DNA of 64,000 nucleotides, taken from Setoptus koraiensis (taxonomy: Eukaryota; Animalia; Arthropoda). Each line of letters starts with the position of its first letter. The first letter of the stretch is position 1. The stretch spans positions 6,262,001 to 6,326,000 of the forward strand of contig CM106586.1 of NCBI GenBank assembly GCA_048013815.1, read 5' to 3'. Of this stretch, positions 1 to 64,000 are shown piece by piece. A model generated the notes under the pieces. It was not told the origin of the DNA. It saw only the letters and a list, made by a program, of their open reading frames with translations, and did not search any database. A program made the position numbers and the translations under genes.

Positions 1-2
1 TG

Positions 3-2106
3 TTGTGCTCATTATTGAGTTATGGCGCTTTTTATATTTGTGTCTGTGATTTTTGGAGAGATGAGTGTTTTAAGACATATGTCACTGACAACAACAAATC
101 AGCGCCAGCCTCATTACAGGAGCATTATAATAGTAATAAGAAAAAAGTCAGTTGGAGCGACGATATTTTTGTCGTTGGCACCAGTAGCAAAAATGACAAT
201 TTTAGGCAAATAGCTGCAACAACAATACAAACAAACCAAGACACTTCGTCAAAGCCAATTCTCAATTCGACAAGATTGAAATATTTCAACTTATTAAAGG
301 TGTATGTCGAGTTGTATGCTGCACTTTACATTTCAATATTGTTGTCAATACAATATTATATTCAGCGCAACAAAATCAGTGATGAGTCCGATGATCTCAT
401 TGGGCCCATGTTATCAATTAATATGAATAACAGCAGCTTTTTTAGTAGAGTAGACGAAGAATTTCAATGCAACCAACTAGCAACCACAAACGACTATTTG
501 ACATATGTTATCGTTCTCATGGATCCGATGGTGTCAATGGACTCACTGAAACTTTGGCTCTATCCTCTGCAGTTAATGATCATAATATCGACATTAATTG
601 AAGAGCAATGGTTTCGATCGGACCGCCACCGGGTGGTGCGAAGATTCATTAAATTTTCGGCCATTCTCGAAAGTGGATTCGATGACCTTGTCGATGATTA
701 TCTGCTTGCGCTGGCCAGCAACACCATCCACGATATAGGTGCTAAGGTTGAAATATTACAAAGACTAGTCTTAGATAGTTACAAAAAAATACCCAAACAT
801 ATCGTTGCAACGATACAATTTTATCCGGTGATAAATTTGAATCAATTGAAGAATGACAACACAAACAATGGTGAAAGCATGGAAACCTCGTTTTACATTC
901 AATATAACAGATCGAGCAACATGCGCAAATCGACTTTTGACAGCAAAAAATCAATCAGTGTCGCCGATAATTATCTCGCCAGTCGACCTACAGCGACCAC
1001 AAGTGGGTCAGATGTGCGACGTTTCGTCGTAACTGTTGCTAGTTCAATACTGATAGCGCAAATGCTAATTAATTATGGCTATGTAATGACGCAACAGAGC
1101 CAGTGCGCCCATGGTCTCACTCTTATACAACAATTAACATTGTCTATACTTAAAGTATCTGTAATCAATATCTACTATATAATAACCGGTGTTCATATGT
1201 CTATCGTTCATGTGTTATACATTATCACAATGAAGATGACCACTGATCAATTACGTTTGCTGCACAAGGCCATGGATCAGTATGGTAATCAATTCAGTAA
1301 AAACGTTGACAGATCGTTTCGAGCGCAATATAGAACCATCAACGCTCACGATTCAAATGCTACATCGGATGTCGATTTAATAATAACTAATTTGTTGCGC
1401 ATCAATAATTACATCATTTGGAAAATCGACTGTTACAACGTGTTCTTTAGATTGGCCACAACATATTATTTTATTTGGAACATTGTATCCGCCATCGCTG
1501 CTGTTGCATATTCTATTCGTTCCTATAATATTATGAACAAATTCGAGATCTACTTTAGCGTCTTTCTGACCGCTGTCTATATAACTCTCTTGGCAACTTA
1601 CAACATGGGGGCCACTGTAAACAAGGAGGTAACTCAATATAGAATTTTCGAACAGTTTCTTTTTGCTCAAATTCACCTTACAAAGACTCATCCTTTGAAC
1701 TGATCATATTTTATGTCGTCTCTTTATTTATCGTTGCACACAGATCGAGTTGAACTACTCCAAATGGATGAAATTGTATTCTATTCTAATTCATCGAAGT
1801 CATTTGTCTATTAGGCAGGCCATCCTCAGAAATATATCGGTTTTATATAAATCAAGCTCATTGATTGGCGTACAAATGTTTGGGCGCGTGACTAAGGCCG
1901 GTTTGCTAATTGTAGGTATTCATGCCATGCCCAATGTCGATTCTCTAAATCTAATGTAAGCGCTCTTACATCAGATTGAAGATGATTGAATCAGACCCAT
2001 TCATTTATGTCCTACATACAATCAATTCTGTTTTTTCAACTATAAGACAATCTCTTGGATATTTACAGGCGTAGCAGTGTCTGTCAACTTTGTAAACTCC
2101 AGATAA
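3..2106 (+). CDS. Gustatory-receptor-like 7TM chemoreceptor, 5'-partial; exons <3-1628, 1744-1911, 2047-2106
   Basis: Open frame from the window edge with several hydrophobic helices. Two phase-0 GT-AG introns (GAG|gtaact..cag|ATC; ATT|gtaggt..taag|ACA) join in frame to give ...MGATVNKE/IELNYSKW...QMFGRVTKAGLLI/TISWIFTGVAVSVNFVNSR*. This resembles the GR TM7 region and the 3' phase-0 introns typical of arthropod GRs. Family call is by motif recognition only. Confidence 0.65.
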
Positions 2107-2822
2107 AACGACAACAAACACAACGCGATCATAGAAAATTTGTTGAATCGTGATCCAATCAGGATTTCGCATCGAGCTTATGAGATGTCGTTCGCAGCTT
2201 GCGATTTCTCCATTGACATGAGGTGGTGTGAATCGAAGACAAATTTCACATGAAAAATGTGGACAGGAAGTTCAGCCATTCAGATATAGAGCGCTGGTAC
2301 AAACAGTCTCAAGATACAGGCACGCGAATTGACACAAGATCGCTCCGTTTCCTCTATCGATGATTTTTCGGCCTGGAAAGAGAGAAAGCTTAAGAATAAA
2401 AGTCAGGCTTAAAAAGATTGATGAAACAAGCAGTCCACTGATTCTAGTAAGTCATCTTTATAGAATAAATGAGAAGTAATTGTTATAGAATATAGATACT
2501 GGTGAAAAACTCCTTATATCATTAATCGGTAATTGCCTCTAACAAGTAAGAAAGTTTCTCCTTTCTGCGATGACGTTACAATTTAGGAAAAAGGTGTAGA
2601 ATAGTTTTTCCCCCCGGAATTCAAATTTCGCGCCATGTAACTGGAGTAAAGTGTGCACAACACGTGTGAATTAAAGATCACAATTTTCTATCGAATTCTA
2701 TCTTCATTTCGTATTGAATTTCTAACGAAATCCATTGCCTTTCAAACAGTCCATTCGGAAAATCCATGGTCAATCAATTCATATTATTATCTCATTGTTA
2801 ATTTGTATTAAATAATATTATC

Positions 2823-4205
2823 ATGACCTCACAGCCGTTCAGTTCGCTTGAGGATCGTGTCAGCGCTAAAACGCTGAAAGCAATCTATGATCTAGGTTTC
2901 GATCAAATGACTGACATCCAAGCTAGGACTATACCAACATTACTAGAGGGCAAAGACTTGGTTGGTGCAGCAAAAACAGGATCAGGAAAAACACTTGCCT
3001 TTTTAGTTCCAGCAATTGAATTAATGTACAAACTGAAATTTATGCCTCGTAATGGTACAGGTGTAATAGTAATATCACCCACTAGAGAACTAGCCATGCA
3101 AATTTATGGAGTTCTCAAGTCTGTAATTAAAAATCATCATCATACGCATGGATTGTTGATGGGTGGAGTAGAAAGAAAGGTAGAATCAGAAAAATTATCT
3201 AAAGGTGTTAATATTATTGTTGCTACTCCCGGCCGCCTGTTAGATCATCTTCAATCGACAAAAGAGTTCATATACAAAAATCTACAATGCTTGATCATTG
3301 ATGAAGCTGATAAAATACTTGACATCGGTTTTGAGGAAGAGATAAAGAAAATCTTAAGGATATTACCACCTAAGAGGCAGACAATGCTTTTCAGCGCTAC
3401 TTTAACAGAGAAAACGACCGATCTAATTAAACTGGCAATGAAAAAAGAGGCAATCTATGTTGGAATAGAGGAGGAAAAATCTACTGTGGAAGGCTTGGAG
3501 CAAGGCTATGTTGTAGTTAAAAGTGAGAACAGATTTTTACTCTTATACACCTTCCTAAAAAAGAATAAGAAAAAGAAGATCATGGTCTTCTTATCATCAT
3601 GCGACTCAGTTAGATACCATTATGAACTCTTGAATTATATCGACTTACCAGTACTTGCGTTGCATGGTAAACAAAAACAAACAAAACGTTCCCAGATGTT
3701 CTCGCAGTTTTGCAAAGCACAATCTGGAACTATGCTCTGTACAGATGTGGCCGCTAGAGGCTTGGATATACCAAAAGTAGATTGGATTGTTCAATATGAT
3801 CCCCCTGATGACCCCAAAGAGTATATTCATCGTGTCGGTAGAACCGCTCGCGGCGTTGATGGACATGGAAACGCGTTGTTGATTTTAAGACCAGAGGAGC
3901 TAGATTTTCTAAAATATTTGAAGAAAGCTCGTGTCCCCCTGCAGGAATTCGAACTTTCATGGAGCAAAGTTGCCGATATACAGCCACAGCTAGAGAAGTT
4001 GGTAGGAAAAAATTATTTCCTCAATCTATCAGCTAAAAGCGCCTTCAGATCTTACATTAGATCATATGCGTCGCACAGCCTCAAGGAGATATTTGACACT
4101 AAAACCTTGGACTTGGTTTCGGTAGCCAAATCTTTCGGTTTCACGGTGCCGCCACCAGTTGATCTACCTGAACAGGGAGTCAAGAGAAAGAAACGATTCC
4201 ACTAG
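2823..4205 (+). CDS. DDX18: DEAD-box RNA helicase DDX18/HAS1/pitchoune, single exon, 460 aa
   Basis: Q motif, [36 protein letters not shown] and HRVGRTARG motifs, plus the DDX18-specific [14 protein letters not shown] and C-terminal [10 protein letters not shown]. There is an in-frame stop upstream of ATG 2823. Confidence 0.96.
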
Positions 4206-4399
4206 TTTATGAATGTTAAATCTAAGAATATAAAGCGAAAGTTTAAATAACTTTTACAATAATGATTAATTTTATTCGATTAGACTTCATTTATAAATAC
4301 AGGAGACAAGTGTATGATCAAAAAGATACTAAATTGGTTTAGTCTATGGAAGAAAGAGATAGTGAGAGGAGAGGGGGGCGGGTGGTTAGCCGAAGAGTA

Positions 4400-6446
4400 T
4401 CATATAGCAGGGGCGTTCTTGTGTGATCTATTAGCTTGTTGTTGGTGTGGTTGATGATGCTGGTGCCTATGTTGATTCTGTTGCTGGTGTTGTGGCAGTT
4501 GATCTTGCATATGTAGTTGTGGCTGATGTGATTGCTGAGGCTGGTTTAATTGTTGCTGTGCAGAAGGGGCGGGAAGCGGAGGTTGCTGCTGATGATTGGA
4601 CGTTTTATGCTCTCGCGATCCTCTAGAGGCATAAGAGTTAGGTCTTGATCCTCTTCCAAAGTTATTATAATTAGATTTGGCTATACTTCTTTTGGGTTCA
4701 ATGTTTAATCTTTGATTCTTCAGAGTCATGAACTAAGAAAGTGAAACAGAGAATGAACAAAAAATGAAAGAATGGGTTAGTTGAGTGTCGATTAAGAACC
4801 ACTTATGAAAACTGTAAGTATTTAAAACAACTTACCTTTTTCTGAAGGATATTCTGAACTATGGCTGGATTATCGAAAACGATGAAACCAAAATCTGGAG
4901 TTGGTTTTCCAGATTTTGAAAAGTTTCCTTTAGATAGGCGGACGGCTTGAATGGTTCCAAAAACTTTGAAACTTTCTCTCAAATCATCTTCACTAATTTC
5001 GGGTGTAAGATTTCCAACGAACACTTGGTTCTCATCGGGGTATTTCTCTTTCATTCTGAAATCCCCACCATCTGAATTGAGCGCTGGAGTAGTTGGACCA
5101 CCATCTCGATTTTGACGGTTCTGGCCTCGAGGTGTCTGCTTACTAACCATATTAGCCCATGTTTTAGGTTCACTTGAGGAATTAGTGTTGTTATGAACAT
5201 CTTTCTTCAAGGTTGAAGCTTGAAGATCGCTCAAGGCATACGAAGTAGTTGTAGTTGCTGATGAAATAGAAGTCGTAGTTGCTGTTGATGCAGTAGTTGG
5301 TGTGCTTGTAGTTGTTGTTGAAGTTGGTGTATTTGAAGTAGTTGTAGTTGTCGATGCGAAGGAGTTTGCATTAGTTGTTGGCGCATTGGGGGTTGTTGAA
5401 GCCGTTAGTGAATTTGAAGTAGTTGTATTTGTTGTTGTTGCCGGTGCTGGTGCCGGCGCTGATGTAGGTGCTGGTGCTGTTGTTGTTGTAGGTGTTGTTG
5501 TAGTTGTTGCTGGTGCTGGTACTGGTGCTGCCACTGTTGACGGTGTAGATATTGGTGCAGTTGCTGATGTATTTGAAGTTGGTGTTATTGTTGCGGTTGT
5601 TGAAGTTGGTACACTTGGTGGTGCGCTAGAAATTGGTGCATTTGTTGATGCATTCGAGTTGGATATAGCGGCGGCGGCTGGTACAGATGATGATGAAGAT
5701 GATGATATGTGATTAGGATTATCTAAAGAAGTGTTTATGTTTGAGCTACTAATCTCATCTTCATCGATGCCGTCATCTTGGTAACGAAATATATTATTGA
5801 GTACATAGTACTTCTCATTAGAATGATCACTTGTTGTTAATGAGCCAGTTGTTGCTGTGGGAGCAGAGGAGGCATTAGTATTAGTTTGATATGAATGGTT
5901 ATGTTGATTCTGTTGCGGGTTCTGCTGCTGGTGATGATGGTGGTGGTGATGTGTTTGTTGTTGTTGTTGGTGGTGGTGTTCATTCTTGACATTAGTAGTA
6001 GATGTGTGGCTTACTGATGCTGCAGCGGTATTATTATTTTGTTGTCTGGATGTCTCATCCGGACCGGGGGCAAGTACAAATGTTTGTAAGAAGCGTCGCA
6101 TGGGCGCTCCATTGTTAGATAATTCTCCAATAACTTGAATGACTAAACCTCTTCCTAAGGTCTCAAGACTATCAATTTGCTTTATCTTGACTCTGCAATC
6201 ATTTAGCTCTAAATCATCGATTTTCTCTTTGATCTTATCCAAGCCAACGCAGGGGTCTGTTTTTTTCTCTCCCGGTTTCTCTAGTGTTCCGTGGATCAAT
6301 GTTGAATCGTGAGAATAGAACCTATGAGCCAAATGGGGCGCTTTGTTAAGAAACGTGTAATATTGTAGAACGAAATTTCTGGCAATGCTCAATTGACGGC
6401 TATTGTCTATTGAGTTAGGTCTATCAATGCTAGTAGTAGTGACCAT
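4400..6446 (-). CDS. G3BP: Ras-GAP SH3-binding protein G3BP/rasputin; exons 6446-4836 and 4732-4400, ~647 aa
   Basis: N-terminal NTF2-like domain (FVLQYYTFLNKAPHLAHRFY..., QTFVLAP, YYVLNNIFRYQD), PxxP/T-rich linker, PKTWA motif, RRM (QVFVGNL..., DFGFIVFD) and RG-rich tail. A 103-bp phase-0 intron (AAG|gtaagt..ttag|TTC) completes the RRM as ILQKK/FMTLKNQRLNIEPKR. Confidence 0.94.
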
Positions 6447-6593
6447 GGTAAAGGGTAATGGTTGTTGTGGTAGTAATAATTAATAGTAATAATCAATAAT
6501 AATAATTAATAATAGTGATATCTATATATATGCTTATATATACAAATATATATAGACAGTTGTGGTTGTGGTACAAATGTGTGTAAGGAGTGC

Positions 6594-6650
6594 GTTATAC
6601 GCGTATTGTATTGTATTTATAGAATCTGAATATAATGGTAATAGAAATAC

Positions 6651-6682
<32 letters not shown>

Positions 6683-6963
6683 CTACTAGTATCAATATAT
6701 CAGTAGGGTATCAGTGTGATAGCCGACGGTGATATAATTGAGCTCACAATACAATATAATAGTAATAATAATAATGATGGGTGATTTAATAAATACGGTG
6801 ATAATAGCAGCAGTGGGGCTGATAGTTATATTGATAATAATATTCAATGGATAAGTAAGCTGGTCGATGTATTACTCAGACGTACAGTGATACTCTCTTC
6901 TTTTAAAGATGGTCTCCGGTGAGTTCGATATCTCCTCTGTTATTCCATCTATACGCCGTATAG
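6594..6963 (-). repeat. Dispersed repeat copy A: G3BP upstream/5'-leader element homologous to 9715-10093
   Basis: Collinear alignment by eye. Identical blocks include gttatacgcgtattgtattgtatt (24 nt) and tttaaagatggtctccggtgagttcgatat (30 nt, 6902-6931). Confidence 0.95.
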
Positions 6964-7044
6964 TGCATAAGGCAGCAGCAACAGCACAGCAGCGGCATCA
7001 CACACTGCTACTACTAATAGCACTACAGTGCAGCAGAATATCGA

Positions 7045-7045
<1 letters not shown>

Positions 7046-7079
<34 letters not shown>

Positions 7080-7087
7080 TGTGTGTG
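7046..7087. repeat. (GT)n microsatellite upstream of G3BP
   Basis: About 15 perfect GT units, then interrupted units. Confidence 0.9.
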
Positions 7088-7409
7088 CGTGAGCGAGTGA
7101 GTCAGTGTGAGCGTGAGCCCAAACGGGCACGCTGCTTGCGACCAGCATGCTCTCTCGCTCGCTCTCTCTCTCTCTCCTCTGTATACGGCCCCCGCTTCTT
7201 CTACATGAAGATCTAACTAATGCTATCTACACACAACAACAGTAACATACAGCATAAAGTATTCACATAATGAGCAACATTTATTTTCAGTGAATACTTT
7301 ATAAAGCGACTAATAACACCATATTGTAGTGGCGAGCCGAGTCACGTTAACAATATACTCAAATTCTGCATAGAATTAAATTGTTCTATTTGCGAAAGAG
7401 CCGTGTTGA

Positions 7410-7481
7410 GCTCCTATGGCTCAGTGGTAGAGCGTCTGTCTCGTAAACAGAAGGTCGTGAGTTCAAACCTCACTGGGAGCA
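7410..7481 (+). tRNA. tRNA-Thr(CGT)
   Basis: Acceptor stem GCTCCTA/TGGGAGC-A, A box TGGCTCAGTGG, anticodon arm TCTGT-CT-CGT-AA-ACAGA (CGT at 7442-7444), B box GTTCAAACC. 72 nt, no intron. Confidence 0.96.
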
Positions 7482-7485
7482 ATGC

Positions 7486-7490
7486 TTTTT
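7486..7490 (+). terminator. RNA polymerase III T-run terminator of tRNA-Thr
   Basis: TTTTT begins 5 nt after the discriminator base. Confidence 0.75.
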
Positions 7491-7856
7491 GCTACCGGCG
7501 GGCGCGCCCACACCATTCCGAAACGTTTTTCCGATTCGACAGTTGAAGGCATCTCTACAAGACACATCTCCACTATATTCATTCATTTGAATAGAATATT
7601 TTCTTTGAACTCGCCACTCAATCCTTTAAACTTTAATTGTTTCCGAATGCCTCCCCCGTTAAGAATGTCACCTCCACGAGTCTTAGAACTGGTCAAATGG
7701 ACTTCAACAAGACAAAGAAATCAAACCAGAATCTCCACGAGACGCAAAAAGTTCTGCCATAAGAAGTTGATCAGTTTTTTACTTGCTATAGTTCTCTTAT
7801 TGACAGATATTTGTACCTTGAAATTATTATCGATCATTATTGTTGGTAGTTCCGCT

Positions 7857-9699
7857 TTACACTTTTGCATCAGGCTTTTCATTACTTGTATAGTTGCTCT
7901 TGGGGTTGCTGTTGCTTACCTCAGCGCTTTCAGTGTCGTCTTCTTCGTCACTAGTGAATGCATTGTTCGGAACATCGTATAAAACTAACAAAGGCTTATT
8001 TGGATCTTTCAAGAGCAAGTATCTACCTTCGGGCAACTTCATACAGGTATCTATAATACAACGAAGTATTCCCCAAGCATTATCCATATTGAGATTGATC
8101 TGATCAGCGAATTCTTTCGGCCTAAATGATTGCGTGCCTAGTATTATATGCTTGCTTGAGTCCTTGGCATGCACACGAGATACATATCCAAATTTCAATA
8201 CATCCGAGCCGCTGAGAAGGGCCTGTATAGTCCATTTGCCAAGTTTATTGGAGTTATTCTTGAGCTCGCTAGCTAGAACAGCACCACGCTGAACGTCAAG
8301 CTTTTGACGCCAGTCTATGTTACTAGTTGTCTTGGAGTCCCATTCGTTGAAAGCCTTTATATTCATGAATTGTTTTTTGTCATTAGGACCAATTGTAGCT
8401 GCGTCATGCTCACATCTAACTACTAATGTAACATCATCACCTAATTTCCATTTTCTATATCGATAAGCGACTGAACTGACTTCATTTGTATCATCGTTCT
8501 CTACAAATGGATTGGGATTTTCAAATTCTAATTTCTCCTCTCCCATTTTGAGGACTTGCTGAGAAAAGTTGTGATTGATATAAGTTGCTTCCAACGCTAG
8601 ATGACGGGGTGAATTAACGTTATTGTTGGGATCATCTGAGAAGGGCATCTCTATAGCGGTTTCATGGACAGTCAATAGGTCAAAGTCAGATTCATCGCGC
8701 TTGTCAAAGAATAGCTTGTCTCCAACACGTTGAACAATAATGTCCCAAGAGAAGACGGATCTTGGTGCGCACATGAGTGTAGCTATGATAGAGTCGGTGG
8801 CAAAAACGTTACCCTCGGTTTTTGAGAGTTTTCTGATAATCGGATCATCAGTGGTGGTTACTTTGTGTATTACACGATTAACTCTTTGTAAAATTTTTCC
8901 CTGTTTACAGTTAACTCTATCATAAGTCTTGTCATAATATTCTAAGGCACCGCAAAGGTAAACATCTTGTGCCTCTCCAACGCCTGGAAGATTTAATTTA
9001 GATAGACGAGGGAAATCCATTTCTTCTAATATGTCCCAAGTGGGTTGTACGTAGACACTAGCGTCGCGCTTCTTCATTCCGGCGCCCTTGTTGTCATAAC
9101 GGCGTCGTGTGTCTTGACGTTGGTACTTTGTTCTGGATTGTGTGGCCTGTTGCCTGGTAATATTTTTTCCGCCCTTAGTTAACACCAACTGCTGGTGAGT
9201 TCCATGAGTGGCCCTAGCTCCGCCTCTGCCGCGCCAATTACCCCGTGTACCCATGCGACCTAAACGTGTCTTGTTTTTTACATTTGGCCCTTTTCCGGCA
9301 TCAACTAACTGATAGGAGCCATCATCATCTTCAGCATAATAGGAATACTGTTGGCCACCACCGAAATGTGTGGTATATTTCTTAGCTAAACGAATGTCTG
9401 AGTAAGTCTGTCCAGTCCAATCCGCAATCTGCGCGTATGTAAAATATGAATTAGTTATTTATGAGATAAATGAATAGTATTATTAGTATGTACTGCTAAT
9501 TAAGCATGCAGGCACAAGTGGAATTGTCAGCTGTGCAAATATGGCTATTACTTACACGACCAACTCTGTCATTTTTGGAGAATGGCTGATAAGGCATATC
9601 CTTAAATTTATCTGGCACTGTTGTTGGGCCCCAAGTCATGGGATCCGTGTTGTTGAGGTTCTCCATGAGGGAGGCGGCCATATCCGAAAACGAAGCCAT
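7857..9699 (-). CDS. eIF3d: Eukaryotic translation initiation factor 3 subunit D; exons 9699-9556 and 9428-7857, ~571 aa
   Basis: [74 protein letters not shown]. One 127-bp phase-0 intron (CGT|gtaagt..cgcag|ATT); the frame is continuous into ORF 7857..9254. Confidence 0.97.
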
Positions 9700-9714
9700 G
9701 ATTCTTTTCTTCTA

Positions 9715-10093
9715 GTTATACGCGTATTGTATTGTATTATTAATAGAATCTGAATATATAATCGTAATAGAAATAGTAATAATAATAATGATGAGGATGA
9801 TGATAATATTATCAATAAATCAGTAAATCAGTATGATAGTCGATGGTGATATAATTGAAATAATAATTACAATACAATAATGGTGATATCAATAGGTGAT
9901 GTAATAAATACGGTGACAACAGCAGCTGTTTGGCTAATAGTTATATTAATAATAATATTTAATAGACTGTGATGGTGGATAAGTATGATAGCCGATGTAT
10001 CACTCAGACGGTACAGCAATACTATTTATTTAAAGATGGTCTCCGGTGAGTTCGATATTATCTCCTCTAATGTTCCATCTACACGCCGTGTAG
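9715..10093 (-). repeat. Dispersed repeat copy B: eIF3d upstream/5'-leader element homologous to 6594-6963
   Basis: Same collinear blocks as copy A (30-nt core at 10029-10058). Ends 15 nt from the eIF3d ATG. Confidence 0.95.
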
Positions 10094-10177
10094 CATGATT
10101 GAGTGCCGCAGGATGTATATAGGAGGGTCGAATTGATGCTTTCCCCCACATGTCTGCACTAGTACTATTTTCATCTG

Positions 10178-10262
10178 TAAAGGGAGCGTGTCGTGCGGAA
10201 AAGGGAGCGTGCCCGCGCGGAAAAAGGGGCGCGGCAAAAAATTGTCGCGGCGCGAAAAAGAC
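10178..10262 (-). promoter_or_regulatory. GC-rich degenerate ~21-22 bp repeat containing oligopyrimidine tracts (CTCCCTTTTCC on the eIF3d sense strand); candidate TCT/5'TOP-type start region
   Basis: + strand aaagggagcgtgtcgtgcgga / aaagggagcgtgcccgcgcgga / aaaaggggcgcggc. TCT/TOP starts are typical of translation-machinery genes. The TSS itself is not observed. Confidence 0.4.
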
Positions 10263-10729
10263 CTCTTCCATATGATGAGTCGATAATCAAACTCGTTTTA
10301 GATCGTATTCTTTGTTTGGGGCGTGTCAGACACCGCTTCCGGTAAACCTTGGCGCAGTCTCCACCGGTTCAAGTTCTGTCATTTTACCGCTAGATGGTGC
10401 TTTTCCGGGGACTTTCGAATGGGTCCCCGCTGGCCTCCTTACGTCATACCTACTCGAAAATGGTGTCATTCGATGCGGTTTGACCAGTACTAAGCAATCG
10501 TAAAAAAATTCAGCGAAAAAATGTGGTGCCGACAGGATCGAAAGTGAGAAAAACAACTTTTCCCTCCATTCGGCCCCAATTTCGTACATCTGAAACAATG
10601 AAATTATCTGGGCTCAAAGCTTGTCGAATGCGAAACGTGAAAAAAAAGAAGAGCAGTTTTTTTATAGAAAAAAAGGTGTAATCACTGAATCATGTGTAGT
10701 TGTTAGAATTAGTACAAGTTCGAGTTTAT

Positions 10730-12863
10730 TTATCTACTGTGTAATCTAGATATATCAAACGTTTCCTCATTTTCAGAGGCCCAATCGGTTTCGCCAACAG
10801 GTATTATTTTGGCCAGGTTTTGTTGTCTATTATTATATTGCATTTGTTTTGATAGATTGCTGTTGCCATTGATTATCTTTTGTTTTTCGGTTGTTTTCTG
10901 ATTATTGTCGTTGCTAGTTGATATTAGCACCATAGTTGGCGAGGATAATTGATTGATTTTATTTTTCTTCTGAAGTGTGTTGTGTTCATCATTGTTGTTG
11001 TTATTGACTCTTGAATTAGCATTTGCTTGAGTCACATGATCAATACTGATAGAATGTTCTATCGTTGACACCTCATTATCAGGCGAGTGAATTGATTGAT
11101 GACCATTACCATTATCATCATCATTTATACTAGTAGTAGTGGCACTTGTAGTGGTAGTGGTCAATCTGTTTCGTTGTAAGCCTTGCAAACTTTTATCTCT
11201 ACTTGGACCATCTAAACTGTCATCATCATAAGACGGTTGTGATTGAGTTGGCAATTTAGTTGAGCTGCTTGAAATAGTTGTTGAGCTTGCCGTATTAGCA
11301 TAGATGGGTGTTGTTAGATGATGAGCTTGCCATTGTCTACCATTGATGTTTGACGATTGTGTTGTTGTTGTCGCCAATGGAGGTTGCATCACCTGCTGAC
11401 GTATTCTCTGATTGGCCACAGTGGGCACGTTGTTGTTATTATCAATAGTGTTTTTATTATTATGTTGTTTGTAGTTGCTTGTTGATGGTCTTCCAACAAT
11501 TTGAATAGTTGTACCGATTGGAGGTTGCTCAAATATGCTACTGGCTGTCGTCAATTGAGGCAATGGTGGAGCCATTGGTGGGGGTATTGGTCTAACCTTG
11601 ATGTTTGATTGTCTATTGTCTTGCAACTGTTGCTGTTGCTGTTGCTGTTGTTGATGTCTAGCTGCTGTCATACTGTTATAATTGTGATTAACACTGTTGC
11701 TGTTGGCCGTTGTTAGTAGCATGTTTTGGACATGCGGAAACACAACACTATCCACTGTATTAACAGGTCTCACAGCGGAGGCCTCGATAGCATAAGCTTG
11801 ACCAAGTGACTTATGGCCTGAATTGACATTATTATTCCTGCTGCTAGCCCGTTCTGGGTGTCTGACTAAAATAACGGAACCGGGTTCGTTTAAGTGATCG
11901 GCACTCACCGATGAGCCTTGTCCGTGTGTCAGATCTATAGCGACTGCGTTTGGTTTTATCTTTGCATTGTTGTTATTGTTGTTTGACTGCTGTATTCTAG
12001 TGTTTGTCTGTCTATCATACTGCTCTCTTAGATCAACATTTTGACCATTGAATTGATTGACATACTTAATATTATTTGGTTGCATCATTGGTTTGTTTCT
12101 ATTAATTGTGGCAGTCTGTTTCTGGGCTGCTTCGCTCACCATTGGGTATCTTGGGGTCAAGCTAGTTGTGGCTTGAGTAGGTCCGGCAATGTGATTGATA
12201 ACTTGGGCAAAACTATGGCTAGTGGCATCCTGGTTACTGAAGGTGCTCATTAATTTTGGAAAATTCGCTGAAGGTCTGGTCACTGGTTGATAATTGTTGT
12301 AATTTTGTCCATCGACACTGGGTCTATCAACGGTGTTATCATTGTCGTGAAAAGTTGACTTGGCAGTTGTGTCCACAAGTCTGAGATAATTGTCGCCGCG
12401 CGGCGCCAAAGTTCTCATTAGGTGCTCATCATTATCAAGCTCATTATCGCCGATTGTAGTAGTGTGAGCGGCGCGAATTGTTGCCCGGCTGTCATAATCA
12501 TTGGTGTTCACTAGGTCGACAGCAACATTTGATGGCCTGCTGATATGTTGGTCTTGTTGTGGTTGGTCTGTGTCATCCAATGAATTATCATTGTCGTTAT
12601 TAATTTGATCAAACTGTTCAGATAATTTAGCGCAATCTACATTGTGGGCAAAATCGCAAGTCAATATGGCATTATTGAACAATGTTCCCAATGGACATTG
12701 AAAAGTAGTTTTGTGTGTATTACTCTGGCAAACATGATAAGATTGGCACCCACTAGCCGGATCTGCGTATATTCCATCGGAGCGGCATTGATATTGATTG
12801 GAGTCGTTGGTGGTGTTATTGATTGGCCGTCTGGCATGTTGTTGCTGTCTGGGTTCCGCAAAA
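10730..12863 (-). CDS. Chitin-binding peritrophin-A (CBM14) protein with a ~630-aa N/Q/T/S-rich tail; last exon shown, 5' exon(s) unresolved
   Basis: Extending ORF 10730..12691 upstream gives QCRSDGIYADPASGCQSYHVCQSNTHKTTFQCPLGTLFNNAILTCDFAHNVDC (6 Cys, 12787-12632). Likely acceptor ttag at 12864-12865, with an in-frame stop further upstream. Confidence 0.85.
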
Positions 12864-15800
12864 CTAACCGGCCATGATATGCATTATATGATATGCGTGA
12901 GTACGAAAATAGTCGGATGAGAGTGAGATGAATCAGTGCAAAGGTTAGTGAACAGGTACGAGCTGAATCATAATATGCAAGATGTATCAAGTAATAGCAA
13001 TAACAACTATAGTGAGAGATAAAAACATAAAACAATCAATCAATGATCAAAGTTAGCTACGACATTGGCCATGCTGATAACATCACTTTTGCACATGTGT
13101 AAGTTGTACAATCATGATCACTCACAACTATCACTTTTTATAGTGCTCTACTTTATTTATCCAGATTATAATGCCCGTCTCTCAACAGTCCACCAACTGT
13201 CAGCTTAATCAATCAGACTGGGCAGCACTAAAACTGGCCCAGCGACGTTGGTACGCACAAACATTGCAAAAATTTGTGATGTTTTCAAATGTATCATCTC
13301 CCTATAATCAATTGCGTTCATGATGAAACTCATTCGGATAGATGATGATGAGCGACGCCACCGCGACTAAAAAAGAAAATAAATCACTTTCTAGGTCTCC
13401 ACTGATATCTCTGTGCGTTTGTTTTGTTACAGTTTTAATCCAACGGAAGTGGCCGTATTAGCGGCATTAGTAGGTAAAACACTGATTTTAGTTGGGTTTA
13501 CTCGCTTATTTGGGCTCATTTGGTTTCGCTTGGGATTTTTCGCTCACTCTGACGCCAACAGCTTGGGGTTGCTGTTAGACTAACAGTGTTAGTGGTTAGA
13601 TATTATCTGTCTGTGGTTGTGTTTTGCAACGAGTGCTCACGATAGCCGAGAAGAGACGAGTCCAAATTATTCATAAATGCCGGCCGCTCGCTGGCTGGCT
13701 GGCGATATGAATATAAGCAAAAATAATGTCTTGTCGACGAATAATGTCCAGAGTTGAAGTTGCACCAATAAAGTGAGCAACAGTGATGAACAGATACAGT
13801 TAATGACTGGCAGTCAGTGAGTTTGATCATCACTCTTTAATATCTCTAGACTGGCCCCCTGCACTTGTTGCACCGTTGTTATTCACAAGGTTGAATATAT
13901 AAATCAAAAATTTATATGCACATGATTATTAAAATATAATCAGACGCCATGAAGTTGCTGAAATTAATGATGGCAATCATTAATTATTATCATTTCTTCT
14001 ATCTGTATCGTCCCTATATACATATCAATGGGATACATGATGATGGCAAGCTCGGTTTGTATTGTGACGCAACCAGGCAGCCAGCAAGCAAACATACCTA
14101 GCATGTTGTAATACAGGAAAATTACAAGTTGTTTGGTTCCTTCGGGGAGCCTTTTACGACATATTCAACCGGCCATTTTCTAGTTAATTTATGCTCGGTT
14201 CACCAACGAACTGCAACTACCTGTCGCTTGGTGTAGTTGCAACATGCGAGCAACTATACAAATGCAAGCCATGCATACGGCATGTGGCTATGGCAAACTT
14301 GAATTGTCTAACCAACGCTAAGCTACTGAATTGAGCTGGTCAGATGAATGAATGCCATGTTGTGCTATGTTATGCATCCCGGTAACGGTAGGTGGTGATA
14401 TTAATATGTTTCATATGCTCTTGTACATATTGCGTGCTCTCATGATATTGACTGGGTGACGCAACAACAACAACAGCAACAACAGCAACAACTCGACAGC
14501 AAGACAGCAGTTTGAGCCAATGATTTTCGCCAATAATATGACGGCAACATAACGGTTTAGATAAATACAGTCGTTATCACCTTGCATGTAAACTTTTCCA
14601 ATTCGTTACGCTCGCCCTGTGACTCGTCTTCTTCTGGACACGTTTTGTTTATTGCTTGTATATCATCAAACAATCAATCAAACAAAACTCACATGCGAGA
14701 GCATATTGCACATATTATACATGTACACCTATACTATACACCTGTACGGTGTAGCGTGCTGTTAAACTTGTTGCAATGCAAATAAAACTTATTCAATGCT
14801 ATTCCAATCAATTAATTCAAAATCCAATGGGCGAATAAAATCAACAGCAACAAGCTTCTTGTTGCTGGCCTGTTCTCAAGTTATCGTTGTTTGTTATTGG
14901 ATTTTTGAGTTATTAGTTAGCATTCTAGCTTTTCCTTTTCACTTATAGCCGGTGCACTGCTCGTGCGAAACAATTTGCCAACAACTTTGAACAGGTTGGT
15001 CAGCTTGCCGGCCTCAACGGCGTCTATCAATACATAAGTATAATATCAATTGAAATGATTGCTACGATTCGTTTCGTTTCGTTTCAAATCAATCTGATTT
15101 GATTTGGCAGTTTGAATCAATTGGTTTCGATGGCCACTGTTGCTATCGGTATCATTATCGGCTGTTTGAACTACCAATATCAAGTCTCATAGACTGGATA
15201 TTGGCCATTGGTGTTGTCTTATTACATGACCAGCAAGATAAATTAGCCCAGTTAATGGTGCTAACAGGCGAACAGGTTGATAAGTTGAGCGATTGATTTC
15301 TCAATAATGAAAATTATGCAATGGCTGAATCAAATTGATTGGTTACGCAACTACCGCATCGGCCAATACCGATCAACGTGCGTGTATCAATCGCGCTCGA
15401 ATACTCGCTGAATAGCTCAACACTCTCGCCATAGCGCACCATAGGTATTTGTATAGTGAAAATATTGATAATATTTGTCGGTAACAGCAAGCAAACGGGC
15501 GAGAAATGTAGAGCAAACCAACAACCAATAAAAGCTCGCCTAATTACATGTATTATGATGTGTGAACTATGGTAATAACACACAAACACACGGACAAAAA
15601 TAGCACGAACATCAACATTATTGTATGGGGCATCACCAACTGAAATGTTCTTGTTCAATGTTTATACCACGTCGAGCCAATATTGTTGCAACAATTTTGT
15701 TCAGTTGAGCAATTGAAAAATTAATATAAACTCGAGTATTATGAGTTAATTTATTCACATTGGCCCTCTCACGCAAATACCGCCCGCTGAACTTAATGTT

Positions 15801-17751
15801 GTTGCTCTTTCGCTGCTCCTTTGTCTCATCGACGTCAGTATTTTTCGCTTACATGTTGCATAACATGTAAGCTGCTTGTGCTACAGCAAGCAGCGGATGA
15901 ACTTTTCACTTGGCCGGCGCCAATTAATAACGACGAGCTAGTGTTCCGCGTTCAATTGATTTTGTCTAATCTATTCAATTCGAGATTCAAAATCTCATCA
16001 TCAATTAACTGCACTATTTGCCGTGATACTCTGACCAAAATTGGTGCGGATGAAGCGCATCGTTCGTATGCGCCTTGTCGACTGCCTGAATACTGTAAAA
16101 AAAGAAAAGTAAAAGTATTGTGTCGTGACTGCCGGGGCTAGTCAACTCACCATGCTTTGTAATATACATATGACATGTGATTTGAAATATTTGAAATATC
16201 GGAGCAGCGGATATTTTAGAAATGCTCACTCTTGCCGTAAGAGTGTGACGTACATGATATTGTTAGTGCATAATGTTGATTACAGTTGCATAAATTGTTG
16301 ATTTGATTTATCCCTTAATGACACACTTAAATCGGTGGCAGTGTCAAGAAAGTGCACACTTGACATTGGCTGCTGATTGCTAATGCTTCTGTTGGGTCGC
16401 AATGTCAGCCAACAGTGGTGTATAATTCACAAATAATTAACTAATGGACAGTGATAGCAGCAAACAGAGTCAAGGTTATCAGAATACTAGAACAATGCAC
16501 TTAAATTTCAATTAGCATATGTTTACATTGTAATTGTTGTTGTTGTTATAATAAAAACAATGCACGTTGCTGCACAAGTGAATCACTTGAAGTGATACAA
16601 ACAAATTGTTTGACGCAATGATCGGCTTGAGATTATTGAGTAAACTGATTGGCCAACAGATCAGACATGAGATGATCAATCACCTTGCAACTTGCAGCAA
16701 ACGCAGCAAGCCAAATGCCCACTCCAGATTGCGTCTACTCGGGTGAGACATTAATGCATTAGTATTCTAATTGTAACGGGCTGCCAAGTGGTGCCAATGA
16801 CGCCAATCATGGGCCAAAATTTGAGCCAGATCTCATCTCTGTGATCATGCCAAACTCGAAATGCTGAACTCGAAGCCTTCGAGTTGGACGGGCCAATAGG
16901 TTAGCGAGCAACAAAACAACAACAAATGACAACATCTGTCAAGTGCCATTGCACACACAATGGTATGCAAATAGAATTGATTTTAGAATTGAATTACATC
17001 AATCAATTTTAATCCCTAACTGTTCATTGAGCCGCGCTTACAATTGATCTGGCAAAAAGAATGGATATTTCAATTTCATTGTTGTGTCACGTTGGCTCCC
17101 TGGCTCTCACTCTGGCGCTCGGCGTCTCACAAAGCAGTCAAGTCTCTATCGACTGTTTGATCTGTTTGCTCTCTCTCTCCCATTTAATCTGATCGGATTC
17201 GATCCGATCCAATTCAATCACAGGTTTGTGTGAGACGGCGTCGGATATTGTGGCCGTTATGTAACCAGCAAACAACTGCTAGTGGGCCCGCTGATCGGTG
17301 GCTTACTTGCATAAATAGATGGATAATCCTTGAAATTGCCAAGTCGCCATTGTCGAGTCGAGATTCTCAAGTTGCGATTCTCAATTTGAGAAGCAACCAG
17401 TAAATAGTGAAGCAACGAGTAGAATGGTAAAAAGTGAATTGCGCAAAAGGCGAACAAAAGATGAGTTGCCCCATCGACAGTTGCCAAGGTGTCCAGCCAG
17501 GTCTCTCAGTGTGTCTTAATCACCTGTTGCTTTAGTCGCTCGCTGGCTGCCTGATGACCGTGGTCTAATTGCTTGCTACAAATACACAATGTTGCGCTGC
17601 CAAATGGATCATAATGTAACCTGGCGTGCGGTGGTCAATGCAGGTTGCTCGCTAACCAGGAACAAGTGGGATCAAGTGGACAGTCGCACACAGTGGGCAA
17701 TATAAACATGCACACTGTTACATAACGAACGTGTGTTATGTAACTGTGATT

Positions 17752-17802
17752 GTGTGTTGTGTAACAGTGTGTTGTGTAACAGTGTGTTGTGTAACAGTGT
17801 GT
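17752..17802. repeat. 15-bp minisatellite (gtgtgttgtgtaaca) x3.4
   Basis: Direct reading. Confidence 0.85.
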
Positions 17803-18158
17803 GCGGTGGGCTCGTCAGAGTAGTTGTAAAACACAAACAATTAATTGTTCTTGTCGTAACATTGGCCGGCCGGCCTCCCTCGCTCGGCCGGCTCGCTGGC
17901 TGGCGGCCCGCCGGTCGCAATTAACGGCAGCAAGAGAAAATTAAATTTCCAGCTAAGCGGTTATTCTTGGCGGCTTGTGTGTCCTACTGGCAACACAAAG
18001 TGTCCCTGAAAGTCATAATAAAAGTCAGCCAGCCAGCTAATAACTGTAACTCACAAATTTGTGCTAGTGCATATTGCAAAATTAAATCAAACTCAAACCC
18101 GACTCAAACTCAATGGCAAACTCAAAAGCAGAAGCAAGTGCAAATTAACAACTCACCT

Positions 18159-18968
18159 GGTGCCTGGCGAGCTGGCGGCGCTAAAAGAGCGCGAATTGGC
18201 AATTTGCAAGGTGCTCGTGGGTTGTTGGCGCCACATCAATTGTCGTTGTCGTTGGCGATTGTTGTTCATTTGTTGCTGACGTTGCCTATGTTGATTATTG
18301 TGACGCAATCTATTGTTTGTCATAGGCTGACCACGCACTTGATCGTCGCTATCGTCCACCTTGTGTATGTGCGCATTCCTAAAGTGCAAATCGGCCAAAG
18401 CTAATTGACTTATTTGATCGCTGGCCAGGGATCTTCTGTCGGCAAACATGGCGTTTGCTTGATTAGATGCCGTTTGTCTGTCGTTGTTGCTGATGACAGG
18501 TCGACGCGGCTGACTGTCCTGTCCGGCCTCCAAATCGGCCAGTTCGGCCTGACGCATCAAACTGGCCATGACGTCCTCGTCAGAAGCGTGGCTGACACTA
18601 ACAAGTTGTTGTTGCTGCTGTTGTTGCTGCTGCTGTTGGTCACTTGGGCTCGATTGGGCGCCAACGCTCACCTGTTGCTGACTGGACGGAGCGAGTGACT
18701 GTTGTCCTTGGTTGAAGTTGCCCGTCCATTGGCGTTCCTCGAGGGGTTGCAAGCGGTCACCAAAGTGTGTCCATTTGGTTGTCTGTTCGGACGGAGTGAG
18801 GGGGTCACACGAATCCAATTCCAATTGAAATGCCATATCGCAATGGTTGCATATCGCATAGTTGCAGTTGAATAAACGAGAAGAACGCACAACACCAGTC
18901 GGTATTAATGAGATTGTGATTAACGTGATTAGACAAAAACATATAATTTGTGTGTTTCTCTTAAACAA
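18159..18968 (-). CDS. Putative first coding exon of an unidentified secreted protein (signal peptide, 4-Cys motif, polyQ)
   Basis: 271-aa ORF begins MFKRNTQIICFCLITLITISLIPTGVVRS and contains CNYAICNHCD..SCD. It ends at a good donor (AG|gtgagt, 18158). Downstream exons could not be fixed. Confidence 0.5.
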
Positions 18969-21636
18969 TTACAACACACACGTGAGAGCCAAGACAAAAA
19001 CACCAACCAATCGTAATAGTGGGAAATTTGCATTTCGACCAAGCAGTCAAATATCATATTTGTCCGCTGAGAGTGAACGTGTCTACGTGTGTCACTCGTC
19101 GTCGGTTGGTCGCGTTGGTTGCAGTTGGTTAGTTTGTAACAAACTAAATAAAATAGTGAATTTTGTTGCTCGCACCAACTAACAAATGCTAATGCCAACC
19201 AACGCACAAACAAACATACAGTAACATTATATTAGATTACCGTGTTGGTGTATACATAAATACTCATGTTATGTAATGTTACGTAATGTGCACATGAGTA
19301 ATTGGTGTTGCAAGAACAACGAGTATGTTTTTGCCAGTGATGAACAGCAGCAACATTTATCGTTCTTCGTGGCTTGTTTTTCTTTTTGGGCCGTTTTTCT
19401 CTCTGGCCCGTTTTTACGTTACATGAAACGTTCGCTACGTTTATTAGTAGACCAGATTTGCAGTATGCGAGCGGCGAGCGGCGAGCGAATGACTGATTGG
19501 CAAAGTGAACTTGTTAAATAGTCCACTGCAATGGTCAAGGTGACCATCATTGCGGCATCTCTAATGTCATTTGTTATTATTATCATTTATGATTGCATGT
19601 ATTCGCATTGTAAACGCACAACTATTAGTGGACGCCGTTACACAATTATAATAATAACGGTATAATATAGAGCGAGCGATATATAAATGTGGGCATGTTT
19701 TCATCGAAACGTTTTCATCTATTAAGTATGCGTTGGCAGTGTTACGTTATTAAGTTACGTATTGTCGCTGTTTTGCGCTGTCGGTTGGTCAGTTTTGTTG
19801 TTGTGGTCAACACAAACACACTATTAGACATTCGCTATTAGACATAGGCGCTGGGCATGATAATGGCGACAATTTCACTGACATTTAGTTAGATGATGAT
19901 TCAGTTTACTAATCATCATCAAGCGATGTCAGTTGCGCTCGCTCGTTACAGCACCGCCGTCCATCTGTCCCCTTCGCACGCACGCCAACAGCAACAACAA
20001 CCGATTGTTGTTGGCAAATTGGTAACAACAGCAACAACATTCGTTCGACAGGTAACTGACAAACTGACTATGAGTTGCTGCTGTAACAACTAACTGCTCG
20101 GTTCGGTCAGATAGCGTTCGCTGGCCAGTTGTGTCGCTACTTTAAATGAGATCAAATGACCATGCTGAGAAACAGAAGCGATCATAAAATAAAATTGTAA
20201 ATTTTGTAGCTTCTTCGTGGGCCGGTTGGTCGTTCGGTTGGTGCGTTCATTCGTTAACTCGTTCGTTTTGCTCGTCTCTTCTCTCTTGTGTTATTATTAT
20301 TATTATTATTATTCTTGACCAGGCAGCAAGTTGACTGTTGAATGAGCGTGCAAAAAGTGAATGACTGGAATGAAGCCAGCCGAAAATCTTCGTCAACTAA
20401 CTTGACCAACTTTGCACACAAAGTGGTTCAACACACAGGTGAGAACAACAAAGGAAGAACAAATTGAATTGAATCAAGTTACACTGACGCTAACAGTATG
20501 TTAAGAGCGCAACAGTTGTCGTTGTCGTCGTCGTTGTTGTCGTTGTTGTCGTTGTTGTCGTTGTTGTTGTTGCTGCTGTTGCGCAACTGTGTGCCGTTGG
20601 TCTCGTTGTGATGACACGAAAAAATTAAATTAAATCAAATCAAATTGAATCGAACGCGCAACAACTTGCGACTAACTGGACACACAAAGAGCAACACAAA
20701 AGGCTTACGACTCACTGTCTATGCATCTTTTCACTCGCTCTCTGCTGTGAATTGTTGACTGTTGTTGTCGTTATCGGTGCTCTTGTATAATCGCCGCTAT
20801 TCTGTTCGACCACCAACGATGACATACGGCCATACATTATGTAATTCAACGTTTGCAACGTCATTTAATGACGACTGCACCGTTAATTATTATAAGTGTA
20901 TATGCAGTGTCTGATCGGACAACAAGATTCTTTGCACGCTTTGACGGTGTCCTCTTGAAGCTAGCACGAATAGACGTCTAATGCACGTTACCGCCAACGC
21001 CATCATGCATTCTGATATTCATATATAGGCGGATATATTTATATAGCTCTCGAACATTAATGATGTTCAAATCAGATATTAGGACATTATTATGACATTT
21101 GGATATTTGCAACTATCCAAATATCATAATATATCATAAATAGTATGTACTACGCTCAGTCAACGCTGCGCGAGTAGTCGGGCAATTAGACATGCACTGG
21201 CGTTGATTGAGTCGAGTGCCACAGCCAACTCTGCCAGCGAACTCTATGGGGCCAATCTGCGATATGCTGAACACACCGGAAACTAGAACAATCTAATCTG
21301 CGGTGAATGGAGATTTTCACAACTCTCTCTCTGATGGAATCTGACGGATTCTGACGGATTCTGATGGAATGTCCATTGCGAATGAATGTTCGGGGCTCAT
21401 GAGATGAGCCCATGTTAACATGGGATAACTCATTGAGACGCGCCCCAACGAGCGGCATTCGCGAAGCAACGACCGACAGCGCAAACAACTACCAATTGTT
21501 CCAAACGACCAATCCAAGCAAACAACATTGCATACATTATTGATTACATACACCGGTGTATTATGTAATATGCCGGCTAAGAGAGCGACACGATTAGACG
21601 ATTAGGTCATTGATACAGTTACGCATTTTATCTTAC

Positions 21637-22288
21637 GGTCACTATGGCCACAGCATTGTAGCTCGCATTCGTGACCGTTCCATATGGTTTTCTTTTGTTG
21701 TTTTGGAGGTAGTTGTTGGCGTTGCTCAACGCAGTCACGATTCAGGTGCTCGTCAGTTAGCCGCTCGGCTGCATCCTGATTATTAATAATGGCAATTAAT
21801 TCTTGCAACTCCTATCTTCGCCAACTGCAGCCAACTGCAGCCAACTGCAGCCAACTGCAGCCAACTCGGCCAACTACCACCAACTACCACCGGCTACAAC
21901 CAACCAATGCCTTCATCTAGCCCACTGATATCTGGATAGCTAATATCTGCTCATTCAGATATTAAACAGATATTAGCGAAATGTTAGCCAGGTATTAGCC
22001 AGATATTGGCCAGATATCAGCCTTCACTTTTGAGAAAGTTGGTGGAAAAGTTTGAAAGCGAGCGTTGTTATTACGCGCTCAATTACTTACTCTTGCTTTG
22101 GGGTGCTGCTGCTGCTGTTGATTTTGGTGCGAAGATGCCGCCGTTATCAGCGGTTCCTCTGGTTGGGTCACTTTTTGGGTTGCAGCGCTGGCCTCGCATG
22201 AAATCTGCGCCACTAATATTGATACTATTATCACAAGAATTATCATAACGGATGTTGGCAAATGCGCACAAACTCTCGCCGGCGCCAT
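21637..22288 (-). CDS. Putative exons (22288-22091, 21811-21637) of an unidentified secreted/membrane protein
   Basis: MAPARVCAHLPTSVMIILVIIVSILVAQISCEASAA signal-like segment; AGA|gtaagt phase-0 donor, atag|GAG acceptor in the same phase; second exon ends WNGHECELQCCGHSD at C|gtaaga. No homology recognised. Confidence 0.45.
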
Positions 22289-23698
22289 GTTGATTTGATT
22301 GGTTGTTTGATTTGGCTGCTTGTATTTTGATTTGATTGAGTTCAATTGAATTAATATTTATATAAATATGATATAATTATTGTAATTGTGTTGACCAACG
22401 ATGACGCTAGTTGTGGCACCGACACTAACAAATGAAATAATTTTCTGTCGATGTTACGCCTGTTTGATCTTGTGTGTGTGTGTGATTGTATCATTCGCGC
22501 GTCATCATTAGTGTAAGTGGATTAGTCAAGCGACATGAGGCGACACTGCAAATATGTAGATTATGTTTGATGTTGATTATTCGCTTGCTGACTGCAAACG
22601 GCTCAAGTCACCGCAAGATTGGCTTGTCGTCTGGCAGCGTAAACACTTTTGCAACAGTTTCGCCGAGCTAGACAGAGCGTGATATGTTGCTGGTTGTCGG
22701 TTGCTGTTGTTGTTGTTGTTCGTGTCGTTGTTGTTTGTGTTGTTGTTGTTGTTGTTTGTGCGGATCGATGCGGGCCGGAACTGTGTTCTCGACTGAGTGT
22801 CTCGTTAATCGTGTGTCCCGTTAATTGTGTGTCCCGTTAATTGTGTGTCCGTTAACTGAAACGGCTTTGCTGCTGCGTCAATCGGTGTTGGCTGTTGGTG
22901 GGAACTCTGACGAGTTGCGTATTTATCTGCACTAACTATGCGGTAGTTGCGGCGCATTGGATGAGTGACGACGGATGACGGACGACGATGACGACGCTCA
23001 TATGACAGATGATCTAATAATGCGTATCTAATAATTGATACGCCAGCAAACTAAATACAAAATTGTTGCTGTCGACAATTCACTTACTGCTGCGCCGACT
23101 GTCTCGAATATCTCGATATATCCGATGTGTACCGATATATCCGCTGCTTGTATTGATGCACACTGCCGATATATACACTGACATATGTATTGATGTGCGC
23201 TTGTTTCTAAGTATAATGATTGATTGATCAATTGCTATTAAAAATTAAATCATGTCTTACATGTTGCTGTCGACATGCCCGCTCAACTGTGTGTTTTCGT
23301 CTGATTCAACTGATTTTCGTCTGGTCGCAAGTGGGCAAATAACGGTTCACAACTAACTTGCACACTAATTATAATTACAAACTCACTGATGCCTAACTAG
23401 CACTAACCAACACTAACCAAGACTTACCAAGACGCCGTTGCGGTGTTGTAGCGGGCTGGTGGATGACTCGTTGGAGTGACAATCGGCCAAGATATTGGTT
23501 ATTTGATAGTTGCGAACGCACAATTCAATTGAACAAATGCCAAAAGAATTGATCTGATCTGATCAGATATAATAACAACTAGACCAGCCACTGATATGTG
23601 TGTGTGTGTGTTCTCTGCTGAGCGCCAATATCAATGACCGTTATGTGTGTGTCCTTCCACCTTTTACTTTTCTACCTGTCCCGTTCTACCTAAGCTAC

Positions 23699-23764
23699 TT
23701 GCTATTTCTATGCTATTTCTATGCCATTTCCACGCCATTTCTATGCCATTTCTTTGCTATTTCT
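23699..23764. repeat. 11-bp minisatellite (atgctatttct variants) x6
   Basis: Direct reading. Confidence 0.8.
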
Positions 23765-26700
23765 ACCTGTGTGTGCTCTATCGTGGACGGTACATGTATG
23801 TATTCTTTGTATACACACACACACCTTGTGAGATAAACCTTTGAGAACACACTTGTAGAAGGAAACGGCACGCTGTTGGGCATGCAATAAGTGTATCTGT
23901 CGGCCAGTTTTAAATGATCATGGCAACACAAAAGCAGAGATATAAAGCGAAAATATAAAGCAGCTCAAGCATGCTAATTGAAGACACACTCACTGACGCC
24001 TCCTAGCGGGTCCACCTAGCCAGCGAATTAATCCCGCCCCCCCGACGGCACACACACACACACTCAAGTTGGGCACAGGTGAGCACAGGTGAGTAACGGT
24101 ACTCATAGCATCACAGGCGATATGGCAAGACCGTTTTCGGTCGAACCCAAGTGCCACCAGATGCAAAATGCGCCCGATTTGGCGCATGTTAACATGTTAA
24201 CATGCAGTGTAAGTGCGCACAAAATTCATATCAATTTTGTGATGTAATGCCGCCGATTACATCATAACATAATCAAGTCAACATACATATTACATTATAG
24301 CTCATATTGTGGCCTTACATTTATTATACGGCCAAGTAAGATATACGGCACATATAATATACGACTTGAGCGCATCATGGCAAGAATAAATAAAGTTATT
24401 TTGTCTAGCTGCTGATGCCGTTATGTGGCTGCTGATGCCGTTATGTGGCATGCAACGCATTATCCGGCAAACGGTGTTTGTGTTGCGCAACAATGCAACG
24501 GCCAATATTGTTTGTAGCGGGTTGTTTGTGTTTGCTCAAACTCACTCTCGTTTCTTGTTGCGGCATCATCATGTCATATGTTATTATTCTTTGTGAATGA
24601 TTCTTTATGTATTCTTTATGCATTCTTTATGAGTGTGTGTAACGATGTGGCACCAGTCACGACTGGCCGGCCGAATTTAGTAAGGCACGATCACCGGGAT
24701 TCAAATCGAGATTTAGTTTGCAATTAGAGCGATTGAGCGAGATTCAACGCAGTTTCAACATCGTCAAACAGATGACGACCAAGACGACGAGATGAGATCA
24801 TGCAGCAACGAAGAAGGAGAAAAGAATAATCAAACAAGATTAATAGATTTGCTGCTTGTATCCCCTGTCTGGCCATTACTGCTGCCTATTGCTTGCCAGT
24901 GAGACCCAATATTGCCAATTAAATCATCGAGCGCTGATTGTGAGCACCAGCACACAATCAGCGCTGCATTGTATTGTATTTTGGGAAAGTTTATGTGTGC
25001 TTCAAATGCTCAACTCGTTGGGCAAGACAAACAACATTAACGGTTGTATCACCTTGACAACTGTTGCTGGTTGTTATTGTGTATTATGATATAAAGCGTT
25101 CTTTTCTTTCAAATGTTTGTAAATTTCTTGAATGGCCAATTTGGCTGCTCGACGACGCCAAAACGACGGCAGTCAACAGCAGCGACCAGCAGCCACTATC
25201 GGCCACTAGCGACAGCACGACAACAATAACGGCAACAGTAATGATAATCACGTATCAGATTCAATTGAGTCGCTCGTTGTCTGTGCGGCATCATCCCGAT
25301 CGAGAGCAGCTTGTTCAATGTTCAATTATAACGGACGGACGGACGGATAGACAAAATGCACAAAAACAACACTGCATAAACACAACAAGTGGTCAGTTGT
25401 CTTGTCAATTGATTAGCGAGCCAACTGGCCAGCATTGGATCAGGAAATGCTCAAAAGCCGCACAGACAACACAAAAGAACGTCCAGCAAGACCGATCCGT
25501 CCGGATAATACATGTATCGGGATACATGTCAGCGTGTATTGGGCGCCCATTCGCCTATTGCACTGTTGCACTCCGTGCCAACGGTACGCCGATGACCGTT
25601 GTCTTATGTAACGTTACGTTACGTTACGTTACGTTGAGTTACGTAAGACACTTATGGTAAGTGGTGGAGTTATCGTTGTTGTTGCTGCCGCTGTTGTTGT
25701 TGTGCCAACCGCTTGCATTGTCCGTGGGCATGGGATGGTCAGCGAGCATGTTTATTAGATGATGCATGAATAGTTTTTTTCTCAATGAATAAATCAGAGA
25801 AAGTTGTTGCCGTGTCTCTAGTTCCATAGCACAGTAGTTTACACTATACTGTTACCCATATACCTTGTACATAGTCTATAGAATGTGAGCAGTAAACAAC
25901 ACGGCAGAGTAGTGTCATGGCGGTTGTTGTTGTTGTTGTTGTTGTGGTAATAACCAATAAGCACAATTGATAATTAATCATTAATATTCGTTTGGGATCA
26001 AAGGTTTTCTCGCACATCGCACATCGTTCGAGCTAGTCTTGTATTGATGTCGCTGTCGTTGTCGTGAAGCGAACAGGGCAAGTTAGTTAGCGGAGTACAA
26101 AAAGTTGTAAATATGTAACGGGCCAATTGAACAATGGGGACACTATAGACTCTTTAGCATGGACTCTTTAGCATGGACTCTCTATCAGAGACTCTCTGTT
26201 ATAGACTCTTTATTATGGACTCTATGCCGTGCACTCTATCACAAAGACCGGCTGTCTTCTTTTTGTGCCATTCTCCCAGATTATTCTGCCATCTTGGCCT
26301 TTGACTGGACTGTTTTTGTTTTTATTAGTGGTCACTGGTGGCGTTGCAGTGGCAGTTGTTGTTGCAAACGGGCATAAGTTGTCGGTTAAGTTGGCGTAAG
26401 AGTGAACATGAGCTGTCGTTGTTGTTGTTGTTGTTCACATTTAAATCCCTGCAAACAGAGAAAGAGAGACACTCCAACTGAACCGAACTGAACCAAACTG
26501 AACTGAAATCACGTGATTGCATTACTGAACAAAATAAAATGAAACGAATTGAATTGAAATAAAATAAAATAAAACGAAACGAAATGGACTGAGATGTAAA
26601 ATATCCAATGTAATAAATGAAGGAGGTCGGCCTAGACTCATTAGCATCACAATGGGCATCGCACTGCGGTTGACTTTCCTGTGACAGCTCTCTGCGGCCA

Positions 26701-29448
26701 TTGACCACAAAAGGTGACAAATTTGTCTGTGTCTAGGCCAGCGAGTTGCAGCTGACCGCCAACAACTGCACAATCAACTATATAAACCATCGACAGTGGA
26801 CACTTTTAATGGAATCACAATGGACCCGAACAACACTGATACAAACCGATTCCTACTTACATTGTCAACAGCGATGATTTTTGCTTATTAGTTTTGATTA
26901 ATAATTAACCATTGATTAATAACAACGAACCGAACTGAATCAATTGATTGCAATGTGGTCACATTGGTAATTAGCGCGCTGCATCGTGCCCGTTGGCAGC
27001 TGTAATGCCACCCAGTGCCGTTACATCGTGATCTGTAACACTGGCCAGTGGTTTGAAATTGTGTTGCTTTGTTGAAATTATTGTAATTATGTTATGCTAA
27101 TTAGCAGATGCCCGCTTTGGCGCGCAACAAATTACACACATTGTACTGACATTGTACGCACAACTGACAAGCAAACTTTGTGAATCATTTATTGGACAAC
27201 GGTCATAAATTGTTGTTAGTCATGAATTGTTAGTCAGGTACTAGCTTGTTAGAAGCACAGAAAAACATCTGTGCGTCCGTATTTGTCCCCCATCGATAGC
27301 AAATTGATTAGTCTAGTCGACTGGTCGATAAGACAGTGATGAATGTCTAGAGACAGCAGGCAATTTGCATTTTAAAATGTATCGACTCAGCCCTGATCAC
27401 CGGTCGCCCATCGCCAATCGTCCGTCACCCATCACTAATCACTATGTTTGTGTGTGTGTGTGTAGGTGAGGGTGGTAGGCAGATGAAATATTCGTCACAA
27501 TTTTCCAAGTAATTCTATTCATTGCTTACCTGTAGTTACACCCTCCACCGCTGGCCCAGTTATGACATATTAAATCAAGCGGCAGCTGATAATATATATT
27601 CAAAATGGCCAGTGTTTGCTCACCCTGTTATGATAACAAATGTGCACCGGACATCTGTCCGTGCACATTTGTTATGTATTTTATCACTGATAACTGGTAG
27701 TAAATCGTCTGACTCAATGGTACTGTATAAATTGATATGAGCTGATTGTCAACTGCCACTCTCAACGATTTCAGTTTACCAATGAAAAGTCGCAAACTCG
27801 CGTCATGTCACGTAAACCAACAGGCCGTTGTAAGCCGTTACATTTGTAGCTTGGGCCGTTCTACTCACTTGCATCGCTTTATTTGTATCATTTTGGGGGC
27901 TTGCCTTGCAACGCGAGCATATTAGTCTCATTAGGCATCGCAAAATTTTATCCTTGTCAACTGCGACAGTAGTAGCTATTTATAAACGGCCATGAGTGTC
28001 TTCTCAATGGTAATGAGTGACATCTTGTTCAGTTAATCCATCTCACTCAGTGGCTTTATCGCAAGGTGACTCGCATCTAATGATCTCACAGCACGGCAAC
28101 AAATGGCCTCGTCTCTCTGAGATGGCGTTTCTATGGTAATTGCATTTCCACAATGTCAAGTGAAGTTACAACTGAATCGTTCGTTTTGTCGAGTCACTTC
28201 GATTTCGCTTTGCAACCAATTCGTTGCGAATAGTGTCGCCGAAACGATGATTGTGCCACAGCCAATATTCACCACTACCATAGGGGAGCTCGGGTGTCAT
28301 TGGCGAACTGACCATAGACTTTTTGGTGGTCGACTAAACAAAAAGTTACTGCCAATTGGTTGGTTGGTTTAACCTAGCTTAACTGCAACGAGACTCGGAA
28401 AAAAATTCAGAGTTTGAAATTGGCGCCTTGACTCGAGCCGTTGTGGCGCCAGAAATAATAAACAGGTACAAATGAGTAATGAGATCAACCGACAGAATGA
28501 TGAAATTCCGGCTGAATCGAACTAAATGTAATTAATAACATGCAACCCGGCAAAACTGCGCACACCGGCCTACGATCACTGCACAGTCGGTTGTTCTGTG
28601 CGCTGAGGCGCGACAATGCAACCAGCTATGCTATAGACTGGACTAGTGACCGTTGCGCAAATTCGAGTCACGCAAACAAATGTCAACAGCATTTTCAGTT
28701 TGCAGTGCATTAGTAGCGTCCACAGTGTAGCACAACTGCTGGTACTACTGTAACAACTGTCCTGTCCACTAGAGCGCATCAGACGGCATTTGTTCGTTAC
28801 ATTTGATCGGTTCGCGCTGGTCTGTGCAACAACTGTTCTACTAGAGCACTCACTGTGCAACGTTCATATGGATACCATCGGAAAATACAGCAAATGCCAT
28901 ACACGCACATATTCATGAATTCTGGCTGCGCTACAAACGCAAACAATCATTAACGGCCATCTCGATATTCACGATCAACAACAACTGTTGCTGTATTTCT
29001 CACAAACGAAATCATCACTAATGATGCTGCCCGCTCCATCACATTTACATATTGGTTATTATAAACAATTGAAGGCAACAAAACATTGAAAACATTGTAA
29101 AATGATTAGTTATCGGCTGCAACATTACTCAACAACACTCATCGAGATAACCTGTCTCAGGATAAGCACAAATTTTGGTCCAATTGCAAGCAGGCAACAC
29201 TTGAAATAATAACCCCCATGCGATATCATAATACATATCAAACTGTATTATCAACGATAGATAATTATTATTTTTGAGCGCACAATATCATGAACGTTGA
29301 TATCAGCTTGATACCACTCACTTAATACAAGCTTTGGCCAGCCAAATGTCCCACTAGCCGAGAGAGATACCACACACACTGCCTACTTAAAATTTGTCAA
29401 TCCGATTTTGTCTACTCTTGATAGCTTAAGCTTACATTGCCAACAATT

Positions 29449-32400
29449 ATGGCCCATCCGACCACATTTCAAATAACCACGCGCGAGTTCATAGAGAAAA
29501 CGCGTGAAGATATTAATGGAAATTCGCCCACAGCCATGTCGTTCTTCAACAAGAGACTACCTCATTTCAAAAACACGATCAATAGTCTCGATACTTCTAT
29601 CGAATTAGATAGAGATAACCTGGTAAAAATGAAGAAAGCTCTTAAAGCAATGTCGAATAACGTTAACGCGCACCTAGAAAACGATACTAACCTTTGTAAG
29701 GTTTTAGAAAAACTGGGGGCTAGCTCCATATCAGGAGAAGAAGAACTAGAAATAGGCCAAGCATTCGTTAAATTTGCTGCGATGAAATCCGAGTTATCCT
29801 CTAATGTCAAAACTCTCATGCAAAACTTGAGTAACCAAGTAATGTTTCCTCTGGAAAGCATGCTGAAAAGTGATCTCAAATCTATCAATGGTGATTTCAA
29901 GAGACCCGTTGATAGGGCATTGAGTGATTATGAATCCAGGCTTGCAAAATTAGAGAAAGATAAGAGGAAGAAAACACATCATCTCGATAAGATCAAAGAC
30001 AGCCATAATATATCGACCAACAGTCATCAGTTTCGGGTCAATCAGACAAGTGGCTCATATCAACCAGAGCAACCATCTTCCATAGAGTTACTATTCTCAG
30101 ATAGCATTGATTCATCCCTTAGTACAATAGCCGATAAAGAGAAACGAATCTTCCAACTTCACTTGTGCGACTATCTGATCAGAGTCAACGAGATGAAAAC
30201 CCATAAAGGTGTTGATCTTTTACAACATCTTGTGGAACACTTCAATGCCCAAGCTACTTTCTTTCGAGAGGGTTTAAAAACAATCGAACATTATAGCACC
30301 TATATTAGCGAACTCAGTCAACGCCTCGGAGAGCTTAAAATTGAACAAGATGAAGAACGGAAGTGTCTAATAGAATTACGTAACAACCTTAAGGCTTCGA
30401 CTCCTTACTTGGATATCAATCCGGGAAATAAAGACAGAGTTGACTCTAACTTCACATCCGATGCGGCTCATGATAATTCATACCATCCCATCTCTTCTGA
30501 GCGTCGAGATTCTACAATTCATGGTTACAGTCTTCACCAGCTGCAAGGAAATCTAAGCTATGGATTCAGTAAGTCTGGATATCTGCTCAAAAAATCCGAG
30601 GGAAAAATGCGAGTCAAAGCATGGCATAGGCGCAGATGTGATATAACCGATGGATTTTTATATATATACCACTCAGACGAAGCTAAAACACCTACAAAAC
30701 TAAATCTTTTGACATGTCAAGTGAAACCAGGTGCTGACGAAGAAAGAAAATGTTTTGATCTCGTATCGTACAATCGTACGTATCACTTCCAAGTAGAAGA
30801 TGATTCCGATCTGACTCCATGGGTGTCAGTATTGATTAATTGTAAAGAGGGAGCTCTCAAAAAAGAATTTGATAATAGTCAATTGCAAGGTATTGATCAA
30901 GTAGATTTCTCACCTGGTGGTAGTCAAAGAATCAGAGAGGTAGGTAGTAGGAAGCAGAACATCGTCCATATTCAACGAAGTTTGATCTTTCAAGTTCGCT
31001 CACTTCCCGGCAACAATCGCTGTGTTGATTGCTCGACTACATCAAATGAGCCGACTTGGTTATCTACTAATCTCGGAGTGCTTACCTGCATCGAGTGTTC
31101 TGGCATCCATCGCGATCTTGGTGTTCAAATATCGAGGATACAATCACTGACTTTGGACAACATTGGAACTTCACAACTTTTGATCGCTCACAATATGGGA
31201 AATGACGTCTTCAACGAAGTATTTGAAGCTCAACTCAATGATCCAACGAGGGCCAGCTTAAATGACGTCCAGAAACCTAAACCAGATAGCTCTATGGAGC
31301 AAAGGTGTGAATTTATCAGAGCAAAATACATGCACCGCAAGTTTTGTACCAAGGTTCATGACGATGAAACATCTCAGGTAGTAAGGCTGAGAAAAGCCAT
31401 ATTGAATAACGATCTGAAGCATCTACTTCAAATATTTGGCGAAGGTTTTGATTTGTCTAGTAAACTCACAATCAGTCGCAGCGAGAGCCCAAGTGCAATC
31501 CAACATCTAGAATCAGACGCAACTGATGATTTGCACGAGACAAGTCTTCACCTTGTCATTCACAATCAAGCTAATCAAGTATCTGAGAATGTAACCCCCA
31601 AAAGTGCCTTACACATTTTAGACTTCATCATACAAAATAGTCGGACATTGAACAGACAGAATGTCTTGGGAGAGACTGCTCTTCACTATTGTATTAAGTA
31701 CAATCAACCCGAGAGCATGAAATTACTTCTTAGGACTGGAGCTGATCTCAATATAAAGGATTCTTCTGGATTTACACCATTAGAAATGGCCCGTATGTCT
31801 TCTTTGGATTACTTTGTTGAGCTACTGGAACAAGCAATTCAAAACAAAAAATCAATGTTCGACAACGTTTACTCGGATTGGGGTGTTTCCTTTTCCATCA
31901 GCACCGAGTCTAGTTGTGAAGATTTGAGTGATGAGCAAATCGCTATGAAGGAAAAAAATCGAACGAGCAAGTTTCCTCAATATGTCAGAACGAACAGATC
32001 TCCCAGGAACATGATTCATGATTTTAATGTATCCGTTTCAACTCTAGCCGACTCTAGTTACGATTATGGATCTAGTGACGAGGAGAATGACGAGGTAATA
32101 TGTATCTCATCAAGCAGATCAAAAGTAAGTATGTACAGTGTTTTAATATCGCAAATAGTAAACCTACTATTCTACAAATCTAACATTTGTATTCTCATCT
32201 TCCTTCCTTATTCTTCAAATTATAGCGAACCAATTCCCGAAGCAGTTCCATGGACGAAAACGACAATTCCCCTTCATTCACACTTCCGTGCCCCAACGAA
32301 ACTGAGTTTCCCGGCCACAATACTCCAAAGAATAACAATCTACAAATTAGAAAAATCAAGCAGAAAGCTTTTTCTGAAAGAAAACATCGAGATGTTGGAT

Positions 32401-32774
32401 TCAAAACTCCGTTAGAGGTCAAATTCTCTAACGCTGTGACTGAAACTGAATTGAACTCATCATATACCCTGAACCGACATTTCGGCAGCAACCACTATGA
32501 TGAAAATGGATTAAATCCTTGTGACAGATCTATGACCTTAGATAGATGTACTAGCATCTCTAGCATACAACACTCATGGTCCCAGAGTTTGGCCAAGAGT
32601 AAACAGCTCTCCTCTATTTTTGGATCTTCACCTAGAAATCACAAATTTACCTCATCTTTTAGAAATTCTAGAACACCTACGTCTTATCTACGCAGAGCGG
32701 TTAGCAGGACAGTTAACAAGGAGCGTATGCAAAAAGTTAAGCAACTGTTACGAGTTGACAGTAGTAAACAGTGA
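29449..32774 (+). CDS. Asap: ASAP-family ArfGAP (BAR-PH-ArfGAP-ankyrin); exons 29449-32124 and 32226-32774, ~1074 aa
   Basis: ASAP-type N-terminus (QITTREFIEKTREDINGNSPT), BAR, PH (KSGYLLKKSEGKMRVKAWHRRRC), ArfGAP zinc finger (CVDC..WLSTNLGVLTCIECSGIHR), ankyrin repeats (ETALHYC). 101-bp phase-0 intron AAA|gtaagt..tatag|CGA links into ORF 32250..32774. Confidence 0.93.
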
Positions 32775-33278
32775 TTACACCTAATTGTCATGTCCTCTTG
32801 ATCGCACTCACGAACAGATACCTCCGAGTAAAATTTCCTAAATTAGTCTAGTCTAATCCTTGGTTATAGATTATCATAAATATCACTTTTTTAACTATTA
32901 AGTTTGCGTACTACTGGATTAGAATAACTTTAATCAGGGATTCATGACATATTTTTTAGCGCCTGGTTTTTCAAAAGAGCGCCAACAAGTTTAGTGTTGC
33001 TAGGTGATTGATCCAATTTTACATCTTAAGCATAAGGAGTAGGTGGAGAATATTGTAACACTTGTCTGATTTCATTTGTATTGTATGTATTGAATGCACA
33101 TCAACAATCTAGCTCCTGTGTACCTGAATAAATGCGCCTACTATAATTTTATCGAGGACTCACTCCCATTTATTGGCCTGATACTTTATTTTGGACCGAT
33201 CGAACTCAAGCTTGCTGTCGTGAAACTTCGAAAGTGAATGAAAACATTCTTTTTTGATAGATATCCTAGCACATGAAT

Positions 33279-34130
33279 TTAATGATATCTTTTTCTTCTA
33301 CTTATAGCAAAGGGCGGATAAGGTTTGTCAGGCGTTACGGCTCCAATGGATGCGATGTTGCCCTTGTAACTGCCTGTGCTTAAGTTGTCAAATGCAAATG
33401 GCAGATAGGCCCGATTGTCAACAAAACTTTGTGAATCTTTGTGTGCGAAAATTGAATTTGTTGAATCATGAGATGAGCCGCGATCAGACGTATATTTATC
33501 GTAACAGTTGAAAGGAGTATCGCCAGGTGAATTGGATCGAAGAGATGATGAGATACTGGAGGGGCCGAATTGCAAATTAAATAATGAGCCATCTGTAGTA
33601 GAGTCTGTGGATGACATGGTATTACCCCTTGATACTCTCTCTAGACAGTCAAGCTCATATTGTAAGACATTATCAGTATCTTTCACAAGCTGCATCTTGT
33701 CGCGATTTGTTGTCGACGGCATAAATTGTTTAGCGCACCTAGTTCGCAACCTGTCAAGTTGGTCGATCTCCTTCTCTATTTCGTTGTCGGCATTATTGTT
33801 GCGCGAAAAGTTGTTACTTGTATATTTACTAGTTTTCTTTAGAATTGATTGCTTTGGAAATTTGCAACCGCCTTCTATTGATGCTGGTAACTCTGAACTG
33901 TCTGGCGAATGGATTACAATTTTTGGTTTAGTTGTTGTCAACTGTTGACGACTGGCTGTCGATGATTCGATCAAACAACTATAGGTACGGGTGCTGTTGT
34001 TTGTTGACGAGCGTTTCATCAACTCTTTATAATGACTGAAATCACTGTTCAAATTGTCCACACAAGTGTCTATGCTGTCCCGCTTGGACTGACCATTTAG
34101 TAAATTTATTTTGTAAGGTTTAGGAGACAT
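33279..34130 (-). CDS. Unknown S/T/N-rich ORF, 283 aa, possibly the terminal exon of a larger gene
   Basis: Long non-repetitive ORF in microsatellite-free sequence, convergent with Asap. An AG acceptor lies ~30 nt upstream of the ATG. No domain recognised. Confidence 0.55.
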   Translation of the reverse strand: MSPKPYKINLLNGQSKRDSIDTCVDNLNSDFSHYKELMKRSSTNNSTRTYSCLIESSTASRQQLTTTKPKIVIHSPDSSELPASIEGGCKFPKQSILKKTSKYTSNNFSRNNNADNEIEKEIDQLDRLRTRCAKQFMPSTTNRDKMQLVKDTDNVLQYELDCLERVSRGNTMSSTDSTTDGSLFNLQFGPSSISSSLRSNSPGDTPFNCYDKYTSDRGSSHDSTNSIFAHKDSQSFVDNRAYLPFAFDNLSTGSYKGNIASIGAVTPDKPYPPFAISRRKRYH

Positions 34131-37100
34131 AGCGACAGATAAAAGTAGATTGTAATGCGTCTATCTGTGTTGTTGCTCATTGCGTATATGTAACGACGTT
34201 TGCAATTACCCAGAGTCAACCAGTCAGCTAGCCGGGCCATGCCAGTGATCGGAATGTTATGACAAACAAAAGATAATTTGAAACGGCGAGACGCATCACA
34301 AGGACGTGACAACGTTTAAGTGTGTAAACAATGGCTACAAATGTGGATATGCCAGAAGAGAAGAGCTTATGTGAAACGTCAAATGTTGTGTCAAGTGTTG
34401 CGCGTATATGTTCTTCGGTGACCCTGAATATTTCATCATTTGGCATGAAATCAAATGATGAAATATTCGCTGATGAGCTCTGTGAGTATGTTACGATCTG
34501 CGAGAGACGATTTGCATTTGAATTTGTGTTGTAAACATGAGGGATTGTGTTGTAGACGAAAGTGATTATTGCTGCCGACTTGACACAACATGCCAGAGAA
34601 CAAAGGCTTGTCGGCAACAACAATTATGCGAGCTTTGTTTATTATTCGTTTGCATGCCAAATGTTGATTGTACGCATACCGTTATTACAATATGAACCGT
34701 TAATGAAGTTACTCGAGCAATAGAGGGCGCAACGCAAAGTGTTTGCCAGCATTGGGCAAGACTGTTGCTGTTGGTAAGCGGATTATGCGAGTGTAATAAT
34801 GATCGGTAGTGGCGAGTGATGAGTGGGTCAACAAGGCCATGATTGATCAACTGATGGGCTGAATGGTATCACTGTTGCACAACTATCGCAAACAAGCGAC
34901 GAGCAAATAAACAAATCAATGAGTAGCCTCTATATCACACAGACTACTGATGTGAACAACAGCTTGTGAGTTAAATAAGCGGAGATAAAACAAAAACTTT
35001 GGCAGCTTTTTTTGTTGCTCGCATAACTGGCATGATTGATGTTGGATCTGTTGTTGTTCATCATGGTGTGCTTGTGTGATGCTTGGGCCGGCCTAATTGA
35101 TTTTGTTGCACTCGATTTGAGTTGTGCACCATATTAGCGATATGGTGAAAAGACTGGACAACCTGTGACCATGGCTCATGCGAGCTGTACGAGACAATGT
35201 TGCAGCTCGAGTAATTGAGTACTCGTGAGTCGCTGTTGCTGTCGGCGCAAGTTGCAAAACACGCCGCTTTGGGGCAACATAATGAGTATATTATTGTGTC
35301 AGAGTGGCCCCAACGATGATAGTTGATACTCGCAAGAATCGTGCCAGTGAGACAGTCAATTGTTGAAGATGCAAATATTTTGTGCGCACATTGATACAGT
35401 TTGTTTGCATGTGGGGCTGCCGTTAAAAAACATTGAGACTTGCCGAGATGTTGGCGAACAGATGGCACACAATGGCCCATGCCGAGACGCTGTCAGTGTG
35501 CTGGCCAATGGGCAGCGCCAAAACTAAACTTGTTTCATATATTCGTTTATCGTTTATATTGCGTAATGGCGATTTTTGTGCAAAATTAATCTCTGCACTG
35601 GCCAATGTGGATGTCGATGGTGTGTGCCCCGGACTCAGGCCGCCGACTCAGCGTCGCTGTGCAGCGCTCAATTGGCTTGCATTGGTCTTGGTATGTAACC
35701 ATAATTGACCATTAGCACTTATGCAATCAACAACATCAATCAATGGCACACAAAAACAAGCCAACGACAACGGCAACAGCAACAGCAACAGCAACCACGG
35801 CAACCACAGCGACAAGGGAGGCGAGAAATGGCAACCTTATTGATGGGCATTATGACTGGCTTCATCACACAAGATGCTGCTCCTAAAGCAGTGTGCGCAT
35901 CAAGTTACTGTTGGCAGCATCAATGGCAGCATCCGCCCACGCACGTGATAACGCTCGCTAGGTATGGACGCAATGGCGAGACGCAACAACAAATTGTTGT
36001 TAGTTGTTGGTGGCTTTTTGCTCCACTGCACACTGTTATTAGAGCAGATGGGTATATAACAAGTTTGTTTGTTGTTGTTGTGTCTAGTTATCTGCGATAA
36101 TCTAACAATGTTCAATGAGTTCAGCCAGCCCAGCAATATAACAATGATAATAACAACTGTCTAGCGCTGTCAGTGTTTACCTGTGTCTGGCGTTCACTTG
36201 TTGACACCCAATTATAATTATTGCATTCATCATATATAATACGTAATAATACATGCATTAATGCCAATGACAATGGCCAGTGCTTTGCTTTGCTTTGTTT
36301 TTTATTTTGTGTCTTTTTTATTGCCTGTGCCGTGCCAACGTAACAGCGGGTTGCAACCTCATTGCGACCTCATTGCGCACCAGTGATTTACTCGCGCTAA
36401 TGATGTAACCATGTCTGTGTTGCATCATACTAATAGGTCACTAATATTATTTTATACTGACTGTAGGCACTAATCGACTTGATACGATGCACAAAGTGAT
36501 GTGATTGCGCAGCGCATTTCCGTTGGCGCAACAGCAACAACTACATTTGTACACTGTACACTGTAGCATGTAACGGTGTAACGGTAACTGCTGCCGAATG
36601 GCGCCAACTGTGCTCGATGTTGTGCACAACTTTTGCCTATATTTACAACATTGTATCATACGTTGTGCAAGATTGTGTGCAATCTTGCCAATAAATGGCA
36701 CAGTTTTGGCCGTGCCAGAGTGTGGCCAGCAGACTGTGACATGGCCAACAACGATAGCCACAGATAGATGGAAACAATTGATAGACAGTAACAATTAGAG
36801 CACGCGTGGGCCAGGTCAAGATAGTTTCAGTTTATTTCATTGTATGGTAACGTTATTACGTAACTGTTTTCGATGTGGGTGGCTCAATTACGACTAACTG
36901 TCTCAGGCACGTAGCTAGTTAGCGCTGGCAAGTGTTGGCCACACTGTGATAGCGAGCGGCGCTTTTAATGATTGTTGGTCACGATTGGTTCTAATATGAG
37001 GTCATTTTCAGTTTTATTGCATAATTAACTGTGGCTCGTACATCTATCTCATATCTCTAATGTATTAGTATCTCTGTGCACTATAACTATAAATACAAAC

Positions 37101-38426
37101 ATTCAAGTAAACGGCATGTGTGAGCCAACTACACGCACTACAACGCTGACATAATCGAGTGCACGTAACAATCTGGCACGCAATTTGCAACAAGTGTCAG
37201 CGCGCATTTGTCGATACTTGTGCCGATGTTTGTGCCGATATCTGTCGGTTGTTGGTGACTCTGACAACAGGTGAGCGCTGTAAAAAAGTAACCAGCACAA
37301 CGCACGAATGGCGCCGATAAGCAACAAATGATTTAACTAATCGGTATTGTGGCGACCGTCGGCCCACCGATGATGCTCGTTGGCCGGCAAGCTGAACAAT
37401 TTGCCTTGTTAGATGGCAGCACATTTGGCACTTGTTGTGCTGCCATTTATCACTTGTCGGCGCAATTAATTTGTTGTCGATGGTCGCTAACGATTGGTGC
37501 AACGAGCATCGTTAGCTCGCCGTTGTCAGTGTGTCAGTTTGAGACACAGTGAGCGCTAACGATTAATCGATCACTTGTTAAGCTCGTCGTCACTAACAAA
37601 TGTGATCGGCAGCGCTACTGGTGGCCGCACTCGAGTGGCCAGTGTTTACCGCACACACACTCGCACTGTGTGAGTCGCTGGCCCAGGTGAGTGGACAAAT
37701 TGAACAAGCGCCAGAATGGGCAAAAGTAACCAATAGCAACCGGCTACCTATGCGCGCCCACGCACTAATTGACAGCTAAGCAATGATCCAATTTTTGGGA
37801 TAAAGCCGATAGCGATGAACGCCAACGAGACTCGCCTCTATACTGCGCACTCGATGCTACACACACACGACACACACTACACACGACACACTGCGCACTA
37901 CACACTACACACGACACACTGCGCACTACACACTACACACGACACAAGGCAGGTTGCCGGACTGGCTAACTAATCTTATCACTTCACTTAACTTGGCGGC
38001 ATTGCATCACATTGGCCGGCATCGCGTCGGCATGGCAGTGGCAGTGACTTGAGAGTTGAGCTCGCTTCATTTGATTGCAATTTATTATTCACATTCATTT
38101 TTTGTTGTTCGTTTCGCATTATCGCGCATTATTCACATTGCGCATTGGCCATATGGATAAGTTATGGCCGACAACAACACCAACGACAGCAACAACGACA
38201 CCAACAACGACACCAACAACAGCAACAACATCGCCAACAACAGCAACATCAACAACATGTGTGTGTTACGTAATGACTGCTACCACTGCCGGCGTTCAAG
38301 TTAATCACTATTCAATCACTGACAGATGGACGGACGGACCGGCGAACAGACACACACAGTTTGTTGCGTAATGATCGAGAATGATCAAATGGAACAAAGA
38401 GCTGCAGGGCTGACTAACTGCAAGCT

Positions 38427-38498
<72 letters not shown>
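38427..38498. repeat. 9-bp minisatellite (gttgttgcc) x8
   Basis: Perfect tandem copies. Confidence 0.9.
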
Positions 38499-38506
<8 letters not shown>

Positions 38507-39642
38507 TGTTTGTCAGCCGGCCGTCGGACAGTTCGATGTCTAACTGACCGACATCTGGCCGTTGCTGCTGGCTGGCACCGAAGAGCGGCAGTTGCTCTCG
38601 TTTCGTAGCAACATTTGATCAGCACACACACATCCTGCGATCACATGATGATGCAACTCTATAAACAACAACAACAACAACAACAAAGAAGATAAATGAT
38701 GAAAATATTCAAAAATTGGCCACTCACTTTACGCAATAATTAATAGCACTTGTTGCCCATTCACCCGGATATCACACCTGATGCCAACTGTTGCCGTTGT
38801 TGGGCCCGTCTCCAGTTTGCCCTCGTCCGCTCTCGTCGCTGGCCGTCGCTGGCCCGGCGAACGGTCGGCCGAAATCAAGATCGCCGCTCGCTCGCTTTGG
38901 CAACCAACTGAGATGCTCGTTGGAATTCGCAAGTGTTTTTTCTGCGCCGTGTTGCGCTCAAATTCAATCTAAATTGAAATAAATTTCAGCGATCGCATGA
39001 GCCGGCAAGTGCAAGTGAGAGCGGCTCTCTCAACAACTGACCGCCTAATTTGTATTCAGTGTGAGAATTGTATAAACGTATCAGCCTAGGTATAAATCTA
39101 TAAATGTGCTGCCGCCGCAAACAACAACATGCTGTTAGGGGCGAGTGTGCAGTAGATGCATCAACTGTATCATGCGGTTGTTTTTCTCCTCACCTGTCGC
39201 GATTCGCGAATAGTGTGGGCTTGTTTGTTTGCTGGACGGTCGGTCGTTCGGACGTTCGGACGTTCGGACGTTCGGTCGTTCGGACGGTCGGACGGTCGGG
39301 CGGCTGCAGCGCCGGACAGATGCACGGCCGAGTCGTGTCACTTATGTGTGCCCACACGACAGTAGATTATAGTAGATTAATTAGTTAGTTACAACAGGTA
39401 CGCAAATGCAAATGCTGCTTGCCAAACTGTGGGCACCTCTCTGCCCACAGCCCGGCCAACGGTGAGTAGAGACACAAACAAAAAGCAAAAAAGAATGACA
39501 CGAGCAGTATCATTTATTGCAACACATACAATTGTTGCTATCATGTAACGTCCCATTGACGGCCGGTCGAGCTGTCAGTTTAGTGAAAACTTTTTGCCAG
39601 ACATTGCTGGACACAACAATAGCACAACCACAACAACAGCAC

Positions 39643-39698
<56 letters not shown>

Positions 39699-42600
39699 GC
39701 AGCAACAAGAACAACATCAGCATGAGCGGCGAAAAGATGTCTCAATCATAATTACCATTATGTATTATGGATAATATAATATTGTGTGTATGGCACACAA
39801 CAATAATGAGAGCAACAGCAACAATTATTCATTAACTTGAATTGTTGCATTGTCGGCAACAGTGGCGAGTGATTGTGTGTTGCCCAATGTGAGCTGCTGG
39901 CAACCGGCAACCAGCAACGCATATCATACTCACAATGACAGGTGAGTTACCTGGTAGTGGCCGCCCACGCATCACACGACAGCATCGCAAGCAAACTAGA
40001 TCATGATTGATCTGCGCCCGTTCTTGGTATTCTTATTCTTACAATTGTGCATTCTTGCACTATTGTATAATCATCTTACATTGATTGCGCTGCATCTATT
40101 TACAGGTAAAAATTATTAGGCAATTATTAAGCAAATTATTATTGCACAATGTAACTAAGTTCGGGCCAACTAGCACCAGCTAACATACTCACATAACACA
40201 TGGCTGTTGGCAGCATCTCGCATTAGTGCTGGGCATCTGCTTGTTGCATTGAACTGCCAACCAAATATGCAATTGTTATTCAAAATAAATTACACTAAAA
40301 TCGCCGCTCGTCATCTCGTGTGAGCAAATCCCCGATCCAATTAATTAAACATTTAATAATTGAATGCGACTTGGGAATGCGTGTGTCCCCGATCGCATTG
40401 ATTGAGATATATTATCGTCATAAGCAGTTTCTCTGCGAACATTGTTGAGTCAACAATGTTCACAGTTGCCCAACAAACTAGCAAGCGAGCCAGCGAACAA
40501 ACAAACTAGCGACTAACTAACCAACTGGCAGCTTGATTGGCAAGTGTGCCTCATGTTGATTTCAATGAATCCCCATATCCGTATGTTGATCTGTTGTTCT
40601 GAGAATTCTTTGGGCGACTTGAAACTTCAACACACACACACACGCACACAGCTTGAGATAAACACAGGGCAAAGTTACGTATTATTAACACAATTCGAGC
40701 TAAATTGCTTTGGTTTTCTTTTTCACTTTGATCCAGTTTAATTAAGCCTTGCCCACGCCAGTTTTTGGTCACCATCACCGGTGAGTGAGCAGCTATTGTG
40801 TGTTTGGTCGCCCACTTGCCCACTTGCCCACTTGCCCACTTGGCCACTTGCGCCCAACAAACGATCGCACAACCACCACCAAACTGACCTCTGATTGATG
40901 TCTCTAGATGATGCAATCATTTTAAGTAAGTTTAGATTAGTTTTGATCAAGTCACTTTTTGTTGTTGTCTGTTTTGTATGTGCTGGCATGATATTGTGAT
41001 GCGATAATCGCACAAGATCACTGGCGCGCTTATATTTACTAGGTAGCTAAATGTATTAAATGTAACAATGACCACTTGCTCTCGTCGTCATTTCTATCCA
41101 TTTTTTATTTTTATTTTTATTTTTGTCTAACGAGATACGAGTGACACATCAATCATCAATTAATGCCCACAACAACACACAATGCAATGCAATCAAGACT
41201 GATAATCCAAACGCATGCATAAAAGGTGTTCGTTACAAATCACAATCTGGATACAATTGTTGTTGCAACAGTTGCAATTATTTAATTGGCACGCGCAACC
41301 AGCCGGCAAGTAAACAAGCTGATTGTGTTGTTGCCCCCACAAATTTGTGGGCTTACATTACATTGCTCATGTTGTTGTTGTTACGCAACATTTTGTGACA
41401 ACAGGCAACACGCAAGCGCCAGTCAGCGAGTCATGACAAGCTAATGAGCTGGTTGCGCCAACTAATGAGCGCGAATTAATTAATCAACAATTAATGATTG
41501 ATGACCATCACGATCACTGATTATATTGACAAGATTGGCACACGAGGCACCGGCCGGTCGCTTGTGAGCGACACAAACACATAGTTCAATGCCTTCAATA
41601 GTTTCGAGTCTTGGCGTTGCCAGTTTATGGCGTCTATTTTGGGCTTGTGTCTCATTGCATTGGACGATGCGTCCTGTGATGGCGGCTGAGATGCAGGCTG
41701 TCGTGCGATGTTGCCTTGTGATGGCGAGTGTGAGAAATCAATCATGCAATCAATCGAGTCGAGAGTGGCGAGTCGATGCTCTGTGGCCAGCGACAGGCCA
41801 TTAGCCGTCAGAGAGGAAGCGTTAATTCGAGGTGCACGATCGTCTCTTGTGCAAGCTGTGCGAAGGCTTCTCTTTGGCAAGGTGTAAAGGCCATTGTAAC
41901 CATTTGACCATTGCACCATTTACATTGAGCTCATGAGTGAAAAGAATTGATATATCGGCAACACGAACTGTTGCGCAACTCTGGCCCGCTGTTGCCGCAA
42001 TCGCAGCTCAAGCTGGATACTTTGCACGGTTGCAAGCCGATATTTTGCTGTGCGTTTGCGGTCGCTCAACATCTCGCACAATATCTCTCTGAATATCTCT
42101 CTGAATATCTGCGTGTTGCGCATCTCTGATATCTCTGGCGGCCAGAGTGTGGCCGGTTGCTTGTGCTGGTTGGCGCGACGACTCGAACGGTTGCGCAGTG
42201 TCGGCCGGCGAGAATCGGCGAGCTGGCAAGGGCCAGCGGCGGCCAGAAGCGAGCGACCAGAGCATGCATATTCATAACTTTGTCGGGCGAGCAACAAACT
42301 AATTAAAGTCAGCATCACTTAAGTTGCGAGTGTGTGTGCGTGTGCACCAGCGACACTGTCTATATTTTGGTCTCAGACTCACAAACTCGCTTATGCTTCG
42401 CATAACTGTCTTGCCAGTCGCTCTCACTGTTCGTTGTGTTATGTAACTTACATAACACATAGCGATTACATAACACACAAAGCAACTGTGCCTAATGGCA
42501 ACGACCTTCTTTTTTCTTTTTTCTTTTTTCCTCTTCTTCTTTGTTGTTTATTCTCTCGCTATTCTCGCCACTCTCGCCGTTGTTGGCTCAATGCGTCTGT

Positions 42601-44548
42601 TTGTGCCTTGTGGCCAACGAGAAACACAAGCTGTGGGAACAACACACACAACAGCTGACTGAACTTTGCGATGAAGACACAAACATTTGCCATCTCATCA
42701 TCTAATGGTCAGCTGGCACAAGTTGCGCAATCGCCATCGCACTTGCATCGCTTTGTTTGCGCCATATTGCTTGCACCAAAATCTCAGTCACTAACATTAT
42801 GTAATGGCTGCATGTTTTAATGGACGCATATTGCAGTGCATGCATGCCACAATAGATGCACTCCGCAATGCATTTATGTCGGCGAGTGAGAACGGATGGT
42901 CGCTCTAATGGATGGTGGGCCAACAACCGCACACATGCCGTTGCTGCAACTTGTGCTCTAACGGTTCTGGCCTGGCGCTGTCACTTTGGCTTGTGCTCAT
43001 TAGTTGCACTTGCACTTTTGTCAGGCACTTTTGTCACTTTTGTCCCTTATGTCAGTTTTGTCACTTTTGTCACTTTTGTCAGTGTGTGAGTGGACAGGAC
43101 GCAACGGCGGCGCACAGTGTGCGATATTGTTGCGGCCCCAAACAAACAAAAACAGCCCACAACAATAACACTTGTCAGCTGTCTTGCACACCGTTGCATA
43201 TTCAACAAACATTCACACATGTTACCGGTGCCGGCGCTATCATACCGCCGGCACCGGTATTTGACAGCGGCACATTGACAGCGATGCATCGACAGCGGTG
43301 CATCGACAGCGGCATGTTGACAGTATTTACATAGCACCGACAAGTTTAGGTAGACGCCGAAAAAGTCACTCTCACTTTCATTACTAACTTACTGCGCCGC
43401 CGTTCACCTGTCGTCGTTCACCTGTCGTCGTTCACCTGTTGCTGTTGGCCTGTTGCTGCGGCTGCAACAAGTGCCAAGCTAATGATCTTGTGTGTGCCGA
43501 CGCTAATGAAAGCCGCTGCCCGTTTGTTGCTATTTTAACCAACCAACCAACTAACGGTGAGTGTGTGTGCTGGGCAATTGTTGTTGATTTGCGTGATAAT
43601 AGCGCCTGTGTGGCGACCGTCTCATGACGGCAACAAGCCGCCACATTACGTAACGTGGGCACAAACGTTATTTGTTTGTTTGCTTGTTTTGAGTTTGCTT
43701 TGAGCTGGTTATTAGTGTATTATTAGTGGCGATGATAGCCACACATCACAACTCGCCACTTGGCCGGCCGACTGTCGACTGTCGACTGCTGACTGTCGAC
43801 TGTCGACTGCTGACTGTCGGCGTCTAACCAGCTCAACTGCACAATCACTCACTGACAGTCGACACTCTGAGACCGGGCAACTCTGACTTGTGAGACGGAT
43901 TTAGTTTGATTATTTTTATTCCATAATATTTCAAAACATTTCAAATATAGTTCACAACACACACACACACACACATAACTGTCTGTGTGTGACTTGTTTA
44001 CCAACTGTCTAACCAACTAACTCACTTATAACTCATAAGTTATAAGTTGTGAGTCTCGACTGGCATGCACACACAACTATCTCATATCTACGCCATACTC
44101 ACTGAGTGTAATCAAACATGATATACACACACACTAATGGATAGCTAATGGTAATAAGAGTTTACGTAAACTTGTTGTTTGTGCTGATGATAATTAACCA
44201 TAATCATCATGTTGTCTATATAACAGTTATAACAGTTATAACAGTTATAGCGCTCTCAGTTTTTAACCGATCTGTGCCCGCTAGCCCAATTTGGATGAAC
44301 AGGCCAAGCCAAATGATGCGCTCGCTCACCTGGGCTCTCCCATCTCACTTGTCCCATCTCACTTGTGAGTCGCAATTGGCTCACCACAGCCAACTGACAA
44401 CTGTCAGCCCATTCGCAACAACTGTCAGCTGACAGTAGATACAAGTGTCTCCATTTAGCATCGTCGATATTTTAGACAATATTTTAGATATAATTTCGTC
44501 GAGATAATATCCAGAGGCCGTTGTGTTGAATTGCCGCTGTCCATGCTA

Positions 44549-44623
44549 CCATATTCACGCCATATTCACGCCATATTCACGCCATATTCACGCCATACTC
44601 ACGCCATACTCACGCCATACTCA
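44549..44623. repeat. 11-bp minisatellite (ccatattcacg x4, ccatactcacg x3)
   Basis: Direct reading. Confidence 0.9.
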
Positions 44624-47544
44624 TGTCCGTGCTGCCACATGTGAAACGCAGCAGTCGCAACAGGTAAACTGACTGGACAACCTGAGACGAGATAGCGCAG
44701 CAAATGCTAATGGCAAAAATGGCAAAGCTAACGAAATAATTTGCTTTGGTGCTATTTATGAATAGTGATGCGTGCCAGCTCACAATCAGTCGGTTGCTTG
44801 TCAGTGTCAGCTGTTGAGTCAGTGGACGAAATGGTGCAAATGGCAAACGGTGCTTGTCTGTCACAATGGCAACAAGATTATAGCAACTATGTCAACATTG
44901 CAATTGCATTGTTGCTAAATTAATATTAAAATGCGATTGGCGCTTGCAATTGGGCGCAAAATAAATACAAATTGAAAGCATTTTGGAACAAAACAATGCA
45001 CACATTAATCATATCATGACACACACATGAAAGTGACTCCACACGAAATGTTGTTGTCGCTCGGCGTGCCCGTTAAACAAGTTGTATGATGCAACAAGCA
45101 ATGACATTGTCGCGCATCGCCTTATGTTGACTGGTATGATAAGTATGTTAATTATGATGCAACTACGCAACAGGTAGCTGACTAACTGGCTAACAGGTGC
45201 AGCGAGGAACATCTGTAAAGGTCATCTGTAAATGTGTGCGTTGTAACTTATGCCAAGCAGACTGCATCGTGCGCTTATGTGGTGCGTGTATCAATGGCAT
45301 TAATGGCTGCACCATCGATCGATAGAATGCACCAATGAGGTTACATTTGAAGTTACATTGTTCACGACAACGACAACGACAACAACAGCAGCAACAGCAA
45401 CAACAGCAACAACTGCACCGCCAACGACAGACCGGCAACAAGTGTTGTGCGACAAACAACAACCAGTGGATATAACTGACGTGCATCGACACACACGCAA
45501 GCCGCTCGTTACCTGTGGCATCGAGGTGTGAGCTGTGCTCAACAGCTAGCGGCAACACTCACCTGTCAGTTGTGTGCCTATCGATTGGCTATCGGTTGTT
45601 GCGAATAGCAACTTGTGAATCGCAAGTGAGCGAACAATCTTCACAAGTTGTTTGTTGTTATCAACTGTGCCAGTTAGATATTATTGCAACAGCCATCATT
45701 GATGATTGCTACGCAAAGCCAAATGGCATAACATATAAGTGATATAAATATAAGTGCATTGCGTGCTAATTCGATAGCTGTCCGCATCAGTTGGTCATCT
45801 AATTGTCACGCTGGTCACCTGCAATCACAGCTGACACACCCGGCAGCGCTGACAACGCTGACATCGCTGACACTGCTGACACTGTTGAATGAGTCAGCCG
45901 TGAGCAACAGTCAAACGTAACAATGACAGTTGTCAACAGTTGTCAAATGCAACAAGCAAACACACACACAATTATTAATAAAACATGCATTACATAATAC
46001 ACAATGATCAATGAGTAATGAGCAGTGTGGCCTCATGCGCACCTGCCAAGCACAACAAGCACAACAAGCACAACAAGCACAACAAGCTAGGCGCGTTGAT
46101 ATCGTGTGTAGTCATCGTATATCACATGCGCTATAGTGCATATAATACATATTACATAATACACTGTATGGTATGATGATGGTATGGTAGTACGACGATA
46201 TCAAGTAGCCAGTGAAACTGTGCCGATTGGAGTCTGTTCAGTGGCTCGTGCGATATCGCACACTGGTGAATACGAGCAGCACATATTTGCATTTGTTATA
46301 CATACTCGACATATAACTTATATGATATAAGTGATAGTGGGTAGTACATGTGTTGACCGTATGCCGGCGACAATTTCCATCAATTAGTTTGTCGGTGCGC
46401 ACATAGTGGCGTGGTTGTTGTCGTTGCGTCGGGCACATAGAGCACAATTGAGCGCAAACGAGCACTATAGCGCCCTTGTTGTTGTTGTTGTTGTTGTTGT
46501 TGTTGGTTGGTGCGCGAGCTTTAGTTTGTTATGCTTGCATAATAACAAACTAAACTAGTAGCATAGTCGCAGATTGTCTATGAGAGATAGATGGCGCACA
46601 AGGCGACAAATGCAGTTGTGTGTGCCAACTAAACTTGTAAACTGTCTGGCCTAGCGCAGTTTGGCTGTTAGCTGGCAACTGGCAGCAACTCACAACAAGC
46701 ACACACACATCACTTACATTTGCAAGTTAGTTATGTAATAATAGTAATGATGATGAGCCCACGCATTAAGCTGGCTAGATTAGCTGCCAGACGCAACACG
46801 GCTTGTTGTTGGTGTGTCGGTGGTTGGCATGCCAACGGCGAGCCAGCCATGAATAAGAGTGCACTACATACGCCGCTGCTGCTGCCGTTGCTGTTGCTGC
46901 GTAGTGTTTGTATGCGCCATAGTAATGGATATACCGGTGCTGTGATCATATGTTGCCGACTTGCGATATTCTCTCCACATTTCGCCCTTCTTTTCGCCCT
47001 CTCATCAGCGCTCTTCTGCGCCAAGAGGCTTCTTTCGCTTCTCTCGCTTCTCTCGCTTCTCTGGCTTCGCTGGCTTCTCTGGCTTCGCTCGCCCCGTTCG
47101 CTTGTTGGCTCGCCGTTCGCTGGCTCGCCGTCGAATGGTCGGCTCGCTTGTGGTTTGCGCATCTGGCTTGCGAGCAGCCGAGACAGGAACAGCCAAGAGC
47201 AGCCAAAGGCAGACAGAAGAAGCCAAGCCAGCGCCGACGAGAGTTGATTAGCGCACCACAAGTGCGCAAGTTGCTCGCTCGCTCTCTAACGTAACTGGCA
47301 ACTTTGCCATTATGTAACTCACATATGGCTGCCAGCGAGTGTGGGGGCGAGCACGGGGCCACAAAGTGCGCAGCACAGCAAACCAGCCATTAGCTTGTTG
47401 CGCATAGCTAGAGGGGACACTAGATCAACTGTTAGCTGCACTGTGGGCAGACAGTAATGGATAGACGGCAACGGCAACGGCAACAGTGAGAGCTGGCTTG
47501 CATTAGCAAAAGTTTATCTTGTCCTAATGCCGCTGTTATTACAT

Positions 47545-47742
47545 AATATTCACATAATATTCACGCAATATTCACGCAATATTCACCTAATATTCACTCG
47601 ATATCCACATAGTGTTCAATTGATGTTCGCATAATATTTGCACAACATTCGCACAATATTCGCACAATATCCACACAATATTCACGCAATATCCACACAA
47701 TATTCACGCAATATCCACACAGTATTCACATTATATTCACAT
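47545..47742. repeat. Degenerate 11-bp minisatellite (aatattcacgc consensus) x18
   Basis: Strict 11-bp register over 198 bp despite many substitutions. Confidence 0.88.
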
Positions 47743-49000
47743 GAAATTCGCTGCTCGTCTAGCTTGGGTCTGCTGCTGAGACTCAATGTCTCAATGTGTG
47801 CCAATGTGTGCAAATGTCTGACAATTTGCGCTCGCTGTTAGTGCCACTCGTATATCCAGATATAAACATTGCAGCCTCCAGATAATATCGCTACTCGCAT
47901 GGCCTCATTGCAAGCCAATACGAGCCATTGCGTGGTAACACAAACAACACAACGACACACAGCAAAACAACAGCAACAGCAACAGCAACAACAACAACAA
48001 CAACAAAGACGAATTATTATTACACAACAGCACACATTATAATATCTCAGAGTAATAATAATTGGCATTGGATCTCCGATAATTTGCATTATTATTAGAT
48101 TATTTGCACACATTCACTATACTGGAAACACACGAATTACGCGTGAGAGAGGAGAGATTTTCGAGATTTCAGAGACGCGATTTGCAGCAAATGATTGAAA
48201 CTTGTCGGCACTTGCAGCAATTGAAGCCAAGCAACACGCGTCGTGGTCATTGCGTCGTGTTCAGCATCTAGTTTTAGTCAGTATTTAGTTCAACTCAATT
48301 AGCATCAGTATCAATTAATACGCAACAGTGTTAGCCAGTGTCTAGTCAGCAAGCACGCGCCACAAATCAATTCAAATATTTCGAATTATTCCATTCGGTT
48401 CGATTGAAATATCTCATTACGCAACAATCGTATTAATCAACAATCAGCAACTAGTTTATTTATTTATCCACAGATATCCGCAGACGGATATACGCAGACA
48501 GATATACGCAGACTGATATCAACAGACGTCCACAGATAGCCGCTAAAGCAGATATCCATAGATTGGTTGGCTGCACCTATCGAGAAGAATCGATTCTACG
48601 AATCATTTGGCATCATTTGAGCATCGCATCGAAAAATATCGCCAATCGCGCCGAATAGCCCAGACAGCAGCGGTCAAGTTGAAAACAACAATCAACAATC
48701 AGCAGCGAGCAACAGATTGTCGAATTCGACACACTGACCAGTTAATCATAAAAATCATTTTGTGTGTCACAAAATCATGCTCACGTTAAGTCATCGCATT
48801 ATTGTTACAAATCATCAATCAATACTAATTAAATGTAGTAATTATCTAATATCGAATTGTAGTGCTAGCTGTAGAAGAACAAAAAGAATTGTCAATGGTT
48901 AATTAACGAACGATACAATTCAAATATTCGCTAGGAAAAAACCACACAAACACACACACACACACACAAAAGAGGCTGCCAGTTGAGTGATTAGTTAAAG

Positions 49001-52000
49001 ATGCATAATAAGGAACTGTCAAGATCGCCGATATTATCTAACAATAACAATCACAACAAAGATGCCACTAAAGTACAGCAACAACAACAGCAGCAGAGCA
49101 ACAATGTCGCCGGTGCACTAGTTTATACACCAGCAACAAACAACAACAACAAACGAATAAACAACACTACCAACAGCAACAGCAACAACAAAACAACGGT
49201 CAATGACAAAGCTAGCATCGACGGTGACAACCAAGATACGTCGTCATCGTCTTGCCAGTCATCTACGTTATCTGCGTTCTCTCATTCAACATCGTCGTCG
49301 TTATCATCAATATCGTCCACTTGTTCGCCGACATTAGCCAATGTTGGCTCTTCCTTATTGCCTGTTGCTGCTTCCACATTATCAAATAATATCACAGCCA
49401 ACACCGACACTAACAAAAGCACCGGCAATCTACATTCAGACGCTATTATCCAGTCATCGCCGGGCTTAACAACAACAGCGACAGCAACAACAACAACAAC
49501 AACAACAACACACAACAAGCCAAAGAATATTATTGAAAATGAAATAAATTATGACCAAAACAACATTCAACTTAATGGCAGCAATAACAATGCTCATGAT
49601 AATGGCGTCAGTGGTTATGATGATAGTGCCGCCGTTGCTATTGATGGCAAAGATAAAATAATATTAACAACTACCACAGGCAACCACACAAATGAACAAG
49701 ACGACAATGAAGACAATAATGATGATCATGATGGCGATCGTTATGTGAATAAAATGACTAAGAATAATGGCGTAAGTGAAACCATCACAGGCACAAATTC
49801 AGCAGCAACGGCAAAGACAACAACAGGTGCCATAACAATGATAAACAATGACATGCCAAATACGGCACAGGTAACAGATAATAAAATAATGATGAGAGAA
49901 AGTTACGGAATTGACATGGAACAACAAGACGATGCAAACAATGCAAACAACAACAACAACAACAACAACAGCGGCACCAATGACACTGTTAAACAACAGC
50001 AAACGGTCAACGATATATCAACACAAATACAGATACAGCAACAGTCAGATATTAATAATGGTCAATCAAACAATCACAATTCGAGTGATGATATGATGCA
50101 AACGTCGGAATCGTCGTACCATCAACTCGATTCCTCCTGTTCGACACAAAAGCTTGACGAAGCCTCGTCGCAGCAGCAGCAACAACAACAACAACAGCGG
50201 CTTTCCGCAACGGAATCAAGTGGCGACTCCGCTCAGCAACTAGAACATTATCACAATCAGGCATTGTTGATTCAACAACAACAACAACAACAACACCAGC
50301 AGCAGCACCATCAGCATCACCACCACCATCAACAACAACATCATCATAATCATCATCAGCATCATCACCAGCAACAACAACACCAGCAGCAGCAACAGTA
50401 TCATCATTATCAGCAACAGCAATACCATCACCAGCAACAAACAAACAACGTACACGCCTCGGCCGATTATCTGTCGCAATTAATTAAGGACAAAAAACAA
50501 TTGGCTGCCTTCCCTGCCGTTTTTCTGCACGTACAACGACTGATAGACGAAGGTGAGTACAACTAGACAATTAAATTTGCAATAATTACCAATTAATTAA
50601 TTACCATAGCTAATACTTAATAAAATTTAATGAAACTAAATTGTATTTTAAATTTAAACTGATCAATCGACTGTTTGTCTGGCATGAAACACGCTTTGTG
50701 AATAGAAATTCACAAAGTCCGACAGACCCTTTTTCAAATAAATGGAGTGGCCAGCTCACGACCGATGGAGTTGCCCGAGGCAGAGGGTCCAGTGATTGCG
50801 TTGCAAGAGAAGGTTTATGTTCCTATTGGAGAGCATCCTGAATATAATTTCGTCGGCCGTCTCCTTGGACCTAGAGGAATGACAGCAAAACAATTAGAAC
50901 AGGAGACAGGTTGTAAAGTGATGATCAGAGGAAGAGGCTCTATGAGAGACAAGAAAAAAGAGGAACAGAATAGAGGAAAGGCCAATTGGGAACATTTAAA
51001 TGATGATCTACATGTGTTGATAACAGTCGAAGATACTCAAAACAGAGCAAACATAAAATTGCAACGCGCCGTTGAAGAAGTCAAACAATTGTTGGTGCCC
51101 ATCGTAAGTAACAGTCGATCTTTTGCATTCTTTTCTTTTTTGCCAGCATATCCACATTGATGGGCGCATAGTTTGTCGAGCTGCAGATAATTGAGCCACA
51201 CACAAAGACAGGGTCGTATGTAGACCGTTGTATGGCGATAATATTGCATTTGTATGTATATAATATTGTTGTTGTGCCGCGGACAAACAGGCAGAGAGTC
51301 ACAAAACACATTGAGACGATTCTTGTAATTAGTTGCAATTAGTTGTTGCTGTTGTTAGCTTGTTTGCTCTGTCAGCATCAACTGTCACAAATATCACGCA
51401 AGTTTGTTTGTTAAACGGTTGTTGTTGCAGCCATTGAGCCTATAAAGAGAAAAAGTCAATCAGCAATTAGCAAGCTGAACAATTAGCAATTTTATTAGAG
51501 GAATTTGACGAACAATCAGATGAGTTAATTAGTTAAGTAGGTCGAAATACCGACTCGGATGCCACCAGAGTCTAGTCACCAGAGTCTAGTCACCAGAGTC
51601 TAGTCACCAGAGTCTAGTCACCAGAGTCTAGTCACCAGAGTCTAGTCACCAGAGTCTAGTGACTAGACTAGAGGAGACTAGTTGCGCCACCTGTGGCCAA
51701 CATATCGCACGCTAAACACAATATCGACTATAGGTGCTAATTTGTGAATTTGTTATGCAAATTAGATAAAAGAATATGAATGTCTGGCCTCAATATTGCA
51801 TGCATGAACAATTGTCAATCATTGACGATCAACAATAGATCAGCTGACAGAATGATGTTGTGCCAACAAGATCGATTATCAGTGATTGTTGTGCAATTAA
51901 TTAGTCTGCGAATGAGAGCCATTGAAGCGAAATAGCGGTAACATCGGATCTGTGGTTGTTGTTGTTGCTTGGTTAGTTCATCTACAAGGCGAGTTATTGG

Positions 52001-55000
52001 CTGTTGGCAGGCGACAGACCGCTAATAAGTGACAGTTAGGTGTTTACAAAGTTGCCAATGTTATCGCCAGAGCCAGCGACAACAACAACACCGATGACTA
52101 GCTGCAACCAACTAACAATTGACACGAAAATTTCGTGACGGCAGACAGTGTTGGTTGGACAAACATAACACAAGTTACAAACAGTTGCGCTCACAAGTTA
52201 TGGTGAAGATAAGTTGCGAGTAACTGTAACTTGTGGCAATGGCGCGTATCTGGCGCGTCGTTTGTTTGTGTCGTTATGTAATTGATGATTAATTTTGAAT
52301 TTGCTTGGCGTGGCAACAGTGCGATGGTTGGTGTTGCTAGTGAGTCACAACAAACAACAAAATTGTATCATATTGAGGACGATAATGATCAAGTTTTCAA
52401 GTAGCAGCGTGGCCAAAAGAAGTGAAAGAAGCGACACGGGGGCGACAAGTGCAACAACGAAAAAGTGTGCGCCACGATAGTATTAAATTTATTTTGTTTG
52501 TCACAGTGTAAATAAACTGACTTGTGAGTGAGCGAGTCAGTTTATCTCAAGTGATAAGGCTCGTCAAATTGCCAATTGTGAGGCACACAAACATTTTGTC
52601 ATTTGTTGTCGCGACTCGCGAGCGTTGCCCGTTGGCCATGTTGTGACACGAGAAAAGATAGGAAGTTGCGACAAGTTTAGCTTGCCAGCAATATGAAGCC
52701 AGCAATAACGACGACGACGACGACGACGACGACAGCACGACGAGAGCGGACGAAACGGAGCGAGCTATTTGCATAGATTTTGCAGCTTGGCGTTGTTGTT
52801 TGCGTTTGTTTGTTTGTTTGTTCGTTTGTTCGTTTGTTCGTTTGTTTGTTTGCTTGCTCGCTTGCTTGCTTGTGAACCAGATCCGGCCCGATGCCAGCGA
52901 CTGTGCCGGCCAACAACTGGAGCAAAATGCGATAAATGATATAAGTTATCCAATGTAATATATTATATAACATATTGCATGCGTTGGGCGCAAAATAAAT
53001 GGAAATGGATTCTCAATTGCTCATAATGATCCAGTGATGGCTGCAAACAAAGTGCACACACTTGATACACGCTGTTGTCGTTGCTGGTGCAAACAAGATA
53101 TCGCTGCCATTATAATTACTTGTCGTTGTTTCTCGGTTAGGGCCCTCGGTTGGCACCGTCAGCATGACAGCCAGTCCGTCAGTCAGCCAGCCAGCCAGTC
53201 AGCCAGCCAGTCAGTCAGCCAGCCAGCCAGCGAGTGTGTTTGTGTGTGAGTAAATTGAGATTATAATTAATTAAAAATATATAATATCTGTGCCACAATT
53301 TGGCTGCTTCGTCGCCCCCATTGATTGTGATGAGCTCTTGTGTGTATGATGGATTACGCTTTGCCAGCTCTGATAAAACTGAGCACACACAACACAAAGT
53401 AATAAAAATGAAATGGAAATTGACGGCCAGCTAATCACTTTGCCCGCTTTTTTATCCCTCGCTATGCGGCTATTCGAGCGTCGTTGTCGGCGTTGTTGTT
53501 GTCGTTGTTGGCGCGTCACATACTCAAATGATATACTCAAAATGACAGCTTGCGACAAACAACATGCAGCTTTGCGCCTTAAAAGTCCATCAGACACCAA
53601 CATGTAGCCACATTATGTCACACTGCGGTCCATTATAGGCCGGCATTGTTTTGCACCGGTGGACCATTGTTTCGCGTTGCTTCATAATTGTGTTTTCATA
53701 ATTATTGTCCCACTAATTGCAATTAGCTGCTGCCGCTTAGCTGCCCGACTGCCGTGAACGCTGCTCCAGCGACAGCGACATCTGACGAAATGATTGCCAA
53801 TCGCAAGCCGAGGTGACACAAATCGCCGCCAGTAAATCACAAACCCATCCAACACACCATTGCGCAACAGCTACAATAACCAATAATGATAATTAATAGC
53901 GATAATCAATAACGATAATTAATAATGATAATAACAACCACACAATCTAACACTGTTCATCTAGGTCGATGGCGAAGACGAACTGAAGAAGCGCCAACTG
54001 ATGGAGTTGGCCATAATCAACGGAACGTATCGCGACGGCAATTGTAAGTGCCAGCAACCTTATGCAACCTAATGCAACCTCATGCATTATTATCATTATC
54101 ATGCATTATGCAACGTTTGTCATTGCTCTCTTGGCTCTTGTCAACTAATCAATTGTCTTTTGTTTGTTGCTGCTCACTCTCGCCGTTACAATTGACTCAC
54201 CGACTGAACTAATTGACTCACTCGAATGGAATAACCGAACCGAACCGAATTGAAATGAATTGAAATGAATTGAATTGAATCAACTAATTAACTCGTTTGG
54301 CCAATTAACTCGACCAGCTAATGAGACCGACATGGCCATGTCCAAGCTGCTTGCCGACGCGGTCGCCGGACAACAGCACGCGCTCGCGCCAAATCCGCTC
54401 ACTTCGCCCCTGGCGGCGGCCGTTGCGGCCTCGTCTAGGTCGCCGCATGCGGGCCAAACTAATTTGGGCGGACCCGCCTTGATATTGTCGCCGCGCCATC
54501 AACAGCATCTGCAGCAACAAAATTCCGCTGCTGCCGCGGCCGCCGCCAGTGCCGCTTATTTGGCCGCGGCGGTGACCAACGGGGCCGGTGCCGGCGGACC
54601 GCATCATCAGGCCGCTGCCTCGCATCACGTCCACGCGCAAGCTTATCATCATCAACAGGCGGCGCAAGCGGTAGCCGCTCAACACGCCCTATCGTTCAAT
54701 GCCGCCGCTTTAAATGCCGCCGTCCATCATCATCATCCGCACTTGCATCCGCACCCGCATCCGCACCCGCATCAGCACCCGCACTCGCATCACCACCATC
54801 AGCAACAATCGCAGCACGCCCAAGTGTCCGGACATCATCACTCGAACGGAGGCGTGCCGGTACCCGGTGCCTCAGGCGGGTCACAATTGATGAATGCTGC
54901 CGAGGCAAGTGCTGCCCTATTGTACACACATCAATATCATGATTTTCATCATTATTACGCAACATTGGCCGCCGCCCAGCAACCGCTCATGACAGCGGCC

Positions 55001-57325
55001 GATTATCATCAGAGTAGCGCGGCTGCGGTTGCAGCGGCCGCAGCCGCAGCGGCCTCGATGCAGGAGGCCGCCGCGGTGGCTGCTGCGGCTGCCACGGTGA
55101 CCGGAAGTGGCCAGCAACAACAAACAAGCGCACAACAGCAGCAGCAGCAACACAATTCAACCGCAAATCAACAGCAGCAACAACAACAGCAGCAGGCTAC
55201 ATCGGGTGCGTTATTCAGTTGATAGATCTTAATTATCTCTAACTAATTAATTAACTTTTCTGTGTATGTGTGTGCGTCGGGTGGCATGTCTCGCGCAATT
55301 GTGTGTGTCAATTGTGCGAGCATGCAATCGACGCGTAACAATCAAGTGATAATAGTGATTTTTATTTGAGAGACTTGTTGTGTCGATAGATAGATTGCTA
55401 AATCAATAGATAGATTAGACAATTGTTGATTGTTGTCGCAGCAATCTTACTTTTTAAATCACTGCCATAAGAAGGATACAAACAAAGCAACGACTATTAT
55501 TATGCAACATGAAATTATTTTATTATTATTATTTATTATTATGCACTAAAGCGCCACATATTACATGTACCTGTGTATGTATAGACAGTGCGCCCCCTAC
55601 TGTGATAGCCTTACTTTTAATTGATATTGCTATTGTTTACAATGTCAGATATTGTTGGTGACCACAATTAGCAACAGGTAACTAATGTGGTCGCTTGCGC
55701 CTAAAACAAACAACCATTCAGTGACAAAACAAAAGTCAATGTGATGAGTAGGTCAAAACAATTATTATCTTGTGCCAAAGGAATGGATGGTTCATTACGA
55801 GCAAATACGCAACGCAATATATATCTATACAATATTTATCATATAAACAGCGACATAATGCGACAACATTGATTAATAATCAACATTACTCACCAGTATA
55901 TTTATGTGCAAATAGCTGGATAAAAAAAGTTGTCAATTAGTTTTTGTTGAATTGATTGACAATTGCATCTATTGGATAGCACACAAATCATGCCAAAAAT
56001 CAAAGAAGCCCATTGAAGATAGATTCACGATTGGTTATTGAATATCTTGTATCATTTGGACCAGAGAGGCTCGACGTTGATTACGCGTGTCATTAGGACA
56101 CAGCCAATCAATGATTCAAGCTAGCTAGCGATTTTATTTATTCACAAAAGAAGGACGAAAATACTATTATTTATATTCTCTCACGCAAGCGAAGACTGAG
56201 AAACAGCAACAGATCAATTAGATAATCATGACACGTATTCACATTAAATGATGCTACTACTTAAAGACAAATATATAAACATTATCTAGATGGAACAACA
56301 CATCTGAAACAATTTTCAATAATTGTCTCTTTTCAGTATCGATTCATTTCCACACTTGATTACACACAAATTACACTTTAGGCACACACACACACTTCAT
56401 TCACACAATCTTCATACTATTATATAATTAATTAAGCCCACTTAATTACACATTGACCCTCACTAAAAACAAACACTAAATTAATCACTAACTAATTCAC
56501 TCTATTCTGTTCTTTATGTTGCACATTCCGTTATTATATCCAATTTGTCGTCATGAAACACAAATACTACAACCTACAAACACACTCGAATTAATTGAGT
56601 GAATTGTCCCTTTTACTACCACCATTCATCTAATCAATCTCCATAACTGTGACACTATTTGATAACAACCAAACCAAACCAAACCAAACCAAACCAAATC
56701 AACCGATCAATTGATTACAACCACTGATATCACTGATATATAATAACAATCCACTAACTAATATTGTCACTTGGAACAAAAACATTGTCGACCTATCTTA
56801 ACATTGTTGGACATTTCGCAAACACGCATATCACAAATGAAACTTGAATCAATTTTGAACCCGTCACGTATATGAACGCCTCTGTGTGTAATTTGCACAA
56901 TAACTCAACACAAACAAACAATCAAACCTAATTAATCAATGATAATAGCTCTTAAAGGTGGCCAAGCTAGCCAATCACTATCTCAGATTGCACAATTGGC
57001 AGCAGTTGCGGCGGCAGCAGCGGCTGTTGCGCAACAAACTAACGGTCAAACTTCGGCCAAACAAAACAACAACAGCAACAATCAAACTAAACGCTCAATA
57101 TTGTCAACTAATACTAACAATAACGCTACTATTAAACATCATCAACAAATCAATGGAAGGATTTGCAGCAACAACAACAACACTAATATGAAAACTATAC
57201 GCGATCACCCCTATCGAAGGCCAACAAACATAACTAATCAACAGCAACAACAACAACAACAGACACTCTCTAGTCTAATTTCGGGGGACTCAGTTCTCAT
57301 GAATCCGTCACATCACCTACCTTGA
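49001..57325 (+). CDS. how: Held out wings/Quaking STAR RNA-binding protein; exons 49001-50552, 50706-51103, 53965-54043, 54318-55205, 56949(or 56958)-57325 (~1097 aa); short form reads through to stop at 55222 (~977 aa)
   Basis: QUA1 [39 protein letters not shown] domain ([41 protein letters not shown]...DLHVLI), QUA2 [24 protein letters not shown]-terminal RDHPYRR. All splice phases checked and compatible. Confidence 0.93.
51563..51660. repeat. 14-bp perfect minisatellite (caccagagtctagt) x7 in how intron 2
   Basis: Seven identical units, no spacers. Confidence 0.95.
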
Positions 57326-58442
57326 CAGTGGCTCTCTCTGTCGCTCTAATGTTGTGTTGCTCTTGTTGTTAATCAATTATCCCAATAATAATAATAATAA
57401 TAATAATAATCACAGTTACAAGTACAATTAATCATACAATAACAAACGCAGTTAGACTATTCAATAACTCGACTTCTCATTGGACTGTCTCTTTTAACAG
57501 ACAGTTTAACATCAATGACTCATGACCCACAGTCCCCTAACAGCAACTTGAAAACTCTTTCATTCTGTTTGATTATGTTAACATTTTGGTTTGTCTATAT
57601 GTGTGTCAGTGTTCACATAGTTTGAATTGTATAACAATTGTAAGGCGAGGTCTCACTCGAACTTGCCAAACAACTATTAATTCTGTGATCGGTAGATGTC
57701 GCTCCGATCCATGCTACCTGAGCGAATCAGTTCAAGTGCCACTCAACTTCCGTTACGACCCTTTCGAATACCATATAGTCAGGCACAGATGGCATAACTT
57801 TCGCGCTCGCAAATTAGTTGTTATCTGTTGCGAACAAGCACTATTCTCTGGCCTCTTTCTGCCATTTGTTTTGCCTAGCTAATTGCGCGATTGCTTGAAT
57901 TTGTCATGTTGTCTTGACATATCGCGCAAACACGAATTTCGCAACGTTCTCCGGGTTGTTCGTTCGGATAAAAAAGGCAATTCACGATGCACCCATTCAA
58001 TGCCGTGAAGCGACTTCTTTTTGCTTGTGACGGGCCCACGGCTTGGGCGCCCCTAGAATAACCTGCGCACGTGCTCTTGTCTTGCCGAGATCGTTCACGA
58101 ATAATCTGACATAATAATTCTGACATGAATAATCGATAACGGTGCAGAGAAATAGAGATAAAGATGCAACGAACCACAATTGAACACAACGGCAGACTAT
58201 TTATTTATTACGAAATTCATCACAACGCAGCGCAACCATCACAACCCCGTTTGTGTATGGTGTGTATAACGTATTCTCGTATTTTATCTTTTTTAATTGT
58301 TGACCAATAAACAAAGCACCAATTAATACAAATATAAGTAGGCGACAATTGAGTAGATCAATTATGGTAATGGTTACTGTTGTTGTCTAACATTGTGCTT
58401 GCTGATTGGTTGTTACGTAACGCTGTCGTATGTCGTGTTATA

Positions 58443-59879
58443 TCAACAAGTCAACTGACAAGCTCCGGCCCAGGCGGCCTTGCGTTGCTCGTGGCTGGCT
58501 TGAACATTGCGCTGCCAAATTGATGAGCATTTTCCATTGCATATAGGACAGGGTCTCTTCATACTGTAACCGCCACACTCTTGACAATCTAACGACAGGT
58601 GCTCGTATTGCCAATTGCATCCGCATAACGAACAACTATTTCTCATTATTTTCAATTCTTCTAATGTTAGCGGTTGTGAAAGTTTATAATTAGAGGTTGT
58701 TCCAACGCCATTCATCAGGTGACTCTGTAAATGGAGCCACGCTAAAGAGGGCGAGTTAATTGTGCAATTATGGCTAGATTTGTTGCTATTGTTTAATTTG
58801 AATGAGCTGCTGCCGCTGCCATTGGGATGCCTATCAGTGGAATGTGGATGTATCATTGGAGGTGGCGACTGCTGACGACAAGCGGCCAATATTGATGGCA
58901 ATGGCCTATGACGTTTGCCACTGCTACTGCTGCTGCTACTACTACTACAACTGCAACAACTACTACTACTACTATCAGATAATTGTTGTTGTTGTTGTTG
59001 TGTTTGATTTCTATCGTTGTTGCTAGTTGCGTCACTATCGTTGCTGGCACCATTGTAATTGTTGTCGTTAATGGCGTTATTATTGTTTCTGTTGCTGTTG
59101 TCATAGGAGCAGTTATGATAATTATAGTCATTGTCATGAGATTCGCCACTAGTTAGATTATCGTGTGAACGTGAATATAATTTGCTGTGGACATCGAAAT
59201 TGATATTACTTGTTTCAATATTATTAAATAAGCTACCCTGCTGCTGATGGCCGCTTAATGTAAACACGTCGTCGTCATCATCATCATCGTCATCGTCGTC
59301 ATATTGTTCGGAATGGTCATCGTAATCAGTGAATCTTTGCGTGCTCACCGGTGCACTATTATCGCTTGTGGCTGCCGCTGTTGTTGTTGTTGTTGGCATG
59401 TTTGTTGAGGCCGAAAAGAGATCGCTATCTTGGTAAAAGTCGCTTGCTGTTGTTGCTGGGTCCAAGGTGAGCTGCTCCAATGCCTTCATGGGCCACTCAA
59501 TAGACGGATAGTAGCGACGTTTAAACGGATGTCTGTGCGCGTGCATTTTGATTATGTCATCTTGGCCATATTGTGCGTCATCGTACAGAATGAATGGCGC
59601 ACAACAATTGTCCACGGTGTGCGAATGATGAATAGCCGGGCCCATTCCATTAATATCTATAATGTCGCTAATTGGCGTTGTGTCATCATCGTCTGGCATG
59701 TGCCGATGATGCATCTGATCTGTTGTTGTTGTTGTTGTTGTTGTGCAGCCCAACAATCTGTTGTTGTGATTGTGCGAGGCTGCGGGCAAACTTCTGCTGT
59801 AGCAAGGCGACACTGGCGACGCCGACCTAGACGAGCACACCGACGAGCCCGCGGACATTATGGTGAAGATGGCCTTCAT
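58443..59879 (-). CDS. Pino: Pinocchio-like protein, single exon, up to 478 aa
   Basis: C-terminal LTLEELKIMRNSCSLCGCNWQYEHLSLDCQECGGYSMKRPCPICNGKCSSIWQRN...SHEQRKAAWAGAC matches the pinocchio (smi21F) Cys-rich domain as I recall it. The rest is low-complexity; the start could also be ATG 59858. Confidence 0.82.
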   Translation of the reverse strand: MKAIFTIMSAGSSVCSSRSASPVSPCYSRSLPAASHNHNNRLLGCTTTTTTTTDQMHHRHMPDDDDTTPISDIIDINGMGPAIHHSHTVDNCCAPFILYDDAQYGQDDIIKMHAHRHPFKRRYYPSIEWPMKALEQLTLDPATTASDFYQDSDLFSASTNMPTTTTTAAATSDNSAPVSTQRFTDYDDHSEQYDDDDDDDDDDDVFTLSGHQQQGSLFNNIETSNINFDVHSKLYSRSHDNLTSGESHDNDYNYHNCSYDNSNRNNNNAINDNNYNGASNDSDATSNNDRNQTQQQQQQLSDSSSSSCCSCSSSSSSSSSGKRHRPLPSILAACRQQSPPPMIHPHSTDRHPNGSGSSSFKLNNSNKSSHNCTINSPSLAWLHLQSHLMNGVGTTSNYKLSQPLTLEELKIMRNSCSLCGCNWQYEHLSLDCQECGGYSMKRPCPICNGKCSSIWQRNVQASHEQRKAAWAGACQLTC

Positions 59880-62800
59880 TTTTCGCTCATTCCCTCTTGT
59901 CGCTCGCTGCTGTCTGTTGTTTGTTGCTGTTGGGCTGGTTTGGTTGTTGTCGCTTGCTGCTGCTGCTGTTGTTGTTGACGTTTGCGTTCAGGCGATGCGT
60001 TCGAATGATGATTTTGTGAGGAGATTTGGGCGATTGATCGACGGTTGATCGAATGGGCGCAACGTGGTCACAACGGGCGATTGTTGCAATTGTTCAATTT
60101 GTACGATTGTTGTATGATGATGATGCATCCATTCATGATTGTTGTTGGCGGTGTCGCAGCGTGTGTGTGTGTGTGTGTGGTTGGCAATGAGCAATAAAAG
60201 GGGAGAGACGAGATTATGTCGAGATAATTATTATCAGCAGTACACAGATATCCAGTGTAACAGGCACATGTACAGTGGGGCGACCTTTGCGCCGTGAACG
60301 ACGCCGGCTAATTAATTAATTAATTGACTCGGATTACGCTTGGCAATGGTTGGTGTGAAATGGCAACTACTGCTGATACAATTGATATACTTTTGATAAT
60401 AATGATAATAATAATAATAATGGCGATAATGACGACGACAAGTGATGCAAATAAAACCAACAGATAACCCTATCATCATAACTGAATGACAACACACACA
60501 AATAACTGTGCGCACGCTGCACTCTACCGGCCGCGCATAATAATAAATAATTAATGCTCACAACTTTTTGTCTGCAATGTGAACTATAGCTGCTGCTGCT
60601 GCTGCCCGTTGCTGTGTTCACATCGTGTTACAAACACGATCATCGTGTGTGCTGTTTGAAAAATGGCGCTGGCGCGCGCACAAATTTCCTTTTGTGTTCA
60701 CCCCGGCCAGCAGTAAAACTGTTGGCGCCCAGCGCACAAATTGAGCAAATATCAACATGCATCACGCACGCCACTACACTGTGGTTGTGTGCACTAATTT
60801 GCGCCAATTAGTGCGCCTCCAGTGGGGCGTCATGTGCGACGGAGTGCGCGCACATTCGCTCAATTCGCATTGTAACTCACAATTTGTGAGTGAATGGGCG
60901 ACTTGGCATGCATCTGATTTACATGTGTGAGATTAGTGGTTGAACGCGTGCCGAACGCATGCGCCGCCTATGTCTTGTGCGCACAACTGTTTTGCACTGG
61001 CTGCACAGTTTTGGCTTTGAGTTGCCAATGGCAACACGCTGCACAAGCAGGCGATAGTCAGTGCAATAATAGAGAACATAATATAATGGAACATAATAGA
61101 ATACAATATCAATAGTATGCAAATCACTATCACTCTTGATAGTTGTTAGATAATCATGAATGGTTATATAAGACAGCATTAGTGTATCAGTAGCAGTGAT
61201 ATTGAGTAGTGCATAAACAGGCAAAAGACTCACTTAAAAAAAGGACGACAGGACAGTGATCACGCGCCGACATGCTGCGCGCTGGTGTAAATATCGTAAA
61301 GGGCGCACTTGAATTTTAGCACGAATCAACAAGCGCATTTGTTGAGACAAACGACTTGTTAGATGAGATCGACTTTGCCGAGCCAACTATTCATATCGCC
61401 TTTAGCCTTTAGCCATTAGCTACTGCTAGTTGTTTTAATGCGCACACCTCAGCTCGGCTCGGCTCACTTGCCATGTCCATGCAAACAGCCAAAGCCACAG
61501 GTTACTTGGTGCGGCAACAGTTGTTGTTGGGAGCAGCATTGATTGATTGATTAATTAATTTATTCATCTATCGATCTATTGAGAGATATAACGATCGAGT
61601 GAGATTGTGTACAGTGGTGCGCCATTAAATTGTTGCGCTAACTCACAAAATCATTCAACGCAACACACGCACCATTAGTGATAGCGTTGTGTGTGCCTTT
61701 ACAATTGTTAGTTTTCAACAAATTTATCCTATTTTATCACTAACGCCAATCCGATCCTTTAATTCCTCATGATCTAATCACTATCCTCCTACAATACAGT
61801 ACATTAATGTACAATACTCTACAATCTGCACTGTACATACTCTCTGCAGTCCCATGACTACAAACTGAGCCACTCATTTACCACCACCTTAATGTGAAAC
61901 CCTTCCTCTTGGGGGCGCCCAAATCGCTCGTGCGATATTGTTGCGGCAACATCATGAGCGACCTCTAGCTCTATGCTATTGCTACGCACGATAGCAAGCA
62001 GGGCACAAACAGTGAGAGTTGTGCATCGCTCGCTCTAACCAATGCATGTCGCACCTGCGCAAATCTGTGTGTCTAACCGTGATTAGCTTGCCGCTATGAG
62101 GCACATAATTGATTGAATAGGCACAGGACGTAAAATGCTCAGGCGCACAGCAGAGTGTTCGTAGTGTCAAACTGACACTACTGACACTTGTCACTGTCAA
62201 ACCGACAGTATCAACAGTTTCACGACTTGTCCTGTTTTTCCGCTGCCCGATTCTATATACTGCCAATGAAATAACACACCGATTTAAATAACATGATAAT
62301 TGTGCGACATCAAACACATATTATTGCACAATTGTTACAACAATTACCGATTATGTAATTGCGCAACGGTCACATAATAACTATTGTGTCGATTCATGTC
62401 GACTGTTCATTCATGGTTGCTATTCATAACTTGTGCTGATGATTAATCGGTTCTGTCTGCTAGTGATTTGGCTAACAATATGTGCAATGCGCAAACAATT
62501 GGTTGTTCATCATAAATTATCTGTATGATCTGATTGATTAGCACAAGAGAAAAGAAATGATCGAATCATCAAATCGAGGCAATAAGCATTTCAATTTTAG
62601 AGTTAATTCAGACATAATAGTCTAGATATTGAGACGGAATGAGATGATGCATAAAGCACCCAATAAAGGCACTCATGAGTCACAATAGTGATAGTAGATG
62701 AAATCACGTGATAAGCGCTGGTTGTCACCAGCCGGCAAGTATACCGGCGACACTTGTGGCAGCCTAGTACTTGAGTACCTGATCTATCAAGTGTGTTGCA

Positions 62801-64000
62801 TAGTGAATGCCAGACTGTCTGCACCGTCTTACAAAATTGTTAAACAAATTTTTTTTTTATTATTTTATCAATTGACAGATAGTTATAATCAGCTGATGTT
62901 GTTGTTGAACATTGTGAATGTGGCTCGATAATTTTCTAGAATAATAGCAGTAATAAAGGAGCCTATCAATGAGCGAGCACTCATTATTACCTTTTGCTCT
63001 TTACAACTTGTGGCAATCATGGCAGCATTGTTGTTTAGTCGGCTATTTGTATCGTGTTTTTGTGGTTGCCGCGGTTGAAGAAAGAGACGCGAGGGGCGCT
63101 CGCATCAGGTTGAGAATGCACCGCAGAGCTTGAGGTGTCTCGATAGATGTTACCTTTCTTTTTCTTTTTTTCTTGTTACTCTGTTTTGGTGGCGCTCGTC
63201 GCTAGTAAATCACACAGCATGCACGTACAAGAAGCGACCTCGAACGGCTTTTAATACAACTGAGTGCAGCCACAGCAGTATTGGCACTGTGGTGGCACCC
63301 GATACAAGTATGCAGTCAGTATCTGCATGGGAGTCTATCAATTAGTTGATCATTGGCCATGATGATTGCACATGTTGTAAGATAATTCAACAAGTGCTCT
63401 TGCCGAGATTGATTGCACTGATGGTGCTACCGACTGAGACTGTCACTGTGAGTGGCGGTGGTATTTTCGAGTGATTTTAAGTGTAATATAGTGGCTACCG
63501 CCCAACTAAAACTGAAGCCACCAAAATCACTCGTTCGCTCGGTGGATCCGACTGCAGAATCGCTGCAGAATCGACACACGGTGCGGATAAATCGAGAGAT
63601 TGATTTTCACCGGGCTTGCGATTTGTGCGGCCGCCCATATACTCAACTGTCTATAATTTAGAGTCTATATACAATGTCTAGCGTGAGGCTTGCAACGGCA
63701 GCAACAAAGTGGATATAGACTGAGTGGCGCCCGAAACAAAGCCAGCTCGTCGCAGTCCAACGAGATTCAGTGATATCCAACGGTTGGATATCGCTGAATG
63801 AGAGATCACATGCGAGCAGAATGTACATGAGAGTATACATGAGAATATACATGAGAATTATACACGAGAGAGGCAGTTGAGACGAGCAGCTCAAATGAAA
63901 TTCATACGACACGAACGAGCGCAATTGATAAATGCCAATGATGATGATTTATTCACAAGTTTGTGTGCGTTTCTTATTGGTTGGATTGACTAACTGACTG

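Follow-up and report, generated by a model that had tools for sequence, protein, structure and literature searches.

Two neighbouring genes on the minus strand of the 64-kb window (the whole stretch of DNA that was analysed) are each preceded by a copy of the same non-coding segment. The gene at 4803-6446(-) shows Pfam matches to NTF2 (1.9e-23) and RRM_1 (4.4e-11), and its homologues carry the name G3BP, while the ORFs 9496-9699(-) and 7857-9254(-) both match eIF-3_zeta and belong to eIF3d. G3BP nucleates stress granules and eIF3d is a cap-binding subunit of eIF3. The two copies, referred to here as A and B, bracket the whole eIF3d gene together with a tRNA-Thr(CGT) gene, the latter located between copy A and the eIF3d 3′ end. 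The features of the locus are as follows:

4803..6446, minus strand: main coding ORF of the G3BP-like gene (NTF2 and RRM), start codon at 6446
6594..6963: copy A, 370 nt, in the sense orientation of G3BP (minus strand), delimited by blastn and MAFFT against copy B
6597..6606 (9718-9727 in B): 10-nt perfect palindrome ATACGCGTAT, at the gene-proximal end
6902..6931 (10029-10058 in B): 30-nt block identical in A and B, the best-conserved part, towards the gene-distal end
6949..6963 (10079-10093 in B): 15-nt palindrome at the gene-distal end, read directly
7410..7481, plus strand: tRNA-Thr(CGT) gene (ARAGORN; Rfam tRNA, 73.6 bits)
7857..9428, minus strand: eIF3d coding exon 2 with the stop codon (Pfam eIF-3_zeta, 1.5e-177)
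9429-9555: eIF3d intron, 127 nt, placed by alignment with the closest relative (locus L001) and by the splice sites visible in the sequence
9556..9699, minus strand: eIF3d coding exon 1, 48 codons (Pfam eIF-3_zeta), ATG at 9699
9697..9703: 7-mer CATGATT spanning the eIF3d start codon, repeated at 10094-10100 where it abuts the distal end of copy B
9715..10093: copy B, 379 nt, oriented as copy A, delimited by blastn and MAFFT against copy A

Copy B covers positions -16 to -394 of eIF3d and copy A positions -148 to -517 of G3BP, which places their proximal edges 15 and 147 nt from the respective ATG. Both lie on the same strand, in sense orientation, upstream of minus-strand genes. The first-pass annotation had named the two genes and put these distances at 15 and about 150 nt, and the domain matches and measurements agree with it on both points. 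Its position alone dictates that copy B overlaps the core promoter of eIF3d, the 5′ leader or a 5′UTR intron, and a TAG at which such an intron could end lies 12 nt ahead of the ATG.

The repeat pair

Copies A and B are collinear direct repeats situated 3.1 kb apart. They share 77.5% identity over 391 columns in blastn (E=1e-78), and their MAFFT alignment of 390 columns comprises 299 identical positions, 60 mismatches (35 transitions and 25 transversions) and 31 gap columns, for an ungapped identity of 83.3% and a K2P distance of 0.19. The likeness stops sharply at either end, the flanks of A showing no alignment above chance with those of B, and neither flank having extra homology above chance with the L001 locus of the closest relative. 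No third copy was found in the 64-kb window by blastn or with an nhmmer profile, which returned microsatellite matches only, and no other dispersed repeat family was seen there. These results uphold what had been proposed at the outset, namely an alignment of 6594-6963 with 9715-10093 at about three-quarters identity, dissimilar flanks and the absence of a further copy in the window; the exact blocks then given as 24, 15, 14, 15 and 30 nt were essentially right, the maximal exact matches along the diagonal being 24, 16, 14, 15 and 30 nt.

Both copies are AT-rich, with a GC content of 0.22-0.42 in 200-nt windows, and their sense strand is poor in G. An 18-mer taken from the 30-nt identical block matches only copies A and B in the window, with up to three mismatches allowed, and the two window matches of the 10-nt palindrome ATACGCGTAT are likewise those in A and B. 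At the distal 15-nt palindrome, which has no other close match in the 64-kb window, the two copies differ at one pair of mirrored positions, changed in such a way that the symmetry is retained. The conserved motifs of the pair do not recur at other genes in the window.

Conservation along the pair is uneven, being higher in the 110 nt at the gene-distal end and the 45 nt at the proximal end than in between. Permutation tests on run lengths gave P values of 0.05 (longest run), 0.025 (number of runs of at least 14 nt) and 0.011 (top five runs summed). Unstable microsatellite segments correspond to the weakly conserved parts and largely account for this marginal unevenness, although its mild level (P 0.01-0.05) leaves room for some constraint.

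Each copy holds a single ATG on the sense strand against 7-13 on the antisense strand, and the ATG-free leaders extend over 500 nt for G3BP and 378 nt for eIF3d. The depletion has a P of about 0.03 per copy, the two copies not being independent, and it largely follows from the G-poor composition; the native G3BP leader and the eIF3d leader of the closest relative are also G-poor. A protein-coding exon or conserved upstream ORF was ruled out, as stops break all six frames and no open frame is common to A and B. One frame has no stop within the conserved block of either copy, and there all A-B differences are non-synonymous. A known RNA gene or structured RNA was also discarded: both copies are free of Rfam matches (E of 1 or lower) and of ARAGORN predictions, and the DNA fold z-scores of -0.16 and +0.25 are no better than those of shuffled sequences and indicate no foldback.

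Comparison with other eriophyoid mites

Protein comparison identifies the source lineage as an eriophyoid mite, the eIF3d protein being 95% identical to its best match (P0001) and 89% identical to eIF3d of Fragariocoptes setiger. The closest relative compared, represented by locus L001, has 95% amino acid identity in eIF3d with a dS of 0.43, a distance of 0.30 at 4-fold sites and an orthologous intron that is only 52% identical. The loci compared were those of eIF3d in L001, L002 (F. setiger) and L003, and those of G3BP in the eriophyoids L005-L007. The short Logan eIF3d contigs of the relatives are genomic and not transcripts.

Presence at orthologous positions in related mites had been named in the first-pass annotation as a check on its reading, and the outcome went against it. 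Upstream of eIF3d in L001, no copy was detectable, the Smith-Waterman score being no better than that of shuffled sequences. The eIF3d upstream regions of the more distant eriophyoids L002 and L003 had no detectable copy, and none could be detected upstream of G3BP in L005-L007 either. A search of other eriophyoid loci totalling about 69 kb gave no further copy. In the closest relative, the locus of G3BP was not found with a full-length or an NTF2-only query. Homology with L001 ends at window position 9713, which is 2 nt from the edge of copy B and about 14 nt short of the eIF3d ATG.

Remote homology of copy B to the L001 eIF3d leader was considered and rejected, since neither a 61% blastn match nor a likeness seen by eye (TACAATA..CG..ATA) stood out from shuffled sequences (z=1.7 and P=0.47); both are like the matches obtained with unrelated AT-rich stretches of the window.

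The upstream neighbour of eIF3d is kept between this genome and L001, and eIF3d and G3BP are not adjacent in four other eriophyoid species. Outside the mites, a 21-mer scan of metagenomes for the element gave one GC-rich bacterial contig only, a 19-mer scan of prokaryote genomes gave two bacterial MAGs without further similarity, both taken as chance matches, and the viral collection gave no match.

This genome is among the most streamlined in animals. The comparison documents a near-complete turnover of intergenic DNA between closely related eriophyoid mites, a background against which a young 375-bp duplicate is conspicuous. Transposable elements make up 1.54% of the Aculops lycopersici genome (PMC7738191), and their counts are reduced in three eriophyoids (PMC11879100).

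Origin of the repeat pair

We tentatively favour a local duplication of non-coding 5′-flanking DNA that is young and specific to this lineage. A stretch of about 375 bp, rich in AT and containing microsatellites, would have been copied to a site 3.1 kb away in the same orientation, with either A or B as the donor. The source segment could have been native to the region upstream of G3BP or of eIF3d, or could itself have been a recent arrival. The likely mechanism is an insertion templated by repair or replication from a nearby donor, although neither junction microhomology nor the filler pattern of templated repair was found. The copies would afterwards have accumulated about 0.19 substitutions per site, along with indels mainly in the microsatellite parts, as under unconstrained decay. 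Judged from the alignment, their divergence is about what neutral change would produce in a young duplicate; as a K2P of 0.19 is below the neutral divergence between the species, the duplication is probably younger than the split from L001, if it has evolved neutrally. An insertion between promoter and start codon would be tolerated when its sense strand is G-poor and nearly free of ATG, and this tolerance alone could explain the common orientation of A and B. We estimate that two random placements in 64 kb would fall within 3.1 kb of each other with a probability of about 0.1, which favours a local event over random dispersal. With two copies in the window at this spacing, in a lineage poor in transposable elements, and with no canonical transposon ends, an origin by duplication is plausible. 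The copies may also share some transcription-factor sites.

The main rival to a local duplication is a low-copy non-autonomous mobile element, MITE-like or unclassified, that prefers gene 5′ regions or is only tolerated there, which we consider possible but rather unlikely. Local hopping would account for the nearness of A and B, and DNA transposons, including Helitrons, do occur in eriophyoids (PMC7738191). The element is small (370 and 379 nt), AT-rich and without coding capacity, as a MITE should be; it has sharp ends with short palindromes, and it is missing at the eIF3d site of the closest relative, where the break in homology falls at most 2 nt from the edge of B. The shared ends of A and B are each self-palindromic but not complementary to one another, and the best pair of terminal inverted repeats in A (9/11) needs three flank bases from outside the shared region, the same positions in B giving about 7/11 by eye. 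The inverted repeats are thus weak and unlike between copies, and shared ones of about 10 nt or more, as in MITEs, were not found.

Copy A is surrounded by the 5-mers AGTGC and TAAGG in nested order (P=0.38 for a 5-mer match), and copy B by the 7-mer CATGATT, which has a P of about 0.012, uncorrected, in an unbiased scan of the flanks; its left occurrence lies 11 nt from the edge of B and is therefore not part of a canonical target-site duplication. These direct repeats around both copies would suit a mobile element, but they differ in length and register, and no target-site duplication of constant length abuts both ends of both copies. The first-pass annotation was right that the termini show weak symmetry and that AGTGC flanks copy A, but neither feature is statistically significant. 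Two observations run counter to a duplication: the end palindromes, with their one symmetry-preserving paired change, hint at a recognised site, and the 7-nt repeat around B could, together with the 11 extra bases, be the target-site duplication of a mobile insertion. Further copies, even many, may also be present in the genome beyond the 64-kb window.

Particular classes of element were considered individually. A Helitron was rejected, since the termini, read directly, lack TC...CTRR ends on either strand; moreover, the palindrome lies at the very terminus of the element and not 10-12 nt inside as in a Helitron hairpin, and the bases flanking B do not fit an A|T insertion. The TG...CA ends of a solo LTR can be read in A only, after an extension of 3-4 nt on each side, with TAAGG near both ends of the extended copy but out of register, and copy B has neither a TG start nor matching flanks. 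A tRNA-derived SINE was rejected in the absence of a tRNA-like head, of an Rfam or ARAGORN match and of a special fold. No transposase, RT or LTR-retrotransposon domain was present in the large ORFs of the window. The lack of a foldback, and of more copies in the window or in the other eriophyoid loci of this TE-poor lineage, also weighs against a mobile element.

A working promoter or leader module, whose similarity would be kept by selection for joint expression of G3BP and eIF3d, appears improbable. It would draw on the sense orientation of both copies directly 5′ of start codons, the overlap of B with the eIF3d promoter or leader, the depletion in sense-strand ATGs, the better-conserved distal 110 nt and proximal 45 nt with the 30-nt identical block, and the one compensatory change that preserves the distal palindrome. 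However, neither the closest relative nor two other eriophyoids show any conservation upstream of eIF3d, the adjacency of the two genes is not conserved either, and the overall divergence is what neutral decay would give in a young duplicate. The marginal unevenness of conservation matches the positions of unstable microsatellites, the ATG depletion largely follows the G-poor composition, and no other place in the window has the motifs. Of the initial inference that one gene captured a duplicate of the other's 5′ flank, the duplication is thus plausible, but the selected coupling of G3BP and eIF3d is without support, given the lack of a detectable copy in the relatives and a decay at about the neutral pace.

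Least probable is that the repeats are remnants of a larger rearrangement by which eIF3d and tRNA-Thr came to lie next to G3BP, through a tandem duplication followed by a deletion or through a circular intermediate integrating by recombination within the repeat: the direct repeats bracket exactly these two genes and the eIF3d-G3BP adjacency is unseen in four other eriophyoid species, but eIF3d has the same upstream neighbour as in L001 and so has not moved on that side, the segments following each copy have no other similarity, and more steps are required than for a plain 375-bp duplication.

Significance and known systems

If the segment carries the eIF3d promoter or leader, the locus would be a clean natural case of regulatory DNA copied between unrelated neighbours. 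That a portable promoter or leader cassette was copied to the neighbour and now co-regulates G3BP and eIF3d in this lineage is in our view quite doubtful, as is the accompanying idea that it drives both genes or tunes them through the ATG-free leader, small upstream ORFs and the terminal palindromes; if true, a G3BP-eIF3d co-regulation would have newly evolved in this mite lineage. Selection for such co-regulation is not supported, and the locus has no bearing yet on how stress granules are coordinated with translation initiation.

Among known systems, shared 5′UTR regulons of translation-related mRNAs, such as those of TOP/TCT type, have in common with this locus the involvement of an initiation factor subunit and a segment located where the leader would be. 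In those regulons, however, the shared signal is a short cross-species motif located at the transcription start, whereas the 375-bp block here is confined to one lineage and to a pair of genes, and the conserved block matches a TCT-like initiator only in part. When MITEs and other non-autonomous DNA transposons insert 5′ of genes, they sometimes donate cis-regulatory sites, and the element resembles them in its length of about 375 bp, its AT-rich and non-coding sequence, its sharp ends with palindromic motifs and its promoter-proximal location. It differs from them in having no convincing terminal inverted repeats, constant target-site duplication or foldback, and in being known from two copies in the 64-kb window of a lineage with very few transposons. 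A further comparison is with lineage-specific small segmental or templated-insertion duplicates of promoters or 5′ flanks between neighbouring genes. As in these, there are two co-oriented, non-coding copies a few kb apart, each upstream of a gene, missing in relatives and with a divergence consistent with neutral decay, even though donor and recipient are indistinguishable here and the junctions have no diagnostic microhomology.

The repeat pair and its two genes

Copies A and B, which lie upstream of G3BP and eIF3d respectively, are 77.5% identical over 391 columns (blastn, E=1e-78), and their MAFFT alignment of 390 columns contains 299 identities, 60 mismatches (35 transitions and 25 transversions) and 31 gap columns, giving an ungapped identity of 83.3% and a K2P distance of 0.19. 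The similarity stops sharply at either end and the flanks of A and B resemble each other no more than by chance. In the 64-kb window, a permissive blastn search and an nhmmer A+B profile found no third copy, only microsatellite matches, and a repeat finder found no other dispersed repeat family. The first-pass annotation, made from the sequence alone, had thus described a real collinear pair at the correct coordinates (blastn, MAFFT); its exact blocks are essentially matched by the maximal exact matches along the A/B diagonal (24, 16, 14, 15 and 30 nt), and the same searches bear out its dissimilar flanks and its statement that the window holds no other copy.

Features of the G3BP-eIF3d interval (window coordinates)
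4803-6446, minus strand: ORF of the G3BP-like gene, with an NTF2 domain and an RRM
6594-6963: copy A, 370 nt, collinear direct repeat of B
7410-7481, plus strand: tRNA-Thr(CGT) gene, antisense, between the eIF3d 3′ end and copy A
7857-9254 and 9496-9699, minus strand: eIF3d ORFs (Pfam eIF-3_zeta)
7857-9428, minus strand: eIF3d exon 2 (sequence and alignment to a relative)
between exons 1 and 2, minus strand: eIF3d intron, 127 nt (same basis)
9556-9699, minus strand: eIF3d exon 1 (same basis)
9715-10093: copy B, 379 nt, collinear direct repeat of A

The two domains of the ORF at 4803-6446 identify it as G3BP-like. Copy A stops 147 nt short of the G3BP ATG and copy B 15 nt short of that of eIF3d, each in the same orientation relative to its own gene, and since they are direct repeats they bracket the whole eIF3d gene together with tRNA-Thr, the only tRNA gene of the 64 kb and the only match there to reach the Rfam gathering score. 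The spacing of 3.1 kb has a chance of about 0.1 for two copies placed randomly in the window. The most likely reading, which we hold tentatively, is that roughly 375 bp of 5′-flanking DNA were recently duplicated locally, between these neighbouring genes; it is favoured because the copies are close and in the same orientation, in a TE-poor background and without transposon hallmarks. The segment would probably have been copied by templated repair or replication that used a donor close by, and both copies would then have decayed in a roughly neutral manner.

Ends, flanks and element classes

The main rival, a low-copy non-autonomous transposon, is possible but rather less likely. Terminal inverted repeats are weak, A pairing at 9/11 positions only when three flank bases are counted and B more poorly. 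Each end is self-palindromic: the proximal palindrome, ATACGCGTAT, is identical in A and B, and in the distal 15-nt palindrome the copies differ by a single pair of mirrored changes, which keeps the symmetry and for which we estimate a chance of a few per cent, a hint rather than proof of a recognised site. The flanks of A carry two different 5-mers in nested order, in flanks where a 5-mer match is expected 38% of the time. CATGATT occurs both at the eIF3d start codon (9697-9703) and abutting the distal end of B (10094-10100; P about 0.012 before correction), the former separated from the edge of B by an 11-nt stretch that can be aligned with L001, the eIF3d locus of the closest relative. No transposon domains were found in the large ORFs of the window, and the eriophyoid genomes that have been published contain very few TEs (PMC7738191, PMC11879100).

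Most other classes were rejected. A and B have no detectable coding capacity, contain no RNA families or tRNA-like structure, and fall outside the definitions of Helitron and SINE; their secondary structure is no better than that of shuffles, which rejects a foldback element. The TG...CA termini of a solo LTR can be read in A when it is lengthened by 3-4 nt on either side, while B lacks the TG start and has no matching flanks.

Composition and start codons

Both copies are AT-rich (GC 0.22-0.42 in overlying 200-nt windows), carry (AAT)n and other short tandem repeats related to it, and have a strong excess of G over C on the plus strand, which makes G scarce on the gene-sense strand. G is equally scarce in the native 147-nt leader of G3BP and in the 208-nt eIF3d leader of L001, the latter without an ATG. 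On the sense strand A and B contain one ATG apiece, which lies at position 16 counted from the distal end and starts an ORF of 2-3 codons, against 7-13 on the antisense strand; between this lone sense ATG and the real start codon no other occurs, over 500 nt for G3BP and 378 nt for eIF3d. Given the base composition, this is a modest depletion (P about 0.03 for each copy, the copies being non-independent). We read it as a tolerance filter, whereby an insert that separates a promoter from its start codon persists only when oriented so as to be ATG-free, which would also account for the common orientation of A and B. The eIF3d start context AATCATG recurs just distal to B (10094-10111, minus-strand sense), so that an upstream ATG with this very context opens an ORF of 5 codons (MLHGV, stop).

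Conservation along the alignment is marginally uneven, with match/mismatch permutation giving P=0.05 for the longest run, P=0.025 for the count of runs of at least 14 and P=0.011 for the five longest summed. The least conserved stretches are microsatellite-like, and such sequences mutate fast via slippage. Even searches that tolerated mismatches placed the best-conserved motifs nowhere else in the window; they are therefore not general promoter words there.

Several other repeats were observed. A GC-rich 22-nt unit (consensus AAAGGGAGCGTGCCCGCGCGGA, 2.5 copies at 10179-10231) lies about 90-140 nt distal to B, and a GTGAGC hexamer array, also with GAGCGTG, in the distal flank of A (7083-7118); both could be parts of native promoters. 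A (TG)23 microsatellite lies next to A (7046-7091). Within the native leader of G3BP there is a 13-nt tandem repeat, TAATAATTAATAA (6474-6514), to which 53884-53933, 47 kb away, is 82% identical over 50 nt, in what looks like low-complexity similarity and not a dispersed element. Minisatellite arrays lie at 47509-47784, 51549-51681 and 26130-26255 (an 11-nt unit in about 25 copies and two different 14-nt units), and CAA/CAG-type coding repeats are very numerous across the window.

The orthologous eIF3d locus and the age of the pair

The eIF3d protein is closest to those of eriophyoid mites (Fragariocoptes setiger, 89% identical; Logan contig L001, 95%), and we compared the window with the loci L001 (3.8 kb, SRR33593474), L002 (F. 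setiger) and L003 (another eriophyoid), and with the G3BP loci L005/L006 and L007, which come from two additional species. The gene upstream of eIF3d is kept in L001, and the loci are therefore orthologous. Across eIF3d the DNA is 88% identical (dS 0.43, JC distance 0.30 at 4-fold sites), the 3′UTR 79% and the intron just 52%. Upstream, homology extends from the ATG to 9713, two bases short of the proximal edge of B, and resumes only at 10688, right behind the upstream gene's stop codon. The 1.1-kb intergenic region of L001 contains no A/B-like sequence above shuffled controls and does not resemble the rest of the window; no copy was found in L002, L003 or L005-L007. Between mites this similar in eIF3d, intergenic DNA has been almost wholly replaced (window 9700-10729 against L001 464-1647, and 7482-7705 against 3621-3807): about 14 nt before the ATG, 40 nt past the upstream gene's stop and 150 nt of 3′UTR are still alignable.

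As neutral DNA (intron and intergenic) is essentially unalignable between the two, the missing copy in L001 fits two scenarios equally well: B may have been inserted after the split from L001, or B may be the native eIF3d leader, with the L001 leader its diverged orthologue and A new. The comparison thus assigns neither donor nor recipient. It does rule out an old module that selection has conserved since before the split, since such a module would be expected in L001. The identity of A and B (83% ungapped) is far above that of the orthologous introns, which places the duplication after the split unless the copies are constrained.

The first-pass annotation had proposed a promoter/leader module, kept by selection, that couples G3BP and eIF3d expression. 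B must by its location overlap the eIF3d promoter, leader or a 5′UTR intron, and could share some sites with the G3BP upstream region; however, none of the measurements requires selection and the comparative data speak against an old conserved element, so the functional claim is unsupported and we consider it improbable.

G3BP and eIF3d are not neighbours in the L002, L003 and L005-L007 species. In the window, an SPB4-like DEAD-box helicase gene (+) has G3BP (-) and then eIF3d (-) beside it (2823-6446 onward); in L003 (7648-11554) G3BP does not intervene, and eIF3d has the helicase gene immediately upstream on its own strand, and in L002, L005 and L007 both genes have other neighbours, eriophyoid gene order being variable. 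That a rearrangement brought eIF3d and the tRNA beside G3BP, leaving the repeats as scars, is conceivable but less economical, and very improbable. Under the local duplication that we favour, A and B are a feature of an ordinary kind, a young duplicated non-coding segment.
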